A DNA stretch of 64,000 nucleotides from Myxococcota bacterium (lineage in GTDB: Bacteria; Myxococcota_A; SURF-8), in NCBI GenBank assembly GCA_965140415.1, contig OZ223209.1, forward strand, positions 2,944,001 to 3,008,000. The letters run 5' to 3'. The notes below the pieces were generated by a model. That model ran no database searches and was not told where the DNA came from. It saw only the letters and a program-made list of their open reading frames with translations. How positions within the stretch are numbered: position 1 is the stretch's first letter; each line of letters starts with the position of its first letter. Both the position numbers and the translations under genes were made by a program. This document shows, one piece after another, positions 1 through 64,000 of this stretch.

Positions 1-2
1 AT

Positions 3-1490
3 CGCAATCCCTTCGGGGGAGAGTTTACGGTTTTCGCGGGCTTGTCCGAGGTGGAACACTTCGTTCGAAAGCTCCACTTTTCACAAGAGCAAATCGGCTA
101 TCTCAAAGAAGTGTTACCAAATTGTGATCCTTCGTTTTTCGACTACCTATCCCAACTCGATGGCACTCGCTTAACACTTCGGGCCGTTCAGGAAGGATCG
201 ATCCTCAGTGCGCGCGTTCCACTAATCAGCGTGACGGGCGAACTCGCTCTGGCACAACTGGTGGAAACACCGCTTCTAAACCTCGTGAACTATGCAAGTC
301 TGGTGGCCACCAATGCCGCGCGTTTTCGTCTTGCTGCGGGGCCGAATAAAAAGCTGCTGGAATTCGGTTTAAGGCGCTCACAAGGCCCCGATGGCGGCCT
401 GTCCGCTTCGCGTTACAGCTATATCGGAGGATTCGACGGCACCAGCAATCTGCAAGCCGGTATGATGTATGGCATCCCGGTAATGGGAACCCATGCGCAT
501 TCCTTTGTTTCTTCCTATGCCGACACTGCCAGTCTGGATCAAATCCCGAATCGTTCCATCGATACCGCCGATGGGAAGCAGGTGGATTTCGTTGCGCTTG
601 TTTTAGAGTTGCGGCCAAAGTATGCTCCAGGCAGCAACACGGGGGAACTGGCGGCATTCATTGCCTACGCTCAGGTTTTTCCAACTGCTTTTCTGGCATT
701 GGTGGATACCTACGATACATTGGGTTCAGGTGTTCCGAATTTCATATGCGTGGCGCTCGCCCTGGTTAAAGTCGGTTACAGACCCAGAGGAATTCGGTTG
801 GATTCCGGCGACTTGGCCTATCTTTCTAAACAAGTACGAGAGCAGTTTAAACGAGTTGCCAAACGAGAAAATCTAGATTGGTTTGCGCGTCTTACGATTA
901 CGGCAAGCAATGAAATAAACGAAAGCGTACTGGCAGCCTTAGAGAAGCAGGGGCATGAAATCGACGCTTTCGGCATTGGTACTCATTTGGTGACCTGTCA
1001 GGCGCAGCCTGCCTTGAATGGTGTATATAAGCTCGTTGAGATCAATGGAAAGCCTTGTTTGAAAATCAGCCAGGACAAAGCGAAAAGATCTCTTCCCGGA
1101 AACAAACAGATCTATCGTCTCTATTCCGATAGTGGCGTTCCTTTGGCTGACGTGATCGCTCTAGCTGGAATTGACGAGCCTCCAGAGGTGGGAAAAGAGA
1201 TTCATTGCTATCATCCCTTCGATGATGATTTGCATATGACGGTTGCACCTGCTCGAGTCCAACCATTATTGCAGGAAGTTTCTATAAGCGCACCTGCACC
1301 ATCATTGGAATCGCTAAGAGAGCGTGTAAGGCAGCAATTGTCGATAATGAGGGAAGATCACCTGCGCTCACTGAATCCAACCCCATATAAAGTATCGGTT
1401 ACTCGGGCACTTTACGACTTGACTCGGGAACTTTGGAGACGGGAAAAGGGTGAATCGCATATCAAGGACTCTGCAAAAGAAACTCGATAG
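3..1490 (+). CDS. pncB: Nicotinate phosphoribosyltransferase (5'-truncated by window edge)
   Basis: Frame is open from position 3 (RNPFGGEFTVFAGL) into the listed ORF; motifs LEFGLRR, GTHAHS, LVDTYD, GIRLDSGDL, QPALNGVYKL. Confidence 0.93.
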   Translation, partial: RNPFGGEFTVFAGLSEVEHFVRKLHFSQEQIGYLKEVLPNCDPSFFDYLSQLDGTRLTLRAVQEGSILSARVPLISVTGELALAQLVETPLLNLVNYASLVATNAARFRLAAGPNKKLLEFGLRRSQGPDGGLSASRYSYIGGFDGTSNLQAGMMYGIPVMGTHAHSFVSSYADTASLDQIPNRSIDTADGKQVDFVALVLELRPKYAPGSNTGELAAFIAYAQVFPTAFLALVDTYDTLGSGVPNFICVALALVKVGYRPRGIRLDSGDLAYLSKQVREQFKRVAKRENLDWFARLTITASNEINESVLAALEKQGHEIDAFGIGTHLVTCQAQPALNGVYKLVEINGKPCLKISQDKAKRSLPGNKQIYRLYSDSGVPLADVIALAGIDEPPEVGKEIHCYHPFDDDLHMTVAPARVQPLLQEVSISAPAPSLESLRERVRQQLSIMREDHLRSLNPTPYKVSVTRALYDLTRELWRREKGESHIKDSAKETR

Positions 1491-1508
1491 AGTTGGAAGG
1501 AGGGCCTT

Positions 1509-2552
1509 TTGAAACCCATTCCATTACCGGAATTTTACGATCCGCAGCAAGCCGAGAACTGGTCTTATGGACCGGATGCGGAAACGTTGTTGGCCAAGGC
1601 AATTGACTGGCGTAAAACCCACGCTATTTCATCTGTCTCTGAAGATCGCACTCGCATTCACTTGCTACTAGTGGATTTGCAAAAGGATTTCTGCTTTCCG
1701 GAAGGTTCTTTATTCGTTGCAGGCAGAAGTGGGGATGCTGCGATAAACGACAGCCGCCGACTGGCGGAGTTCATCTATCGCAATCTAGGCAGTATTTCGA
1801 ATATCACGGCGACGATGGATACTCACATTGCCTATCAGATCTTTTCTCCCTGTTTCTGGCTGGATTCAAACGGAGATCCACCACCTGCCAATACGATTGT
1901 TCGAAGCGAAGATATTCAAAAGAAACATCTTCTTCCCAATCCGAAAATGGCAGCCTGGCTATGTGATGGCAACGAAGAGTGGTTGTACAATTACTCTCTG
2001 GATTATTGTAAGCAGTTGGAACGCGATGGTAAATATGAACTTTATTTGTGGCCGCCTCATTGTCTGGCGGGCTCGGACGGTCATGGGCTCGTCGGCGTTA
2101 TTCAGGAAGCGCGACTGTTTCATGCCTATTGCCGTTCCGCCCAATCGCGAACGGAAATAAAAGGCAGTCATCCATTGACCGAGAATTACTCCGTTTTCAG
2201 CCCGGAAGTACAAATGACTTTCGACGGCGTTCAGCTTGCGCAAACCAATTCTGCGCTTTTAAATGATTTACTCGCTTCCGATGCCATTCTGATTGCCGGG
2301 CAGGCTTCCAGTCATTGTGTTCGTTTCACAATTGAAGATTTATTACAGGAAATCCGTTTTAGAAATCCAAAACTTACCGATCGCGTTTACATCCTGTCGG
2401 ATTGCATGTCTCCAGTTACGGTTCCAGACGGTCAAGGAGGTTTTCTTGTAGATTTCAGTGATGATACGGAAAAAGCCATGCAGCACTTTAAAGATGCCGG
2501 GATGCATCTTGTCCAATCTACGGAGCCAATGGCGTCGTGGTTGAGTTTTTAG
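1509..2552 (+). CDS. pncA: Nicotinamidase (isochorismatase/cysteine hydrolase family, long form)
   Basis: VDLQKDFC, MDTH, LWPPHC, IKG, SSHCV catalytic/metal motifs; directly downstream of pncB. Confidence 0.8.
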   Translation: MKPIPLPEFYDPQQAENWSYGPDAETLLAKAIDWRKTHAISSVSEDRTRIHLLLVDLQKDFCFPEGSLFVAGRSGDAAINDSRRLAEFIYRNLGSISNITATMDTHIAYQIFSPCFWLDSNGDPPPANTIVRSEDIQKKHLLPNPKMAAWLCDGNEEWLYNYSLDYCKQLERDGKYELYLWPPHCLAGSDGHGLVGVIQEARLFHAYCRSAQSRTEIKGSHPLTENYSVFSPEVQMTFDGVQLAQTNSALLNDLLASDAILIAGQASSHCVRFTIEDLLQEIRFRNPKLTDRVYILSDCMSPVTVPDGQGGFLVDFSDDTEKAMQHFKDAGMHLVQSTEPMASWLSF

Positions 2553-2639
2553 TGAATTGTAGTGTGTATCCGGGAGATTTGTTCGGTTGTATGACGAGTG
2601 AATCAGGTGAAAAGGTAGCGCACAATCTTATTAGCAAGG

Positions 2640-4310
2640 ATGCCGATGACTCAAAAAAGGAAAAAGCATACTCACGCGCAGGCTTACGATTCTCCAAAAA
2701 TTGAAAGACAGGCAGGTTTTCAAGATGCTTTAATGTACGACAGCTTTCATCCCCCATGTTGTGATGAAGTACGCTATCTTGAATTGTTTACACAGATTCC
2801 TTGGGGAATCGCGTTCTTCCAGCCTGTGAACGACGGACAGGACTATATACTAACGGCTATCAATCCAACTTTCGAAAAAATTATTGGCAGGACCGAATCC
2901 AGTATGATTCATCATTCGATACGTGAAATCATGCTGGAATCGGATCTTGAGAAAACAGTCAAGAGTTTGGCTGCTGCTTACGAGAGACAAATTCCGGTTC
3001 GATTTAAGCTTTCCGTCTCAGCTTTGCAAGAGGATGAGGATGGAGGTGAAAATACCGTCTTTCCAATGCGAAATGGGGAGCTTGCCCTTGTATTTGCACA
3101 GGAATCTATTTATGAGCGATTACAGCAGAATATGGAAAGGGAGTCGTCCTCCACGCAGGTTCTTTTAGATGTGCCTTCCAGTGCAGCGATGCTGATTTCG
3201 TTGGATAAAACGATTAAGGAAGTCAACCGCACTGTCTGCATATTGCTTGGCAAAACAAGAGAAGAATTGCTGGGAAGCATATTTTATTCTTTTATGCCGC
3301 CTCAGACAGCACAAAAGCGCATTCATTATTTCGATACTGCAGTAGAGAGCGGAGAAGTTCAGCGCTTCGAGGATGAATGTAGAGGATTATGGTACGATAA
3401 CATCATGAATCCTGTCCGAAATGAAGATGGTAATGTGGTCGAAATCGCTTTTCTGGCTCACGATATTACCGAACAGAAACGCCAGGCAATTCTTCAGAAA
3501 GAACAGCTACAGAAGTTGATCCAGGCCGATAAAATGGTTGCTCTGGGAACCTTGGTTGGCGGTGTGGCCCATGAAATCAACAATCCCAATCATATCATTG
3601 GTCTGAATGCGCCAATGCTGCAAGACATCTGGAAAAGTACAGCGCCGATATTGGAAAAGCATTACCAGAATCATGGAAATTTCAGTGTAGGCGGATTTGC
3701 TTACACGGATGTTGAAGAGACCGCACCGAATCTGATTGAAGGCATTATTGGCAGTTCCAAACGGATACAGACGATTGTTGAAGAGCTTCGCAATTTCGCC
3801 CGTTTTCAACCGGCTTCCATGCAGGATCTGGTCGATCTCAATGCCGTCGTTAAATCGGCAACGACACTGTTAAGCAATTCGATCAGCCGGGCGACTCAAC
3901 AATTCAAAGCCATTTACGGACTGGATGTGCCTGTATTCAGAGGCGATTCCAAGCGCATTCAACAGGTCGTGATTCGTCTGATCCAGAATGCATGTCAGGC
4001 GCTGACGGACTACTCCCAAGCGATCATCGTGTATACGCGCTATTATCCGAAAGAAGAAGTGGTCGTGACCGAAGTTCGTGACGAGGGTGAGGGCATCCCT
4101 CGCGACTTGATAGACAAAGTGCTTAATCCCTTTTTTACGACAAGAGGAGATCAAGGTGGCGTGGGTCTGGGACTATCCATCGCCTCAACCATTGTCGAAG
4201 ATCATGGCGGCAGATTGAATATTGAATCCACTGAAGGAATTGGTACGAAAGTTCGTTTTTCCATTCCAGTTGGTTCCATTGACATCAATGAAGATGGAGA
4301 AGAGTCTTAA
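2640..4310 (+). CDS. PAS-domain sensor histidine kinase (NtrB-like); start codon uncertain
   Basis: PAS/PAC (HDITEQK), H-box VAHEINNP, N-box LIQNACQA, DEGEG, FFTT, GVGLGL. Confidence 0.92.
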   Translation: MPMTQKRKKHTHAQAYDSPKIERQAGFQDALMYDSFHPPCCDEVRYLELFTQIPWGIAFFQPVNDGQDYILTAINPTFEKIIGRTESSMIHHSIREIMLESDLEKTVKSLAAAYERQIPVRFKLSVSALQEDEDGGENTVFPMRNGELALVFAQESIYERLQQNMERESSSTQVLLDVPSSAAMLISLDKTIKEVNRTVCILLGKTREELLGSIFYSFMPPQTAQKRIHYFDTAVESGEVQRFEDECRGLWYDNIMNPVRNEDGNVVEIAFLAHDITEQKRQAILQKEQLQKLIQADKMVALGTLVGGVAHEINNPNHIIGLNAPMLQDIWKSTAPILEKHYQNHGNFSVGGFAYTDVEETAPNLIEGIIGSSKRIQTIVEELRNFARFQPASMQDLVDLNAVVKSATTLLSNSISRATQQFKAIYGLDVPVFRGDSKRIQQVVIRLIQNACQALTDYSQAIIVYTRYYPKEEVVVTEVRDEGEGIPRDLIDKVLNPFFTTRGDQGGVGLGLSIASTIVEDHGGRLNIESTEGIGTKVRFSIPVGSIDINEDGEES

Positions 4311-5725
4311 TGCCACAGCGGAATCCACAGAATCCGATTCTTTTAGTCGATGATGAACCCCAGATCTTGTTGACCAACAAAGCTGTCCTTCTGCAAAGCG
4401 GATATAACAATACGGAAACCTGCAACGACAGCAGAAATGTGATTTCCATTCTCAAAGAAGGCAACTATTCGCTGGTATTGCTGGACTTGAGAATGCCGTA
4501 TTTGACCGGAGAAGAGTTGCTGCCTCAAATTCTGGAAGAGCATCCCGATTTGCCTGTGATTGTCATTACGGGAGCGAATGATATTGAAACGGCGGTCAAT
4601 TGCATGAAAGCAGGCGCATTTGACTTTATGGTAAAACCTGTCGATCGGACTCGCCTTGCGACTTCGATTTCATTGGCCATTAAATATCACCAACTCCAGC
4701 AGGAAAATACCCGTCTCAGCCATCGTCTTTTTTCAAAAGACCTCGAATGTCCCGAGTATTTTGAAGATATCGTTACCAGAAACGGGGACATGCTGAACAT
4801 ATTCCGCTACATGGAAACGGTTGCAAGCTCTCCATTCCCACTATTGATTACTGGGGAAACCGGTGTTGGAAAAGAGTTGATTGCCAGAGCCTTTCATCAA
4901 CTCACCAAAGTCGCTTCACCGATGGTCACGGTGAATGTCGCCTCACTGGATCACCAACTGTTTTCCGACAGTATTTTCGGCCATGTAAAAGGAGCCTTTT
5001 CCGGAGCCACTCAAAACAGGCCCGGACTTGTTGAGAAAGCGAGCAATTCATCGCTATTCCTAGATGAAATCGGGGATTTAGATCCACATTCGCAAGTTAA
5101 GCTTCTTCGTTTAATTCAAGAAGGAGAGTACATGCCGTTGGGATCGGATAATCTCCGACATACCAATGCTCGAATCATCTTGGCGACGAATCGGAATTTG
5201 GATGAATTGCAGCGCGATGGGCAATTTCGGAAGGATCTTTACTACCGGCTGAAAACACATCACGTTCATTTGCCTCCTTTGCGCAAAAGGAAAGATGACA
5301 TCCCGTTATTACTGGATCATTTTATCGAACGGACGGCCCAGCGGCTTGGAAAAGCCGCGCCAACGCCGGTGAAGGAATTGATTCCTCTGTTGAATACGTA
5401 TTCCTTTCCAGGGAATATCCGTGAGTTCGAATCCATGGTCGTCGAGGCGGTTACGAGCCATCAATCGCATAAGCTCACAATGGATTGCTTTAAAGCTGCA
5501 ATGCAGCAACAGGACGATCCGTATGAGAGCAATGGCACAAATGGAAATTCAAGTGAAGAGGCGATTTATTGGCCGGTCAATTTCCCAACGTTAAACCAGG
5601 CCGTTCACGATCAAATCAAAGAGGCATTGAAGAGGGCACAAGGAAATCAAACTCTCGCTGCCAGATTGCTTGGTATTACGCCCTCCGCTCTTTCGCAGCG
5701 CCTAAAGAAGATCCGGGAAACCTGA
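4310..5725 (+). CDS. Sigma-54-dependent response regulator (NtrC family)
   Basis: Receiver (LVDDE, LDLRMP, KP), Walker A GETGVGKE, GAFSGA loop, FLDEIGD, FPGNIRE, Fis-type HTH; TAATG stop/start overlap with the kinase. Confidence 0.94.
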   Translation: MPQRNPQNPILLVDDEPQILLTNKAVLLQSGYNNTETCNDSRNVISILKEGNYSLVLLDLRMPYLTGEELLPQILEEHPDLPVIVITGANDIETAVNCMKAGAFDFMVKPVDRTRLATSISLAIKYHQLQQENTRLSHRLFSKDLECPEYFEDIVTRNGDMLNIFRYMETVASSPFPLLITGETGVGKELIARAFHQLTKVASPMVTVNVASLDHQLFSDSIFGHVKGAFSGATQNRPGLVEKASNSSLFLDEIGDLDPHSQVKLLRLIQEGEYMPLGSDNLRHTNARIILATNRNLDELQRDGQFRKDLYYRLKTHHVHLPPLRKRKDDIPLLLDHFIERTAQRLGKAAPTPVKELIPLLNTYSFPGNIREFESMVVEAVTSHQSHKLTMDCFKAAMQQQDDPYESNGTNGNSSEEAIYWPVNFPTLNQAVHDQIKEALKRAQGNQTLAARLLGITPSALSQRLKKIRET

Positions 5726-5873
5726 TCGAAATTCAAGCTGATTTTCGTTGCCTGCAAAGTCCAGTGGGCTTTGACAGCATGAATTAGAGTAAATATTTTC
5801 TTGCAATTCAGCCATAGTTTGATATAAGCAGAATCCCGGTGCTTCGCACCATACAAACCTGGCCTTTAAGGTT

Positions 5874-5949
5874 GGGGGTGTAGCTCAGTTGGTAGAGCGC
5901 TTGCTTCGCATGCAAGAAGTAGGGAGTTCGAATCTCCTCACCTCCACCA
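5874..5949 (+). tRNA. tRNA-Ala(CGC)
   Basis: 76-nt cloverleaf: acceptor GGGGGTG/CACCTCC with G3:U70 Ala identity pair, D arm GCTC..GAGC, anticodon arm CTTGC-TTCGCAT-GCAAG, T loop TTCGAAT, encoded CCA. Confidence 0.98.
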
Positions 5950-5960
5950 TATCAAAATAA

Positions 5961-6002
5961 CGAGCCCGCTTTCGGAAAATCCGGAAGCGGGTTTCGTGTT
6001 TC
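5961..6002 (+). terminator. Probable intrinsic terminator after tRNA-Ala
   Basis: GC-rich hairpin cccgctttcgga..tccggaagcggg followed by tttcgtgttt. Confidence 0.7.
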
Positions 6003-6174
6003 GAAACGACTAAAAATCTCATTCGAAGAGAAGTCGTCAAATTTTCTGGTTCGATTTCTTTCTCTTGATTCGAGTCGGAATTCCTGTTCGTTGTAACAAG
6101 AAAATCAGGTGAAAATAGAGATAAAATGACTGCGTTTCTGGCTCGTTCGCGTCCAACCATAAACGCACCTGTTT

Positions 6175-6385
6175 GACCGGTAAACAGCCACTAAACGAGC
6201 ACTAACTGACGGTAGATCGACAGTACTTCATCGTGCAGTATGAGACAACTTAGTGTTGCGCAATAAAACGAAACGCAGCATCAAGCAGCATACGCGAACG
6301 GACCACTGCTCGTTTACGGTCTTTTGCCGGCAATTTACTGGTCTTTTACCGGTCGTTTAGCGTCCAATACAGCTGTTTGCCGGTG
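6175..6385. repeat. Two inverted arrays of degenerate ~11-bp repeats (consensus about GACCGGTAAAC)
   Basis: Left units gaccggtaaac, agccactaaac, gagcactaact, gacggtagatc; right units gtttacggtc, ttttgccggca, atttactggtc, ttttaccggtc, gtttagcgtcc are reverse complements of the same consensus. Confidence 0.55.
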
Positions 6386-6582
6386 CCTTCTACACTGACG
6401 AGATCCATCGAAGTGTTTTCGTCCCGACCGAGAAGTCAACCATTTGGAGCAGGGCAGGAGCCCATGCTCCAACGGAATGAATCGTCACGCTTCGCATTGT
6501 AGCTGAAAGATTGGATTTTACGCAAAAGTCAAATTCAGGAAAGACAATCTTTCGCCAGCGACTGGTTTCGGAAACGGGGAAC

Positions 6583-7374
6583 TCATTTTCGAAATGGCAT
6601 ACAGCAAAAGAAAAACGCCGCCTGCACCAGAATAATGGCCGCGCCGCTTGGAAGATCGAGCCAGTAGGACACGAAAAGGCCGATCAGCGTTCCTGTCATT
6701 CCCAGCGCAATCGATAAAATCGTCATTTGCAGGTAGGTGCTGGCTAACAGTCTGGCGGTTGCCGCCGGAATTACAAGAAATGCGGCAATCAGAACGGCTC
6801 CAACTACTTTCACCGCCGCCACCACCGTCACGGCGATCAATGCCATCAGCAGGTAGTCATCGCGGTTGACGTTCAGGCGGTCGGCGCGTGCCAATTCGCT
6901 GTCGAAAGTGGCATAGGCCCAGCGGCTCCAGAATGGGAGCAGGGCGATTGTCAGCAGGCAGAGAAGAGCCATCATGCCGATGTCGATCCAATCGATGGCC
7001 AGAATCGAACCGAAAAGATAGGTGAAGGCATCGGTGGAATAGCTGTCGCGCAAAGAAAGAAAGACGATTCCCAGCGCCATCGAAATGGCAAAGAAAATTC
7101 CAACCGCCGTATCGGCGCTAAGTTCCGAACGCTCCTTGACCCAGTTGATACCGACGGCCACCAAGATTGTAAAGGGCGCCGCCACGCCCAGCGGTTCGAT
7201 TCCTGCGAAAAGTCCCAGCGCCACGCCACCGAAAGCGGCATGCGCCAAGCCGGTCCCCAAAAACCCTAAACGTCGTTGAACGACAAAAACGCCGTAGTAG
7301 CCGGCCAAGGCGGCGACCAGCAGCCCTCCAATCAGGGCGCGCTGCATGAATGGTAGTGAGAGTGCCTCAAGCAT
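6583..7374 (-). CDS. znuB: Zn/Mn ABC transporter permease
   Basis: ABC-3 permease pattern FMQRAL, LAHAAFGGVALG, YLFGSIL, VVGAVLIAAFLVIPAATA. Confidence 0.9.
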   Translation of the reverse strand: MLEALSLPFMQRALIGGLLVAALAGYYGVFVVQRRLGFLGTGLAHAAFGGVALGLFAGIEPLGVAAPFTILVAVGINWVKERSELSADTAVGIFFAISMALGIVFLSLRDSYSTDAFTYLFGSILAIDWIDIGMMALLCLLTIALLPFWSRWAYATFDSELARADRLNVNRDDYLLMALIAVTVVAAVKVVGAVLIAAFLVIPAATARLLASTYLQMTILSIALGMTGTLIGLFVSYWLDLPSGAAIILVQAAFFFCCMPFRK

Positions 7375-8128
7375 GATCGTGGCCGTTCAGTTTGATGAAC
7401 ATCGGGTGAGGATGACCGACGTGCCCGTATGCCAAACGCATGACTTCATCCGTCAATGCTTCGACCGGTGAGCCGAAAGCGAGTTGCTGCCGGTTGATTA
7501 CCAGCACCTGGCTGCACAAGTGACAGACCGCGTTTAAATCGTGGCTGATCATGACGATCGTCGCCCCGCTCTGCTGCTGGTAGCTTTCCAGCATGTGGTA
7601 CATATCGGTTTCGCCTGCGACATCGACGCCGGTTGAGGGTTCGTCCAGCATCAGTAATTTCGGTTTCCCTACCAGCGCTCTTGCAAGATAGACCCGTTGC
7701 AATTCGCCACCGGAAAGCTTGCCGACCTGTCGCTCGGCCAGATGCTCCGCCCCGACGTTACCTAAAGCGGTAAGAGCCTTTTCCCTCATCGCAGCACGTC
7801 GAATGCCCGGCCAGTTTCTTTTACAGCCGGTTAAAACCAGCTCAATTGCCTTGGCGGGAAACAGACGATCCAGGGATTTGACTTGCGGTACGTAGCCGAT
7901 CATTTGAGGTTCGACTTGCGACGGATGTTGACCGAAGATGCTTACGCTGCCTTGAGCAGACGCGGTCAAACCGAGGATCACTTTAAGCAGGGTGGACTTG
8001 CCTGCACCATTGGGGCCGATGATGGACAAAAACGAGCCGGAAGCCAGGCTGAAATGAATGTCTTCCAACGCCGTGTGTGTGCCGTAGCGAACGGAAAGCT
8101 TTTCGATTTGCACTGAGTAGTCGGTCAC
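7367..8128 (-). CDS. znuC: Zn/Mn ABC transporter ATPase
   Basis: GPNGAGKST, YVPQ, LSGGELQR, MLDEP, SHD; overlaps both neighbours. Confidence 0.92.
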   Translation of the reverse strand: MTDYSVQIEKLSVRYGTHTALEDIHFSLASGSFLSIIGPNGAGKSTLLKVILGLTASAQGSVSIFGQHPSQVEPQMIGYVPQVKSLDRLFPAKAIELVLTGCKRNWPGIRRAAMREKALTALGNVGAEHLAERQVGKLSGGELQRVYLARALVGKPKLLMLDEPSTGVDVAGETDMYHMLESYQQQSGATIVMISHDLNAVCHLCSQVLVINRQQLAFGSPVEALTDEVMRLAYGHVGHPHPMFIKLNGHDHA

Positions 8129-9030
8129 GGCAACGCCTTTTTCAATTGCGCGAGGTTGTAGCGCATCAAGTCCTCATAACGGTTACGTCCAACTGCGCCG
8201 CCTAGCGGGTCCACTTCGATTAAGGGAACGCCGATCGATTCGGCAACGACACGTGCGGCACGGTTTGAAAGTTGCCGCTGGGTTAAAATGGCGCGGACGT
8301 TTTTCTTTTTCGCATCCCGAATGACTCCCGCCAGGCTTTTGGGAGTGGGTTCCTTGCCCGGTATTGTTTCGATCAGATTTACCTGTTTGAACTCATAGCG
8401 CTTGAAGAAATACATGAAAAAGGGTTGAGCGGACAAAAACGGAACGTGTTTCAGTTTGCCGACTTCCGTCGAGATCTGCTCGTTCAAGCGATCCAACCGT
8501 TTTCCAAAACTCTCTGCATTGGCCTTATAAGTCGAGCAACCGGGAGCGTCTAGCTGACAGAGTGTGCTGGTTAATGCGGGCAGGATCGCTTTTACGGCGA
8601 CCGGATCGCTCCAGAAATGCGGATCATAAGCGGCTCGCTTATCGACATGTCGATGTTCGTTATCATACCCGTGCTCGGAGACGTGATCGTGTTCGTGATG
8701 CGCCGTGCCAACAAGGCGCATCGATTCCGGTAGCAAAGGAAGCATGGCGACTTGTTGTTTGATTGGAAGGCGGGTCGCCCAGCCATCCAACTGTGGAGAC
8801 ACATAAAAAAGTGCGTTGGCCTGCTCGGAACGGATCAGATCGGATGGCTTGGGTTCAAAGGTATGCGGTGAGGCGCCAACAGGCAGCAAGGAACTCACGG
8901 ATGCTCTATCTCCAACCACTTCGGATAAGATCGCTCGCACCGGCTCAATAGACGCCATATAGCTCGGTGTCGGCGCGTCATGGCTTTGCGCGAGCATTAC
9001 AAAGATAATGGAAAGTAGAGCCTGTAACAT
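8125..9030 (-). CDS. znuA: Zn/Mn ABC transporter substrate-binding protein
   Basis: Signal peptide, GASPHTFEP, His-rich loop HHEHDHVSEH, DPHFW, DPLG. Confidence 0.88.
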   Translation of the reverse strand: MLQALLSIIFVMLAQSHDAPTPSYMASIEPVRAILSEVVGDRASVSSLLPVGASPHTFEPKPSDLIRSEQANALFYVSPQLDGWATRLPIKQQVAMLPLLPESMRLVGTAHHEHDHVSEHGYDNEHRHVDKRAAYDPHFWSDPVAVKAILPALTSTLCQLDAPGCSTYKANAESFGKRLDRLNEQISTEVGKLKHVPFLSAQPFFMYFFKRYEFKQVNLIETIPGKEPTPKSLAGVIRDAKKKNVRAILTQRQLSNRAARVVAESIGVPLIEVDPLGGAVGRNRYEDLMRYNLAQLKKALP

Positions 9031-9243
9031 GTTTCAACCACTCCATGCCGTCGATCAAATAAACATATTCGGTTTGCAACTAGGCGAAACCACCGATGGT
9101 TAGAGGTTTCGGCACCTATCCCTATTCCCTGATTCATACCGGCAACTGGTATCAAGTATCACTCGCGCTGGGTGCTGTCAAGAATGCGAACGCCACGATG
9201 GGGACTTAACAGGAGATTGTCACCATAGATCAATGCTCATTGC

Positions 9244-9272
9244 TTGACTTTCACTATGCGCTCGTTTAGCTT
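9244..9272 (+). promoter_or_regulatory. Possible sigma-70 promoter for lpxB
   Basis: TTGACT-N17-TAGCTT ending 8 nt before the ATG. Confidence 0.4.
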
Positions 9273-9280
9273 CTGAATTC

Positions 9281-10402
9281 ATGAAAACGGAGCATCACAT
9301 CTTCATTTGTACCGGTGACTTGTCCGGTGACCGCTTGGGCGCTATCGCCATGGAACAACTCGAAAACCTGGGGCAGCTCCATCACAATAGTTTTCGATAT
9401 TCCGGCATGGGTGGCCAGTTGATGTGCAGAGTTGCTCCCGGATTGATGGACCAACAGCATGTACAAGCGGCGGGCTTAATGGAATTATTGCCGCAGGTGG
9501 GAAGAATTCTAAAGGGCTATCGGCGCTTGCAAGCCGTTTTTCGTAACGATCCACCGGATCTGGCGATTCTAATCGATTTCCCCGATTTCAATCTCCGGCT
9601 TGCCAGGTCGTTGAAACGAAAAGGTGTTCCCGTTCTCTATTATGGCGCTCCACAAGCCTGGGCTTGGCGTGAAGGTCGCGCGAGTCGCATGAAGAATGCG
9701 GTAGACAAGCTAGCGGTGCTGTTTCCATTTGAAGAAAGCTGGTTTCGACAACGAGGAATTTCCACGGCCTACGTCGCTCATCCGCTTGCGAAACGCATTC
9801 CATGGCGACCGGCAAAAAAACAGGTCGATAAAAACGTTCGTATCGGGCTTTATCCCGGTAGCCGCACACATGAAATCGAGGCTATTTTCCCGATACAGCT
9901 ACAGGCTGCGAAAACGCTGCGCATCATTTCTTCTCGAAAAATCGAATTCGCCGTCGTCGCTGCAAAGGGGCGGGAAAAAGCATTACAAGCTATGCTGCAA
10001 CGCGCGGATATCGATTGTGAACTTTTACATGAAACGCAAGCCTTCGATCTGGCATGGTGTGCCGCCGGCACGGCCAGCCTGGAATTGACTTTGCGAGGGA
10101 TTCCCTGGATCTTGACGCATCGGGTTCATCCGCTAAGTTATCGACTGGCCAGCAGAATGATTCGTACTCCCGATCTGGGAATGGCCCACATTCTGTTGAA
10201 GCGTCGAGTCGCCCCGGAGTTGGTGCAGCAGTCATGCAATGCAACGAATATTGCCCGGCACAGTCATGACTTGTTGGAGGATGCAAGGAAGAGGGAGGAG
10301 ATCATCGCTTGTTGGAAGCAGGTTCGAGAGATGCTTTCTGAAACACCGCAAACGCATTCGGTTGCCTCTCTTGCATTTGACATGCTGGGAATTGATAAGT
10401 AA
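9281..10402 (+). CDS. lpxB: Lipid-A-disaccharide synthase
   Basis: TGDLSGD, IDFPDFN, YGAPQAWAWR, LFPFE, PGSR, GTASLE, PELVQ. Confidence 0.93.
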   Translation: MKTEHHIFICTGDLSGDRLGAIAMEQLENLGQLHHNSFRYSGMGGQLMCRVAPGLMDQQHVQAAGLMELLPQVGRILKGYRRLQAVFRNDPPDLAILIDFPDFNLRLARSLKRKGVPVLYYGAPQAWAWREGRASRMKNAVDKLAVLFPFEESWFRQRGISTAYVAHPLAKRIPWRPAKKQVDKNVRIGLYPGSRTHEIEAIFPIQLQAAKTLRIISSRKIEFAVVAAKGREKALQAMLQRADIDCELLHETQAFDLAWCAAGTASLELTLRGIPWILTHRVHPLSYRLASRMIRTPDLGMAHILLKRRVAPELVQQSCNATNIARHSHDLLEDARKREEIIACWKQVREMLSETPQTHSVASLAFDMLGIDK

Positions 10403-10431
10403 ATCTTTTTGGAAAAGGTGCGTACATAAAG

Positions 10432-10875
10432 ATGGCAGTAGAAAACACAAAGAAGAGAATCATATCGATTTTACTGGTTATTCTGGTTGTTGCCGTTTTA
10501 CTTGGTCTTTGGTTTGGACCGAGTCTTGTCAATGAGCCAGGTATCGATTCTTCCGAAACGGTTTCCGGAACGGAATTTAAAGAACGGGAAGAAATCCGAT
10601 ATGTAATTGAAGTGCAATGCTCCATGCTCGAACGCTGTGAAAAGCGCCTGGCGCGTTCCATTCAAAAGTTACAAATCATTGAAAAAGGCAAGAACGATCA
10701 GGCACACTCGGTGCGATTCGAACTGGATGTTCCGAGAATGCACTATCTTGAATTTGTTCAGAATATTCAACAGCTTGGCAAGCTGTCTCTTAAACGAGAA
10801 CGCTATCTGACGAAAGACCCTTCCGATTTGCCTGTGCCATTTGTGCTGACTCTTTCGGAGTCTAGAAAACCTTAG
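10432..10875 (+). CDS. Hypothetical membrane-anchored protein
   Basis: Basic N-terminus plus hydrophobic helix then a small soluble domain; 29 nt downstream of lpxB on the same strand. Confidence 0.65.
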   Translation: MAVENTKKRIISILLVILVVAVLLGLWFGPSLVNEPGIDSSETVSGTEFKEREEIRYVIEVQCSMLERCEKRLARSIQKLQIIEKGKNDQAHSVRFELDVPRMHYLEFVQNIQQLGKLSLKRERYLTKDPSDLPVPFVLTLSESRKP

Positions 10876-11014
10876 CTTTCGCAAAAACAATCATTTCAAA
10901 AGTCGGTCCAAAGTCTCGCCGTATGGCATTTTGGGGCATCGGAGGGAGAAGTTTGCCTGAGCGAACCTGCTCAAGGTTGGATATTGGAAAGCAAGAATGA
11001 GAAAAAAGCCTTTA

Positions 11015-11178
11015 GGCTACCTCTAAAAATCCATATTCTGCTACGAACGCCACTTTTCGGCCCGGATCGTTTCTCTCAATCCTCGACGTATCTACAGGAT
11101 ATGCCTGCGGATTGCGAAAAACTCCCGGTCTCGCAAAGGATGCGTTCTCGCGACGAATAACTATTTATAGAGGCAGCC
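11015..11178. mobile_element. 164-bp non-autonomous fold-back element (MITE) with terminal inverted repeats and 4-bp TTTA target duplication
   Basis: Left end ggctacctctaaaaat versus reverse complement of right end ggctgcctctataaat (14/16); TTTA at 11011-11014 and 11179-11182; interior is a long imperfect palindrome. Confidence 0.75.
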
Positions 11179-11211
11179 TTTAAACAAAAAGAAATGCTAA
11201 CGTACGCATGC

Positions 11212-11240
11212 TTGACAGAACGTGGTCCTCAATACATAAT
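11212..11240 (+). promoter_or_regulatory. Sigma-70-type promoter upstream of the giant surface-protein genes
   Basis: TTGACA-N17-CATAAT. Confidence 0.6.
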
Positions 11241-11321
11241 GAAGTATAGGACTTGTCACATTAAACAACTCTGAATGATCGTCATAATTACTAGCCCCCT
11301 TGGTTGTGGAGGTTTATTACC

Positions 11322-14300
11322 ATGGTAGCCGTAGTCGTTTCTAACCGGTATCCAAGGCTTCTGTTTTCGATTCTCTTTTTACTTACAATCATTTCACTAT
11401 CAATATCCTGTGATGATTCAGGCGGAACGACATCCCCCGATGGGGATGTATACGAGCAGGAAAATGATGCGAGTTTGATTCCATGCCGATTTGACAGTGA
11501 ATGTCCGGAAGGAATGGTGTGCGGATCGAACGGTTGCGTACCATCCGGAGACAATCCTTGTTTGAATAGTGGAGAATGCGCACTGGATGAGGATTGCGCT
11601 TCCGGGTTCTATTGCAATGAGGTTTGTGTCTGCGCATCATATGATCTGCCGGATATCGATTCTACAGATGGTGATCTCGATATCGATAGCGCGGACAAAC
11701 CGTCGGATGAATGCGAGGCCGGTCCTCAGATCTCCGCAGAAACCGTACTCGATTTCGGGTATGTGCAGTTCGATACCGATGCCATGCAGACGCTGCACAT
11801 CATCAACCTCTGTCCCGGCAAAACGACACTGAACATTACCGCCGCAGAGATCGTTTCGACCAGTTCCGAGTTTCGCATTCTCTCCCCGCCGACGTATCCC
11901 GTCGCTCTTTCATCTGAAGAAGATATTCTGGAACTTCAGGTCGTATACCATCCTGTGAACATCGGTATCGATGAAGGCGAACTGGTGATCAGTTCCAACG
12001 ATCCGGATGGCGTATTCCGAGTGAACTTGACCACCCGCTACAAGGGAACGGTGGATATCGACGTAACACCGAATCCACTCGATTTTCACACGGTGGTGGT
12101 TGGTGCTACAGCCGAAGAGCGTACCTTGTCGATTGAAAACCTGATGGCCGGGGATGATGACAATGCCATCTTGCGCATCAACGACATCTACCTTGAATCC
12201 GGTCAAAGCAGCACCTTCGAGTTGTCGGGACTGACTTTCCCGATGTACGTTGGAAAAGGTCAGGCCAAGGAAGTGACCGTGAAATGTCATCCGGTCGATG
12301 CATTGGAATTCACGGATACGATCGTGTTTGAAAGTAACGATTCGGATGAAGCCAGCTATTCCGTGCCGGTGCGCTGCGAAGGCGTTCGGCCTTTGCTGTC
12401 GGTAGAGACGCTGGAGGAAGGGAACCGGCTCGATTTCCTGACGCAACGGATCGATGTGCCGACCAGCATCACGTTGCATCTTCGAAATGACGGAGGCGGA
12501 ACGTTAACCATCGAGGAACCCGCCTTAACTGCGGAAAGTTCGGACACATTCAGCCTGGATACGACAGCCTTTGGAGGAAACGCCGTCAATTTGGATGCCG
12601 GGCAGTCCGTTGATCTGCCGGTGCAATACGTTTCTTCTACAGAAGGTTCTCACAGTGGACAGATCCGCATCGACAATACCGGCTTCGGTACCGAAGTCTT
12701 TCTGGTAAACCTGGCTGGAGCAGCCGCTCCCGCTTCGATTTCCAGCGATCCCAATCCGATCGATTTCGATTCGGTGGTCGTCGCCCAGCAGTTGACCATT
12801 CCTGTAACATTGACCAATGACGGGGAGGTCGCCGTTAGTCTAAGCAGCATTTCCTTCTTGAATGGAACGTCGGTGTTGTCTTTCGCCGATACCGATGTGC
12901 TTGAAGATGTGCTGCTGGAGCCGACTGAAACGCATCAGATTTCCATTACGTTTGCACCGGATCAACGGGGCACCTTCAATAACATGCTGCATCTCGTTAC
13001 CGATGACGTCGTTACCACCGAGGTGGATGTTCCCATCAATGCTTTTGGAATTGCACCGGTTCTGGAAGTGACCGAACGCGACAATGCAAACTTCGAAGGG
13101 GAAATTGATTTCGGCGAGGTTCGTCTGAATCACCAGGGCGAGCGTATTCTGGATATCAAGAATGTGGGCGATGCCTCGATGATGATTTCCGGCATCGAAT
13201 TGACGGACAATACGCAGGAAGAAGAATTTTCGTTTGAAAATACGGGGCTGGTAGAAATTCCTGCCGGACAGAAAGTGGGATTGACTTTGCGCTACAGTCC
13301 TGTTCTGGTGCCTGGCCAAGATGCCGGTTTATTGACGATTACCTCCAGCGATCCGATTACGCCGCAGGCGACAGTCGGATTGAAAGGTGTGGCCACCGAT
13401 CAAAGGTTGTTGCTCAATCCGATCAGTCCGATGGAGTTTGCCGACACGTATTTCGGCGCCAGCGATACCCGCACCTTGCATTTGCAGAACGGTGGAATTT
13501 TAGGCGTTTTGACCGTCACTGCCGCTACATTGCAAAGTGGGGATGGTGTGTTTTCCTTAGATGAAAATGCGCTTGGGTTATTACCGGCGATTCTCTTGCC
13601 GAATCAGGGGAACACGTTTTCATTGCCGATTACATTCCTTCCTCCCGCTGCGGATTCCGCATTGGGGGAATTGACGCCGTATGCAGGCAGCATGATTCTG
13701 CAAAGCGATTCGTACACTTCCGAAAGCAGCCAGTATGATCTGGCCGGAAACGGCAAACCCTGTCCGGAGGGATGCTGGGACAACGACGACGATCCCTCCG
13801 TTTGCGAGTATTGCGGTTGCTACCTTAGCAATGATGGTGTCGAAATTTGTGACGATATCGATAACGATTGCGATTCGCAGACGGATGAGGGGGATACGGT
13901 TACGAGCAATTGCAACCCACCCGAGAATGCCGCGGCTATTTGTGTGAACGGTTTGTGTGATTTCAACTGCAATCGCAATTTCCATCGTTGTGACGATGAA
14001 TGTGTCTTCGATCAAGACCCCGACCACTGCGGGGGGATGTGCACCGCCTGTTATGAGCCGGACAATGCAACGGCAGATTGTGAATTGATCGAAGGCAGCC
14101 TGACATGCACCTATGAGTGCAACGACGGATTTGTCGAAAATGAACTGGGGGTCTGCGTCTTGGTAGGATCTCCCGATTGCTGTGGCGAGGACTGCATCGA
14201 TTGCGGTGACAATCCGACGAATGGCTCATGGGCCTGTGAAGGCGGCGGCTGCATGTTGTACTGTCAGACGGGTTTCCATGTTTGCTTCCTGGATGAATGT

Positions 14301-16448
14301 GTTGCGAACAACGATGTCGATCACTGTGGAACACGCTGCACAGCCTGCCAGGAACCTTCCAATCCTCTAACGGGAACGGCAACTTGTGATGGCAGCAATT
14401 GCGGTTTGAATTGCTACCCGGGTTACTATGAAACCAGTGGTGACTGCGCCTTGTGCGATTCGGTTCAGCATTGTGGCCAAAGCTGCTCGCCTTGTCCTTC
14501 GGCTCCACCCAATGGTGGGTACAATTGCACGGAGGAGAGTGTAGGATCCGGTTACTTCTGTGACCTGGAATGTTCAACCGGTTATTATGAAAACATCGGG
14601 CTTTGCTATCGTTGCGATACAACAACAAACTGTGGCAATGCGTGTGAAGCCTGTCCCGCCGCTCCGGCACATGGATCGATGAACTGTGTTGAAGATAGTG
14701 GGAGTTTTGTATGTGAAGCGGGGTGTTCCTCTGGCTACATCTTAAGTGGGGATGTCTGTGTTCCGGCAAACACCAATGAGTGCTGTGGTGCAGGATGTGA
14801 CGACTGCACGGAAGGTATCGAGCCTGCCGATCACATTCACGGTTTTTGCGAGGAAGTCGCAACCGATATCTACCAATGCGCCTATGAGTGCAATGAGGAC
14901 TATTGGGATCTGGACGACGATCCCAGTGTTTGCGAATATCCCTGTGTTTTCCAAAGTGAAGAAGATGCTTATGGTGACGGACTGGACACCAACTGTGATG
15001 GCGTGGATGGTCTTTACGACAGAATCATCTATGTTGCGCAGGGGTACAACGGAAGCGGCAGTCGTACCGACCCCAAAGGAACGATCACATCCGCGCTCAA
15101 TCTGGCCACTGCCGGAAGCATGATCTGGGTCAGCGAAGGAAGTTATACTGGGAAAATCAGCTTGAAATCCGGAGTACACATCATTGGTGGATTCCGGATG
15201 ACCTCCGATTGGGCGCAGGGTGGTTTCGACGTGACCGTACAGGCGAATACAATCGAAGGTGCGGATAATCGCCAGATCGGAATTCAGGCACAAAACATCA
15301 GTTCATCCACGATCGTACAGAATTTGAATGTGACGGTGGCCAATAATACCGCAACGGCTGGGAGTAACTACGGAATCTGGATGAAAAATTGCAGTTCGGC
15401 GCTGGAATTTCGCAATGTGTTCGTGCAGACCGGAACCGCAGGAAACGGTGCCAATGGAACTGCGGGTTCCAACGGAGCCGGGCGCTCCGGTTCTAGTTGG
15501 ACGTCAAGTGAGGCGATCAACGGAAAGCGCGGAGAGGAAGGTTGCGAAAACAGTGGCGGTGCACTTTGCGATACCTGTGACCCTCCGGTGGTCGGAGCAG
15601 GGGGGACGAGCCCCTGCAACGCTCATGGTGGAGCAGGCGGCGCATCGGGAAGTGGTGAAGATAGCGCGGGTAGCAATGGCGCATCAGGCAAATCTCCCTA
15701 TGGCAACAATGTCACGCAGGGTGGTTCTGGTGGTGCTGCCTTTGATTGTCCGACAATCGGCACCGATGAATGCGAAGGTTGCGACGAATGTGAAGAAACC
15801 AACGGTGGAGACGGCTACAATGGTGCGAATGGTGCAAGCGGCTCCGCTGGTTCCGCCGGTTCCGGTGTTGGTACGCGCAATGGAGATTATTGGGCTCCGA
15901 CATGGTCTGCCGGTTCCGGTAGTCCCGGATTGGGCGGTAACGGAGGCGGCGGCGCTGGTGGTGGTTCGGGCGGTTGCTATTCCTGCGACAGTCGCGGTTC
16001 TGCCGGTAGTGGCGGCGGTGGCGGCGGTTGCGGTGGAGCAGGTGGCAGTGGCGCACAAAGCGGAGGCGCGAGCTTTGGTCTGTTTGCAATCGATTCGGAC
16101 CCGGTATTTGTCGGTGGCAGTATCATTGCCGGTTCTGGCGGCTCCGGTGGTCAAGGCGGCGCAGGCGGTCAAGGTGGCCAAGGTGGCTTAGGCGCTCCCG
16201 ATCCTCCTTATGGGGGAACCGGAGAGCAGGATGACGGCGGTTGCGGCGGATCGGGTGGCGATGGCGGCGACGGCGGCACCGGCGGTAGCGGTGGTGGTGG
16301 CGGCGGCGGTCCTTCTTTCGCCGTGTATACCTACGATGGCAGTTCTCCCTCTTTCGATGAAACCATCCTGGACTATTTAGGAGGTGGAAGCGGAGGCAGC
16401 GGAGGAAATACAGGAGCATCCGGTCCGGAAGGACTTTATGGTCCCTGA
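11322..16448 (+). CDS. Giant surface lipoprotein/adhesin-like protein: six ASH/choice-of-anchor-D-like Ig domains, six Cys-rich repeats, DUF1565-like region, Gly-rich PGRS-like tail
   Basis: GGAGGT RBS before ATG 11322; lipobox-like LSISC; repeated [LI]DFG..V/N.G...L.I/SND motifs; EICDDIDNDCD and DTNCDGVDG motifs; GGxGG tail. Confidence 0.8.
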   Translation: MVAVVVSNRYPRLLFSILFLLTIISLSISCDDSGGTTSPDGDVYEQENDASLIPCRFDSECPEGMVCGSNGCVPSGDNPCLNSGECALDEDCASGFYCNEVCVCASYDLPDIDSTDGDLDIDSADKPSDECEAGPQISAETVLDFGYVQFDTDAMQTLHIINLCPGKTTLNITAAEIVSTSSEFRILSPPTYPVALSSEEDILELQVVYHPVNIGIDEGELVISSNDPDGVFRVNLTTRYKGTVDIDVTPNPLDFHTVVVGATAEERTLSIENLMAGDDDNAILRINDIYLESGQSSTFELSGLTFPMYVGKGQAKEVTVKCHPVDALEFTDTIVFESNDSDEASYSVPVRCEGVRPLLSVETLEEGNRLDFLTQRIDVPTSITLHLRNDGGGTLTIEEPALTAESSDTFSLDTTAFGGNAVNLDAGQSVDLPVQYVSSTEGSHSGQIRIDNTGFGTEVFLVNLAGAAAPASISSDPNPIDFDSVVVAQQLTIPVTLTNDGEVAVSLSSISFLNGTSVLSFADTDVLEDVLLEPTETHQISITFAPDQRGTFNNMLHLVTDDVVTTEVDVPINAFGIAPVLEVTERDNANFEGEIDFGEVRLNHQGERILDIKNVGDASMMISGIELTDNTQEEEFSFENTGLVEIPAGQKVGLTLRYSPVLVPGQDAGLLTITSSDPITPQATVGLKGVATDQRLLLNPISPMEFADTYFGASDTRTLHLQNGGILGVLTVTAATLQSGDGVFSLDENALGLLPAILLPNQGNTFSLPITFLPPAADSALGELTPYAGSMILQSDSYTSESSQYDLAGNGKPCPEGCWDNDDDPSVCEYCGCYLSNDGVEICDDIDNDCDSQTDEGDTVTSNCNPPENAAAICVNGLCDFNCNRNFHRCDDECVFDQDPDHCGGMCTACYEPDNATADCELIEGSLTCTYECNDGFVENELGVCVLVGSPDCCGEDCIDCGDNPTNGSWACEGGGCMLYCQTGFHVCFLDECVANNDVDHCGTRCTACQEPSNPLTGTATCDGSNCGLNCYPGYYETSGDCALCDSVQHCGQSCSPCPSAPPNGGYNCTEESVGSGYFCDLECSTGYYENIGLCYRCDTTTNCGNACEACPAAPAHGSMNCVEDSGSFVCEAGCSSGYILSGDVCVPANTNECCGAGCDDCTEGIEPADHIHGFCEEVATDIYQCAYECNEDYWDLDDDPSVCEYPCVFQSEEDAYGDGLDTNCDGVDGLYDRIIYVAQGYNGSGSRTDPKGTITSALNLATAGSMIWVSEGSYTGKISLKSGVHIIGGFRMTSDWAQGGFDVTVQANTIEGADNRQIGIQAQNISSSTIVQNLNVTVANNTATAGSNYGIWMKNCSSALEFRNVFVQTGTAGNGANGTAGSNGAGRSGSSWTSSEAINGKRGEEGCENSGGALCDTCDPPVVGAGGTSPCNAHGGAGGASGSGEDSAGSNGASGKSPYGNNVTQGGSGGAAFDCPTIGTDECEGCDECEETNGGDGYNGANGASGSAGSAGSGVGTRNGDYWAPTWSAGSGSPGLGGNGGGGAGGGSGGCYSCDSRGSAGSGGGGGGCGGAGGSGAQSGGASFGLFAIDSDPVFVGGSIIAGSGGSGGQGGAGGQGGQGGLGAPDPPYGGTGEQDDGGCGGSGGDGGDGGTGGSGGGGGGGPSFAVYTYDGSSPSFDETILDYLGGGSGGSGGNTGASGPEGLYGP

Positions 16449-16455
16449 CGTTTTT

Positions 16456-16485
16456 TCAGGCCCTGCACTTGCTTGCAGGGCCTGA
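16456..16485. terminator. Perfect 12-bp hairpin between the two giant genes (terminator or mRNA stabiliser)
   Basis: tcaggccctgca-cttgct-tgcagggcctga; only a weak U-tract follows. Confidence 0.55.
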
Positions 16486-16607
16486 GTTCGTTATAGATGA
16501 TGTAAGTTGCTGTATAAAACGAAGATCGATTAAAAGTTGACTTTCTCCTTATTAAAAGATGCGATCAGGATTGACTCGCTCATCCTGATAACCGGTAGAG
16601 GTGTGAG

Positions 16608-19600
16608 ATGAAACCGAACCCTGTGAAAAAGAGTCTTCAGTCGTTAATATACGTACTGATCCTGGTCTCACTATTTGTGCTGATTGCCTGCTCATCAGAC
16701 AGTCCAGGTGCGAGCGATGGGGATTCTACGGATGGAGACTCGGACAGCGACGCTCCTGTGGGATGCTCGGATGACTCCGATTGTCGTAAAAGCGAGGTGT
16801 GCTTGTCTGGAGCTTGTGTGTCCTGGCAGGATAACTCCTGTTTGGATCGTAACGGCGAGTGTGTTTCCGACTCGGATTGTTCGGGGGATAATATCTGTAA
16901 TGACGACTGCGTATGTGTCAATCCATTTATTGCGGATGAGGACAAGGAAAATCCAAGTACTGATGGCGACACGGATGACCCTGTTACCGATGGAGATGTT
17001 GAAAATTCAACGGATGATCCCAATATTTCCGTCCCTGCTGAAATCGATTTTGGCGCAGTCATCATTTTCCATGAAATTACAGAAGGTTTGCGTATTACAA
17101 ATACCGGAGGTTCCGCTTTAATTATTACGGCAATTGAACTTGAAAATACAAATGACGAGGAATTCTCGCTGGTTACTCCTCCGACATCCAGTGTGACCTT
17201 GCAGCCGGGAGATATTTTAGATCAATTCATTACCTATTCTCCGATCGATGCCGGTGTCGATGAAACCAATGTGTTGATTACCAGTAACGATCCTGATAGT
17301 CCGCTTTCTCGCGTTCGCCTGATCAGTCAATACAAAGGCGAGGCGACGGTTCATATCGATCCTGAAAGCGTGGAGTTTGGAAACGTGCAGGTGATGGGAG
17401 TGGAAGAAACCATTGCCGTAACCATTGAAAATGTTCCCCAGAACGTAGACGACAACATGCTGCTGCATCTTTGGGATCTTCAATTGCAAAACCCAAACGA
17501 TCCGAATATTTCCATTCCCGTCGAAGTGCAGAACCAGGAATATTGGCTGGCTCCCAATCAGCAATTGACGGTGCTTGTTTCTTTCCATCCAAGGCTGGCG
17601 GGTAGTTTTTCCAATACGCTTCTCATTCCCAATAGCGATCAGGAAGCTCAGGTCGAGATACACGGCACTGGTGCGATTGCCGATTTGAATGCGTATCCTC
17701 TTGATAACGGGGGCATCGATTTCGGGCAGGTGCGCGTCTCTCACAGCGAAGACCACGTGCTGACACTGCAAAACAATGGCGGTTCACCGCTTACGATTAC
17801 CCAGGTTTATCTGGCGGATACCACCGACAGTACTTTCCTGCTCGACGACAACGGCATCAATCTTTCCGGCGCAGTCTTGGAGCCGGAGGGAAGTACGACG
17901 ATCACTTTGACCTATTCGCCGGTGGCGAGAGAGGTGAATGTCGGACGGCTGAAAATCGAAAGCGACAGCTACGACAATCCGGTGCTTACCATTCCACTAG
18001 AAGGCGAGGGGATTGTTTCGCTACTTGTAGCCGACCCGGAAGAACTCGAATTCGGGAATGTGCTGCTTTATGAGGAATCAAGCTTAAATGTAACTTTGAC
18101 CAACGATGGGGATGCCGCCATCCAGATTCAGGCTGCCGCCTTTGAAACCGGCAATCCTGATTTTACATTTGGCGCAGGTGGCGAAGCGCTGGTAGGAACC
18201 AGTTTGGGACCGGGAGATTATTTTGTACTTCCGATAGTGTATTCGCCGCAAGTGGAAGAACTGGATGAAAGCTATTTGACGATTACCACAGACGACCCGG
18301 ATTCACCTGAATTCACTCTCAATTTGTCCGGTCGTGGCGTTGCGCCGCATTTATTGATTACGATGCCCGGTTATCCTTCGTTCCGCGACACCATCGATTT
18401 CGAACAGGTCAACTTGGACGATCAGCGACAAATGGTGCTGCGACTGACAAACGTTGGCGATTGGCCCTTGGCGATCAATGATGCGTCACTGATCGACAAT
18501 ACCGATGACGATGAATTCAGTTTTGAACTGGAGAGCTATGCCGATATCGAACCCAGTTCTCACATCGACGTCACGTTCACTTATGCTCCTACAGGGTTTC
18601 CCGACACGAATGATAATGGTCAGTGGCGTGTGCAAACCAATGAATTCGTTGACAATTCACACATTGTGAATTTGCAGGGTGAAGCTATTCAGCCGCGCAT
18701 TACCGTGTTTCCGTCGCCACTCCAATTCGACGATACGCTGACAAACTCTACGGTCACGGAACGAGTGACGATTCTGAATACGGGTCTATTGGGCGTGCTG
18801 AATGTTTCCGGCATTCAAATTCAACCCGGCTCCGATCCGGTGTTTGGAATTGCAAATGTCGATGAGGTTCTGCCTGTGGATATCATTGAAGGAGGAAGTT
18901 TGTCTTTCGATGTCAGCTTCCGGCCTTTCGATTTGCACGACTATACCGGTGCCGTTGTCATTGAAAGCCAGGAAACCCATGAGGTGATTTACACCTTGCA
19001 GGTACTGGGCAGCGGAATCGGTTGTCCTGCGGACTATTGGGATAACGACAACAACCCGGAAAACGGCTGCGAGTATCACTGTGTGCTTTCCGAAGATGGT
19101 ATCGAGATTTGTGATGACAAGGACAACGATTGTAACGGTGAAACCGATGACGGGTACACGGTCACGCAAAATTGTGACCCGCACAGCTTTGCCTCCGTTC
19201 GCTGCCTGGGTGGTGAATGTCTCTATACCTGCTTCGAAGATTTCCATGAATGCAATGAGGAGTGCGTTTATTCCGGCTCCATCGATCATTGTGGCACATT
19301 GTGTACGTCCTGTCCCCAACCCGAAAATTCGTCGGCTCGCTGTATTGAAGGCGGATTAGGTTTCGAATGCGATTTCGTCTGTGCCACCGGCTATGGCGAG
19401 GCAAACGGGCAGTGTTTGCCGTCTGGCGATATCAATAGTTGCGGCGACGAACACGTGGATTGCAATACGGTTACTCCTTCGCATGGCATTCCGTTGTGTG
19501 TGGATGGAGAATGCACGTTCACCTGCGAAAGCGGCTGGCATCGCTGCGAGGATGAGTGTGTGGCAAATAACTCCGTGGAGCACTGTGGTACCTTATGCGA

Positions 19601-22600
19601 TCCCTGTCCCGGTCCACCCAGCGGTAACGGCGATGCGACCTGTGATGGCGTTTCCTGTGGATTCACCTGCGATAGCTGGTATCACGAGACGGATAGCGAC
19701 TGTGTGTTGAATAACACGGATGACTGCTGCGGCCTGGATTGCGAAAGCTGCCAACAGAGTGTTCCTAACGGCAGTGTGGCTTGCGACGCGAATACGATGA
19801 CCTGTCAAACGACCTGTAACAACGGATTCCATCCCTGCCCGGTGGGTAGCGTGATGGTGTGCTCGAACGATTATTCGACAGAAACTTGCGGGCAACGTTG
19901 CATTCCATGCGAAATCCCGGAGCATTCCGACCCCACCTGTGACGGCAGCCTTTGTGGGTTCGTTTGCGATTCGGGATATCATCGCGAGAACAATGCTTGT
20001 GAGCCGAATACAAGCGTTACCTGCTGCGGTCCCGATTGCCTGATCTGCACCGCTCCTGACAATGCTCAGCCCTATTGCAACGGCTATGCCTGTGAATTCA
20101 CCTGTGATCCTGGATATCATGTGGAGGGTGAAGCGTGCGTCGTCAACGGTCAGACGGATTGCTGCGGTCCGCAATGTGTGAATTGTGGCAACCCGCCGGC
20201 CAACGGCAGCGTGTGGTGCGATGGTTATGTCTGTCAAACGGCTTGTAATGCGGGATATCACGAATGCGACGGATCTTGTGTATCGAACCAGTCCGTCGAA
20301 CACTGCGGTAGCAGTTGTACCGCGTGCAACAATCCTCCAAACAGTGTCGCCAGTTGCGACGGATTCAGTTGCGATTTCGAATGTTTGACCGGATATCATC
20401 GACTAGGGAATTATTGCGTTGCCAATGATTCGGTAGAAAACTGCGGGCCCAATAACGAAGTCTGCACGGCACCGGAAAATGCCGATCCGATTTGTGTGGA
20501 TGCTTCCTATTGCAGTTTCCAATGTCATCCCGGACATCATGCTTGTGGAGATGTCTGCGTTACGAATGACAGCGTGGAGCACTGTGGAACTCGCTGCGAA
20601 TCTTGTCCGACACCGGCCAATTCGATGCCGACCTGCATCAATGGAAACTGCGATTTCGAGTGTTTTGCAGGCTACCACGAGCAGGATGGAAGTTGCTGGC
20701 CCAATGACGATCTCGATTGCTGCGGAGACGACTGTATTTCCTGCCCGACACAGATTACAAATGGAATTGCAACTTGTGTGGATGGCGAATGTGGCTTTAC
20801 CTGCAATAACGGTTATCATGCCTGTTTCGGGATGTGCGTATCCAACCTGGATGTCGATACCTGCGGCGCAAGCTGTTCTGCCTGTCAGCCGCCGGAACAT
20901 GGCATTGCCGGTTGTAACGGCGTTTCTTGTACATTCGAATGTGATTCGGGCTATCGTCGGGAAGGCGACAGTTGCCTGCCTTGCCAATCTGCGGAAGCTT
21001 GCGGCGCATATTGCGTGAATTGCGGAATCGGCCCGGCCAATGGAGAAATGGCCTGTGAATTCAATCAGTTCAACTACTGGGAATGCACCATCGACTGCGA
21101 TCCCGCTCATCACCGTTGCGGAAATGCTTGTGTAAGCGACTATGACCCGGATACCTGCGGCAGCCGTTGCGATCCCTGCCCGGAACCGCAACATTCCGAG
21201 ACCACCTGTGATGGCGGAGTATGCGGTTTCGAATGCCATATCGGTTATCACGCGCAGAACGAAAGCTGTTTGCCGAACAACACGATTTCCTGTTGTGGTG
21301 AAGCTTGTGACGACTGCACGATAGGATTGCCCGGCTTCGCCTATGCGGTTTGTGTGGGAGGCTCCTATTGTGACTGGGAGTGCCAAAGCGGTTACAACCG
21401 TTGCGGCGATCCGCCGGCTTGTACTGCCAATGACGATGTGGCGTACTGTGGAGCCGCTTGTCAAAGCTGTCCTTCTCCCTCAAATGGAGTGGCGACCTGT
21501 ATCGACAGTCAATGTGGCCAGGTTTGCAACACCGGCTATCATTGGGACGCGGTACAGCAAATCTGTCAGATCAATGAAACATCGGATTGTTGCGGGGTTG
21601 ATTGCATCGTTTGCAGTTTGCCATTGAATGCAACAAACGCAGCTTGTGATAATGGCACCTGCACATTTACCTGCAACAACGGATATCATCAAGTTGGCGA
21701 TCACTGCGAACTGAACGATGAAGACGACGTGTGTGGCATGAGTGGTCAGGATTGCACCAGTTATCTGCCTCCATTCGACGAATACGAGCATGCCAACGGT
21801 TATTGCCATACGGAAAACGACAGTTCCTATTGCGACTACAGTTGCGACAGCGGCTATCATCGTTGCCCGGATGGACTGGATGATGGTTGTTTTGCGGATG
21901 ATAGCCTGACTCACTGCGGGTTGGGATGTGCCGTCTGCCCGGATGATCCCGACTTCGGTTCGGTTGCATGCCTAAATGGTGCCTGTGTCATTACCTGTGA
22001 AGAGGATTACCATGTAGAGGGCAGCTCCTGCGTGGAAGATCCTCCCGATCCGAGTTGTTGCGGTGAGGACTGTACCGAGCCGATTTGCGACGTTCCGACC
22101 GGTTTCATGGGTTGGAGTTATTGTGAAGGTGCGGGTGCGGCAGGGCAGTGCGCCTATGTCTGTCACCAGGGATATCATCTGTGCGCGGATGAATCCGCCT
22201 TTGGGCTGGCATGCTTGTCGGATGGCAGCGTAGACAGTTGTGGCGACCTATGTACACCATGTACCGAAGCGCCGCCGAACGGCTATCCGATTTGTGTAGA
22301 TAGCGACTCCTGCGGCTTTGCCTGCGACACCGGTTATCACAAGTACGGTGATTATTGCGAACCCAATACAAGCACCACCTGCTGTGGCGATGCCTGCGAA
22401 GTGTGTACTTCGCCATGGTATGGGACGGCCAGTTGTGTTAACGGGAGCTGTCAGTGGGAATGCGACGATGGCTATCATGCCTGTCCGCCGGGAGAGTGCA
22501 AGAACGATTATTCTATCAACCATTGCGGCGATAGTTGTGAAGTGTGTCCGACACCGGCAAATGGCTATTCCACCTGCGATGGTACCACCTGCGGAGTGGC

Positions 22601-24374
22601 CTGCTTCCCCGGATATCACATCTACAACGACCAGTGTGTTCCCAATACATCGAACGATTGTTGTGGCGCTTCCTGCGTTACCTGTACCGGCCCGGAAAAC
22701 AGCAGCGCGTTCTGCACGGCGCAGGGAACCTGCGATTACACCTGCGATAATGGCTACCATGAATGCGGTGCGTCTTGTTTGCCCAACGATGATCCGAATT
22801 CCTGCGGTCAGAATTGTACTCCCTGTCCACAACCGCCCCAAACGGAACCACTTTGTGTGAATAGTCTGTGCGATTGGGAATGCATCGACAGTTGGAGTGA
22901 CCGAGACGGTATCGAGTCTAACGGTTGCGAAGTGTATTGCTCCCCACAGGCGGGAGAAGATCTTCCGGACGACGATTTCTTGGATACCGATTGTGACGGT
23001 ATCGATGGTCAGCGCGACCGCGCCATCTTCGTTGCGATAGACGGAAACGACGGCAACGATGGTAGCTTGGAAAATCCGAAAAGAAACATCCAATCCGGAA
23101 TTAACGCGGCATATTTAGCCAGTCCTAAAAAGTACGTAATCGTAAGTGACGGTTATTACTATGAAACCATTCAGTTTAAGAATGGTGTGAGTGTCTACGG
23201 CGGTTACAGTCGATCCAACCACTGGATGCGCAGCGATGATTACGAATCCATGCTGATTTCTCCCATGCCGGTTGGTGCTTATGCAGAGGACATCACGTCG
23301 AGCACGATCATTGATCGAATGATCATTCAAGCCGGTGAAAGTGACGAAAACTCCTATTTCGGTAGCAGCATCGGTGTGTATTTATTGAACAGCACGGATG
23401 AACTCACGTTTAGCAACTGTTCCATTTACGCATCGGAAGGACATGATGGAGAAACCGGTATCGGTGGCATCGTCGGCGCGGATGGCTTGAACGGCACCAA
23501 TGCCAGCGGTCCCAATCCGGGTTCGGGAGGTCATGGTTATTGCGGCGATGACAGCAAAGGTGGAAGTGGCGGTGCTGGCGGCATCGGGCATCAATCCGGT
23601 GGAACCGGCGAAAATGCCTGTCTGAGTGGTGGTGCGAGCGGAGGCAATCGCGGTTCTGCGGATTGCTTCCTGTGGTTCTGCGATTGCTGTGAGAACGTAG
23701 GTTCTGGCCAGACCGGTGGAGCTGGTGACAGCAGCGGCAACGGTTCGGATGGAACAAACGCGGATTCTTCTTCGGTTGGAGAGATCGAATGGGATACCGC
23801 TAGCGGATTGATGTTGTGGCGTGGCGACGATGGTGGTGCAGGATCGGCCGGTGTGGATGGCGTGCCCGGCTGTGGCGGCGGCGGCGGCGGCGGATGCCAG
23901 TCCTCCGATTTCCTTGGCTTCGATACCTGTGATACGGAAAACGGCGGAGGCGGTGGCGGCGGCGGCGGCGCCGGTTGCGGAGGCAGCGCAGGAAGTGGCG
24001 GAAAAGCCGGTGGCGCATCGATTGGTATTTTCTCGTACAATTCCAACTCCGTTTTCGATCAATGTCTGGTGAGGGCTTTTGATGGTGGAAACGGTGGTGA
24101 TGGCGGACGTGGCGCAGCCGGTGGAACGGGTGGTCGCGGCGGCAGCGGTGGCACGGGCAGCGGATCGGCTGGCGATGGCGGCAGCGGTGGTCGCGGCGGC
24201 AGCGGTGGATACGGAGGAACCGGTGGCGGTGGAGCCGGCGGCGTGTCGTATTCGCTGATGGCTACGGGCAGCGGTCAACCCTATGTGGCCACCTGTATTT
24301 TGAATTATGGTTATGGCGGAGTCTATGGAAACAGCAACGGCTTGATCCAGGCGGATTCCGGCATGGTCTGGTAG
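16608..24374 (+). CDS. Giant surface lipoprotein, paralog of the upstream gene, with about 25 Cys-rich repeats
   Basis: Lipobox LIAC; same domain order (six Ig-like domains, EICDDKDNDCNG, Cys repeats, DTDCDGIDG, IFVA..GND.NDGS..NP..IQSGI, Gly-rich tail). Confidence 0.82.
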   Translation: MKPNPVKKSLQSLIYVLILVSLFVLIACSSDSPGASDGDSTDGDSDSDAPVGCSDDSDCRKSEVCLSGACVSWQDNSCLDRNGECVSDSDCSGDNICNDDCVCVNPFIADEDKENPSTDGDTDDPVTDGDVENSTDDPNISVPAEIDFGAVIIFHEITEGLRITNTGGSALIITAIELENTNDEEFSLVTPPTSSVTLQPGDILDQFITYSPIDAGVDETNVLITSNDPDSPLSRVRLISQYKGEATVHIDPESVEFGNVQVMGVEETIAVTIENVPQNVDDNMLLHLWDLQLQNPNDPNISIPVEVQNQEYWLAPNQQLTVLVSFHPRLAGSFSNTLLIPNSDQEAQVEIHGTGAIADLNAYPLDNGGIDFGQVRVSHSEDHVLTLQNNGGSPLTITQVYLADTTDSTFLLDDNGINLSGAVLEPEGSTTITLTYSPVAREVNVGRLKIESDSYDNPVLTIPLEGEGIVSLLVADPEELEFGNVLLYEESSLNVTLTNDGDAAIQIQAAAFETGNPDFTFGAGGEALVGTSLGPGDYFVLPIVYSPQVEELDESYLTITTDDPDSPEFTLNLSGRGVAPHLLITMPGYPSFRDTIDFEQVNLDDQRQMVLRLTNVGDWPLAINDASLIDNTDDDEFSFELESYADIEPSSHIDVTFTYAPTGFPDTNDNGQWRVQTNEFVDNSHIVNLQGEAIQPRITVFPSPLQFDDTLTNSTVTERVTILNTGLLGVLNVSGIQIQPGSDPVFGIANVDEVLPVDIIEGGSLSFDVSFRPFDLHDYTGAVVIESQETHEVIYTLQVLGSGIGCPADYWDNDNNPENGCEYHCVLSEDGIEICDDKDNDCNGETDDGYTVTQNCDPHSFASVRCLGGECLYTCFEDFHECNEECVYSGSIDHCGTLCTSCPQPENSSARCIEGGLGFECDFVCATGYGEANGQCLPSGDINSCGDEHVDCNTVTPSHGIPLCVDGECTFTCESGWHRCEDECVANNSVEHCGTLCDPCPGPPSGNGDATCDGVSCGFTCDSWYHETDSDCVLNNTDDCCGLDCESCQQSVPNGSVACDANTMTCQTTCNNGFHPCPVGSVMVCSNDYSTETCGQRCIPCEIPEHSDPTCDGSLCGFVCDSGYHRENNACEPNTSVTCCGPDCLICTAPDNAQPYCNGYACEFTCDPGYHVEGEACVVNGQTDCCGPQCVNCGNPPANGSVWCDGYVCQTACNAGYHECDGSCVSNQSVEHCGSSCTACNNPPNSVASCDGFSCDFECLTGYHRLGNYCVANDSVENCGPNNEVCTAPENADPICVDASYCSFQCHPGHHACGDVCVTNDSVEHCGTRCESCPTPANSMPTCINGNCDFECFAGYHEQDGSCWPNDDLDCCGDDCISCPTQITNGIATCVDGECGFTCNNGYHACFGMCVSNLDVDTCGASCSACQPPEHGIAGCNGVSCTFECDSGYRREGDSCLPCQSAEACGAYCVNCGIGPANGEMACEFNQFNYWECTIDCDPAHHRCGNACVSDYDPDTCGSRCDPCPEPQHSETTCDGGVCGFECHIGYHAQNESCLPNNTISCCGEACDDCTIGLPGFAYAVCVGGSYCDWECQSGYNRCGDPPACTANDDVAYCGAACQSCPSPSNGVATCIDSQCGQVCNTGYHWDAVQQICQINETSDCCGVDCIVCSLPLNATNAACDNGTCTFTCNNGYHQVGDHCELNDEDDVCGMSGQDCTSYLPPFDEYEHANGYCHTENDSSYCDYSCDSGYHRCPDGLDDGCFADDSLTHCGLGCAVCPDDPDFGSVACLNGACVITCEEDYHVEGSSCVEDPPDPSCCGEDCTEPICDVPTGFMGWSYCEGAGAAGQCAYVCHQGYHLCADESAFGLACLSDGSVDSCGDLCTPCTEAPPNGYPICVDSDSCGFACDTGYHKYGDYCEPNTSTTCCGDACEVCTSPWYGTASCVNGSCQWECDDGYHACPPGECKNDYSINHCGDSCEVCPTPANGYSTCDGTTCGVACFPGYHIYNDQCVPNTSNDCCGASCVTCTGPENSSAFCTAQGTCDYTCDNGYHECGASCLPNDDPNSCGQNCTPCPQPPQTEPLCVNSLCDWECIDSWSDRDGIESNGCEVYCSPQAGEDLPDDDFLDTDCDGIDGQRDRAIFVAIDGNDGNDGSLENPKRNIQSGINAAYLASPKKYVIVSDGYYYETIQFKNGVSVYGGYSRSNHWMRSDDYESMLISPMPVGAYAEDITSSTIIDRMIIQAGESDENSYFGSSIGVYLLNSTDELTFSNCSIYASEGHDGETGIGGIVGADGLNGTNASGPNPGSGGHGYCGDDSKGGSGGAGGIGHQSGGTGENACLSGGASGGNRGSADCFLWFCDCCENVGSGQTGGAGDSSGNGSDGTNADSSSVGEIEWDTASGLMLWRGDDGGAGSAGVDGVPGCGGGGGGGCQSSDFLGFDTCDTENGGGGGGGGGAGCGGSAGSGGKAGGASIGIFSYNSNSVFDQCLVRAFDGGNGGDGGRGAAGGTGGRGGSGGTGSGSAGDGGSGGRGGSGGYGGTGGGGAGGVSYSLMATGSGQPYVATCILNYGYGGVYGNSNGLIQADSGMVW
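19230..22883 (+). repeat. Tandem array of about 25 Cys-rich ~45-50 aa protein repeats
   Basis: Units of the form C..GYH.....C..N....(H/C)CG..C..C..P.......C....C.F.C, counted by eye. Confidence 0.85.
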
Positions 24375-24389
24375 AAGAAAAGCAGACTG

Positions 24390-24809
24390 ATGCAAAAAGA
24401 TAAGGCAATCTTGTTTTTGTGTACGGGCAATTCCTGTCGGAGCCAGATGGCGGAGGGGTTAGCGAGAGCAATGGCTCCGGCAGGAACGCAAATCTATTCC
24501 GCCGGAGTCGCACCGGAAAGCGTCAATCCCTATGCCATTGAAGTCATGCAGGAAATCGGTATTGATATTTCAGAACACGTTTCCAAATCGCCGGATGATG
24601 TCCCCCTGCATGAAGTCGATTGTTTGATCAGCCTATGCGATCACGCAAAGCAGTCTTGCCCGAGCCTGCCGGGCAAGTGGAAACACATCCACTGGAGCGT
24701 AGAAGATCCGGCTCTGGTAAAGGGCGATCCCGACTGGGTGCGAGATTTCTATCGAAAAACGAGGGATGAACTAAAACAGCGGATTGAGGACTATTTTTCG
24801 GAAAACTGA
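24390..24809 (+). CDS. arsC: Thioredoxin-type arsenate reductase (LMW-PTP fold)
   Basis: P-loop CTGNSCRSQMAE, distal CDHAKQSC cysteine pair, EDP motif. Confidence 0.85.
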   Translation: MQKDKAILFLCTGNSCRSQMAEGLARAMAPAGTQIYSAGVAPESVNPYAIEVMQEIGIDISEHVSKSPDDVPLHEVDCLISLCDHAKQSCPSLPGKWKHIHWSVEDPALVKGDPDWVRDFYRKTRDELKQRIEDYFSEN

Positions 24810-24851
24810 TCGGCTGCTTTAAAAAGCAGAAAATCACCTAAAGCATTGTTT

Positions 24852-25328
24852 TTATAACTTGTTCGAGCTGAAACGCCAGAAGAAGCGGCGGTCATTGGCG
24901 AATACATTGATATTTGCATATCCGGTGTTTACTCCTAATAACCCTTTTTCCCCGTTGACATGCAGCTTGTAAACCCCTTCGATTGTTGGAGTGAAAGTAA
25001 AGTAGCGCGCACCATGATGCTTGAAGGCCTCATCCTTTTTGAAAACGACCTGGCCGTTAGGATCAAGCAATTCGATTTCCAATTCTACAGGATGCTTCTT
25101 GGAACCGGACCGGATTTCAACCAGTAATTTTCCGGGAAGCTCGTTCATTTCAATCGACATCGGTTCCGTATTTCCAGAGAAGGAAATCGAACCGTTGGCA
25201 ACGAGATCTCCTTTTAAAAGGAAGAATTCTGCGGCGAAAATCGCGATGGCGATTGCACCAAGTATAACGCCACCGACTGTTAGCGTGTTTTGATTTTGCC
25301 GAGAACCGATATTGATTTCAAATCCCAT
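24852..25328 (-). CDS. Hypothetical protein with an N-terminal TM helix and a beta-rich domain
   Basis: GGAGG RBS; hydrophobic segment; LLDPNGQ and GVYKL suggest an Ig/GOLD-like sandwich. Confidence 0.6.
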   Translation of the reverse strand: MGFEINIGSRQNQNTLTVGGVILGAIAIAIFAAEFFLLKGDLVANGSISFSGNTEPMSIEMNELPGKLLVEIRSGSKKHPVELEIELLDPNGQVVFKKDEAFKHHGARYFTFTPTIEGVYKLHVNGEKGLLGVNTGYANINVFANDRRFFWRFSSNKL

Positions 25329-25488
25329 GCGTTCCTCCCGATATCCGTTTTTTTTACGTTACTTAATGTACCGTAAATGATGAATATTAACAAGCACCAC
25401 GGTTGCTTTGCAATTCCCTTGCACTTTTTCATGGTCTGGCTAGGATTAGAGATCGTTTTTGTAATGTGGCGCAAGAAAGGCCGGAGAC

Positions 25489-26358
25489 GTGAGCGACGAA
25501 GCGCATAGCGATACCTCAACCAGCACAGGTGGAGAGACGAACGCCGTACCGAATTCCCCATCCACAACGGGATTGGTGCGCGTTCGACAATTGTTGACGC
25601 GCACTGCGTTGTTGATTTTCGTGGTGTTTATGCTGCTCTGGGCTGTTCGTGACGATCTGCTTGCCCTGGTTCGCTGGCCATTAATGCGTGTGATGCCGGA
25701 TGATGGCTCGGGCACCATTCTGCTGCGTGTTATCGATATGTTCATGATTCACCTGAAACTCTGTTTTTTTGCGTCCTTGCTCGTCGTAATTCCGATAATT
25801 ACCGTACGAGTATGGTTATTAATCCGGCCTCGATTCAAAACCGGTGCTCCAGGGCTAATCGATATGGCGCCAGTGGCGCTTGTGCTTCTATTCTTTACGG
25901 GAGTTGCTTTTACCTATCTGGTTGTTCTGCCTCTGGGTTTTCAATTCTTGGTTGCGTATAGTGTCGATGGCGGTGGGATATTGTTCCCCACTCAATCGCA
26001 GGGCATGGATGTGTTGCAGGTGTCGATGCGGGAGCATGTGACCTTGACCATGAAATTGCTGATCGCGTTCGGACTGGCTTTCGAAGCGCCTTTGGTGATG
26101 GCGCTATCGGCGCGCTTGGGAGTCATTCGCCCGGAAGTGTTCGCAAAAAATCGTGCGATTGCTCTGGTGGTACTGGCAATTGCCTCATCCATTTTGACTC
26201 CGCCAGATCCATGGACCATGATGCTGTTATTGGGACCATTGTTTTTGTTGTATGAATTCGGGATTATGATTGCCCGTATGGTTGCCCCGAAACCACAACA
26301 CGACTCAGAAGAGGCAGAGAAGGAAGAAAAGCCGGAAAGTCACCAGGGCAGCGAATAA
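25489..26358 (+). CDS. tatC: Twin-arginine translocase subunit TatC
   Basis: Multi-TM protein with FGLAFEAP, ILTPPDPWTM, LLYEFG. Confidence 0.9.
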   Translation: MSDEAHSDTSTSTGGETNAVPNSPSTTGLVRVRQLLTRTALLIFVVFMLLWAVRDDLLALVRWPLMRVMPDDGSGTILLRVIDMFMIHLKLCFFASLLVVIPIITVRVWLLIRPRFKTGAPGLIDMAPVALVLLFFTGVAFTYLVVLPLGFQFLVAYSVDGGGILFPTQSQGMDVLQVSMREHVTLTMKLLIAFGLAFEAPLVMALSARLGVIRPEVFAKNRAIALVVLAIASSILTPPDPWTMMLLLGPLFLLYEFGIMIARMVAPKPQHDSEEAEKEEKPESHQGSE

Positions 26359-26391
26359 GTTGTCTATGCAAAGTATAGGAAAATCAAGTAG

Positions 26392-27006
26392 ATGATACTG
26401 GCGTTTATCCATCAAAAAGGGGGAACCGGAAAAAGCACGCTGGCCATTGCCAGCGCCATGTGGTTGGCCAGGCGTGGACGCACCGTCATCGTGTTGGATA
26501 TCGACAGGCAGTTGACTTCGGATACCTGGGGTAGAAAACATGGTAAGAAGCATGGAGTAAGCGTGCGTGCCCAGGTGGAAAGGCAGGTTTCCGAAGCGAT
26601 CGAAGAATTGACGGATTTGTACGATGATATTCTGTTGGATCTGCCCCCGACCGTGACGCCCCATACCGAGCAGGCCATTGAAGCCGCAGATTTGCTCGTT
26701 ATTCCAATGAGACCGACCCAACCGGATTTATGGGCGCTGGATCGATTGATTGCCTTGGTGATGCTTTCGAATCGGCAACCGCCGCCGCCATATCGGGTGG
26801 TCTTTTCTCAATGTGGACCGGAAGACCAGACTGAAGCTTGCAAAACGCTTGCTTTACGCCGTATCGAGCCATTGGAAGATACCATTCCATACAGTCGGGA
26901 GTGGCAGTCGATTTTCAGCGGTGAAGGTTTGACCGAGGACATGGACAAGATTATCGGGTCCATCTTGAATGCCTTGCCATTGCCGGACAAATTACAAGAA
27001 AACTGA
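26392..27006 (+). CDS. ParA/MinD-family ATPase (short, ParF-like)
   Basis: Deviant Walker A KGGTGKST, DIDRQ, LDLPP, ADLLVIP. Confidence 0.85.
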   Translation: MILAFIHQKGGTGKSTLAIASAMWLARRGRTVIVLDIDRQLTSDTWGRKHGKKHGVSVRAQVERQVSEAIEELTDLYDDILLDLPPTVTPHTEQAIEAADLLVIPMRPTQPDLWALDRLIALVMLSNRQPPPPYRVVFSQCGPEDQTEACKTLALRRIEPLEDTIPYSREWQSIFSGEGLTEDMDKIIGSILNALPLPDKLQEN

Positions 27007-27018
27007 GCAAATTGTTTC

Positions 27019-27711
27019 CTAGTGGTAACTTGCGTTGATTAATGCCATTAACACATTGCTCATGCCATGGTATAGAATCGGTGCTATCAACGAATTACGC
27101 TTGGCGCGCATCCAGCAGAACAACAGTGAGGGGAAAAAAACGGCCAGCCGGAAGGGCAGGGGAATACTGGCTAAATGTCCCAATGCAAAAAGAGCGGATG
27201 TGATAAAAAGCGCCTTGCCGAAATCTCCCCCAAGAATTTTAAAGGCAGCAGGCCAGCGGCGCGTGAAAACGGTTTGCATCCAGCCTCGATAGAAGAACTC
27301 CTCCGGCAGTGCAATAAACAGCGTTTGCTCCAGCCAGATCATGGCAAGATGCTTTTCCGGCAATGCGAATGAAAGCGAGCGATGATAGACCATTGTTTGC
27401 CAGAAATGATTTCCCAGTAAAAACAAGGGATAAGTTAACAGCATCCAGAAAGCGGCAAAGCCGATTTCCTTGTGCCAGTTTTTTAAATGAATGCCGTAGG
27501 CAGAAAGCGGTTGGCCATGTTTTTCACTGCGAATGACCGGCAAATACACCATGGCGGCCAGAACGAGAGAATAAGCGTATTCACGAAGAGGACCGGGAAG
27601 CAGATGCGCGGTAATCGCCACGGACAGGAAAATGCCGATATAACCAAGAAGAACTTCCTTGAATTCCGTATATTTGGGTTTTGTGATTTGTTCCGTTGCT
27701 TCAGTCTTCAC
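27019..27711 (-). CDS. CPBP/CAAX glutamic intramembrane protease, myxosortase MrtC-like
   Basis: PEEFFYRG, FALGH, YHGMSN catalytic motifs; RLAVFFPSLLF segment resembles MrtC-type proteins as recalled. Confidence 0.75.
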   Translation of the reverse strand: MKTEATEQITKPKYTEFKEVLLGYIGIFLSVAITAHLLPGPLREYAYSLVLAAMVYLPVIRSEKHGQPLSAYGIHLKNWHKEIGFAAFWMLLTYPLFLLGNHFWQTMVYHRSLSFALPEKHLAMIWLEQTLFIALPEEFFYRGWMQTVFTRRWPAAFKILGGDFGKALFITSALFALGHLASIPLPFRLAVFFPSLLFCWMRAKRNSLIAPILYHGMSNVLMALINASYH

Positions 27712-28525
27712 CTAGTACCTCATTCAAGCTTCCGGTTCGATATCCTTTCAGATCCAGGGTAATATACTTAAATCCGGCGTTTTCTCCAACTTCAATGACT
27801 TTTTCACGCAGCGACGATCGCAGGAAACGGTCCAATTCTTCCGATGAGGTTTCAATGCGCAGCACCGGATCGTGAAAACGAGCGCGAACCTGATTGAAGC
27901 CAAGTTCGTGAAGAGCGTGCTCGACCTGTTCGATGCGGGAAAGTCGTTCTGCGCTGACTTCAATTCCGTATGGAATTCTACTGGCGAGACATGCTGCGGC
28001 AGGCTTATCCCAGGTGACGAGGTTCATCTGCTTGGACAATTGCCGGATATCGGCTTTGGTCAGTCCGGCTTCTTGCAATGGATGACGGACACCGGCTTCC
28101 TGCGCTGCTCGGCTGCCCGGGCGATAATCGCTCAAGTCATCGACATTCAAGCCGTCGGCGATCCATTCCAAGCTGTGGGAGTCCGCCACCTGGCGGCATT
28201 GCTGAAAGAGAATCGTTTTGCAATGATAGCAGCGGTTGCGGTCGTTATTGCGATAGGCGGCGTTTTCCAGTTCCTGCGTAGGTGTTTCGATAAGGGGAAC
28301 GTTCAGGTTTCCGGCAAACTGAATGGCGCTTTCCCGTTCGGTTTGAGGCAGGGAAGCGGATACTCCTAGAAACAAGGCCGTTTTCCGGCCTAAAGCTTCC
28401 GCTGCTAACGCGGCAAGCAAACTGCTGTCCGTACCTCCTGAAAAAGCGATGAGCACCGAACCCATTTCTTTCAGGATGTCGATAACCTTTTGTTTCTTTT
28501 CTTCGATTATCGTTGCAGTTTGCAT
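27701..28525 (-). CDS. larE: ATP-dependent sulfur transferase LarE
   Basis: PP-loop SGGTDS, RCYHCK, DDLSDYRPG, WDKPAAACLASRIPYG, GYRTGSLN. Confidence 0.92.
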   Translation of the reverse strand: MQTATIIEEKKQKVIDILKEMGSVLIAFSGGTDSSLLAALAAEALGRKTALFLGVSASLPQTERESAIQFAGNLNVPLIETPTQELENAAYRNNDRNRCYHCKTILFQQCRQVADSHSLEWIADGLNVDDLSDYRPGSRAAQEAGVRHPLQEAGLTKADIRQLSKQMNLVTWDKPAAACLASRIPYGIEVSAERLSRIEQVEHALHELGFNQVRARFHDPVLRIETSSEELDRFLRSSLREKVIEVGENAGFKYITLDLKGYRTGSLNEVLGED

Positions 28526-29553
28526 GGGTCCAATTCCTTCTTTTCAATCGGTTCCCAGGAAAACGTCCAGAATTCAGGTTTTTGCCCGGTGATTGTAACC
28601 GAAACCTGTAGCGCTTCCAGATCGAATTCCGCCTTCGGTTTGGTATACGCGCACAGTAACTTCTTCGCTCGCCGCCGGTTGCGTGGATTATCGCTGCCTT
28701 CCATCAGGATGACCGGCCCATTGAAGTTTTCAGGCATGATCAATACATGTTCGGTTTCCGCCAGCTCCATGAGTCGCGTGTTTTCCTTGTCGTCGCGACC
28801 GGCAATCAGTTTGCATTCGGAATCGAAGCGAAAATGACGTCCGATGCGCAGACGCTGAAAATCATGGCGGGTTACATGCTCTTTCCGCTCATATAGATCC
28901 CGTACGCGCATCGCGTAGCTGGGATCGGTCAAGACGCAGCCCGGACCACCCGATTGAATGCCGACAAGGCCATATTCTTTGGCCATTACCAGTTGTCGCT
29001 GACGGCTGCGCCCCTGGATATCCAAGAGCTTTTCACGATCGATCAGACCTTCTCGCTCCGGCTGCGTTTCCGGTAACAGTTTGGCGGACAAGGGGCGGAG
29101 CAGGATGTCTGTAACCTCTGCCTCACGCTCAATCAGGTGAATCTGATTCTTTAGCTGGCTCATGGGGCGCTGTCCGAGCACTTCACCCGTAACGATGAAA
29201 TCCGCGTTTTCTTCCTGCATGATGCGCTTTGCGGCTTGCAGAATATAAATTCTGCAATCAATACAAGGGTTTACTTCCGTTCCGTATCCATGTTTCGGGT
29301 ATTGCAGGACGGTGTTGAAATCTTCTCCTTTGTATTCGATGCGCAAAGGCAGACTGAGTTGATCGGCAGCCTGGGCTGCTCTGCCCGTTTCCACCGAATC
29401 CAGATCATCGAAAGGATTCACGAAATGCAACAGGATCGGTTGTACGCCTTGATCCAGCATCAATTTGACGGCAAGCACGGAATCGAGACCGCCGGAAAAA
29501 AGACAAATGGCTTTTGCAGTGGTTGTTCGTTCGTTTTTTTGTGTCTGAGCCAT
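28507..29553 (-). CDS. PP-loop tRNA thiouridine synthase-like protein (ThiI/MnmA-related)
   Basis: SGGLDS, NPCIDC, GEVLGQRPMSQ, LRPLSAK, GCVLTD, GRHFR. Confidence 0.75.
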   Translation of the reverse strand: MAQTQKNERTTTAKAICLFSGGLDSVLAVKLMLDQGVQPILLHFVNPFDDLDSVETGRAAQAADQLSLPLRIEYKGEDFNTVLQYPKHGYGTEVNPCIDCRIYILQAAKRIMQEENADFIVTGEVLGQRPMSQLKNQIHLIEREAEVTDILLRPLSAKLLPETQPEREGLIDREKLLDIQGRSRQRQLVMAKEYGLVGIQSGGPGCVLTDPSYAMRVRDLYERKEHVTRHDFQRLRIGRHFRFDSECKLIAGRDDKENTRLMELAETEHVLIMPENFNGPVILMEGSDNPRNRRRAKKLLCAYTKPKAEFDLEALQVSVTITGQKPEFWTFSWEPIEKKELDPCKLQR

Positions 29554-29720
29554 GAGATCCTTTGGTGGTTATGATAGTATTACTTCTTAACGCCTTGCTT
29601 TCAGGCAAGATAAAGTACCTATTTTGCAAGCTTGACGCAAGGCTTTTACACAGTTGCACCACGCCGGATCGCCTGGGATAATACGGATTTCTTTTCTTCC
29701 GATAGATGGAGATATGAATC

Positions 29721-32576
29721 GTGCAAGAAACGAAAATGCTTTTTGCAATTTCATTGAGTCTCATGCTGCTATTTGCTGCTTCGTTTTCGGCCTGTTCGGA
29801 TTCCGACGGAAATTCAGATCCGTCCACAGATGGTGACGGCGAACTGGGAGATTCCGAATTCCCCCAGCCTGGAGGATACTTTGCTTGCCCAATAGATCCG
29901 CAGGCGACGGGTGAACGTCCCGAGCATCCGCGCCCGGACTTTTGTCGGCAGTCCTGGAAAAACCTGAATGGCGATTGGCAGTTTGCATTCGATCCGCAAC
30001 AACAGGGCGAAGCGCAGGATTGGGTGAACGACGCATCCGCATTTCCTATGTCGATCCGAGTGCCTTTTTCCTGGCAGAGCGCATTATCGGGAATAGAAGA
30101 GCCGGATATATTGGGAGCGGCCTGGTATCGCAGAAATTTTACCGTTCCAGATGAATGGGATGGGCAGAGAATCGATCTGGTATTCGGTGCAGTCGATTGG
30201 GAAGCCACGGTCTGGATTAACGGCCAAGAGGCGTGCAGCCATGAAGGCGGCTATACCCCGTTCCGCTGCGATATCACCGAGTTTGTGGAAGACGAGTCCA
30301 ATGAACTTGTGCTTCGTGCATACGATCCAGGTGCGGATGCCGAGGTGCCTCATGGCAAGCAGGGCATTCCCTGGTATACGAATGTGGGCGGGATCTGGCA
30401 GACGGTCTACTTGGAGCCAAGACCGGAAATCGCCATTCAGTGGCTGGACTTTAAATCTCCTGTAACCTTCGATGCGGATGCATTGGCACTTGAACTTCAA
30501 TTGCTAGTAACTGGAAATGTTTCGGAAAACGTGGAGCTAGCGCTCGTTCGCGATGGCGAGCAGGACCCCGTCGCTTTACGTGATCTCGCACGAGAGAAGA
30601 CAGATGCAGGGATTATGTTAACCGCAATGCTGGATGTGGATGAAAACTGGCTATGGAGTCCCGAAAAGCCGAATCTAGTGCCATTGACTGTTTATGCTTG
30701 CGATGAAAAGGACTGCGACGGAGTTTCTTCCTATGCGGCGGTGAGAGTTGTGGAACGACGAAGTTTATCCGGAATCGACAATCCGGTGATCCATGTCAAC
30801 GGCAAACCGCAGTTTATCCGCACTCCGCTTGTACAAGGCTATCATCCGGAAGGACTGATGACCTACCCCAGCGAGCAGGTCATTATCGACGATCTGAGTG
30901 CAGCGAAGGAAATGGGTTTTAATGCGGTGCGATTGCATATCAAGCCTGAAGAACCGCTCGTTTTGTACCATTGCGACCGTTTGGGCTTGCTGGTGGATTA
31001 CGATATGGTCAACCTGGGTGTTTTTCCCACTGAAGCGGGCGACACGGAAGTGGGCAGAAAACGCTGGGAAGACACGGCCAGAGAACAGATGTTGAGAGAT
31101 CGACACCACCCCAGTATCATCTGGTGGACGTTGTTCAATGAAACCTGGGGTTTGACCAATGTCTTGCAAGGCTACGGAGAAGAACGCCAGCAATGGGTGC
31201 TTGAGCAGTTGAACTGGGTTCGGGAAATGGATCGCGACAGCCTGATGGAGGATATGTCTCCGACACAGGTGGCGATGGACCACGTCGAGACCGATCTGCT
31301 TAGCTGGCACTTTTACATTGGAGATTACAATACCGCCGTAGAGCATTTAGATGAAGTGGTTGCAGGCGCAAAGGTCGGATCGGATTATTTCTATACAGGT
31401 GGGAGAACCCAGCCGGAAGCCCTGCCGCTGATCAACACCGAGTTTGGTCCGTTTTCCTATGAACCGGTAACGCCCGCCTGGAAACGAGATCGGGATATCT
31501 CCGATTCGTTCCGTTGGCTGGTGCAGGAGTTGCGTGCAAGACCGGAAATATCCGGTTACGTGTTCACCGAATTGTACGATGTGGAATTCGAACACAACGG
31601 TTTAATGAATTACGACCGCAGCGAGAAAGAGAGCGGCTATCAAGACTTGATGGGCTGCGGAATTTCCGGTTTGCAACAGGATGTGTTTATTGGTGTGCAA
31701 GAAGCTCCATCCGTTTCCGTCGACCAAGGATCGATGCTGACCGTTCATCCGTGGGTTTCCACTTACCAGCCTGAAAATCTTCCTGCACAAGCAGAGTGGG
31801 AACTAGTGCGTTTCGATCCGGCAAATCAGGAGTATGTCAGTATTGAAAACGGGAATGTTGACATTTCTGCCAGTCAAGTCGGTCGAACCGATTTACAGGT
31901 TCTCAGCATTCAACTGCCATCGGATAAAGGACCGTTCGTATTGCGTTTGAAAGCTGGAGATGCCTGCAATTATGTGCCGATTATCATCGACACGGAGAAC
32001 TTCACCGGATGGACGCAAGAAGGAAATTCCTCCCTGTATTCAGTCGATCTGGAAACCGTAGCGGCAACGAGTACAGGTGAAAACTTTGAAGAAGATCTGA
32101 TCGAAGCCGCAGGGACAATCGTTGCTGCCGGGTTGGTGGGGGGCGGTTCACTGACGACCGAAATCGGAACGGAAAATTTGCCGGACACGGCTTGGAGCAA
32201 GTTAAGCATAAGCTTTGAAGGCGCGGCGAATCAGAAGGGCATGCCGCAAACCGATGCGGAAGCGTTTCCCTCAACCATTGAGGTATTTATAGACGAGATC
32301 TCGCTTGGAACGATAAGGTTCGCGGATGACTGGGCGGATGCACGCGGCATACTCAGCCATCATCGCTTATCGAGAAGCGGTCCATCCGGTGGGTATGGTA
32401 ACTGGGTGGAGCTTGAAGTGTCGGGAGAGAAATTAAACCAGCTCAAGGCTGCTTCGCAAGACGGCGTATGGCGCTTGGTATGGGAAACGGAAGGAGAGGG
32501 TGGTGTTATGCTCTACGGAGCACAATCAGGCCGCATCGCGGCTCCACCTCAAGTCGTTGTCGAATCGATGCCTTAA
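29721..32576 (+). CDS. Glycoside hydrolase family 2 lipoprotein
   Basis: Lipobox FSAC; LNGDWQF, FGAVDW, HEGGYTPF, GIWQTV, HPSIIWWTLFNETWG (acid/base Glu), INTEFG (nucleophile). Confidence 0.9.
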   Translation: MQETKMLFAISLSLMLLFAASFSACSDSDGNSDPSTDGDGELGDSEFPQPGGYFACPIDPQATGERPEHPRPDFCRQSWKNLNGDWQFAFDPQQQGEAQDWVNDASAFPMSIRVPFSWQSALSGIEEPDILGAAWYRRNFTVPDEWDGQRIDLVFGAVDWEATVWINGQEACSHEGGYTPFRCDITEFVEDESNELVLRAYDPGADAEVPHGKQGIPWYTNVGGIWQTVYLEPRPEIAIQWLDFKSPVTFDADALALELQLLVTGNVSENVELALVRDGEQDPVALRDLAREKTDAGIMLTAMLDVDENWLWSPEKPNLVPLTVYACDEKDCDGVSSYAAVRVVERRSLSGIDNPVIHVNGKPQFIRTPLVQGYHPEGLMTYPSEQVIIDDLSAAKEMGFNAVRLHIKPEEPLVLYHCDRLGLLVDYDMVNLGVFPTEAGDTEVGRKRWEDTAREQMLRDRHHPSIIWWTLFNETWGLTNVLQGYGEERQQWVLEQLNWVREMDRDSLMEDMSPTQVAMDHVETDLLSWHFYIGDYNTAVEHLDEVVAGAKVGSDYFYTGGRTQPEALPLINTEFGPFSYEPVTPAWKRDRDISDSFRWLVQELRARPEISGYVFTELYDVEFEHNGLMNYDRSEKESGYQDLMGCGISGLQQDVFIGVQEAPSVSVDQGSMLTVHPWVSTYQPENLPAQAEWELVRFDPANQEYVSIENGNVDISASQVGRTDLQVLSIQLPSDKGPFVLRLKAGDACNYVPIIIDTENFTGWTQEGNSSLYSVDLETVAATSTGENFEEDLIEAAGTIVAAGLVGGGSLTTEIGTENLPDTAWSKLSISFEGAANQKGMPQTDAEAFPSTIEVFIDEISLGTIRFADDWADARGILSHHRLSRSGPSGGYGNWVELEVSGEKLNQLKAASQDGVWRLVWETEGEGGVMLYGAQSGRIAAPPQVVVESMP

Positions 32577-33421
32577 CCGGCGAACAGGTGCTTTAAAGCA
32601 AAGAACAGGTTTTCCTTACGCTCCATCATGCGGCGGCTGAAATAGCCGATCCAGTCGATTCCGTAAGGGACGTACACTCGGATGGCTTCGCCTTCTTTGG
32701 CCAGCTTTTCCTGTAGTTTCCGTTCGATGCCGTAGAGCATCTGCCATTCGTAACGGTCTTTTGAAATGTTATTGCTGGCGATAAACGCTCGAAGCGGACC
32801 GATCATGTTGCGGTCGTGGGTTGCAATGGCGCAGAACTTCCCATTCGTAAGAATCGTTTCAGCAAGTTTAAGATAATTTTCGTTAACCTGCTCCTTTTTG
32901 GGAAAAGCGATTTCGGGCGGTTCCTTGTATGCCCCTTTGCAAAGCCGTATACTTGCCTGCTTTTCGTTTAGCATTGCCACATCCGCTTCGCTTCGGTGCA
33001 AAGCCGATTGAATGACAATGCCGACATTCTTGTAATCTTCGTACAATCTAAGGAAGATATCCAAGGTGCGTTGGGTGACCGGCGAGCCTTCCATATCGAT
33101 GCGTACAAACGTGTTTAATTCCGCTGCTCGCTCTACGATTCGTTTCACGTTTTCATAGCAGAAGTCGTCGTCGATTTCCAAACCCATCATTGTGAGTTTG
33201 ATAGAAACGTTAGCTCTTAAACCATTTACTTTGATTTGATCGAGAATGAGCAGGTATTCATTGGCTGCCTTTACGGCGTCGTCTCTACTGACGACGTTTT
33301 CGCCAAGAAAGTCTATCGTAGCCATGATGTTTCTTGCATTGAGACGGCGTACGGCCTTCATCGCTTCATCGATTCGGTCTCCCGCGACGAAACGTCTGGC
33401 CGCCAACTTCAGGATTCCCAT
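32573..33421 (-). CDS. Monofunctional proline dehydrogenase
   Basis: RFVAG, DFLGE, SIKLT, IDME, RLCKGAYKE, ATHD, QMLYG, YVPYG, RRMMER. Confidence 0.93.
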   Translation of the reverse strand: MGILKLAARRFVAGDRIDEAMKAVRRLNARNIMATIDFLGENVVSRDDAVKAANEYLLILDQIKVNGLRANVSIKLTMMGLEIDDDFCYENVKRIVERAAELNTFVRIDMEGSPVTQRTLDIFLRLYEDYKNVGIVIQSALHRSEADVAMLNEKQASIRLCKGAYKEPPEIAFPKKEQVNENYLKLAETILTNGKFCAIATHDRNMIGPLRAFIASNNISKDRYEWQMLYGIERKLQEKLAKEGEAIRVYVPYGIDWIGYFSRRMMERKENLFFALKHLFAG

Positions 33422-33550
33422 GATTTACTCTCCTATAAAAATCGCAGGCGATGCATTTCTGGCCTTGGCTATGGTAAGAAAAAGCGTTTGGGAAGTCAAA
33501 AATATTCCACTTGTTGCGAAGAATCTGAAAAGGGGGAAGAATTCCGTTTG

Positions 33551-35404
33551 TTAGCGCCAGCGACGCGGACGCTTTCTGAGAACGGCCTTTCCGGTTTTGC
33601 TTGGCTTTTGAATTGCAGGGCGACGATAACGGCGACGATGAGGATCCGTTGGCTCACTATCGGTATCACCAGCAGGACAAAAATCGATCTGCCCCTTTGG
33701 AATGTCAACTCGAATCAGTTTAACCCGGATCGGGTCGCCCAATCTGTAACGAATTTCACTGCGTTGACCAACCAGGGCGTGTTCATTTTCTTGATAAATA
33801 AAGTAATCTGATGCCAGTTTGGAAACATGCACCAGTCCCTCTACAAAGGGTTCGCTGATTTGGACAAAGAAGCCGAATTCTAAAACGCCGGATATTGTTG
33901 CGTCGTATTCTTCACCGATTTTCGAGGCCATGAACTCCGCTTGACAGATGGAAATGGCTTTTCGCTCGATTGTGATCGCGCGCCGCTCGGAAGATGAGCA
34001 TTGTTCGGCCAGAGAGGCATATCGTTGATCGCCTTTTATTGGCGTTTGTTCGTCATCCGGACAGGTCATGGCTTGTTTAAGCAGGCGATGCACGATCAGA
34101 TCCGGATAGCGCCGTATCGGAGATGTGAAATGGCAGTAGTTTTCCAGCGCCAAACCGAAATGACCGATGTTTGTCGTGCTGTACATGGCCTGTTTCATCG
34201 AGCGCAACAAGAGAATATTCAAGTGGTTTCGGTCTTCGCTGGACTGTAATTTACTTAGGAAGCGATTGAGTTCCGTTCCGCGAATCGGTTTTTGGCTCTT
34301 GATGGCATGTCCCAGAGATTTGGCGGTTTCTGCAAAACTTTCAAGCGCTTCTGCATCTGGCCGATCGTGCACGCGAAAGATGCAGGGAAACTCGTGATCC
34401 GTAAGGTAGGTAGCCACCGCTTGATTGGCTTCGATCATGAACACTTCGATCAGGCGATGCGCGTCCAGCCGTGATGACTGTACAATATTCGCGATTTCGC
34501 CGCTTTTATCGATTATGACTTTGGCTTCGGGAATGTCGAGATCCAATGCGCCTCGACTTATTGCCTTTTTCTGAAGCAGTTTGGATAGCTGTTGCATCCT
34601 GTTGAAGGACATTCGAAGTTCCGGTTCTGCATCTGCACCCTTTAGGATGTCCTGAGCCTGTTCATAACTCAGACGCGCCCGGCTGAAAATCAGAGCCTGC
34701 TTGAAATCCAGTCGCTGGGTGTTTCCTTTCCAGTCGTAGTCGATAAATGCAACCATAGCCAGGCGCTTCTCGTTGGGGCGCAAAGAGCACAGACCGTTTG
34801 AAAGAGCATGAGGCAGCATGGGGAACACCGAGCCAGGAACATATACACTGGTGCCACGCATCAGAGCGTCCCGGTCGAGAGGCTGATGCGGAAGCACGTA
34901 ATGAGCGACATCTGCAATCGCCACAGCAAGGCGGATGCCTTGACCGTCTTCGCGTTCCAGTGCGCAAACGGCATCGTCGAAGTCTTTGGCCGAGGCGGGA
35001 TCGATCGTTACAAAAGGAAGATGCTGAAGATCCTCATAATCTTCGGGTAAAGCTTCGACGGAAGAGGGTAGTTCTTCGGTTTCTTTGATTGTCGCTTTAC
35101 TGAATTCAAGCGGAATGCCTTCATCGGCGCACAATCCATGAAAAAGAATCTCTCGTTGTTTCTGTGTGCTGACAGGTTCTTTGGTAGCCGTGAGTCCTTT
35201 GGGTAGCGGAGTTTTACCCAGTCGATAAAAACGACCTTTTCGAAGGCGAAGATAATCGCTGCGAACCAATTCCGATAAAAGATGCCGAAATGAGGTTCGG
35301 TCTTTTACCGAAACGCCTAGCGCCCGTATGAGGTCGCGATAACGGATTTCCTCTACATTGCTTTCGATAAAGATCGAAAGCACATTTGCTGCACTGATGG
35401 ACAT
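33551..35404 (-). CDS. rnr: Ribonuclease R (RNB family, shortened N-terminus)
   Basis: TIDPASAKDFDDA, RGTSVY, HFTSPIRRYPDL, S1 domain EGLVHVS, basic tail. Confidence 0.9.
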   Translation of the reverse strand: MSISAANVLSIFIESNVEEIRYRDLIRALGVSVKDRTSFRHLLSELVRSDYLRLRKGRFYRLGKTPLPKGLTATKEPVSTQKQREILFHGLCADEGIPLEFSKATIKETEELPSSVEALPEDYEDLQHLPFVTIDPASAKDFDDAVCALEREDGQGIRLAVAIADVAHYVLPHQPLDRDALMRGTSVYVPGSVFPMLPHALSNGLCSLRPNEKRLAMVAFIDYDWKGNTQRLDFKQALIFSRARLSYEQAQDILKGADAEPELRMSFNRMQQLSKLLQKKAISRGALDLDIPEAKVIIDKSGEIANIVQSSRLDAHRLIEVFMIEANQAVATYLTDHEFPCIFRVHDRPDAEALESFAETAKSLGHAIKSQKPIRGTELNRFLSKLQSSEDRNHLNILLLRSMKQAMYSTTNIGHFGLALENYCHFTSPIRRYPDLIVHRLLKQAMTCPDDEQTPIKGDQRYASLAEQCSSSERRAITIERKAISICQAEFMASKIGEEYDATISGVLEFGFFVQISEPFVEGLVHVSKLASDYFIYQENEHALVGQRSEIRYRLGDPIRVKLIRVDIPKGQIDFCPAGDTDSEPTDPHRRRYRRPAIQKPSKTGKAVLRKRPRRWR

Positions 35405-35430
35405 ATAGAAGCTTCTCGAGTGTTAGGTGG

Positions 35431-36951
35431 CTACCCTCGTTGTCGTTTTCTTCGATAGAAGGCGAACATGGAAAGCAGCAGCAGAAAAACAAGCGATGAG
35501 GAAGATGTTTGAGAACAACCGCCGCTACCATCTTCGAAATTTCCTCCGTCATCGCTGTCACCATCCGGTGCGATAATTGCTGCGTCGCCATCCGTATCGC
35601 CATCTGTGGCGATTTGGTCTACGACAGAGAAATTCAGTGAACTTTCCGCATCCGAGCATTCCGTGGATTCGTCGTTTTTGACCTCTGCACGCAGTTCATA
35701 GGAACCGATCTGTGGTGCGGTCCAGTATGTTTCCGCCTGTTGGGAATAGGTTTTCAGATAGGTCCATTCCCCACCGGTCTGGCGAACGGAAAAACGATAG
35801 AGCAGATCGCTTTCCCCTGTTGCAGAGCAGGACAGTCGCACGCTGGTTTGAGGCAGTACCGGCGAAATGGGATCGGCTGTAAAGCTTGTGATCGTCGCTG
35901 AAAATTCGGGCGCTTCACCATCATTTAAAACCGTGTCGTCTTTAGCCGTGCAGGCGCGTCCGCTTCCCATCGGCATCAGGAAACTGCATACCCAGCCATC
36001 CGTACAATCCGGAATGTCCGAACAGTATTTCGTACAATAGGCGCGTCCCAGGGTGCTGTCATTCAGACATAACAAGTTTTCTGCGCATATCTTGGCGTTG
36101 GTTTCTTCACCGCAAGGGTCGCCTTGCTGTCCGATTTCCGGTTCAGGAGGAAGGCACTGGCCGTCCAGGCAGGTAAAAGCTGGGGTGCAGTCCGGGGCGC
36201 ATTCGCAGGAGGCGGAACAGATTTTCCCTCCACTTTCCTCGTGTTCCAAACAAATGCGGTCGTTCTTGCAATCATTATCACTTTCGCAAGGTGACCCGGT
36301 TACACCGGTGATCGGGTAAATCGAACAAATGCCCTGAATGTCGTCTGCGGCGAGATCGCGTTTGCTGATTTCCCCAGGGGCTGCACCGAAATACATGGTA
36401 GCATCCAGGATGTTGGGATGATCCAACCCGACAAAATGCCCGATTTCATGTGTGGCGATATTTTGCAGATCCGCCTTATTGGCTTCACCTTCCGCCGCAA
36501 CCGACCAGGAGAAGTTTTTATTGTACAGAATGTCCGAATCCATGATGTGACCGGATGAGGTGTCGAAAACGGGAACGGTGACCGCATAGGCGTCCGTCCA
36601 TTCTCCTGGCCATTCATTCTCATTGATCCAGATCATGACATTTTGACTGTCGGTGGTCAATGTTCCGGCCTGGGAACCATCGATATCGACTGTTCCCTTG
36701 TATTCGAATTGCATGTAAGAACATTCGACATTTCCCCAGGTGTTGAAGCTGGCCTGCAACGCACTCTGGACGGAATCCAGCGAAAAACCGGGAATGCCAT
36801 CTTCATCCAGGTACCAGTTGGCAGGAATGGAATTGTCATCCCAGCGAATCGGAGTGCCTCCACTGGTTTCCAGTGCCACATAGGCATGGACTGGTAATGC
36901 CAAAGCGGAGAGAACGAAAAAGAAGGTGGCCGCGAGATAAATACGTTTCAT
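35431..36951 (-). CDS. Matrixin-like (M10) metzincin protease with Cys-rich modules and a MYXO-CTERM-like sorting tail
   Basis: Signal peptide, HEIGHFVGLDH, Met-turn ATMY, tail GSGGCSQT plus hydrophobic helix plus RRKRQR. Confidence 0.88.
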   Translation of the reverse strand: MKRIYLAATFFFVLSALALPVHAYVALETSGGTPIRWDDNSIPANWYLDEDGIPGFSLDSVQSALQASFNTWGNVECSYMQFEYKGTVDIDGSQAGTLTTDSQNVMIWINENEWPGEWTDAYAVTVPVFDTSSGHIMDSDILYNKNFSWSVAAEGEANKADLQNIATHEIGHFVGLDHPNILDATMYFGAAPGEISKRDLAADDIQGICSIYPITGVTGSPCESDNDCKNDRICLEHEESGGKICSASCECAPDCTPAFTCLDGQCLPPEPEIGQQGDPCGEETNAKICAENLLCLNDSTLGRAYCTKYCSDIPDCTDGWVCSFLMPMGSGRACTAKDDTVLNDGEAPEFSATITSFTADPISPVLPQTSVRLSCSATGESDLLYRFSVRQTGGEWTYLKTYSQQAETYWTAPQIGSYELRAEVKNDESTECSDAESSLNFSVVDQIATDGDTDGDAAIIAPDGDSDDGGNFEDGSGGCSQTSSSSLVFLLLLSMFAFYRRKRQRG

Positions 36952-36962
36952 GCGGTCCTCCT

Positions 36963-37529
36963 TTACTTCGATGCCAGAATCGACTGGATACGGGAAAGAA
37001 ATTCGGTCATGCTCATCTCTTCGGGGCTTTTTCGTACGATTTCCGCTTTGCCTGTCTCCGGATTTTGGACGACAACTCCTATATCCGTGAACTTCTGTTT
37101 AACAATCTTATGGTGGGTATCGCTTGTGTTTTTCTCAAATACGGTAAACGCACCCTGACTCATCCCCCGCAGGAAATAGTGCTGTTCTTTTTTTACAAGG
37201 AAAAGAACCACTTCTTCCCCTTCGTGAAAGGCAGGTGAGCCCACTGCACGCATGCCACGGCCCTGGTATTCACCTCCGAATTGACGTAACACGATCTCGT
37301 GCTGTTCTTGCCCCTTCAAAATAGAGGTGGGCGACAGGTGAACTTCGGTATAGATGCGATCGCTTTTTGCATCGTACACGGTATCCAGCTTATTGACGAC
37401 ACCTTGTACGATAAGATCGGATTTCAAGCACAACGCAGTCAAATCGAAGGACTTGACAAGTGTAGCGTGTGCTGAAACCCCGATTGTCAAGACAAACAAA
37501 AACGTAGCAAAAGAAAACAGGCGTTTCAT
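36963..37529 (-). CDS. Secreted hypothetical protein, probably co-transcribed with the matrixin
   Basis: Signal peptide (AHA); SDLIVQGVV, LKG, GG, GEEVVLFL; 11-nt gap to the protease gene. Confidence 0.75.
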   Translation of the reverse strand: MKRLFSFATFLFVLTIGVSAHATLVKSFDLTALCLKSDLIVQGVVNKLDTVYDAKSDRIYTEVHLSPTSILKGQEQHEIVLRQFGGEYQGRGMRAVGSPAFHEGEEVVLFLVKKEQHYFLRGMSQGAFTVFEKNTSDTHHKIVKQKFTDIGVVVQNPETGKAEIVRKSPEEMSMTEFLSRIQSILASK

Positions 37530-37578
37530 TTGTATTTACTCCATGTTCACAACGGCTGGCGAGTCCAGTGGTGAGTAA

Positions 37579-37965
37579 TCATGAACCAAGAATTGTGCGG
37601 ATTTTCTCCACAATGTCTTCGCGGGTGAAAGGCTTGTCCAAATAGTCGGCCTTACCGGCATCGATCAATTTGCGGATCTGATCGTTCAACCCGTAACCGG
37701 ATGAAAAAAGAACTTTCAAGTCTGGTCTTTTTTCCCAGAGAATTCGAGCCAGTTCCGGACCGTCCATTTCCGGCATGACCACATCAAGAATTGAAAATGG
37801 AATGTCCAGTTCTTCCGAGCAGACAATGTCCAATGCTTCTTTACAGTTGTCGGTGGCCTTTACCTGGTATCCCAGGCGCTCGAAAATTCGCCGGCCTAAA
37901 ATGAGAACCAGTTCCTCATCATCGACAAGCAAAACCGTTTGATTGCTCGTGTCATTTCCGTTCAT
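37579..37965 (-). CDS. Single-domain response regulator (CheY-like)
   Basis: LVDDE, LDVVMPEMDG, SSGY, KPF. Confidence 0.92.
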   Translation of the reverse strand: MNGNDTSNQTVLLVDDEELVLILGRRIFERLGYQVKATDNCKEALDIVCSEELDIPFSILDVVMPEMDGPELARILWEKRPDLKVLFSSGYGLNDQIRKLIDAGKADYLDKPFTREDIVEKIRTILGS

Positions 37966-38186
37966 CAGGTTGTCCTTCCACAGGGCTACAAGTTCGGTAG
38001 CCTATTTTTTCCTTTCATAGTTATAAACGATCTTTACAAAAGATGAAACACAAAAAATACTTCTCTTATTGATCAGATAGATCTGATTTTCATTCCTGAA
38101 AGTGTCTTTAGAAAGGCAAAGGAGCAGAACTATGCTGAAGCATCATGCTAACAAATATAGGATGATGAGTATTTCTTAAGGTGTCT

Positions 38187-38223
38187 GAAAAGAAAGCAGG
38201 CGACCTTGATTGGTCGCCTGCTT
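38187..38223 (-). terminator. Intrinsic terminator
   Basis: aagcaggcgacc-ttgatt-ggtcgcctgctt with U-rich tail on the minus strand, just after the stop at 38232. Confidence 0.8.
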
Positions 38224-38231
38224 GGAAGGAG

Positions 38232-41200
38232 CTAGTTAGATAGGTCAGGCTCTAGTCCAATGATTGCTCGATTGTACGCGGTGTAAATACCGCCGAGATT
38301 GTCGATGTCGTAGTAGCCCCTGATACCACCAAATGCGTAATCTACATAGAATTCGTCGGCATCATTGTAGCCGTCACAGACCCACCAGTGACCATATACG
38401 CGACCTGATTCACCCGGGGCAGGACTGTCGGGGGTGCGTCCTACGACGACAATCGGGCGACCTGCATCCAGTTCGGCTTTAAATATATCGAACCATTCTT
38501 GCCTGGTATAGTTTTCTCGATAGACGATGGAGGCATTCTGACTGAACTTGAAGTAATTGACAAATGTGGAGGGCAGATCGCCTTCCGCACCGATGGCCCA
38601 AATATGGGTGTATTCTCCTACTGCTCCGCTCGCTGCAAACAGCTTTGCGGTTTCCTGGTATTCTGCTTCCGTGGCGTCCGGTGCTAGCGTGGCAGCCATC
38701 GCAGAATAGTCTAGATTCAGGTTTTCAAGATCCATATCCCAGTTGTTGCCCCAGTAATCGTTGAACTGAAGATGTCCTACCCCATTCGTCGGATACTGCC
38801 AGTAGTGAAGAATACGAGCGATGGAGGTTGGACCACAAGCGTTGCCGTAATGACCGTTCGGTCCGTCCACATCTTCGGGGTAATAGGCGTTGTACGGCCA
38901 AGTGAAGGTGTTCCATTGATTCTGGATGAGTGGCCCAACTACTGGCTCCGGAAGTGAAAGAGTGATGTCATCTGCCGAACGTGGATTCAGCCCATACTCG
39001 GAATAGTTGTAGTCTACAATGCCGATGATGGTGTCAAATTCATCGCCATTGGCTGGCGTTTCGTATCGGAACATGCCGTCGTCGATCTGGCAGGCACCCG
39101 ATCCGTCATCTACATACCATTGGTTGTAGCTGTCCGGTACCTGGGTAACACTTGCGTCTGCAACTTTTATCAACACCGATTCATAGGCTTCGGCATTGAC
39201 CGCTGATACAAGATCGCCGGTAGAAACAAGAGTCGGCTCGGGCAAGGAATTTCCTGAGCTTACAACTGAAACCGTTGCGTTGCTGATTTCGGTGAATCCA
39301 AAATATTCGACAATCAGTCCGGTTACGATTACTTCATCACCAAGCGCGGGGGATGTGTCTGCATTGTAAACGTACAGGCCATTGTAAGCACCGCCATCCG
39401 AGGAGGAAATGAAGAAATTGTTGCCATAACCGCTGAAATGGGTTGCCGTCACGATGCCGGTTGTTTGTACAACTTGGTCGAGAAGAGGGCTGGGGTAGGT
39501 GCCATCTCCGGCATCGGTGGTGTATTGGATGTCATAGATCGGCGTTGGACTTGTTTCTCCATCACCGTCGATATCACCATCTACCGTCCAGTCACAACGT
39601 TGTTCCTGTTGATTGCACACCTGGGTGCCATCGTCACAGCTTTCCACCACAGTGTTGTATCCGCATGCGTCGATGTAGAGCAGGTCATTGTTTTCGCACC
39701 AGACATTCGCTCCGGGAAGGCAGAAATCACCCGGTGTGCCGATATTGATGCAGTTGAAACTGTTGTCGCATTCGGACTGTTCCTGGCAGGGCTTCACACA
39801 TACTTTTCTGTCGATAATACTGATGTCTATACAGAAATGGTCCGGTGCGCAATCATCGGTTACTTCGCATTCACTGCATTGAGAACCGATCATCTCACAA
39901 CTTCGGGTTCCTGCATTGCAAGTTTCGGTGGCATCGTCGCAAGTTAAGAGCAACCTCTCTTTGCCACAGGTGTCGACACTATACATGTCATTATCGATAC
40001 AACTTGTTTGCTGGGTGGGGACACAATAGTTGCTCGGACCGCCGATGTCCTGACATGAAAAGTCTTCATCGCAATCAGATTGCTGTGTACAGCTTGCTAC
40101 GCAGAAATTGCCACTTCCATCTTGATAGCCGACACAGGCATGATTTGCAGCGCAATCAGTACTGTATTCGCAGAAATCACACTGTTGTCCCGACATATCA
40201 TCGCCGTCCGCTATATCTCCATCTACAATATCGCCATCGATAACATCACCGTCAACGGTGTCACCGTCAACAACAATATCTCCGTCTACGATATCTCCAT
40301 CCGAAACATCGCCGTCAACAATATCGCCATCAGTGAGATCACCGTCAGATATATCACCATCGGTCACATCGCCATCGATGACATCTCCGTCGGTAACATC
40401 TCCGTCAACAACAATGTCTCCATCTATCAACTCGTCGCCATCGACTGGATAATCACCGTCTACGACTATGTCGCCGTCTTCAACAGGGTTGAGTGAACGG
40501 ACGCAACGGATACGCATCAAATTATGATGATAGTAAGCCCGTAAGATGGCTGCGTTGAAGTTCAAGGACCAAGAGATGTTGTCCTCGGCCAGATTCGCCG
40601 ACCAATAACCCACGCAAGTGTCTTCGTCGATCAATGTGGTCGGCGCGTAGCAACCGGCATCTCCCGGACCCTGAAGAAACGTGCAGTTGTCACCGCAGGC
40701 ATCGTTGTCTTTGCACTGATTGGAAAGACAATCGCCTTCCTTAATGTTACAAGCGCCATCGAAGGCCATTGTATCGCAGCCGCGGACCAGAGTACGCAAC
40801 TCGCCGATACCAGGTAGACGCCAATCATCAAAATCGGCTAAGGAAAGTTCGGCGCAATAGGCAATCGCATCGCCATAATTCAGCGTATCGTCCGAGATAA
40901 TGCGCTGCCACATCAGTCCGTACGTCTCGTCGATCCAGATGTCGCCGAAATCCGCTTCTTCTTTATCGCCGTCAACCTCATCACCGTCGGTGACATCACC
41001 ATCAGTCACATCACCGTCAGTCACATCACCGTCAGTTACATCTCCGTCTGCGATATCACCATCAGCCACATCACCGTCAGTTACATCTCCGTCTGCGATA
41101 TCACCATCAGCCACATCACCGTCAGTTACATCTCCGTCAGTGATATCACCATCAGCCACATCACCGTCTGCGATATCACCATCAGCCACATCTCCGTCAG

Positions 41201-41312
41201 TTACATCTCCGTCGGTGACATCACCATCGGTTGTGTCTTCATCTGAACCACAGGCAGTCAATGTCAGAATTAGTAAAAGGAAGAAGAACATCAACGTTGA
41301 TCTACAGTGCAT
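38232..41312 (-). CDS. Modular lipoprotein: DGD repeats, DUF1566 domain, DGD repeats, Cys-rich modules, OB-fold-like domain, C10 (streptopain-like) peptidase
   Basis: Lipobox LTAC; LMWQR..YC..DWRLPGIGELRTL..IRCVR; IYDIQ..SPL..GIVTA; WPYNAYYP, NACGPTSIARILHYWQYP, GHWWVCDGY. Confidence 0.82.
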   Translation of the reverse strand: MHCRSTLMFFFLLLILTLTACGSDEDTTDGDVTDGDVTDGDVADGDIADGDVADGDITDGDVTDGDVADGDIADGDVTDGDVADGDIADGDVTDGDVTDGDVTDGDVTDGDEVDGDKEEADFGDIWIDETYGLMWQRIISDDTLNYGDAIAYCAELSLADFDDWRLPGIGELRTLVRGCDTMAFDGACNIKEGDCLSNQCKDNDACGDNCTFLQGPGDAGCYAPTTLIDEDTCVGYWSANLAEDNISWSLNFNAAILRAYYHHNLMRIRCVRSLNPVEDGDIVVDGDYPVDGDELIDGDIVVDGDVTDGDVIDGDVTDGDISDGDLTDGDIVDGDVSDGDIVDGDIVVDGDTVDGDVIDGDIVDGDIADGDDMSGQQCDFCEYSTDCAANHACVGYQDGSGNFCVASCTQQSDCDEDFSCQDIGGPSNYCVPTQQTSCIDNDMYSVDTCGKERLLLTCDDATETCNAGTRSCEMIGSQCSECEVTDDCAPDHFCIDISIIDRKVCVKPCQEQSECDNSFNCINIGTPGDFCLPGANVWCENNDLLYIDACGYNTVVESCDDGTQVCNQQEQRCDWTVDGDIDGDGETSPTPIYDIQYTTDAGDGTYPSPLLDQVVQTTGIVTATHFSGYGNNFFISSSDGGAYNGLYVYNADTSPALGDEVIVTGLIVEYFGFTEISNATVSVVSSGNSLPEPTLVSTGDLVSAVNAEAYESVLIKVADASVTQVPDSYNQWYVDDGSGACQIDDGMFRYETPANGDEFDTIIGIVDYNYSEYGLNPRSADDITLSLPEPVVGPLIQNQWNTFTWPYNAYYPEDVDGPNGHYGNACGPTSIARILHYWQYPTNGVGHLQFNDYWGNNWDMDLENLNLDYSAMAATLAPDATEAEYQETAKLFAASGAVGEYTHIWAIGAEGDLPSTFVNYFKFSQNASIVYRENYTRQEWFDIFKAELDAGRPIVVVGRTPDSPAPGESGRVYGHWWVCDGYNDADEFYVDYAFGGIRGYYDIDNLGGIYTAYNRAIIGLEPDLSN
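40200..40478 (-). repeat. DGD-xx(x) repeat block 2 (18 DGD units)
   Basis: 15/18-bp degenerate tandem units encoding DGDIV, DGDVT, DGDIVV etc. Confidence 0.9.
40965..41228 (-). repeat. DGD[VI][TA] pentapeptide repeat block 1 (18 DGD units, 15-bp period)
   Basis: Plus strand shows a (tcaccgtcagtcaca)-like 15-mer tandem. Confidence 0.95.
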
Positions 41313-41510
41313 GTTTAGAACTCCCGCGTTAAACAGTAAAGTAAAATCTGCAGCAGGTAATGTTATAATTATTTAAAGGATTACAGGCAATGCTTTTCGG
41401 TGGAAAATCGCATTTTATTCTAAAATAAATTACCTATAAAACTCGCGGAGTTGTATGAATATGCCTTGTGTCGAATGAGATGAAATTTCAGGAAAGGGGA
41501 TGTGATAGGT

Positions 41511-41546
41511 AGAAAAAAGCAGCAAGTTGTCCGCTTGCTGCTTTCT
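41511..41546 (-). terminator. Intrinsic terminator after the anti-sigma gene
   Basis: aaagcagcaag-ttgtccg-cttgctgcttt with poly-U on the minus strand. Confidence 0.8.
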
Positions 41547-41569
41547 GGATTCATGCTGTCAAGTAGGGG

Positions 41570-42328
41570 CTAGAAGTCGTATTCCACAGAGGAAGCCATT
41601 GTAATAACTTCGTTTTCCGGGCTATCAGAAACGAACGAGTAGACCATGTTGTTTCGTTTCCACAAAACGACATTCAAGCCGTTTTTATTAGTGACCCAGA
41701 ACTCTCGATTGTTGACAACCTTGCGAATGCCACCGGATGTTTCTGACGGATCTTCTTCAGCAGGAGCTGCAACCAGCGAACAACGCCGTCCGTTGATGTT
41801 ATAAGAGAGGTAAACAGCAGGTGCATCCTTCACGCTGGTGATGCGTCCACCTTCCAACTGGATACCTGCTTTTTTGAAGCGAGGCACATGCATGGCGTAG
41901 TTGACGCGTTGCTGTAAGTAGGATTGTACGGTTTGAAGGTCATTGGATTGCACGTCGAAAGGCAGATTTCGTAAATGTCTGGAAATACTGGCTTCAACGA
42001 TCGGAGAGGAAACCTCGATCCTCGGGAAAAAGAAAATGCCGAAGAATACCAAAATGATGGCCATCGCCGGAGCGTAACGTAACGCCACCGGAGTGTTACG
42101 ACTACGTTCCTGGCTGATCAGGTGACGGACTTCCATCCCCAGGCTTTGGGGTGCTTGGTATTGAGGAAGAGATTGTTTCATCCCTTTCTTGAACCATACA
42201 TGAAAGGCCACTTTTTTCTGGCAGGCGGGGCAGAACTTAAAGTGCTGCTCGATTTCCGTCTCTTCCAGATCACTGAATTCTCCATCTACGTACGTATGGA
42301 GATAGCGTTCAACATCACGGCAATTCAT
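41570..42328 (-). CDS. Zinc-binding (ZAS, zf-HC2) transmembrane anti-sigma factor
   Basis: MNC..YVDGE..HFKFCPAC (HxxxCxxC), a TM helix and an extracytoplasmic domain; ATGA overlap with the sigma gene. Confidence 0.9.
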   Translation of the reverse strand: MNCRDVERYLHTYVDGEFSDLEETEIEQHFKFCPACQKKVAFHVWFKKGMKQSLPQYQAPQSLGMEVRHLISQERSRNTPVALRYAPAMAIILVFFGIFFFPRIEVSSPIVEASISRHLRNLPFDVQSNDLQTVQSYLQQRVNYAMHVPRFKKAGIQLEGGRITSVKDAPAVYLSYNINGRRCSLVAAPAEEDPSETSGGIRKVVNNREFWVTNKNGLNVVLWKRNNMVYSFVSDSPENEVITMASSVEYDF

Positions 42329-42972
42329 TGTCCGCCAACTCCTTTCTTCTTTCGTTCCACAATGGAAGTCACTGTTTTTTCTTCTAACTTGTCCTTATTA
42401 ACTTTTATTACACCTTCGCGGATTGCGTATTCCCTTAGCGAAGATTGCAGTTGGTTGCGACCTCTAGCGAGGCGTGACATCACGGTTCCAATTGGACAGC
42501 CAACGATTTCTGCTACCTCCGCATAAGAGAAATCCTGCAAATCCACCAGTTCAACTACGGTGCGGAAAGGTTCCGCCAACTCATCGAACGCTCGTTTCAC
42601 TTCATCTGAAAGATCATCCGTGAAAGATTGATGTTGACGACTGAAATTGGATTCCGACCAGTCATCGACAAACCGATCTTCAATTTCAGAGAAGTCATAG
42701 GAATGCTCAACCAACTGTTTTTCCCTCTTGTTTCGGTGATATTGGTTGATAAAGGTGTTCATCATGATCTTGAATAACCACGCTTTCCTATTGCTTCCGG
42801 GAGCGAAACTTTTCCTGGCTTTATATGCTTTCAAAATCGCTTCCTGTACCAAGTCTTCTGCGTTTGCCGGGTCTTTCGTCAAACGCATGGCAGTCGCGTA
42901 CAACGGATCCAGAAATTCCAGGATCTCTTTAGTAAAACTGTCTTTCGAACGCCAGAATTGGAAGCTCAGCAT
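42325..42972 (-). CDS. ECF RNA polymerase sigma factor (SigH/SigR-like)
   Basis: AEDLVQE, AWLFKIMMNTFINQY, FSYAEVAEIVGCPIGTVMSRLARGR. Confidence 0.93.
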   Translation of the reverse strand: MLSFQFWRSKDSFTKEILEFLDPLYATAMRLTKDPANAEDLVQEAILKAYKARKSFAPGSNRKAWLFKIMMNTFINQYHRNKREKQLVEHSYDFSEIEDRFVDDWSESNFSRQHQSFTDDLSDEVKRAFDELAEPFRTVVELVDLQDFSYAEVAEIVGCPIGTVMSRLARGRNQLQSSLREYAIREGVIKVNKDKLEEKTVTSIVERKKKGVGGQ

Positions 42973-43010
42973 GCTATCGTTCCTTCCAACATAACCTCTT
43001 GCTTACCTGT

Positions 43011-43036
43011 AACCACACGATGCGTGGCTTTATTCC
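43011..43036 (-). promoter_or_regulatory. Candidate autoregulatory ECF promoter
   Basis: Minus strand reads GGAAT-N18-GTT about 40 nt upstream of the sigma ATG. Confidence 0.65.
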
Positions 43037-43096
43037 CGATTGTCAAGATGTTTTGCATTTTGTTGAGAATTGATGAGTGGTTTTCATCTTTCTTTG

Positions 43097-46000
43097 CTAC
43101 TTCAGCTCATCTTCATTCTCATTAGAGGTCAAACCCTCAAGTTGTATTTCTCTTCCTTGAATGATTTCGCTTGTGCTGCGCATCTTGAACAAGCGTCTAA
43201 ATGCGTTTACCCAATCGTCTGCTATCGAATAAGTGCATGGAATGACAAATAAAGTCAAGAACGTAGCGAACGCCAGACCCCAGCAGATGCAGATCGCCAT
43301 CGGTTGCCAGGTTTTACTGGCCCCAGCAACACCAATCGCCATAGGTAGCAGACCTGCTATTGTGGTTAAAGTTGTCAATAATATCGGGCGCATACGTCTT
43401 GTACCGGAAATGATCAAGGCATCGTATCGCTTCATTCCTGTTGCTCGGGCACGGTTGATGAAATCAACCAACACAAGGGAATCATTCACAACGACCCCGG
43501 ATAGAGCGACGACCGAAATGGCGGCAACAATCGAAAACGTCAAATTCTGAACGATCAACCCAATTGCAACACCTATCAAAGAGAAGGGCACCGTATACAT
43601 TACGATCATTGGTTGAGTGAAAGACTGGAATTGCGTTCCCAAAATGAGATAGATGATGACAAGAGCCACAACAAAAGCTTGAAGCAATGACTTAAAGCTC
43701 TTTTGCTGTTCCTCGGCTTCTCCACCGAATTCAACCTTATATCCGGGATAACGCTCGCTGAATGTTTCATATTTCTTGCGCATGATGCGGTTGGCTTCAT
43801 CGGAATTGACATCGACCTGGTTGACATTGGCGGTCACAGTGATCGTTCGTTTGGCATTGCGACGACTGATGGAGGTCGGTCCTTTCTGAATGACGAATTC
43901 TCCAATTTCTGACAGTTGCACTGCAATACCTAACGGAGTATGAATCACCATCTTTTTCAGATCCTCAACGTCGTCGCGGTCGCTTTCTTTGTATTCGACC
44001 ATGACCTTGACTTCATCTCCTTCGGAATCTCTAAAGGAAGTCGCTTCCAATCCATCGATGGCCGTGCGCATGAATGTCGACAAGGCAACAACGGAGAGCC
44101 CATAGGAACTCATTTTGTCCCGGTCCGGCAAGAAACGGATTTCCTGTTTGCCACTGCTGTAACTCGATTCGATATCCGTAACGCCTTTGATCGCCTTCAA
44201 ATCATCGATTATTCGTTCTGAGTGTCGAATCAGATTGTCAAGGTCATCACCTGCGACTCGCATTTCAATGGGAGATCCGGTAGGCGGACCACTGGAATCC
44301 TTGGAAAAACGGGCACTTTCGATTTCCGGAATCGTTGTAAACCGTTTGCGGATGTCATTTTTGATCAGGTCGTTGTCACGGCGCTTGTCGCTGTCTCCCA
44401 TCTCAAATAGAAGCATTCCACCATTGGTGCGTTTGAGCCAGCGTTCACCGTCGATGATATAGCCGACGATGGCAATAACCGAGTTGATGTCATCTTTTGA
44501 AATGTCCGAACACCTCTGTTCGATCTGATTGATAATACGATCCGTTTCTTCCAATTGGGTGCCGGTCGGGAGTTGGACGATCAGCCATTCCGTAGACGAT
44601 TCTTCCTGTGGAAACATTTCGATACGCAGCACTTTCGCCGCGGCGACCGTAATTAGAATTGTGGCGATTAAAATGCCGATCGTTACCATGTAACGATGAC
44701 GAAGGAAGAACGCGATCTGTTTTTTGTAAGTGCTTTCCAGCCAGGCATAAAGGCGATCACCAAGTCTAGTTCCACTCGCTTTTGGAAGTTTACCGAAATC
44801 GGCAAGATGGGACGGGAGAACGACCAGGGATTGAATGAGCGAGCCGATAAGAGCCACCGTTACGACAATAGGAAGTACGGCCAGGAATTTGCCGACATCG
44901 CCCTCCATTAACAAAAGGGGGAGAAAGGCAGCGATAGTGGTTACAACTGCGGCAACAACTGGCCACATTACTTCTTCGGCGCCTTCGATGGCTGCCTTGA
45001 GAGCAGGCTTGCCCTGTTCCATGTGATGGTACACATTTTCAATGATGATGATGGCATCATCAACGACCATACCAAGCACCAGAATAAACGCAAAAAGGGA
45101 CAGGGAATTGATCGTTCCGCCGGTAACGTCCAGGAAAATAAAAGACGTTAAGAATGCAAAGGGAATTCCAATGATCGCCAGAATGGCGCTTCGGTATCCG
45201 ATCAGCAATGTCATTAAGATCGCGACCAGCAATAAACCTGTGATGGCATTGGAGGTTAGTACATTGATGCTTTCTCGCACCGGGATGGAATTGTCGTTTC
45301 GGATAGACAATTCCAGATCGGGAACCCGTTTTTGAAACTTCTCAACGAGATCCCGGATTTCATCTACGGCGGTAACGATCGACGCTTCTTTTTTCATGTA
45401 AGCGCGCAGGTAGACCGATGGTTTTCCGTTCAGGCGGGTAATGGATTCATCTTTTTCAAATGTGTCGTTGATGGTTGCAACGTCTTTTACTCGCAACGTG
45501 CCGCCTTCCATGCTAGCACGCAAAATAACATCTCCAATATCGTTTGCGTTTTCCAACTCGGAAATGGATCGGACCAGGAATTCCTGCCGTCCCATCGAAA
45601 GCCGACCGGCGGGGAGGTTGGCATTCCCCATTTGAATCGCTGCAACGATATCTTGCAGGGCGATACCGTGGGCTTCCAGCAGGGCGCGATCCGATTCGAC
45701 TCTGAATTCTCGTTTGCGCAGTCCGCTGATATCCATCTTGGCAATACTATCAAGATCCAGGATTTCGTCGCGTAACGATTTCGCAAGTTTGTTTAGGCCT
45801 TTTGTCGAATAATCGCCGCCCATCGCAATGCCGACAATCGGCCAGATCTCATTCGTACTGATTTTAATGTAAAAGATGTTGTCCTGTGCATCATCAGGCA
45901 GATCGGTCTTGATTTTATCGACTTCCGTTTTCAAATCCAGGAAGCTTTGGTCGAAGTTTTTCAGGCCGGCTTCATAACGAATAAACACCACGGAGCGGCC

Positions 46001-46258
46001 TTCTTCGGATCTGGAATTGATGAAGTCGATGTCCGATAGGTTTCGGACCTGCTCTTCAACCGGCAAGGTGATCAGCTTTTCAACATCATCCGGAGAAGCC
46101 CCCGGATATGCGATGATCACCAGCGCCATATCCAGATCGATAGAAGGATTGTTTTCCTGGGGCATCTGCATCAATACGAAAATGCCTGCCACCAGAATGG
46201 CAATCATCAACATATTTACGAGCACGGGCTGCCGTGCGAAAAAGCGTGGAATGGACAT
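43097..46258 (-). CDS. RND efflux permease (AcrB/AcrD/AcrF family)
   Basis: YPGASP..VE, GMVVDDAIIIIEN, RMRPILLTTLTT; 1053 aa. Confidence 0.93.
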   Translation of the reverse strand: MSIPRFFARQPVLVNMLMIAILVAGIFVLMQMPQENNPSIDLDMALVIIAYPGASPDDVEKLITLPVEEQVRNLSDIDFINSRSEEGRSVVFIRYEAGLKNFDQSFLDLKTEVDKIKTDLPDDAQDNIFYIKISTNEIWPIVGIAMGGDYSTKGLNKLAKSLRDEILDLDSIAKMDISGLRKREFRVESDRALLEAHGIALQDIVAAIQMGNANLPAGRLSMGRQEFLVRSISELENANDIGDVILRASMEGGTLRVKDVATINDTFEKDESITRLNGKPSVYLRAYMKKEASIVTAVDEIRDLVEKFQKRVPDLELSIRNDNSIPVRESINVLTSNAITGLLLVAILMTLLIGYRSAILAIIGIPFAFLTSFIFLDVTGGTINSLSLFAFILVLGMVVDDAIIIIENVYHHMEQGKPALKAAIEGAEEVMWPVVAAVVTTIAAFLPLLLMEGDVGKFLAVLPIVVTVALIGSLIQSLVVLPSHLADFGKLPKASGTRLGDRLYAWLESTYKKQIAFFLRHRYMVTIGILIATILITVAAAKVLRIEMFPQEESSTEWLIVQLPTGTQLEETDRIINQIEQRCSDISKDDINSVIAIVGYIIDGERWLKRTNGGMLLFEMGDSDKRRDNDLIKNDIRKRFTTIPEIESARFSKDSSGPPTGSPIEMRVAGDDLDNLIRHSERIIDDLKAIKGVTDIESSYSSGKQEIRFLPDRDKMSSYGLSVVALSTFMRTAIDGLEATSFRDSEGDEVKVMVEYKESDRDDVEDLKKMVIHTPLGIAVQLSEIGEFVIQKGPTSISRRNAKRTITVTANVNQVDVNSDEANRIMRKKYETFSERYPGYKVEFGGEAEEQQKSFKSLLQAFVVALVIIYLILGTQFQSFTQPMIVMYTVPFSLIGVAIGLIVQNLTFSIVAAISVVALSGVVVNDSLVLVDFINRARATGMKRYDALIISGTRRMRPILLTTLTTIAGLLPMAIGVAGASKTWQPMAICICWGLAFATFLTLFVIPCTYSIADDWVNAFRRLFKMRSTSEIIQGREIQLEGLTSNENEDELK

Positions 46259-46261
46259 GAG

Positions 46262-47389
46262 TTACTCCACTACCTGAACGCTGGATTGATCGGAAAGGTT
46301 GTGCTGGCCGCTAATCACCAGTGAGTCGCCATCTTTCACGCCTTCTTTAAGCAGGACGCGCTTACCGATTTTCGGACCAAGTTTGACTTCTCGTTCATGC
46401 GCTGTTCCATCTTCAACCACGAAGACATAGTAGCGATCGAAGCGCTCTATCAGCAACTCGATGGGGAAGAACACACCTTCAATCGGCTCCCCAATGGGAA
46501 TTGATACGCGCACGGCCATGCCGATCCTCAAATCTTCAACGGAATTGTCAATCGTCAGTTCGACCGGGTAACTCATGGTTGGTTTTAATGCTTTTACTCC
46601 GATGCTAGTGACGGTTGCCGTTATCGGTTCGCCTTGCTGCGATTGAATGTTAAGGCTGGCTTTGCGTCCAGTGCGAAGCAGGCCGATGACATCTTCTCCA
46701 ACCCCGACCTGGACTTTCAACTTACTGCGATCCACGATCTGCGCGACAGGAGTTGCTGGTGCCACAGTGTCGCCAAATTTAACCAGTTTCGAGGCGATTT
46801 CTCCAGCAAATGGTGCTCGAATGGATGACTTTCGCAGGGCGCGTTCGGCCTGCTGCAAGCCCGCCTGTGTGGCCGTATTGGCCGCTTGTGCTTGTGCCAG
46901 GGCCAACTTGGCCTGGTCGAACTGACTTTCGCTCACATCCTTGGAATTGAACAACTGCTCAATACGGTTGAATTCCAATTCGGCCTGTTTCAATGCCGCA
47001 CTGGATTGTGCATGCTGGGCTTTGGCCTGCTTGACTTGAATCTGGTAGGGTTCCGGATCAACGGAGAGCAGGACATCACCTTTTTTTACTTTCTGCCCCA
47101 GATCGAATTTTAAGGAAACGATCTGTCCGCTGGTTTCCGAAATCAGGATGACGTCTCGGTCTGAAGTAATAACACCGCTGGCTTCGACAACCTGATAAAG
47201 GGATTCCGTTTTCTCCGTAGCAATACGCACGGGTTCCACCTTACCGGTTGCACCTTCGTTTTCCTGGTCGGAATCTCCGCTATTGGAAGAGGGCTTGGAG
47301 GAACAGGTGCAAAGCAAGAATAGCAACATGAATACGAACAAGGTCGTTTTCATTTTCCAGCCGATCATAATGACTTCCTTTCTCGGCAC
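46262..47389 (-). CDS. RND membrane fusion protein (periplasmic adaptor); start may be the second Met
   Basis: Lipoyl halves (SGQI..GQKVKKGD; IRAPFAG), coiled-coil hairpin, EGVKDGD. Confidence 0.92.
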   Translation of the reverse strand: MPRKEVIMIGWKMKTTLFVFMLLFLLCTCSSKPSSNSGDSDQENEGATGKVEPVRIATEKTESLYQVVEASGVITSDRDVILISETSGQIVSLKFDLGQKVKKGDVLLSVDPEPYQIQVKQAKAQHAQSSAALKQAELEFNRIEQLFNSKDVSESQFDQAKLALAQAQAANTATQAGLQQAERALRKSSIRAPFAGEIASKLVKFGDTVAPATPVAQIVDRSKLKVQVGVGEDVIGLLRTGRKASLNIQSQQGEPITATVTSIGVKALKPTMSYPVELTIDNSVEDLRIGMAVRVSIPIGEPIEGVFFPIELLIERFDRYYVFVVEDGTAHEREVKLGPKIGKRVLLKEGVKDGDSLVISGQHNLSDQSSVQVVE

Positions 47390-47435
47390 AATATCAAAAC
47401 ATGTGTTTTCCAGTATTCAATAAAAACGGAACAAG

Positions 47436-48499
47436 TCAAGAAAAGGGAAACTGCTTGATATATACATCCTGCTTAGAATACGGGATTTCGATGTCGGCCT
47501 TGTTCAGTTCCGTGTAAATCTTCGTCAATAATATGTCAATCACACGGCCTTTGAATACGGGTTGCTCGATCCAAACTCGTAGCTGAAAATCCAGCGCCGA
47601 ATCGCCAAAGGAAACGAATCGTACGGAAGGTTCCGGCTCTGGGCTGATATGCTCAATGTCCTGTGCGCAAACAAGAAGAATGCGCTTAACTTTGTCGGGG
47701 TCGCTGCCGTAAGCCACTGGAACCGGGATGCGCAGGCGCATCTTTTCAAAACGTCCGCCGGTTTCGTTTATAATCTTGCTATTGCCAATGACAGCATTGG
47801 AATCGTCACTTCGATATCGTCGCGGGTTAAGATGCGTGTCGAACGTAGACCGATCTGTGTAACTTTTCCCCGTTCGTTTCCTTTTTCCAAAATGATAAAA
47901 TCCCCGATCTTGTAGGGGCGGTCGGTGACGATGAACAATCCTGCGAAGAGGTTCGCCAGCGTATCTTTGGCAGCGAAACCAACGGCGATACCAACGATGC
48001 CGGCAGAAGCCAGCCAGCCAGTAACATCGATGTTCCAGGCAACAAGGGCGAAATAGGCGATGCCGCCAACGACAATGGTTTTTACCAGGATCTGAAATAA
48101 GGGCAGGGTGCTCGGTTGTATGAAGGTCGCCCGGTCGGAGACATTGCTCAGGATGGACAGCAACAGTTGGGCCAGCCTCATGATGGCAATGCCCCATATC
48201 AACACGGCCAGCGTTTTCAGAACGCCCATCGCAACGAACAATTCATGTTGTCCCGGATCGAGATCCAATAAGGCGTATCCCAGCCCGGAGAACAACACGG
48301 AAAGAAAGACCGGTCCGCCAAGAATCTGGAAAATCCGGTCGTCCAGATCGGTAGCGGTTTTACGCGTTAAAAGCTTTAATAGACCGTTAATGAAATACTT
48401 GAGAAACAGCGCCAGTACAAACGTAGCGAAAAGAATCGTGAGAAAACGCACTCCGGGGTGCGTTCCATAGGTTTCGATTAGCTGGTTGAGTTGCTCCAT
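47436..48499 (-). pseudogene. MscS mechanosensitive channel split by a 1-nt frameshift near 47799 (pseudogene or sequence error)
   Basis: N-part (GFAAKDTLANLFAG, PYKIGD, IGLRST..VTIP) is in one frame; C-part (NAVIGNSKIIN, FGDSALDF, IEIPY) is in another. Confidence 0.85.
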
Positions 48500-48553
48500 T
48501 CCAACAGCTTCCTTTCAACAATATCATGATGCACGCAGTGTCGCGATCAAGCT

Positions 48554-49573
48554 TTACTTCATGGCTCCCGGTCCTTCATCCGGGAATTCCCCCGTTTGGT
48601 TATAGGCTCGTACCGCCGGTTCGAGCAGGTTGGGGAAATCGCTCTGCAATAGGAATACACCCGCCTCGATGAAATTCTTCCATCCGCTGTAATCGCCACC
48701 GATTACCAGAATATCTCCGGCGGCCATGACATCCTGCTGAACCTTCAGACCAGCCTGATTCAACTGCTGCACGAGTTCCGGCACAGGGCCGGGGGCGCTA
48801 ATTTCCACAATGCGAATACCCGGCAAAAGCTGACGGATTCCCTCTAATTCTTCAATTGAGGAAAGTGGGGCCATGACTTCGATCTGCTCGTCGTTGGCCA
48901 GCACCTCTGCCAGGCTGCTGGCACCATCGCGTACGAGAGCTACTTCGTAATACGGTCCAGCCGTAATCGCGGCGGCGACCAGATCCGAGCGGTCGGTCTT
49001 TTGATCGACGTACAACATGATGCCCACTTGTTTTGCAAGTGCAAGCGCATCTGCGAAAGTGGGGATCTTGCAGCTTTCGTCGCTACCCTCTTCGCAGTTT
49101 AGTAATGACAGGTCCTGTAACTGCGCCCAGCTCAGTTCATCCACGTACCCTGTGCCCGTTGTGGTGCGGTCCACGTCTCCATCATGCATCAGCACCAGTA
49201 TGTCGTCCTGCGTATGGCGCACGTCGATTTCGGCGAAATCGACACCGATTTCCGCTGCGGCTCGAATTGCAGCCAGCGAGTTTTCCGGCTGATGCACGTG
49301 ATAGCCTCTATGGGCGGTGACGAGCACCTGGTCGCATTCCGGGTCGATCATGCAGGCGTAAGGGGCCACCTTGTTCCATTCGTTTTCGCTCTCCTGTTCC
49401 AAGACCAGTTCGGAATCGAGATCGCCATCTATATCCGTATCTGAGGCGAGTTCTGTGTCGCCATCGGAAGAATCACTGTTCTCGTCACCGGAATCGCAAC
49501 CCGCGCAAAGCAGGAATGGGGTGATGCAGAAAAGCAAAATTGAGGATATGAAACGCAGGCTACAAAATGTCAT
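48554..49573 (-). CDS. Glycerophosphodiester phosphodiesterase family lipoprotein
   Basis: Lipobox-like CAGC; AHRG, PENSL, EIDVR, MHD, SDFP. Confidence 0.9.
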   Translation of the reverse strand: MTFCSLRFISSILLFCITPFLLCAGCDSGDENSDSSDGDTELASDTDIDGDLDSELVLEQESENEWNKVAPYACMIDPECDQVLVTAHRGYHVHQPENSLAAIRAAAEIGVDFAEIDVRHTQDDILVLMHDGDVDRTTTGTGYVDELSWAQLQDLSLLNCEEGSDESCKIPTFADALALAKQVGIMLYVDQKTDRSDLVAAAITAGPYYEVALVRDGASSLAEVLANDEQIEVMAPLSSIEELEGIRQLLPGIRIVEISAPGPVPELVQQLNQAGLKVQQDVMAAGDILVIGGDYSGWKNFIEAGVFLLQSDFPNLLEPAVRAYNQTGEFPDEGPGAMK

Positions 49574-49999
49574 CTATCCATCTCCTGAAATGAAAGCCCC
49601 GTTCAGCATGGCTGAATGTAGGCGCCCATTATGCGACAGACCCTTTCGATTGACAAGAAAGATGTTGAGATCTTTGGAACAATTCTAAATTTTACAGAGG
49701 TTGTGATGCCAAGATGTTCGGAGGGTAGGTGGGTGAAAATGTTTGGTTTTATAAAGCCGGATATCGAATTGTTATGTCGCGAAGCATGGTCGCTCACTGC
49801 GTGACGGATTTTCCCGTAACATTTCGCCCTTTTCGCTAGAAAGTAGTTGCTTTCTGTTGCTGCTTGAGTACACTCTTCACGTTTCGCGGATTGCAGGTGA
49901 ATTCCTGCCGCGAATACAACGAAACGGCTGAAATGATGGCCATTTTCTCTTTCTTGTCGCGCGGTGTCCGCCGGGCGGCTGTTACCAAAGCGGATTGCG

Positions 50000-51949
50000 A
50001 TGACTGCACCTCTCGACTTCACATTCAAGCCATTCGAAGAAATGACCCCTGCCGATTATGAGGCCGTAGGGTTAATGAGCGGGCTGGAAATTCACCAGCA
50101 ACTCAAAACAAAACGAAAACTCTTCTGCCGTTGCCCTGCCGGGCGCTACTCGGAGCATATTGACGCGGAGATTCTGCGACACATGCGCCCTACGCTTTCC
50201 GAGTTAGGCGAGTACGACGGCACAGCGCTGATGGAATTTAAAACCAAAAAGGAGATTATTTATCTCCTAAACAACGAAACCGTCTGCACCTACGAAATGG
50301 ACGATGCGCCTCCGTTTGAAATCGACCCGGAGGCAGTGGATATTGCCATCGAAGTGGCTCTGCTTTTGAAGCTGAATACGGTCAGTGAATTGCATATCGC
50401 CAGAAAACAATATCTGGACGGTTCCATCCCGACCGGTTTTCAGCGAACGACGATTCTGGGAATCGACGGTGAAATCCCATACAAAGATCGGAAAATCGGC
50501 ATTATCCAACTCGGATTGGAAGAAGATAGCTGCCGAGAGGTTAGCGATCTGGGTCATACAATCACCTTCCGTACGGATCGCTTGGGTATGCCCTTGATCG
50601 AAACGGTCACCTATCCCGATATGAAAACGCCTCAGGAAGTAGCGGAAGTGGGCGAACTGCTGCGCCGATTGGTGCGCGCCACCGGTAAAGTGCGGCAAGG
50701 TGCAGGCGCTGCCAGACAGGATGTCAACGTCTCGATCAAAGGCGGAACCCGAATTGAAATCAAGGGGGTGCCTTCCCTGCGTCGCATTCCGCGACTGATC
50801 TACAACGAGGCCATGCGACAGCATAACCTGCTGAAAATACGAGATGAATTGCTGCGTCGCGGCATTACTGAAGAAAACCTGGATCATCGTTCGGCGGATA
50901 TTTCCGGTATCGTGCGCCGCACCAGCTATCTTCCCATTCAAAATGCGATTGAACGTGGGTTGGCAGTTGTGGCTGTAAAGCTAAAAGGATTTGGCGGAAT
51001 TCTGGCGCATCCCACCCAAGAACATACCTTCTTCGGGCAGGAGTTTTCGGATCGCGTCAAGGTTATTGCCTGTATGATGGAACATCCGAACATGCTGCAT
51101 TCCGACATGATGGACCCCGGCATCTCCCGAGGACAGTGGAATCGGATTCGCAAGAGATTGCAGGCAACTCCTGAAGACGCCATCGTGTGTGTATGGGGGT
51201 CCGAAGAGGATGTTGACACGGCAGTCAAAGAGATTGTCATCCGTGCACAGGATGCCACAAAGGGTGTTCCTTCCGAAACCCGCCAGGCTTTTCGCGATGG
51301 CACCAACGGTTTCGAGAGGATTCTTCCCGGAGCCGACCGTATGTATCCCGACACGGACGAACCTCCAATCGCGATCGACGATCGCAAGATTGCAATGATT
51401 CAAAGCGCGTTGCCGGAGTTGCCCTGGGATCGCGAAGATCGGTATATAAAGCAAGGGGTTGCAGAAAATGCCGCCCGCATGTTGGCTTATGGCGAGCTTT
51501 GTGTGTTGTTCGATGCCGTGCAGGGGCGTACCGGTTGCGACAACAAGCTTTTATCTTACACGATCCTTCATGTTGTGCGTCACTTCCTGAAAAAAGGAGC
51601 CTATCAGGGAAGACGACTGGAAGATGCTCTTTCCGAGTTGTTCCTGGCGATAAAGGAAAATCGCGTTCGAAGCGAAGCAATTCGCAGAATACTGACCGAC
51701 TATGCGACAAACGAAACGGAAAGTATGCAGGAATTGCTGGAACGCTACAGCATTACAGGATCGGAAGAAGAAGAGTTGACGCAATGGCTGCAAACCGCCA
51801 AGGAAGTTCAGGAGCAACTTTGGTCTGATGACAAGCAAGCCAGGCAGCGATATTCGATGGGACTGATCATGCATCGCATGCGAGGAAGAATCGATCCGAA
51901 TGTGGTTCAACAACGTCTGGAAACTGTGGTAGGTGCCGATCATGATTAG
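50000..51949 (+). CDS. gatE: Glu-tRNA(Gln) amidotransferase subunit E (archaeal type)
   Basis: GLEIHQQL..KLFCRCP, RPTLSELGE, GFQRT, LEED, DRLGMPLIE, QDVNVSI..RIEIKGV, insertion domain, VPSETR, LPGADRMYPDTD, C-terminal MG.IM..MRGRID; ATG 50000 preferred over GTG 49964. Confidence 0.93.
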   Translation: MTAPLDFTFKPFEEMTPADYEAVGLMSGLEIHQQLKTKRKLFCRCPAGRYSEHIDAEILRHMRPTLSELGEYDGTALMEFKTKKEIIYLLNNETVCTYEMDDAPPFEIDPEAVDIAIEVALLLKLNTVSELHIARKQYLDGSIPTGFQRTTILGIDGEIPYKDRKIGIIQLGLEEDSCREVSDLGHTITFRTDRLGMPLIETVTYPDMKTPQEVAEVGELLRRLVRATGKVRQGAGAARQDVNVSIKGGTRIEIKGVPSLRRIPRLIYNEAMRQHNLLKIRDELLRRGITEENLDHRSADISGIVRRTSYLPIQNAIERGLAVVAVKLKGFGGILAHPTQEHTFFGQEFSDRVKVIACMMEHPNMLHSDMMDPGISRGQWNRIRKRLQATPEDAIVCVWGSEEDVDTAVKEIVIRAQDATKGVPSETRQAFRDGTNGFERILPGADRMYPDTDEPPIAIDDRKIAMIQSALPELPWDREDRYIKQGVAENAARMLAYGELCVLFDAVQGRTGCDNKLLSYTILHVVRHFLKKGAYQGRRLEDALSELFLAIKENRVRSEAIRRILTDYATNETESMQELLERYSITGSEEEELTQWLQTAKEVQEQLWSDDKQARQRYSMGLIMHRMRGRIDPNVVQQRLETVVGADHD

Positions 51950-53330
51950 TGAAGATGCATATAAAGGCTACCGTAACGCCGGAAAAGACAAACTGGTCGA
52001 GCAGGGCGTGGAAGTTTGGAGCGATGTGGAAGCCCAGACCGAACGCGGAATGTTCCGAGGAATCATTCTGCCGCGCTCGGAAACGGCGGACGATAAGCAC
52101 ATCGTGTTGAAATTGCAGACCGGCTACAACGTTGGGCTTCGTGCGGATAAAATTCTGTCAATGAAGCAGGTCGGTTATCGCGCTGCGAACTACAAAATCC
52201 CGGAAAAAGCGTTCCCGTTCGATCCCAAAAAACCGAAGGTCAAGCTTTTCGGTACTGGCGGCACCATCGCATCACGCTTGGATTATCGCACCGGTGCCGT
52301 GATTCCTGCTTTTTCTCCTGGCGAATTATACGGTTCCGTTCCGGAACTGGCCGATATCTGCAATCTGGAAACGGAAAAGCTGTTCGGTGTGTTCAGCGAA
52401 AACATGGGACCGGAGCAGTATATCGAAACCGCAAAAAACTGTGGCAAGGCAATCGAAGACGGCTACAGCGGCATCGTGATCGGTCATGGTACGGATACCA
52501 TGCATCACACCGCCGCCGTGTTAAGCTTCATGATTCAGGATTCACCGATTCCAATCGTGATGGTCGGCAGTCAGCGCAGTTCGGATCGTCCCAGTTCCGA
52601 TGCCGCCCGCAACCTGATTCACTCTGTTTATACTGCGGCACATTCGGACATCGCGGAAGTGATGGTCTGCATGTTCGGTCCCACGTCCGATCGCTACAAC
52701 CTGTTGCATCGCGGAACACGCGTTCGCAAGATGCACAGCAGTTACCGTTCGACTTTCCGCACGCTTTCCGATATTCCGTTGGCTCGCATTCAGGATCGCA
52801 AGATCGAGCACTTTACGGAAGATTATCGCAGGCGGCGCGATGACCGCACGGCAAAAATCACGCCGGTGTTCGATGACCGGGTGGCGATTGTCTACTACTA
52901 TCCGAACATGAAGCCGGATATCATCGAATCGCTAATCGATAACGGCTACAAGGGCATCGTAATTGCGGGAACGGGCTTGGGGCATGTCAACAAACCCTTG
53001 TACAGCGTACTTGAGAAAGCCTGCAAGAAAGACATCCACGTTTACATGACGGTGCAGACTCTCTATGGTTTCGTTCAAATGTACGTGTACGAGACCGGAC
53101 GTGAATTGATGCAGCTTGGAGTGGTTCCGGCTTCGAACATGCTGCCGGAAGTCGCTTATGTAAAACTGGGATGGGTGCTGGGGCAGACTCACGACCGCGC
53201 CGAGGTTCAGGAGATGATGCTGACTCCGATTTCGCGAGACATTACGGAACGTGAGCCGTACAACGGGTACACGATTTTACAGGGTGGCATTCCCGAAGTT
53301 GAAGCCGCTCTGCAAAAACTGTGGAAATAG
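51942..53330 (+). CDS. gatD: Glu-tRNA(Gln) amidotransferase subunit D (glutaminase)
   Basis: GatD-specific N-domain (GIILPR, HIVLKLQTGYNVG) plus asparaginase fold TGGTIASRLDYRTG, HGTDT, GSQRSSDRPSSD, RKMHSS; 8-nt overlap with gatE. Confidence 0.93.
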   Translation: MISEDAYKGYRNAGKDKLVEQGVEVWSDVEAQTERGMFRGIILPRSETADDKHIVLKLQTGYNVGLRADKILSMKQVGYRAANYKIPEKAFPFDPKKPKVKLFGTGGTIASRLDYRTGAVIPAFSPGELYGSVPELADICNLETEKLFGVFSENMGPEQYIETAKNCGKAIEDGYSGIVIGHGTDTMHHTAAVLSFMIQDSPIPIVMVGSQRSSDRPSSDAARNLIHSVYTAAHSDIAEVMVCMFGPTSDRYNLLHRGTRVRKMHSSYRSTFRTLSDIPLARIQDRKIEHFTEDYRRRRDDRTAKITPVFDDRVAIVYYYPNMKPDIIESLIDNGYKGIVIAGTGLGHVNKPLYSVLEKACKKDIHVYMTVQTLYGFVQMYVYETGRELMQLGVVPASNMLPEVAYVKLGWVLGQTHDRAEVQEMMLTPISRDITEREPYNGYTILQGGIPEVEAALQKLWK

Positions 53331-53359
53331 GCTCTTGCCTCTCGCAATGCTATATACAT

Positions 53360-53395
53360 AAAAAACGCTGACAGGAAATGAACTGTCGGCGTTTT
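53360..53395. terminator. Bidirectional terminator between gatD and the convergent HAD gene
   Basis: aaaacgctgacag-gaaatgaa-ctgtcggcgtttt. Confidence 0.75.
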
Positions 53396-53468
53396 GCGTT
53401 CTTTGGGGGCATGAAATATCTTGAGGCATCCTGGTGCTTCAGAAAACAGCAGTTGCACTCTGCAATTC

Positions 53469-53942
53469 CTATCGTCGTAGCGTGGCGATCAAACGCAATG
53501 GGTCCAGTAAACAATCCAAAGCGCATTCGATGGATTGAACCACCATGTCTCCTGCTATCAGAGCGCTTGTCGCGGCTCCTTCTTTTGCTCCAAGTACAAC
53601 GATACCCAATGAGGCTTCACGAAGCACCAACTCGTCATTCGCACCGTTGCCGAAGACGACGGTCCGCTCCGGCCCCAGTTTTCTTAAAATTTCGAGCTTG
53701 GCTTCTCGGGCAGGTCGATCAGCCGGGATGATGGTCAACGGCAGTCCTAGCTCTTCAGAAATCCGCTTTCCAGCACCGCGTGTGTCGCTTGTAACCAAGT
53801 GAAGCGATAATTTCTCGGAGAGCTGACGTACCTTGTCTTTTGTCACCTCGGTCAATTGGCCAAGATCGGCCAGCGTGCCGTTTAAATCGAAAAAGGCATG
53901 TGTTAGTTCAAGGGTTTTAAAGCCGGGGATGTCGATTTTCAT
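53469..53942 (-). CDS. HAD-superfamily hydrolase (soluble P-type-ATPase-like, COG4087 type)
   Basis: MKIDIPG start with GAGGT RBS; DLNGTL, TSDTRG, K, GNGAND, RLIATLR. Confidence 0.85.
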   Translation of the reverse strand: MKIDIPGFKTLELTHAFFDLNGTLADLGQLTEVTKDKVRQLSEKLSLHLVTSDTRGAGKRISEELGLPLTIIPADRPAREAKLEILRKLGPERTVVFGNGANDELVLREASLGIVVLGAKEGAATSALIAGDMVVQSIECALDCLLDPLRLIATLRR

Positions 53943-54152
53943 ATACGACCTCGCTTTATCATGCTTTACACTCGTACTGATCGTTTCAGCAGCGAATGAA
54001 TGATTGAGGAAGAGTTCACTATGAATGTACAAGGAATCGATAAAAGAATCAATTGGAATAGGAAACACATCTGTCTGTATCCAAATCTGGGTTGCTAGCA
54101 ATATGTAGTATTGATGGACAAAGAGCAGACGAAAAAAGCTTTCCGACAACCT

Positions 54153-54216
54153 TTATCCACAGTACAATTAAACCGAATTTAAAGTGCATCTGGGGGATAA
54201 GCGGTTGTTTTCCACT
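54153..54216. promoter_or_regulatory. DnaA-box cluster
   Basis: Perfect TTATCCACA at 54153-54161; two-mismatch boxes at 54192-54200 (inverted) and 54208-54216. Confidence 0.45.
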
Positions 54217-54234
54217 ACTGATTAAGGACTTTTC

Positions 54235-56241
54235 ATGGATATCGAACTGTCAACATCGTTCTGTCATGTAAAGGAATTTCGAATCCTCATCAATGAAAAC
54301 AGGAAACAACTTCTGTCAGAAGATAGCCGTAGTTGGCTGAAAAGCCGGTATACGTCGTTGCAATCTATTTTGAAGGTGGAAAAAGAAGTATTGCTGACGT
54401 GGAAAGCCGTTCCGTTCTCTACGCCTCTTTCGTTTCCTGAATCACATAAGGAGCAATCTTTTTTCGGGACGTTATATTCGCGGATTCTGCTTTTGTGGAT
54501 TTCGTTGCAGTTGCTGTTTCTAACCAAAAGAGAAAAACAATATGAGGAAATCCGGTCGTTTTATTACTTTCTATTTACAATTCAACGATCGAAGAGTCTG
54601 TATCTGAAGGTCGTAGAGGAAGACCTGGCTGAATTGGCAGCAAAAGCGAAATCGTCAAAAGCAGATTTGCAACTGTTGAGTTTTCAGAAAACGAGCGTTT
54701 CTCCAGCAAAGCTCTCGGTAATCGTGGACTGGCTCGAACCACGTGCCTATAGCATACCGCTCTTTCGAGGACTATTTTTCCTGCAACCACGGGAAAAGAT
54801 CCGAGCAAAGAAGATTATCACTACGATCCAGGAAAAAATTGGGAACTTTTATAACGAACAGCATAAGGGGTTGCAGAATTTCCTGCAAACCAGTGCAGCT
54901 AATACGCAAAACTACCTTGGCACATTGCAAGCCTATGACTCGGAAGAAGATAAGCAGGATGAAAGCACTACGGCTGCCGCCAAAGCTCGTTCGGAAAGGC
55001 TGGTAGACTCTTTTGAACGCAATTTTTTGGTGAAATTGCAAGAAGTCCAGAAGGTTGTGGAATTTCGAATTGTTGAAACAATCGACACTGTCGTGTCGTT
55101 GCGTAACCGAACATGGATTAACGTTAAGCGCAAATTGTTGATTTCTGAAATGGATCGCGCCAGAAACTGGCGCAAGCAAATGAATGAGCGTGCTGACCGG
55201 TATTTTCAGGAAAAAGAAGAAAAGATCGGACTTTGGGTGAACGAGACTTTGAAGCCTGCAATGGGACTCACCCAGCGGGTGAGAATTCAATCGTCCGCTT
55301 CCAAATTGGATGAGCGCTGGCTTTCTCCACCGGATGCGCCTTCCGATTTAATCGATGTCATGCTGGACAGTCAAAATCCTTCTCTGATGATCGTACCTGA
55401 ACCGGTCGTTAGAATCCTTTCCGATCTGAGAGCGTATTACAAATCCAACCACTGCGGCAATCTGCTATATGTGACCGATCATCAGACCGGCTCGTTCGGA
55501 GTGCTCGGTTATCTGGTTCGTAAGGAATTCAAAGACGCCACATTCCGGGTTTATCGCCATCGAAAAACGATGCCCATTGCCCGTGTGGCGGATTTTTCGG
55601 AAGATGTCCTGTTGTTCGATGATTTCGAACGGTTGGTATACTTGAATGAGCGCCACATTCACCAGGCTCAAGCGCTGGTGCAACAGCTACTCAATTCAAA
55701 CAAATTAACGATCATTTCGGTACACCATGCCGTGGCGAAGCAGCTTCGTCTTGCCGTTCCCGGGTTCAATCGCTTCCTTTTCCAGATCGATTTCAGCAAG
55801 TATGAATTTGAAGCGTTCAAAAATATCATTTCAAGGCGTATGCTGGTAACTGGCTACCAATTTGAATACGATGATGAGAATGAGTTCTGGTCCAGACTGT
55901 ATCAAGCGAGTTCCGGCTTGCCTGGCGTAGGACTGCGTCTCTTTTTAAAATGCGTCAAGCAAGTGAACCGACAGACGATCACACTGCACTACGATCTGCC
56001 TGGAATGAAGGATTTGCTTTCCAGACTTTCGCTGGACGAGAAACTTCTACTGCGACGCATCTACATGCATCCTCAAGTTTCGGAAACCTTACTAGAGGAA
56101 GATGATTTTCCGAACTTCCGAACCTTGCTGGCTTCCATGAAGAACATGGGTATTCTTTTGGAAAATCAGAAACTCTATGAGATCAGGCCGGAAATTTTGG
56201 GGCAACTTCGGGATCACTTGGTCCAGTCGAATCTGCTATAA
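54235..56241 (+). CDS. Hypothetical protein; C-terminal half resembles a degenerate AAA+/winged-helix module
   Basis: 668-aa ORF; LLFDDFE Walker-B-like, SSGLPGVGL lid-like GxP, no intact Walker A; 9 nt before mscS. Confidence 0.6.
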   Translation: MDIELSTSFCHVKEFRILINENRKQLLSEDSRSWLKSRYTSLQSILKVEKEVLLTWKAVPFSTPLSFPESHKEQSFFGTLYSRILLLWISLQLLFLTKREKQYEEIRSFYYFLFTIQRSKSLYLKVVEEDLAELAAKAKSSKADLQLLSFQKTSVSPAKLSVIVDWLEPRAYSIPLFRGLFFLQPREKIRAKKIITTIQEKIGNFYNEQHKGLQNFLQTSAANTQNYLGTLQAYDSEEDKQDESTTAAAKARSERLVDSFERNFLVKLQEVQKVVEFRIVETIDTVVSLRNRTWINVKRKLLISEMDRARNWRKQMNERADRYFQEKEEKIGLWVNETLKPAMGLTQRVRIQSSASKLDERWLSPPDAPSDLIDVMLDSQNPSLMIVPEPVVRILSDLRAYYKSNHCGNLLYVTDHQTGSFGVLGYLVRKEFKDATFRVYRHRKTMPIARVADFSEDVLLFDDFERLVYLNERHIHQAQALVQQLLNSNKLTIISVHHAVAKQLRLAVPGFNRFLFQIDFSKYEFEAFKNIISRRMLVTGYQFEYDDENEFWSRLYQASSGLPGVGLRLFLKCVKQVNRQTITLHYDLPGMKDLLSRLSLDEKLLLRRIYMHPQVSETLLEEDDFPNFRTLLASMKNMGILLENQKLYEIRPEILGQLRDHLVQSNLL

Positions 56242-56250
56242 AGGGCAACG

Positions 56251-57081
56251 ATGGAACACGTTCAAAATCTGATGTCGCGTTTTGAATTGACCTGGCTGCA
56301 AGTCGGATTCTCTTTAGTTATTTTGTTTGCGGCCTATTTCCTGAATCAAATATTACTGAAGTTCAGCCTGTACCTGTACCAACAGCAGGTATTGTGGCTG
56401 CGAAAACTTCGGTTCTGGGTGCCGCTTGTTCGCATCATCATCTGGTTTTCGAGTATCTTTTTCGCAATCAGAGTGCTTCATCCACCAACCGAATTGCTCT
56501 TTGCACTGGCGACTTCTGCCGGTGTTGCTGTCGGTTTGGCTGCCCAGGAACTTGTAAAATATATATTTGGAACGGTCATTATCTGGGCCGATCGGGTCTA
56601 TCAAGAAGGTGATCGCGTTACAATAGGAGATGTGGAGGGAATCGTTCAGACTATCGGGTTACGGTCAACAAAAGTCTGGGCTTTCGATGACACCATCATC
56701 GTCATTCCAAACTCCAAGTTGCTTGATGTCGTCGTCTATAACGCCAACTCCGGTGCGCCCTCCGAACAGATCCTGATAGATTTGTATGTTCCTTTGGATG
56801 CCGATACGGACAAGGCTGCTAAGCTTGCACGTTTGGCCGCCATCAGTTGCGATCTTGTGGAGCCGCTTAAACCTGTTGGTGTGTTGGTGAATGACTATTT
56901 TGAAAAGGACACTCCGTTTTCTCGAATTCGGTTAAAGGTATACGTCCGAAATATCATCAACGAGAAACGGCTTGTCAGTGATGTTACCACGAAGGCCAAG
57001 CGTTTGTTCCGTGAAAACGGCATTTACAGCAACACCTCAGAACCGCAACAGAATCAAGAACATACTGCCACTGCTCAATAG
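56251..57081 (+). CDS. MscS family mechanosensitive channel
   Basis: GVAVGLAAQE, YQEGDRV, IGLRST, IPNS. Confidence 0.9.
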   Translation: MEHVQNLMSRFELTWLQVGFSLVILFAAYFLNQILLKFSLYLYQQQVLWLRKLRFWVPLVRIIIWFSSIFFAIRVLHPPTELLFALATSAGVAVGLAAQELVKYIFGTVIIWADRVYQEGDRVTIGDVEGIVQTIGLRSTKVWAFDDTIIVIPNSKLLDVVVYNANSGAPSEQILIDLYVPLDADTDKAAKLARLAAISCDLVEPLKPVGVLVNDYFEKDTPFSRIRLKVYVRNIINEKRLVSDVTTKAKRLFRENGIYSNTSEPQQNQEHTATAQ

Positions 57082-57101
57082 ATCTACCAGTTGAATTGAA
57101 C

Positions 57102-57130
57102 AAAAAATGCCTTCGAATTGCGAAGGCATT
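57102..57130. terminator. Terminator hairpin between convergent genes
   Basis: aatgccttcg-aattg-cgaaggcatt with U-tract on the minus strand. Confidence 0.75.
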
Positions 57131-57188
57131 AACAATTAAGTAGGAATTTCGTACTTTTACAAATTCAAGCAAGGCTCTTGAATCGGCA

Positions 57189-57656
57189 TTACCCTAGCTT
57201 GCGGCGCAGCCAGTCCATTTTTTCTTGTCGACCGTCTTTCATGTAACCCAACACCATTTTCTCCAGTTTCTTCCCCATCAAAGGGATCGAAATGTCGATG
57301 TTGATTTTATCGATAAAGGTGCAGGTGGCATCTCCCGTCGACACGATTTCCGTCGTTCCACTGACTTTGGATTTCGCGGCCATGCCATCCGCATCACGAG
57401 TCCATGTACATAAGCGGCGATCTAGATCCCAGTTGAAAGTCATATGAGCTTTGATGGTTCCGATGCCGGGGATCGGCTCGTCCAGATCGACTTTCATGAC
57501 GGCTTTGCTGTCGGATTTCTCGGCCAATGTGGCTTTCGGGGAAATTCCTTTCTGAACGACGGTCCATTCTTCGACCAGCTTTTCGTTTAGCATGCCCTCC
57601 ATAACGGTGCTTGCAGGAATGTTTAATTCATCTTTGAATTCAATAGTTTGTGCCAT
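57189..57656 (-). CDS. DUF2505-like (START/SRPBCC fold) protein
   Basis: GGAGGA RBS before ATG 57656; C-terminal ISIPLMGKKLEK motif. Confidence 0.7.
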   Translation of the reverse strand: MAQTIEFKDELNIPASTVMEGMLNEKLVEEWTVVQKGISPKATLAEKSDSKAVMKVDLDEPIPGIGTIKAHMTFNWDLDRRLCTWTRDADGMAAKSKVSGTTEIVSTGDATCTFIDKINIDISIPLMGKKLEKMVLGYMKDGRQEKMDWLRRKLG

Positions 57657-57798
57657 ACTGTCCTCCAAGTGGGTGCAAAAAATCGAAAACGATTAACGCA
57701 TTATATGAAGCCTCGCTTGACTCGGCAAATAATTTCTTGAATTAAGGCTACCTCTAAACAAACGGTTGTAGGTGCTTCGAATTCAATCCGGATTAATT

Positions 57799-60402
57799 TC
57801 AACGTTTGCGCTTTCTTCGTCCACCGCGACCGATTTTAGGCAAGCGATCGATTGCACGCTGCGTTTTGCGGGGAGTACGAGCATCGTTTCGCTGAATCGG
57901 CTGCAAGGGCGCCCCCGGATCTTGCTGGGGTTGTTCCACCGCTTTTTTCGGATCGACGGCCATCCAGGAGCGAATGGCATGTAAGCGGATATCCAGCATG
58001 AGTTGTTGGAACATCAACCCGATTTCCCTGCGGAATTCAACCAGGGGATCGAGGTTGCTATAGCTTCTTAAGCCAACTCCTTCTTCGACGCGTTCCGAGT
58101 CGGTTAAAAATTGCGTCCACAATCGATCTACGGTTTGTAGCAGAACGCCACGCTCCCATTTGACGAGCAACTCGTCCAAGTCCGTACCGTAGCGCTGCTC
58201 GTATAGTTCTTTAAACCATAACCGGAATTCATCTGAATTGTCGGGAATGTCATCTGTTCCTGCCACGGTCGCCACCCCGAAGATTCGTTCCCGTACGGCA
58301 TTCCAAATGCTGTTTTCCAACTCGTTTTTAGCGATTTCGTTATCTTCACTTAAGCGAGTTCTGGTTTCCTGCTCCAGTTGGTCGATCAGTTCTTCAATCA
58401 ATTCTTCCGATTGCTTCTGCCAGCTTTCCAACTTGTCGCTATGAAGCAGGCTTCGTCGCCATTGCCAGATTGTTTCGCGGCGGTCATGGATCACGGAATC
58501 ATATTTGAACACTTCCAACCGGATCGCCTGGTTTTCTACCTCCACTTTAGAGCGTAAGGCTTCCAATGCCGTACGGATTTTTGCATTGTCCACCGGTTCG
58601 TCCTGTGGATGATCTGCCAGGTATTGCTGCAATTCCTCAAGAATTTTCTGTTGTCCGAAGGCACGGTAAACGGGATCTTCTATCGAGATGAAGTAGATTG
58701 TGGAACCGGGATCACCTTGTCTGCCCGCTCGTCCTCGCAGTTGGTTGTCGATGCGCACTGACTCATGCAGTCCTGTGCCGATTACCTGCAAACCGCCGGC
58801 TTCGATGATGCGTTGCTGTTGCTGTTCCGCTTCTTGTTCGAAGCGTTGCAGAGAGCGTTGATAGCGTTCGCTGCCTTCTTCCGCCAGGGCTTTCGCTCGT
58901 AGCTTTGGATTGCCTCCCAGCAGGATGTCCGTACCGCGTCCTGCCATATTGGTGGAAATGGTTACTGCACCTGCACGTCCCGCTTGTGCGATGATTTCCG
59001 CTTCGCGTTTGTGATGCTTGGCATTGAGTACTTCATGTTGAATGCCGCTTTTTTTAAGAATGCGGGAAATCTGCTCCGATTCACGTACCGAGACCGTTCC
59101 AACCAGAACCGGTAGACCTTTACTCTGAAGCTCCTTTATTTCCTCCACAACCGCTTTGTGCTTTGCCTGTAGAGTCGTAAAAAGGATATTGTCATAGTCT
59201 TTTCGAATCATGCGACGATGCGTGGGGATGCGTACGACTTTGCGGGAATAGATTTTCTGAAATTCGTCCCGCTCGCTCCATGCCGTACCGGTCATTCCGG
59301 AAAGACCATAGTAGGAACGAAAGAAGTGTTGATAACTTGTTTTAGCGAGAGTGATATCCTCGCTTTTGATCGTCACGCCTTCCTTGGCTTCCAGGGCCTG
59401 ATGAAGACCGTCTGAGAAACGTTTATCTTCGGAAACCCGCCCGGTATGCTCATCGACCAGCAGAACCTCACCATCTTGCACGATATAGTCCACATCCAAT
59501 TCGAAAATGGCATGGGCTTGCAGGGATTGATGCGTAGCGTGCATCCAGCGAAGGTTCTCCGGTTTTGAAAGAGATCCAACACCTAATGCGTTTTCCACTT
59601 CCGTCAGGCCTTCCTCTGTTAAGGACGCCGTACGAGTGCGACGGTCGGCCTTGAAGTGAATTTCCGGATTTAGCGTGCGCATCACACGATCCATCGCCTT
59701 GAAGAAGCTAGGATCGTCTTGCGCCTGTCCACTGATGATCAATGGGGTCTGGGCTTCGTCGATCAACAACAGGTCCACCTCATCTACAATGGCATAATGC
59801 AGATCGCGGTGAACCGTTTCTTCTAAAGAAGGAGCCAGGTTGTCGCGCAGGTAATCGAAAACGATTTCATGGTTTGTGCCATACGTGATATCGCAGGCAT
59901 AAGCGGATTTGCGGGCTTGAGTATCCGACTGGTTCCCATCACCCATGTTTTCCTGAATACAACCAACCGACATCCCGAGGAATTCATACACCGGCCCCAT
60001 CCAGAAGGCGTCACGCTCTGCCAGGTAATCGTTAACCGTAACAACGTGAACGCCTTTTCCCGCTAGAGCGTGCAAATACGCGGGTAATGTCGCAACCAGT
60101 GTTTTTCCTTCGCCCGTGCGCATTTCGATGATGCGCCCACGTGCCAGTTCCACACCACCGAGCAGTTGTACGTCGAAGTGTCGCAACCCTATGCTGCGCC
60201 GTGATGCTTCACGAACCACCGCGAAGGCTTCAGGGATCAGATCCGTGATTGAACCTCCCTGTTGGAGGCGAAGTTTGAAATCGTCCGTTTTGGCGCGAAG
60301 TTGCTCATCAGAGAGAGACTGAATCGGGGATTCAAAGGTATTGATTCGTTTCACTACAGAACGCGCTGAAGGTTCCCATATGGACTGCAACCATCCTGGC
60401 AT
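57799..60402 (-). CDS. secA: SecA-family translocase ATPase (divergent, no C-terminal zinc-binding motif)
   Basis: EMRTGEGKT, VTVNDYLA, DEVD..IDEA.TPLIISG, GLHQALEAKE, TNMAGRGTDI, RIDNQLRGRAGRQGDPG. Confidence 0.9.
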   Translation of the reverse strand: MPGWLQSIWEPSARSVVKRINTFESPIQSLSDEQLRAKTDDFKLRLQQGGSITDLIPEAFAVVREASRRSIGLRHFDVQLLGGVELARGRIIEMRTGEGKTLVATLPAYLHALAGKGVHVVTVNDYLAERDAFWMGPVYEFLGMSVGCIQENMGDGNQSDTQARKSAYACDITYGTNHEIVFDYLRDNLAPSLEETVHRDLHYAIVDEVDLLLIDEAQTPLIISGQAQDDPSFFKAMDRVMRTLNPEIHFKADRRTRTASLTEEGLTEVENALGVGSLSKPENLRWMHATHQSLQAHAIFELDVDYIVQDGEVLLVDEHTGRVSEDKRFSDGLHQALEAKEGVTIKSEDITLAKTSYQHFFRSYYGLSGMTGTAWSERDEFQKIYSRKVVRIPTHRRMIRKDYDNILFTTLQAKHKAVVEEIKELQSKGLPVLVGTVSVRESEQISRILKKSGIQHEVLNAKHHKREAEIIAQAGRAGAVTISTNMAGRGTDILLGGNPKLRAKALAEEGSERYQRSLQRFEQEAEQQQQRIIEAGGLQVIGTGLHESVRIDNQLRGRAGRQGDPGSTIYFISIEDPVYRAFGQQKILEELQQYLADHPQDEPVDNAKIRTALEALRSKVEVENQAIRLEVFKYDSVIHDRRETIWQWRRSLLHSDKLESWQKQSEELIEELIDQLEQETRTRLSEDNEIAKNELENSIWNAVRERIFGVATVAGTDDIPDNSDEFRLWFKELYEQRYGTDLDELLVKWERGVLLQTVDRLWTQFLTDSERVEEGVGLRSYSNLDPLVEFRREIGLMFQQLMLDIRLHAIRSWMAVDPKKAVEQPQQDPGAPLQPIQRNDARTPRKTQRAIDRLPKIGRGGRRKRKR

Positions 60403-60417
60403 TAGTACGACTCACTC

Positions 60418-63400
60418 TTAGTTGTTATCAGGATTTCGACGCCAAAAACGATGTAAAGCCAATAAAAGCAACAGCATTAGCCAGAATGCGTTTGGGGGTT
60501 GGTTCATTTGCCTGCAACCATCCGAGCCTTTGAAATCGTAATCGCCGCCGGTTCCCGAACTATAGGCACGAAGTTGGAAGGGGACGTAAAGCGCTCGAAT
60601 CGTTTCCGCAGACGGCTTTGCAAGTTGTCTGTTCATATAATACAAGCCGTCCGTGCGCAGCCCCTGCTCGTTGTCGTACCAGTCAAACATGCCTTTCCAT
60701 ACCGCTCCCATCAGATAACCGTCTTTCACGATGATTCGTTCTGAATCGACTTGCGAATGCGCCAAAACGGCATTCCAACTGTTTTCGGCAACGTTTACCT
60801 GATTGCCTATACCCGATCCGTCATATTCTGACTGCGTTCCGAATTCCGCGAGAAAGACAGGTTTCTCTGGGAAACGCTCTCGCAAGGTCTCAATCGCCGT
60901 TAAGCTTTTTGATTCGACTTCATCTTCTGACCAATCCGTCAAGGCTGCCAGGCTGGTAATATCTGCCTTTTCCAGACCGCTGTCGTCGAGGTTTTGCTCA
61001 TCGGCGGCAATGGTTACGCTAAGCAGGCGGCCATCCGGGTAGTGGGCTTGCATGTCGTCTACCAGTGAACCAATAAACGCCTCCGTTCCGTTGTCCCCAG
61101 AAACCGATTCGCATCGAGTACAGAGATTCCATAGAATGATACTCGGCCTGTTGCGACGGGAAAAGATCATTTCCCGCCACATCTGCAAGGCAAGTGGTCG
61201 CTCAAGTTGAGCTTGATAGGCGGCTTGATCCAATCCCCAGGCAGGAATGCCTGAAACCATTGTCAGTCCGAATCGATCTGCCAGTATAGACGTTTGTGGG
61301 TGATTCGGAGCTAGACTGCTATTCATCAGTAATGCCCCGTTTTCTCGAATCAGGGAGAGATCACGTCGCAACTGATTCCAACTCATGCTGCAACCACTTT
61401 CGACACTGTCTTCGACTCTCCCGATGCCTGGAAGAAACGTGATGCTGTCATTGAATTCGAATTGACCGCCCTCGACAACCGTTGCCGTGCGAAAGCCGGT
61501 TTGAATGTAAGCTCGGTCCAAAAGTCCGCCACTTTCCGTGCGGAGATTCACTCTTGCAACATATGTCTCCGGGTCCAAAGGACTCCAGTCTTGAGAACCA
61601 CGAGCAATTGCCTGCATCGAAATGCCGCTTAATTTACCGGCACGAACTTGGATGTCCATCTCGTCATCCAGGCCCATGACCATGTCTTGTACGAGCAGAG
61701 TCGATAACGGAGCGTTTTCCCAGTATCCGTCCGCTCGTTCATCCATTTCAAAGACTTCCACTTCGATCTTGCCGGTAAAGTCGCTGCTCCCAAGTCCCTC
61801 GACAATCGCCTCGACACGTAACGACCCGAAAGGTGATTCCGGAATGACATGCACCGACGCCAACACTGCTCGCTTGTCGCTTGGGAGGTATTCCCAGTAC
61901 AGGTCGTGCATGACTCCGGTATACGCCATGCGTTCGGTGTCAGCAAGATAGGGCAGCATTCCGGCGAAATATCCCGGTTCCGGGTTGTCGACGCGCAAAG
62001 TCAAAACAATGGAGCCTTGGTCTGTCAGAGAAGAGGGGAGGGGTAGTAAAATCGGTGTTGATGCACCTTCATGATGTCCCAGGTACAGGCCGTTGGCCCA
62101 GACATCCACAATGTATCCAGCGGACAGCATTACCAGGCGCACTCGCTTTGCGCCGGTAGGCACGGACACTTCCCGGCGATACCAAACGCCCTCCCAATAC
62201 TTCTCGGCTCCGGAAGGATGTTCGCTTGGTGCAAGACGGTTTTCGACAGAGGGCAGGCTGATCTCTTCCCAGTCCGTATCATCAAATTCGGGAAGAATAG
62301 CTCCTCCCGATTCCGCTGCCAGCAAACGCAGGTTTTCCGCCGTTCTTGCCTGAAAAGTCAACCGGTGATCCAGGCACATGCGGCGTTTCTTCCAAACACC
62401 GGACAAGTTCTGGCGGCTGTAGGTTGAGGAAGCCAAATCAGGCATGACTTCCCCGTTTTGCAAAAGTGCCGCCACGCCATCGACATCCTGTAGCTCAGTG
62501 GAAAGTTCCAACCCTGGTGTGGCCTCGTCTGCAAGCGCCGGAGTGATTTCCAATTCGAAAATCTCATGTTGCACCGAATCGGCCTGTGAGGCAGTTAAAT
62601 GCACCCAATGATGCATTCGCTGAGAAGCAGACGGCTCCTCCGCTTTATTCGCCAGTAAAGAAACCAACCCATGAGCGTTAACCTGGGCGTCGATATCCGA
62701 GCTGGTATCTACCGACCATTCCAAGTCGGTGGGCATACGAAATCCGGCGTCGAATGTCCACTTCTGTCCCTGGCGAGCCATGCTTAATGGCACATTGACC
62801 ATTGGTGCGAAATCCGCCTGACCCGAGAAACGCGCGGTAAGCGGTGTGCGCTCTTCTCCGCTAGCAACTTCAATGAGGTACCCTAAACTGTCTTCTGCGA
62901 CAGGATAGAGCAGGGTGTAATGTCCCTGTTTCAGTAATTCGAGCCGATTTTCAGCTTTGCTGAACGAGTCTCGAACGCCGTATAGTTCCGCCTGTAGAAG
63001 TTGAATTGCTAAATGTGCGCCGTATGCTTTTGCCTTCAGCTTTTCCAGCCTTAATGCCAATTCGTCGGCAAGATCGCGGGATGGCAAGTTCAGCGAAATG
63101 TCATCTGCCATATTCAATAGCGCAAGAATGTCTTCCATCACCACCTGATGAATGTCGGCAATTTCGGACTCGTTTTTGAGATCCAATGCTGTCAGCAAGG
63201 TGTCGATGTTGTCGCTCAATTCTGGAAGAGATTCGCGTTCCGGGAATAGCTTGATGTTCTCGGAAAACAGATCCTGCAATTTCCACAAACTTTCCCCATC
63301 ACCCATCGGGTCCAGTGCCATGCGAATCTTTTCCGCTCCCATCGTCGAGGTGCTATAATTCTGGGGATCTTCCAGCAATTCGGCATAACTGGAAATGGCG

Positions 63401-63999
63401 AACAGGGAGGCCATTCCTTCGATCATCGGATTGCATAATATTCCGGCGATTTCATCAAGCATCGCCGGGGATCGTCCCTCGATAGGTGCCAGGTACATGC
63501 CCAGACCGAGATCGAAATCATTAACGGGGTAGTTATCCCAGAGCCAGACCGGATGTCCTACCAGTTCCCGAAAGCTGATCACCTCGTCCGCCGTGATTTC
63601 AACATCGAATGTTCCCTGTCCCGTCCATCCGATGGGGATGTCTGCCTGGATGTTTTGCAATGCCTGTAGGTAGTCGATTTCGTCCTGGTCGAAACTGCCG
63701 GCGGTTCCCGAGTAAACTGTGGGAACGAACAACAGATTCGTAGCACCCTGTTCGCTTTCCAGCCATGTCGCCAGGTTGTTGACCAGAGTCGCCTGGTTCG
63801 CTCCCGAGGTCGCATTGATCGACACAGAGATGTCATCCATCAATAGGGCGAAATGAGTGATTCCAGCAGATGTCAGTTGGGTTAGCTTTGCAGTTAGCGC
63901 AGAGAAATCATCGGACAATAGGGGGTCGATGTCATTTCCGGGACTGATTCCGTAGATTACATTCACGCCGGACTTGATACCGGCTTGTGCCAATTCTTC
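60418..63999 (-). CDS. GH84 beta-N-acetylglucosaminidase fused to a GH2-like module, with a MYXO-CTERM-like tail (5'-truncated by window edge)
   Basis: YGISPG, LLMDDI, FVPTVY, WTG, WDNYPVND, NPM (GH84); NLSGVW, WYRR, GHHEG, NRPSIILW, LAEFG (GH2); tail SDGC plus hydrophobic helix plus RR; frame open to the edge. Confidence 0.82.
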   Translation of the reverse strand, partial: EELAQAGIKSGVNVIYGISPGNDIDPLLSDDFSALTAKLTQLTSAGITHFALLMDDISVSINATSGANQATLVNNLATWLESEQGATNLLFVPTVYSGTAGSFDQDEIDYLQALQNIQADIPIGWTGQGTFDVEITADEVISFRELVGHPVWLWDNYPVNDFDLGLGMYLAPIEGRSPAMLDEIAGILCNPMIEGMASLFAISSYAELLEDPQNYSTSTMGAEKIRMALDPMGDGESLWKLQDLFSENIKLFPERESLPELSDNIDTLLTALDLKNESEIADIHQVVMEDILALLNMADDISLNLPSRDLADELALRLEKLKAKAYGAHLAIQLLQAELYGVRDSFSKAENRLELLKQGHYTLLYPVAEDSLGYLIEVASGEERTPLTARFSGQADFAPMVNVPLSMARQGQKWTFDAGFRMPTDLEWSVDTSSDIDAQVNAHGLVSLLANKAEEPSASQRMHHWVHLTASQADSVQHEIFELEITPALADEATPGLELSTELQDVDGVAALLQNGEVMPDLASSTYSRQNLSGVWKKRRMCLDHRLTFQARTAENLRLLAAESGGAILPEFDDTDWEEISLPSVENRLAPSEHPSGAEKYWEGVWYRREVSVPTGAKRVRLVMLSAGYIVDVWANGLYLGHHEGASTPILLPLPSSLTDQGSIVLTLRVDNPEPGYFAGMLPYLADTERMAYTGVMHDLYWEYLPSDKRAVLASVHVIPESPFGSLRVEAIVEGLGSSDFTGKIEVEVFEMDERADGYWENAPLSTLLVQDMVMGLDDEMDIQVRAGKLSGISMQAIARGSQDWSPLDPETYVARVNLRTESGGLLDRAYIQTGFRTATVVEGGQFEFNDSITFLPGIGRVEDSVESGCSMSWNQLRRDLSLIRENGALLMNSSLAPNHPQTSILADRFGLTMVSGIPAWGLDQAAYQAQLERPLALQMWREMIFSRRNRPSIILWNLCTRCESVSGDNGTEAFIGSLVDDMQAHYPDGRLLSVTIAADEQNLDDSGLEKADITSLAALTDWSEDEVESKSLTAIETLRERFPEKPVFLAEFGTQSEYDGSGIGNQVNVAENSWNAVLAHSQVDSERIIVKDGYLMGAVWKGMFDWYDNEQGLRTDGLYYMNRQLAKPSAETIRALYVPFQLRAYSSGTGGDYDFKGSDGCRQMNQPPNAFWLMLLLLLALHRFWRRNPDNN

Positions 64000-64000
64000 G

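Follow-up and report, generated by a model that had tools for sequence, protein, structure and literature searches.

A closed Myxococcota genome carries overlapping gatE and gatD genes that encode both subunits of GatDE, an amidotransferase still termed exclusive to archaea in the literature (PMC2811023, PMC9499178), just as an earlier note on this DNA had stated. We analysed the 64,000-nucleotide stretch of chromosome that contains them (hereafter the window), together with the rest of the genome and its relatives. The two genes are intact, belong to the GatE and GatD families, keep their catalytic motifs, have descended vertically within the bacteria and lie in a bacterial genome context. 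From this we infer an active enzyme, its substrate and the mischarging of tRNA-Gln that would supply it: the pair is probably a Glu-tRNA(Gln) amidotransferase that works in parallel with GlnRS.

The gatE-gatD locus and the identity of its products

Both genes occupy intact frames within long plus-strand ORFs (49964..51949 and 51933..53330 in the ORF list; Table 1). An in-frame GTG at 49964 offers gatE an alternative start that would add 12 residues (661 aa); numbered from the ATG, the protein's HMM and PDB alignments start at about residue 19-30, and the gene ends with a TAG at 51947-51949. For gatD, the ATG at 51942 is most likely the start, and use of a GTG at 51933 would lengthen the overlap with gatE to 17 nt. 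The overlap itself (ATGATTAG) suggests translational coupling of the two genes. The hairpin, which begins 32 nt past the gatD stop, probably terminates transcription in both directions and would thus serve the convergent HAD-like gene as well. The promoter of the operon presumably lies within the intergenic region upstream of gatE, where a consensus scan returned no plus-strand promoter-like site, and the minus-strand ORF of 141 aa is probably not a gene.

Table 1. Coordinates of the gatE-gatD operon and adjoining features in the window.
Feature	Position	Strand	Description
Glycerophosphodiesterase-like gene	48554..49573	-	Divergent from gatE
Intergenic region	49574..49999	+	426 nt; separates gatE from the divergent glycerophosphodiesterase-like gene; from the ORF list
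141-aa ORF	49603..50028	-	No NCBIfam or Pfam match
gatE	50000..51949	+	649 aa from ATG at 50000; cradle (kinase/transamidase), GatE-specific insertion, YqeY-like tail
gatE stop/gatD start overlap	51942..51949	+	8 nt; read directly from the sequence
gatD	51942..53330	+	462 aa from ATG; GatD N-terminal domain, asparaginase-type glutaminase, C-terminal extension of ~20 aa
Hairpin	53362..53395	.	13-bp stem, T-rich tails on both strands; consensus scan, a match alone being no proof of function
HAD-like gene	53469..54149	-	Convergent with gatD

The operon is surrounded by bacterial genes: an RND efflux pump, MscS-like channels, the glycerophosphodiesterase-like gene and SecA. No mobile-element gene was seen adjoining it, nor any tRNA or passenger gene, and its GC content is that of its surroundings. 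The earlier description of a Gram-negative host, with bacterial flanking genes that bear no mobile-element marks, is borne out. The chromosome was assembled as a single closed contig (5,975,757 bases). Inspection of the flanks for a chimeric join found none: in an independent assembly (run X1), positions 46000-57500 lie on a single 74.7-kb contig that has no joints there, and in a second sample reads cover the region around gatE-gatD in 30 of 30 bins.

Window GatE scored 567.6 bits on NF003107 (cut-off 456) and 478.9 bits on TIGR00134 (cut-off 319.55), and it failed all six GatB models (70.8-176 bits against cut-offs of 314.8-680); Pfam recognised GatB_N and GatB_Yqey (PF02637, E = 8.3e-10). 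Window GatD scored 504 bits on TIGR02153 (cut-off 324) and 500.9 bits on NF003217 (cut-off 310), with Pfam matches to GatD_N (PF18195), Asparaginase (PF00710) and Asparaginase_C (PF17763). Full-length alignments were obtained for both proteins with the archaeal structures of Pyrococcus abyssi (1ZQ1) and Methanothermobacter thermautotrophicus (2D6F, with tRNA-Gln), which consist of the same two subunits with the same domain order: GatE gave 383.7 bits to 1ZQ1_C and 335.5 to 2D6F_C, and GatD, its N-terminal domain included, 394 bits to 1ZQ1_A (residues 23-433 of 438) and 386.4 to 2D6F_A (residues 14-428 of 435). The GatE alignments are continuous through query residues ~283-446, the insertion between the cradle and the helical domain that had been noticed earlier, whereas GatB chains match only at residues ~100-290 and 447-502. 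GatB of the bacterial GatCAB (Staphylococcus aureus, 3IP4 / 2DF4) shares the cradle fold and the YqeY-like tail with GatE; unlike GatB, window GatE has the extra insertion domain, and unlike GatCAB the pair would release ammonia through an asparaginase homologue, GatD, instead of the amidase GatA, and has no GatC. On these scores and alignments the window genes are true GatE and GatD orthologues, and not GatB paired with an ordinary asparaginase.

Across 80 bacterial GatE sequences the motifs GLEIHQQL, DRLGMPLIE, RQDVNVS, RIEIKGV, ETR and RMYPDTDEPP are nearly invariant, and the catalytic motifs also align with the archaeal chains 1ZQ1_C and 2D6F_C. TGGTIAS, GHGTDTM and RVRKMHSS are likewise nearly invariant in 66 bacterial GatD sequences; TGGTIAS, GHGTDTM and RVRKMH, which we take to be the catalytic Thr, Thr-Asp and Lys motifs, align with the matching motifs of 1ZQ1_A and 2D6F_A. 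In the first-base-pair region, where bacterial GatB has a 3-10 turn, window GatE has a short basic loop (TGKVRQGAGAARQD, aligned gap-free to TKKVKRGLGTIRQD of 1ZQ1_C) that reads GKVRQG here and KVKRG in the archaeal chains, and a GK/RVR(T/Q)G pattern is conserved at this loop among the bacterial GatE set. Window GatE has, as such, neither the Lys-rich KXGKXK motif nor the 3-10 turn that PMC2811023 ascribes to bacterial GatB.

Two features set the bacterial proteins apart from the archaeal ones. The last residues of window GatD (query ~441-462) extend past the archaeal ends, and column conservation across the 66 bacterial GatD sequences indicates that this extension is conserved. In archaeal GatE, the YqeY-like tail domain bears a GXXAXGX motif, according to PMC2811023; window GatE lacks it, with KQARQRY where 1ZQ1_C has GMGAMGL, and in the bacterial clade a variable basic stretch takes its place. 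The tail core MG..M...RG is retained in window GatE and is recognisable in 69 of 80 bacterial GatE sequences; 0 of these 69 show the G..A pattern of the motif, versus 34 of 73 other GatE rows of the tree. Across bacteria, conservation of GatE is lowest in its helical and tail region.

Distribution and descent of bacterial GatDE

Relatives of the window genes are encoded in at least 585 stretches of the bacterial genome collection. Of the 41 genomes sampled from the phylum, 14 have a GatE above cut-off, among them the window genome, 5/5 other genomes of the family and 4/4 others of the order; all six family genomes carry GatDE and four of the six carry GatA. On the GatE tree, the window copy falls in a Myxococcota clade (support 100) inside one monophyletic bacterial clade, and taxon labels cluster: they require 19 changes, a figure that 0 of 200 shuffles matched (shuffled mean 34). 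GatD identity is ~70% across phyla and 83-85% within the family. Identity with archaeal-type representatives amounts to ~30-38%, compared with 51-67% among bacterial copies. The gene order is also shared: gatD lies directly downstream of gatE in 68 of 81 clustered loci (window counted). No recurring partner gene was found beside gatE-gatD across the 81 loci, the most frequent flank family being present at only 8, and a tRNA gene of any kind occurs at 3 of 80.

Archaeal-type sequences for this comparison came from a representative search, with names for 30 obtained through cluster look-ups. The nearest archaeal neighbours of the bacterial GatE clade are Asgard-named, and the free quick tree places the clade beside a Heimdallarchaeota-named sequence (support 98). 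The AU test did not reject archaeal monophyly, the constrained tree being 24.3 log-likelihood units better than the free quick tree. In the plasmid collection we found one haloarchaeal gatE (Natrinema thermotolerans, CP031304.1), split over two frames, and no GatD match.

By this phylogenetic placement the window operon is native, long resident and vertically inherited. Because GatE is carried by the whole family and order, has at least 585 bacterial relatives and forms a Myxococcota clade within the bacterial one, any transfer of GatDE between domains would be ancient and predate this lineage. The earlier note was right in recognising GatE and GatD; its proposal that this lineage acquired an archaeal module is not supported. 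In favour of a recent import from an archaeon, or of an assembly chimera, the family was described from archaea and reviews restrict it to them; the presence of GatE in all nine other genomes of the order, the nested position of the window copy, the matching GC content, the lack of mobile genes seen and the contig without joints leave this explanation next to no credence. NCBI bacterial records already carry the name GatE, and our literature searches found no paper that discusses bacterial GatDE.

Genome context and the proposed role in Gln-tRNA(Gln) synthesis

Both tRNA-Gln genes are of the bacterial type, with U1:A72, as is tRNA-Asn, and gltX_bact marks the single GluRS as bacterial too (576.6 bits), which refutes the suggestion that tRNA-Gln or GluRS became archaeal-like in this lineage. 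GlnRS is present and complete (761 bits, cut-off 425.8), as are AsnRS (483.5 bits) and three AsnB-family genes above cut-off (453, 395 and 385 bits), and hidden asparagine dependence is ruled out by the latter together with AsnRS. AsnA is absent from the genome, GatA gave no match and GatB models matched only sub-cut-off pieces of gatE itself, so that the absence of GatCAB is judged on GatA and GatB. A 460-aa class-II gene (C1:1713205-1714587) was considered as a second, archaeal-type AspRS; its sole match is to the generic Pfam family of class II (D, K, N), and it seems to be related to LysRS/EpmA. The archaeal setting of the indirect glutamine route combines an A1:U72 tRNA-Gln and a non-discriminating GluRS with the lack of GlnRS; the window genome departs from it in its U1:A72 tRNA-Gln genes and in its GlnRS, an enzyme that no archaeon has according to a 2022 review (PMC9499178). 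Given GlnRS and AsnRS without GatCAB, the other option raised earlier, a change in the specificity or role of the enzyme, gains weight.

By homology with the archaeal enzyme, GatD would free ammonia from glutamine or asparagine, and GatE would phosphorylate the side-chain carboxyl of tRNA-Gln-bound glutamate and add the ammonia to yield Gln-tRNA(Gln). The predicted substrate is a U1:A72 tRNA-Gln mischarged by the single bacterial-type GluRS, so that GatDE would act, like GatCAB, on bacterial U1:A72 tRNAs. As GlnRS is encoded, this would be a second route to Gln-tRNA(Gln), parallel or corrective, and not the sole one; a possible target is tRNA-Gln(CUG), an isoacceptor with an unusual acceptor stem. 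That the curated equivalog cut-offs are passed, the motifs kept, the sequences under strong constraint and the assembly sound argues for this reading. Against it, GlnRS, AsnRS and the three AsnB-family genes mean that, judged by gene content, nothing in the genome requires an amidotransferase, and GatE lacks GXXAXGX in its tail, part of its least conserved region. Recognition of A1:U72 by archaeal GatDE, reported in PMC9499178, also counts against it, given the U1:A72 tRNA-Gln found here. Finally, a classification in PMC3927822 takes a single GluRS, accompanied by GlnRS but not by gatCAB, to be robust evidence that the GluRS discriminates: were this rule to hold here, the cell would make no Glu-tRNA(Gln), which again speaks against a parallel route. 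GatDE is never considered in that paper (0 occurrences). According to the same source, the Arg358 determinant of GluRS discrimination is not transferable between phyla, and prediction of discrimination from this residue was dropped for that reason.

The combination of GlnRS, AsnRS and AsnB-family genes without GatCAB is the commonest arrangement in the clade, found in 27 of 50 other carriers. GlnRS occurs in 44/50 carriers, AsnRS in 47/50, an AsnB-family gene in 37/50 and AsnA in 9/50, and GatA scored above cut-off in only 15/50; eight of the 50 (G050, G053, G058, G062, G064, G070, G082 and G090) have GatDE and AsnRS without AsnA, AsnB or GatA. Either GatDE or GatCAB can be the sole amidotransferase of a genome in this phylum, GatDE being so in G000 (the window genome), G004, G008, G023 and G028. 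Because only 3 of 41 phylum genomes (G012, G015 and G021) have neither GatE nor a GatA-like gene, an amidotransferase seems, from gene content, to be wanted in the phylum even beside GlnRS and AsnRS.

Apparent redundancy with these two synthetases is what a decaying, functionless relic would display; with both frames intact, catalytic motifs invariant and GatD highly similar across phyla, and the operon kept throughout the family, we regard decay as extremely unlikely. The same redundancy, so widespread among the carriers, could also mean that the pair left translation for another aminoacyl carrier, a small molecule or a regulatory role and is an amidotransferase in likeness only, which would suit the variable tRNA-binding tail and the conserved, bacterial-specific extension of GatD. 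The YqeY-like tail is nevertheless still recognised by PF02637, with its core kept in most sequences, the entire cradle is conserved with its kinase and transamidase motifs, and no recurrent neighbour points to another pathway, so that we accord such a departure only a slim chance.

In bacteria such as Thermus and Deinococcus, GatCAB supplies asparagine. The specificity of bacterial GatDE might have broadened or shifted so that it amidates Asp-tRNA(Asn), in addition to or instead of Glu-tRNA(Gln), and takes over this job. GXXAXGX is missing from the whole bacterial clade, tRNA-Asn and tRNA-Gln share U1:A72 here, neither the window genome nor most carriers have GatCAB, and eight carriers, as described above, have AsnRS without AsnA, AsnB or GatA; genes absent from those eight may, however, simply be unassembled. 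The window genome has three AsnB-family genes besides AsnRS, most carriers have an AsnB-family gene and some AsnA, no second, archaeal-type AspRS was found in the genome, and characterised GatDE does not use Asp-tRNA(Asn), according to PMC2811023. We consider this shift rather improbable, and a parallel route to Gln-tRNA(Gln) remains the reading we prefer.

The tRNA-Gln isoacceptors and the meaning of a bacterial GatDE clade

GlnRS identity rules are known from E. coli. Acceptor stems, classified by eye from the sequences, differ between the two tRNA-Gln isoacceptors: tRNA-Gln(UUG) has G2:C71 and G3:C70, and tRNA-Gln(CUG), in tandem with tRNA-Glu(CUC), has C2:G71, plus A73 in the window genome. 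This split holds in G000, G001, G002, G004 and G008, where both isoacceptors were recovered, and fails in G006 and G009, whose UUG isoacceptor also has C2:G71. A tRNA-Gln(CUG) with C2:G71 was present in 19 of 25 genomes, all 19 of which have an amidotransferase; both recovered genomes without an amidotransferase have G2:C71, although there are only two such genomes and the genomes compared are related. Decoding could be divided, tRNA-Gln(UUG) being charged directly by GlnRS and tRNA-Gln(CUG) first receiving glutamate from GluRS, which GatDE would then amidate. The remodelled GatE tail would then reflect a re-tuning of the bacterial enzyme to U1:A72 tRNAs, in a lineage dating back to the split of bacteria and archaea or to an Asgard-like donor. 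We offer this elaborated version tentatively, as possible but unlikely.

The window is an ordinary member of the bacterial GatDE clade, and the interest lies in the clade and not in a single genome. Arguments built on an archaea-only GatDE hold that it was present in LUCA and lost from bacteria, and that its co-evolution with archaeal tRNA-Gln barred GlnRS from archaea (PMC9499178, PMC2811023). These arguments are directly affected by a bacterial clade that is large and monophyletic, has been inherited mostly vertically, would work on U1:A72 tRNAs and is found together with GlnRS in roughly nine carriers out of ten. The clade also undercuts the rule given in PMC3927822 that GlnRS without gatCAB marks a discriminating GluRS. 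Taken together, this analysis poses a puzzle: a highly conserved amidotransferase is retained in bacteria whose direct synthetases appear to make GatDE unnecessary.

An intact gatE-gatD operon in a bacterial chromosome

The first gene of the operon scored 567.6 bits against the NF003107 GatE equivalog (cut-off 456) and 478.9 bits against TIGR00134, while six of six GatB models remained far below cut-off; its partner reached 504 bits against the GatD equivalog TIGR02153 (cut-off 324). Pfam placed GatB_N and GatB_Yqey on GatE, and GatD_N together with both asparaginase domains on GatD. Each protein could be aligned over its full length with its counterpart in the archaeal GatDE structures 1ZQ1 and 2D6F, and an insertion uncovered by GatB chains lies inside the GatE alignment, bearing out the insertion region claimed in the earlier note. 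ATG codons at 50000 (gatE) and 51942 (gatD) are the likely starts, the latter giving an 8-nt overlap with the gatE stop (TAG, 51947-51949), and a hairpin closes the unit.

The flanking genes are bacterial (an RND pump, MscS-like channels, a glycerophosphodiesterase-like gene and SecA), the genome is a single closed contig of 5.98 Mb, and GC content revealed no island. One 74.7-kb contig from sequencing run X1 covers 46000-57500 without a joint, and another sample from that study covered 30 of 30 bins; the X1 support is not fully independent, because X1 may be the source sample of the window assembly. The earlier reading of intact, overlapping genes in a bacterial chromosome is thus upheld by equivalog cut-offs, full-length structure alignments, flanks and closed contig, and the locus is a genuine GatDE operon, both intact and native.

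Two overlapping MscS-like ORFs nearby look like a single gene with a frameshift. Contigs from both X1 and a further run, X2, carry an extra G after 47798 in this gene (47436-48499, - strand), so an assembly error of one base is probable at this point of the window. A 668-aa ORF immediately downstream of the operon had no NCBIfam or Pfam match.

Coordinates of the operon and of other features discussed (window positions unless a genome or locus is named; C1 is the contig of the window's own genome, G000)
Feature	Position	Strand	Remark
gatE long ORF	49964..51949	+	ORF list
gatD long ORF	51933..53330	+	ORF list
Hairpin	53362-53395		13-bp, T-rich tails
MscS-like ORFs	47436..48197, 47768..48499	-	overlapping
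668-aa ORF	54235-56241	+
GlnRS gene	G000:C1:2610176-2612326 (locus L004)		outside window; C-terminal Trbp111-like tRNA_bind (PF01588), residues 620-714
tRNA-Gln loci	C1:2557453-2557619 (L117/L119), C1:3422766-3422840 (L118)		two isoacceptors, differing acceptor stems; tRNA-Gln(CUG) in tandem with tRNA-Glu(CUC)
Class-II synthetase paralogue	G000:C1:1713205-1714587 (locus L009)		460 aa
tRNA-Glu(CTC), unclassified bacterial bin	L095 5756-5832		77 nt, ARAGORN
gatE, Natrinema thermotolerans	L155 2917-4868		CP031304.1, 987-kb replicon

Distribution and descent of bacterial GatDE

Across the 41 genomes of the phylum sample, GatE scored above cut-off in 14: G000, all five others of its family, all four others of its order, and four of the 31 phylum members outside that order. 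At least 585 stretches of the species-level genome collection encode a relative; the best 80 of these are all labelled bacterial (51-67% identity), under submitter labels, some plainly unreliable, that include Myxococcota, Aminicenantes, Ignavibacteria, Chlorobi-type, Calditrichota, Latescibacterota, KSB1, Marinimicrobia and others; bins of Caldithrix, Melioribacter and Ignavibacteriaceae also appear among the record titles. The closest loci are labelled as Myxococcota, Myxococcales or 'Deltaproteobacteria' bins, which a genome search puts in the window's family and order. When 1.84 billion representatives were searched exhaustively and without a profile, 661 proteins matched at E ≤ 1e-30.

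In most fetched loci gatD directly follows gatE. No recurrent neighbour of the pair was found, the best flank family occurring in 8 of 81 loci, and 3 of 80 loci contain a tRNA gene. One of these three is L095, where the tRNA-Glu(CTC) call has an unusual anticodon position and lies ~170 nt upstream of gatE. A few carriers have no gatD in the fetched flank of gatE (loci L026, L029, L033 (G009, G006/G041) and L043), and the two genes are therefore unlinked or further apart there. The only gatE found in the plasmid collection is haloarchaeal, from Natrinema thermotolerans; it is split across two reading frames with no annotated protein under it, through either a frameshift in this copy or an error of sequencing.

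Bacterial members already bear the name GatE at NCBI, one example being a record from candidate division CSSED10-310. A 2010 paper (PMC2811023) and a 2022 review (PMC9499178) state that GatDE occurs only in archaea, and our literature search, which extended to the carrier phyla's names, found nothing on bacterial GatDE. The window operon belongs, as an ordinary member, to a large bacterial clade that is annotated by databases and undiscussed in the papers searched, and interest attaches to this clade rather than to the window.

A FastTree of the 80 bacterial GatE sequences placed the window protein in a Myxococcota clade (support 100), and organism labels were clustered on it, with 19 label changes compared with a mean of 34 after shuffling. 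We also analysed a 154-row tree, extended by unlabelled representatives of full length and one copy from a haloarchaeon, with four bacterial GatB sequences forming the outgroup. The labelled bacterial rows, 37 in number, all fell in one clade of 70 rows (support 100), apart from a 73-row clade that contains the haloarchaeon. Clusters in this larger clade bear the names Parvarchaeota, Thermoprotei and Thermoplasmata, and the rows that branch deeply those of Heimdallarchaeota, Thorarchaeota and Odinarchaeota; of the 30 clusters examined, only some had a name. An IQ-TREE quick search (LG+C20+F+G4) on 56 of the 154 rows, spanning the clades and omitting the longest branches, recovered bacterial GatE as monophyletic (support 100), with a Heimdallarchaeota-named row as sister (98). 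An AU test did not reject a constraint holding all archaea together (p-AU 0.827), the constrained tree lying 24.3 log-likelihood units above the short free search; removal of the outgroup gave a split between bacteria plus the Heimdall-named row and the other archaea with an SH-aLRT of 97. From these analyses of GatE, with one Heimdall-named cluster, we conclude that the bacterial clade has a single origin, which may lie in descent predating the domain split or in an ancient transfer, and that its nearest archaeal neighbour is Asgard-type GatE.

Across the bacterial clade, the GatE cradle motifs and GatD asparaginase motifs are nearly invariant, and GatD is strikingly conserved (cross-phylum identity ~70%, versus ~53% for GatE). 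Bacterial GatE keeps a short basic loop in place of the 3-10 turn of bacterial GatB. Its most variable part is the helical and tail region, which retains an MG..M...RG core; just before this core, a variable basic stretch stands in place of GXXAXGX. The G..A pattern was seen in none of the 69 bacterial GatE sequences (of 80) with a recognisable core, against 34 of 73 other GatE rows, 28 of which are unlabelled members of the wider bacterial-type clade. Bacterial GatD carries ~20 extra C-terminal residues, reaching beyond both archaeal chain ends, with NGY, QG and PEV positions nearly invariant. The bacterial clade differs from characterised archaeal GatDE in the identity pair of its presumed substrate tRNA, tail motif, GatD extension and genomic partners.

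Translation apparatus of the carrier genomes

The earlier note had offered an archaeal-like tRNA-Gln or GluRS as one explanation for the operon, and a genome survey found neither. G000 encodes a single, bacterial-type GluRS (576.6 bits), a complete GlnRS (761 bits), AsnRS (483.5 bits), a bacterial AspRS (767.4 bits) and three AsnB-family genes; it has no match to AsnA or GatA, and for GatB nothing beyond sub-cut-off matches to gatE itself. Among 47 tRNA genes called by ARAGORN, the 1:72 pair is U1:A72 in tRNA-Asn and in the two tRNA-Gln genes (CUG and UUG), and G1:C72 in the two tRNA-Glu genes. There has therefore been no archaeal-like shift, and direct charging pathways are on paper sufficient.

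In several GatE-negative relatives (for example G020, G030, G035, G014, G025 and G018) the GlnRS frame runs into a YqeY-like region matching the GatE tail, recalling the Deinococcus GlnRS-YqeY fusion (PMC1865053). The class-II paralogue of G000 matches the Pfam D/K/N synthetase family and resembles the LysRS core, with an N-terminal region of its own; it may be an EpmA/PoxA-type enzyme.

Of the 14 phylum-sample genomes that carry GatE, all had AsnRS above cut-off, 11 GlnRS and nine GatA; the three in which no GlnRS was found are G003, G005 and G007 (86, 79 and 95% complete). Fifty further carriers, reached via fetched loci, two of them identical to G006 and G008 and all without stated completeness, gave GlnRS in 44, AsnRS in 47, GatA in 15, an AsnB-family gene in 37 and AsnA in nine; 27 share the arrangement of G000, with GlnRS and AsnRS and without a GatA match. 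None of AsnA, AsnB-family or GatA was found in eight of the 50, again of unstated completeness, in which AsnRS is present (G050, G053, G058, G062, G064, G070, G082 and G090; loci L044, L049, L055, L060, L064, L076, L098 and L108). Because of this, GatDE may have a role in asparagine supply in these lineages, mostly one Aminicenantes subclade.

Retention of GatDE and the tRNA-Gln isoacceptors

Only three of the 41 phylum-sample genomes have neither GatE nor a GatA-like gene, despite GlnRS above cut-off in 33 and AsnRS in 37, and in the window's family GatDE is found in 6/6 genomes and GatA in 4/6. Selection therefore appears to maintain some amidotransferase function, which GatDE by itself appears able to supply.

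In E. coli, GlnRS identity elements include G2:C71, G3:C70 and G73. In G000, tRNA-Gln(UUG) has all three, and tRNA-Gln(CUG), which precedes tRNA-Glu(CUC) by 18 nt in a tandem conserved throughout the phylum, has C2:G71 and A73. C2:G71 recurs in 19 of the 25 genomes with a recovered tRNA-Gln(CUG), and 19/19 have an amidotransferase, three of them counted by a full-length GatA just under cut-off; both of the recovered genomes that lack an amidotransferase have G2:C71. G006 and G009 have C2:G71 in the UUG isoacceptor too. This comparison, of related genomes and with an amidotransferase-free sample of two, weakly suggests that the CUG isoacceptor may be routed through GluRS and GatDE. The most probable reading, at moderate confidence, is that the window GatDE is an active Glu-tRNA(Gln) amidotransferase beside GlnRS, one that would convert Glu-tRNA(Gln) in parallel with direct GlnRS charging.
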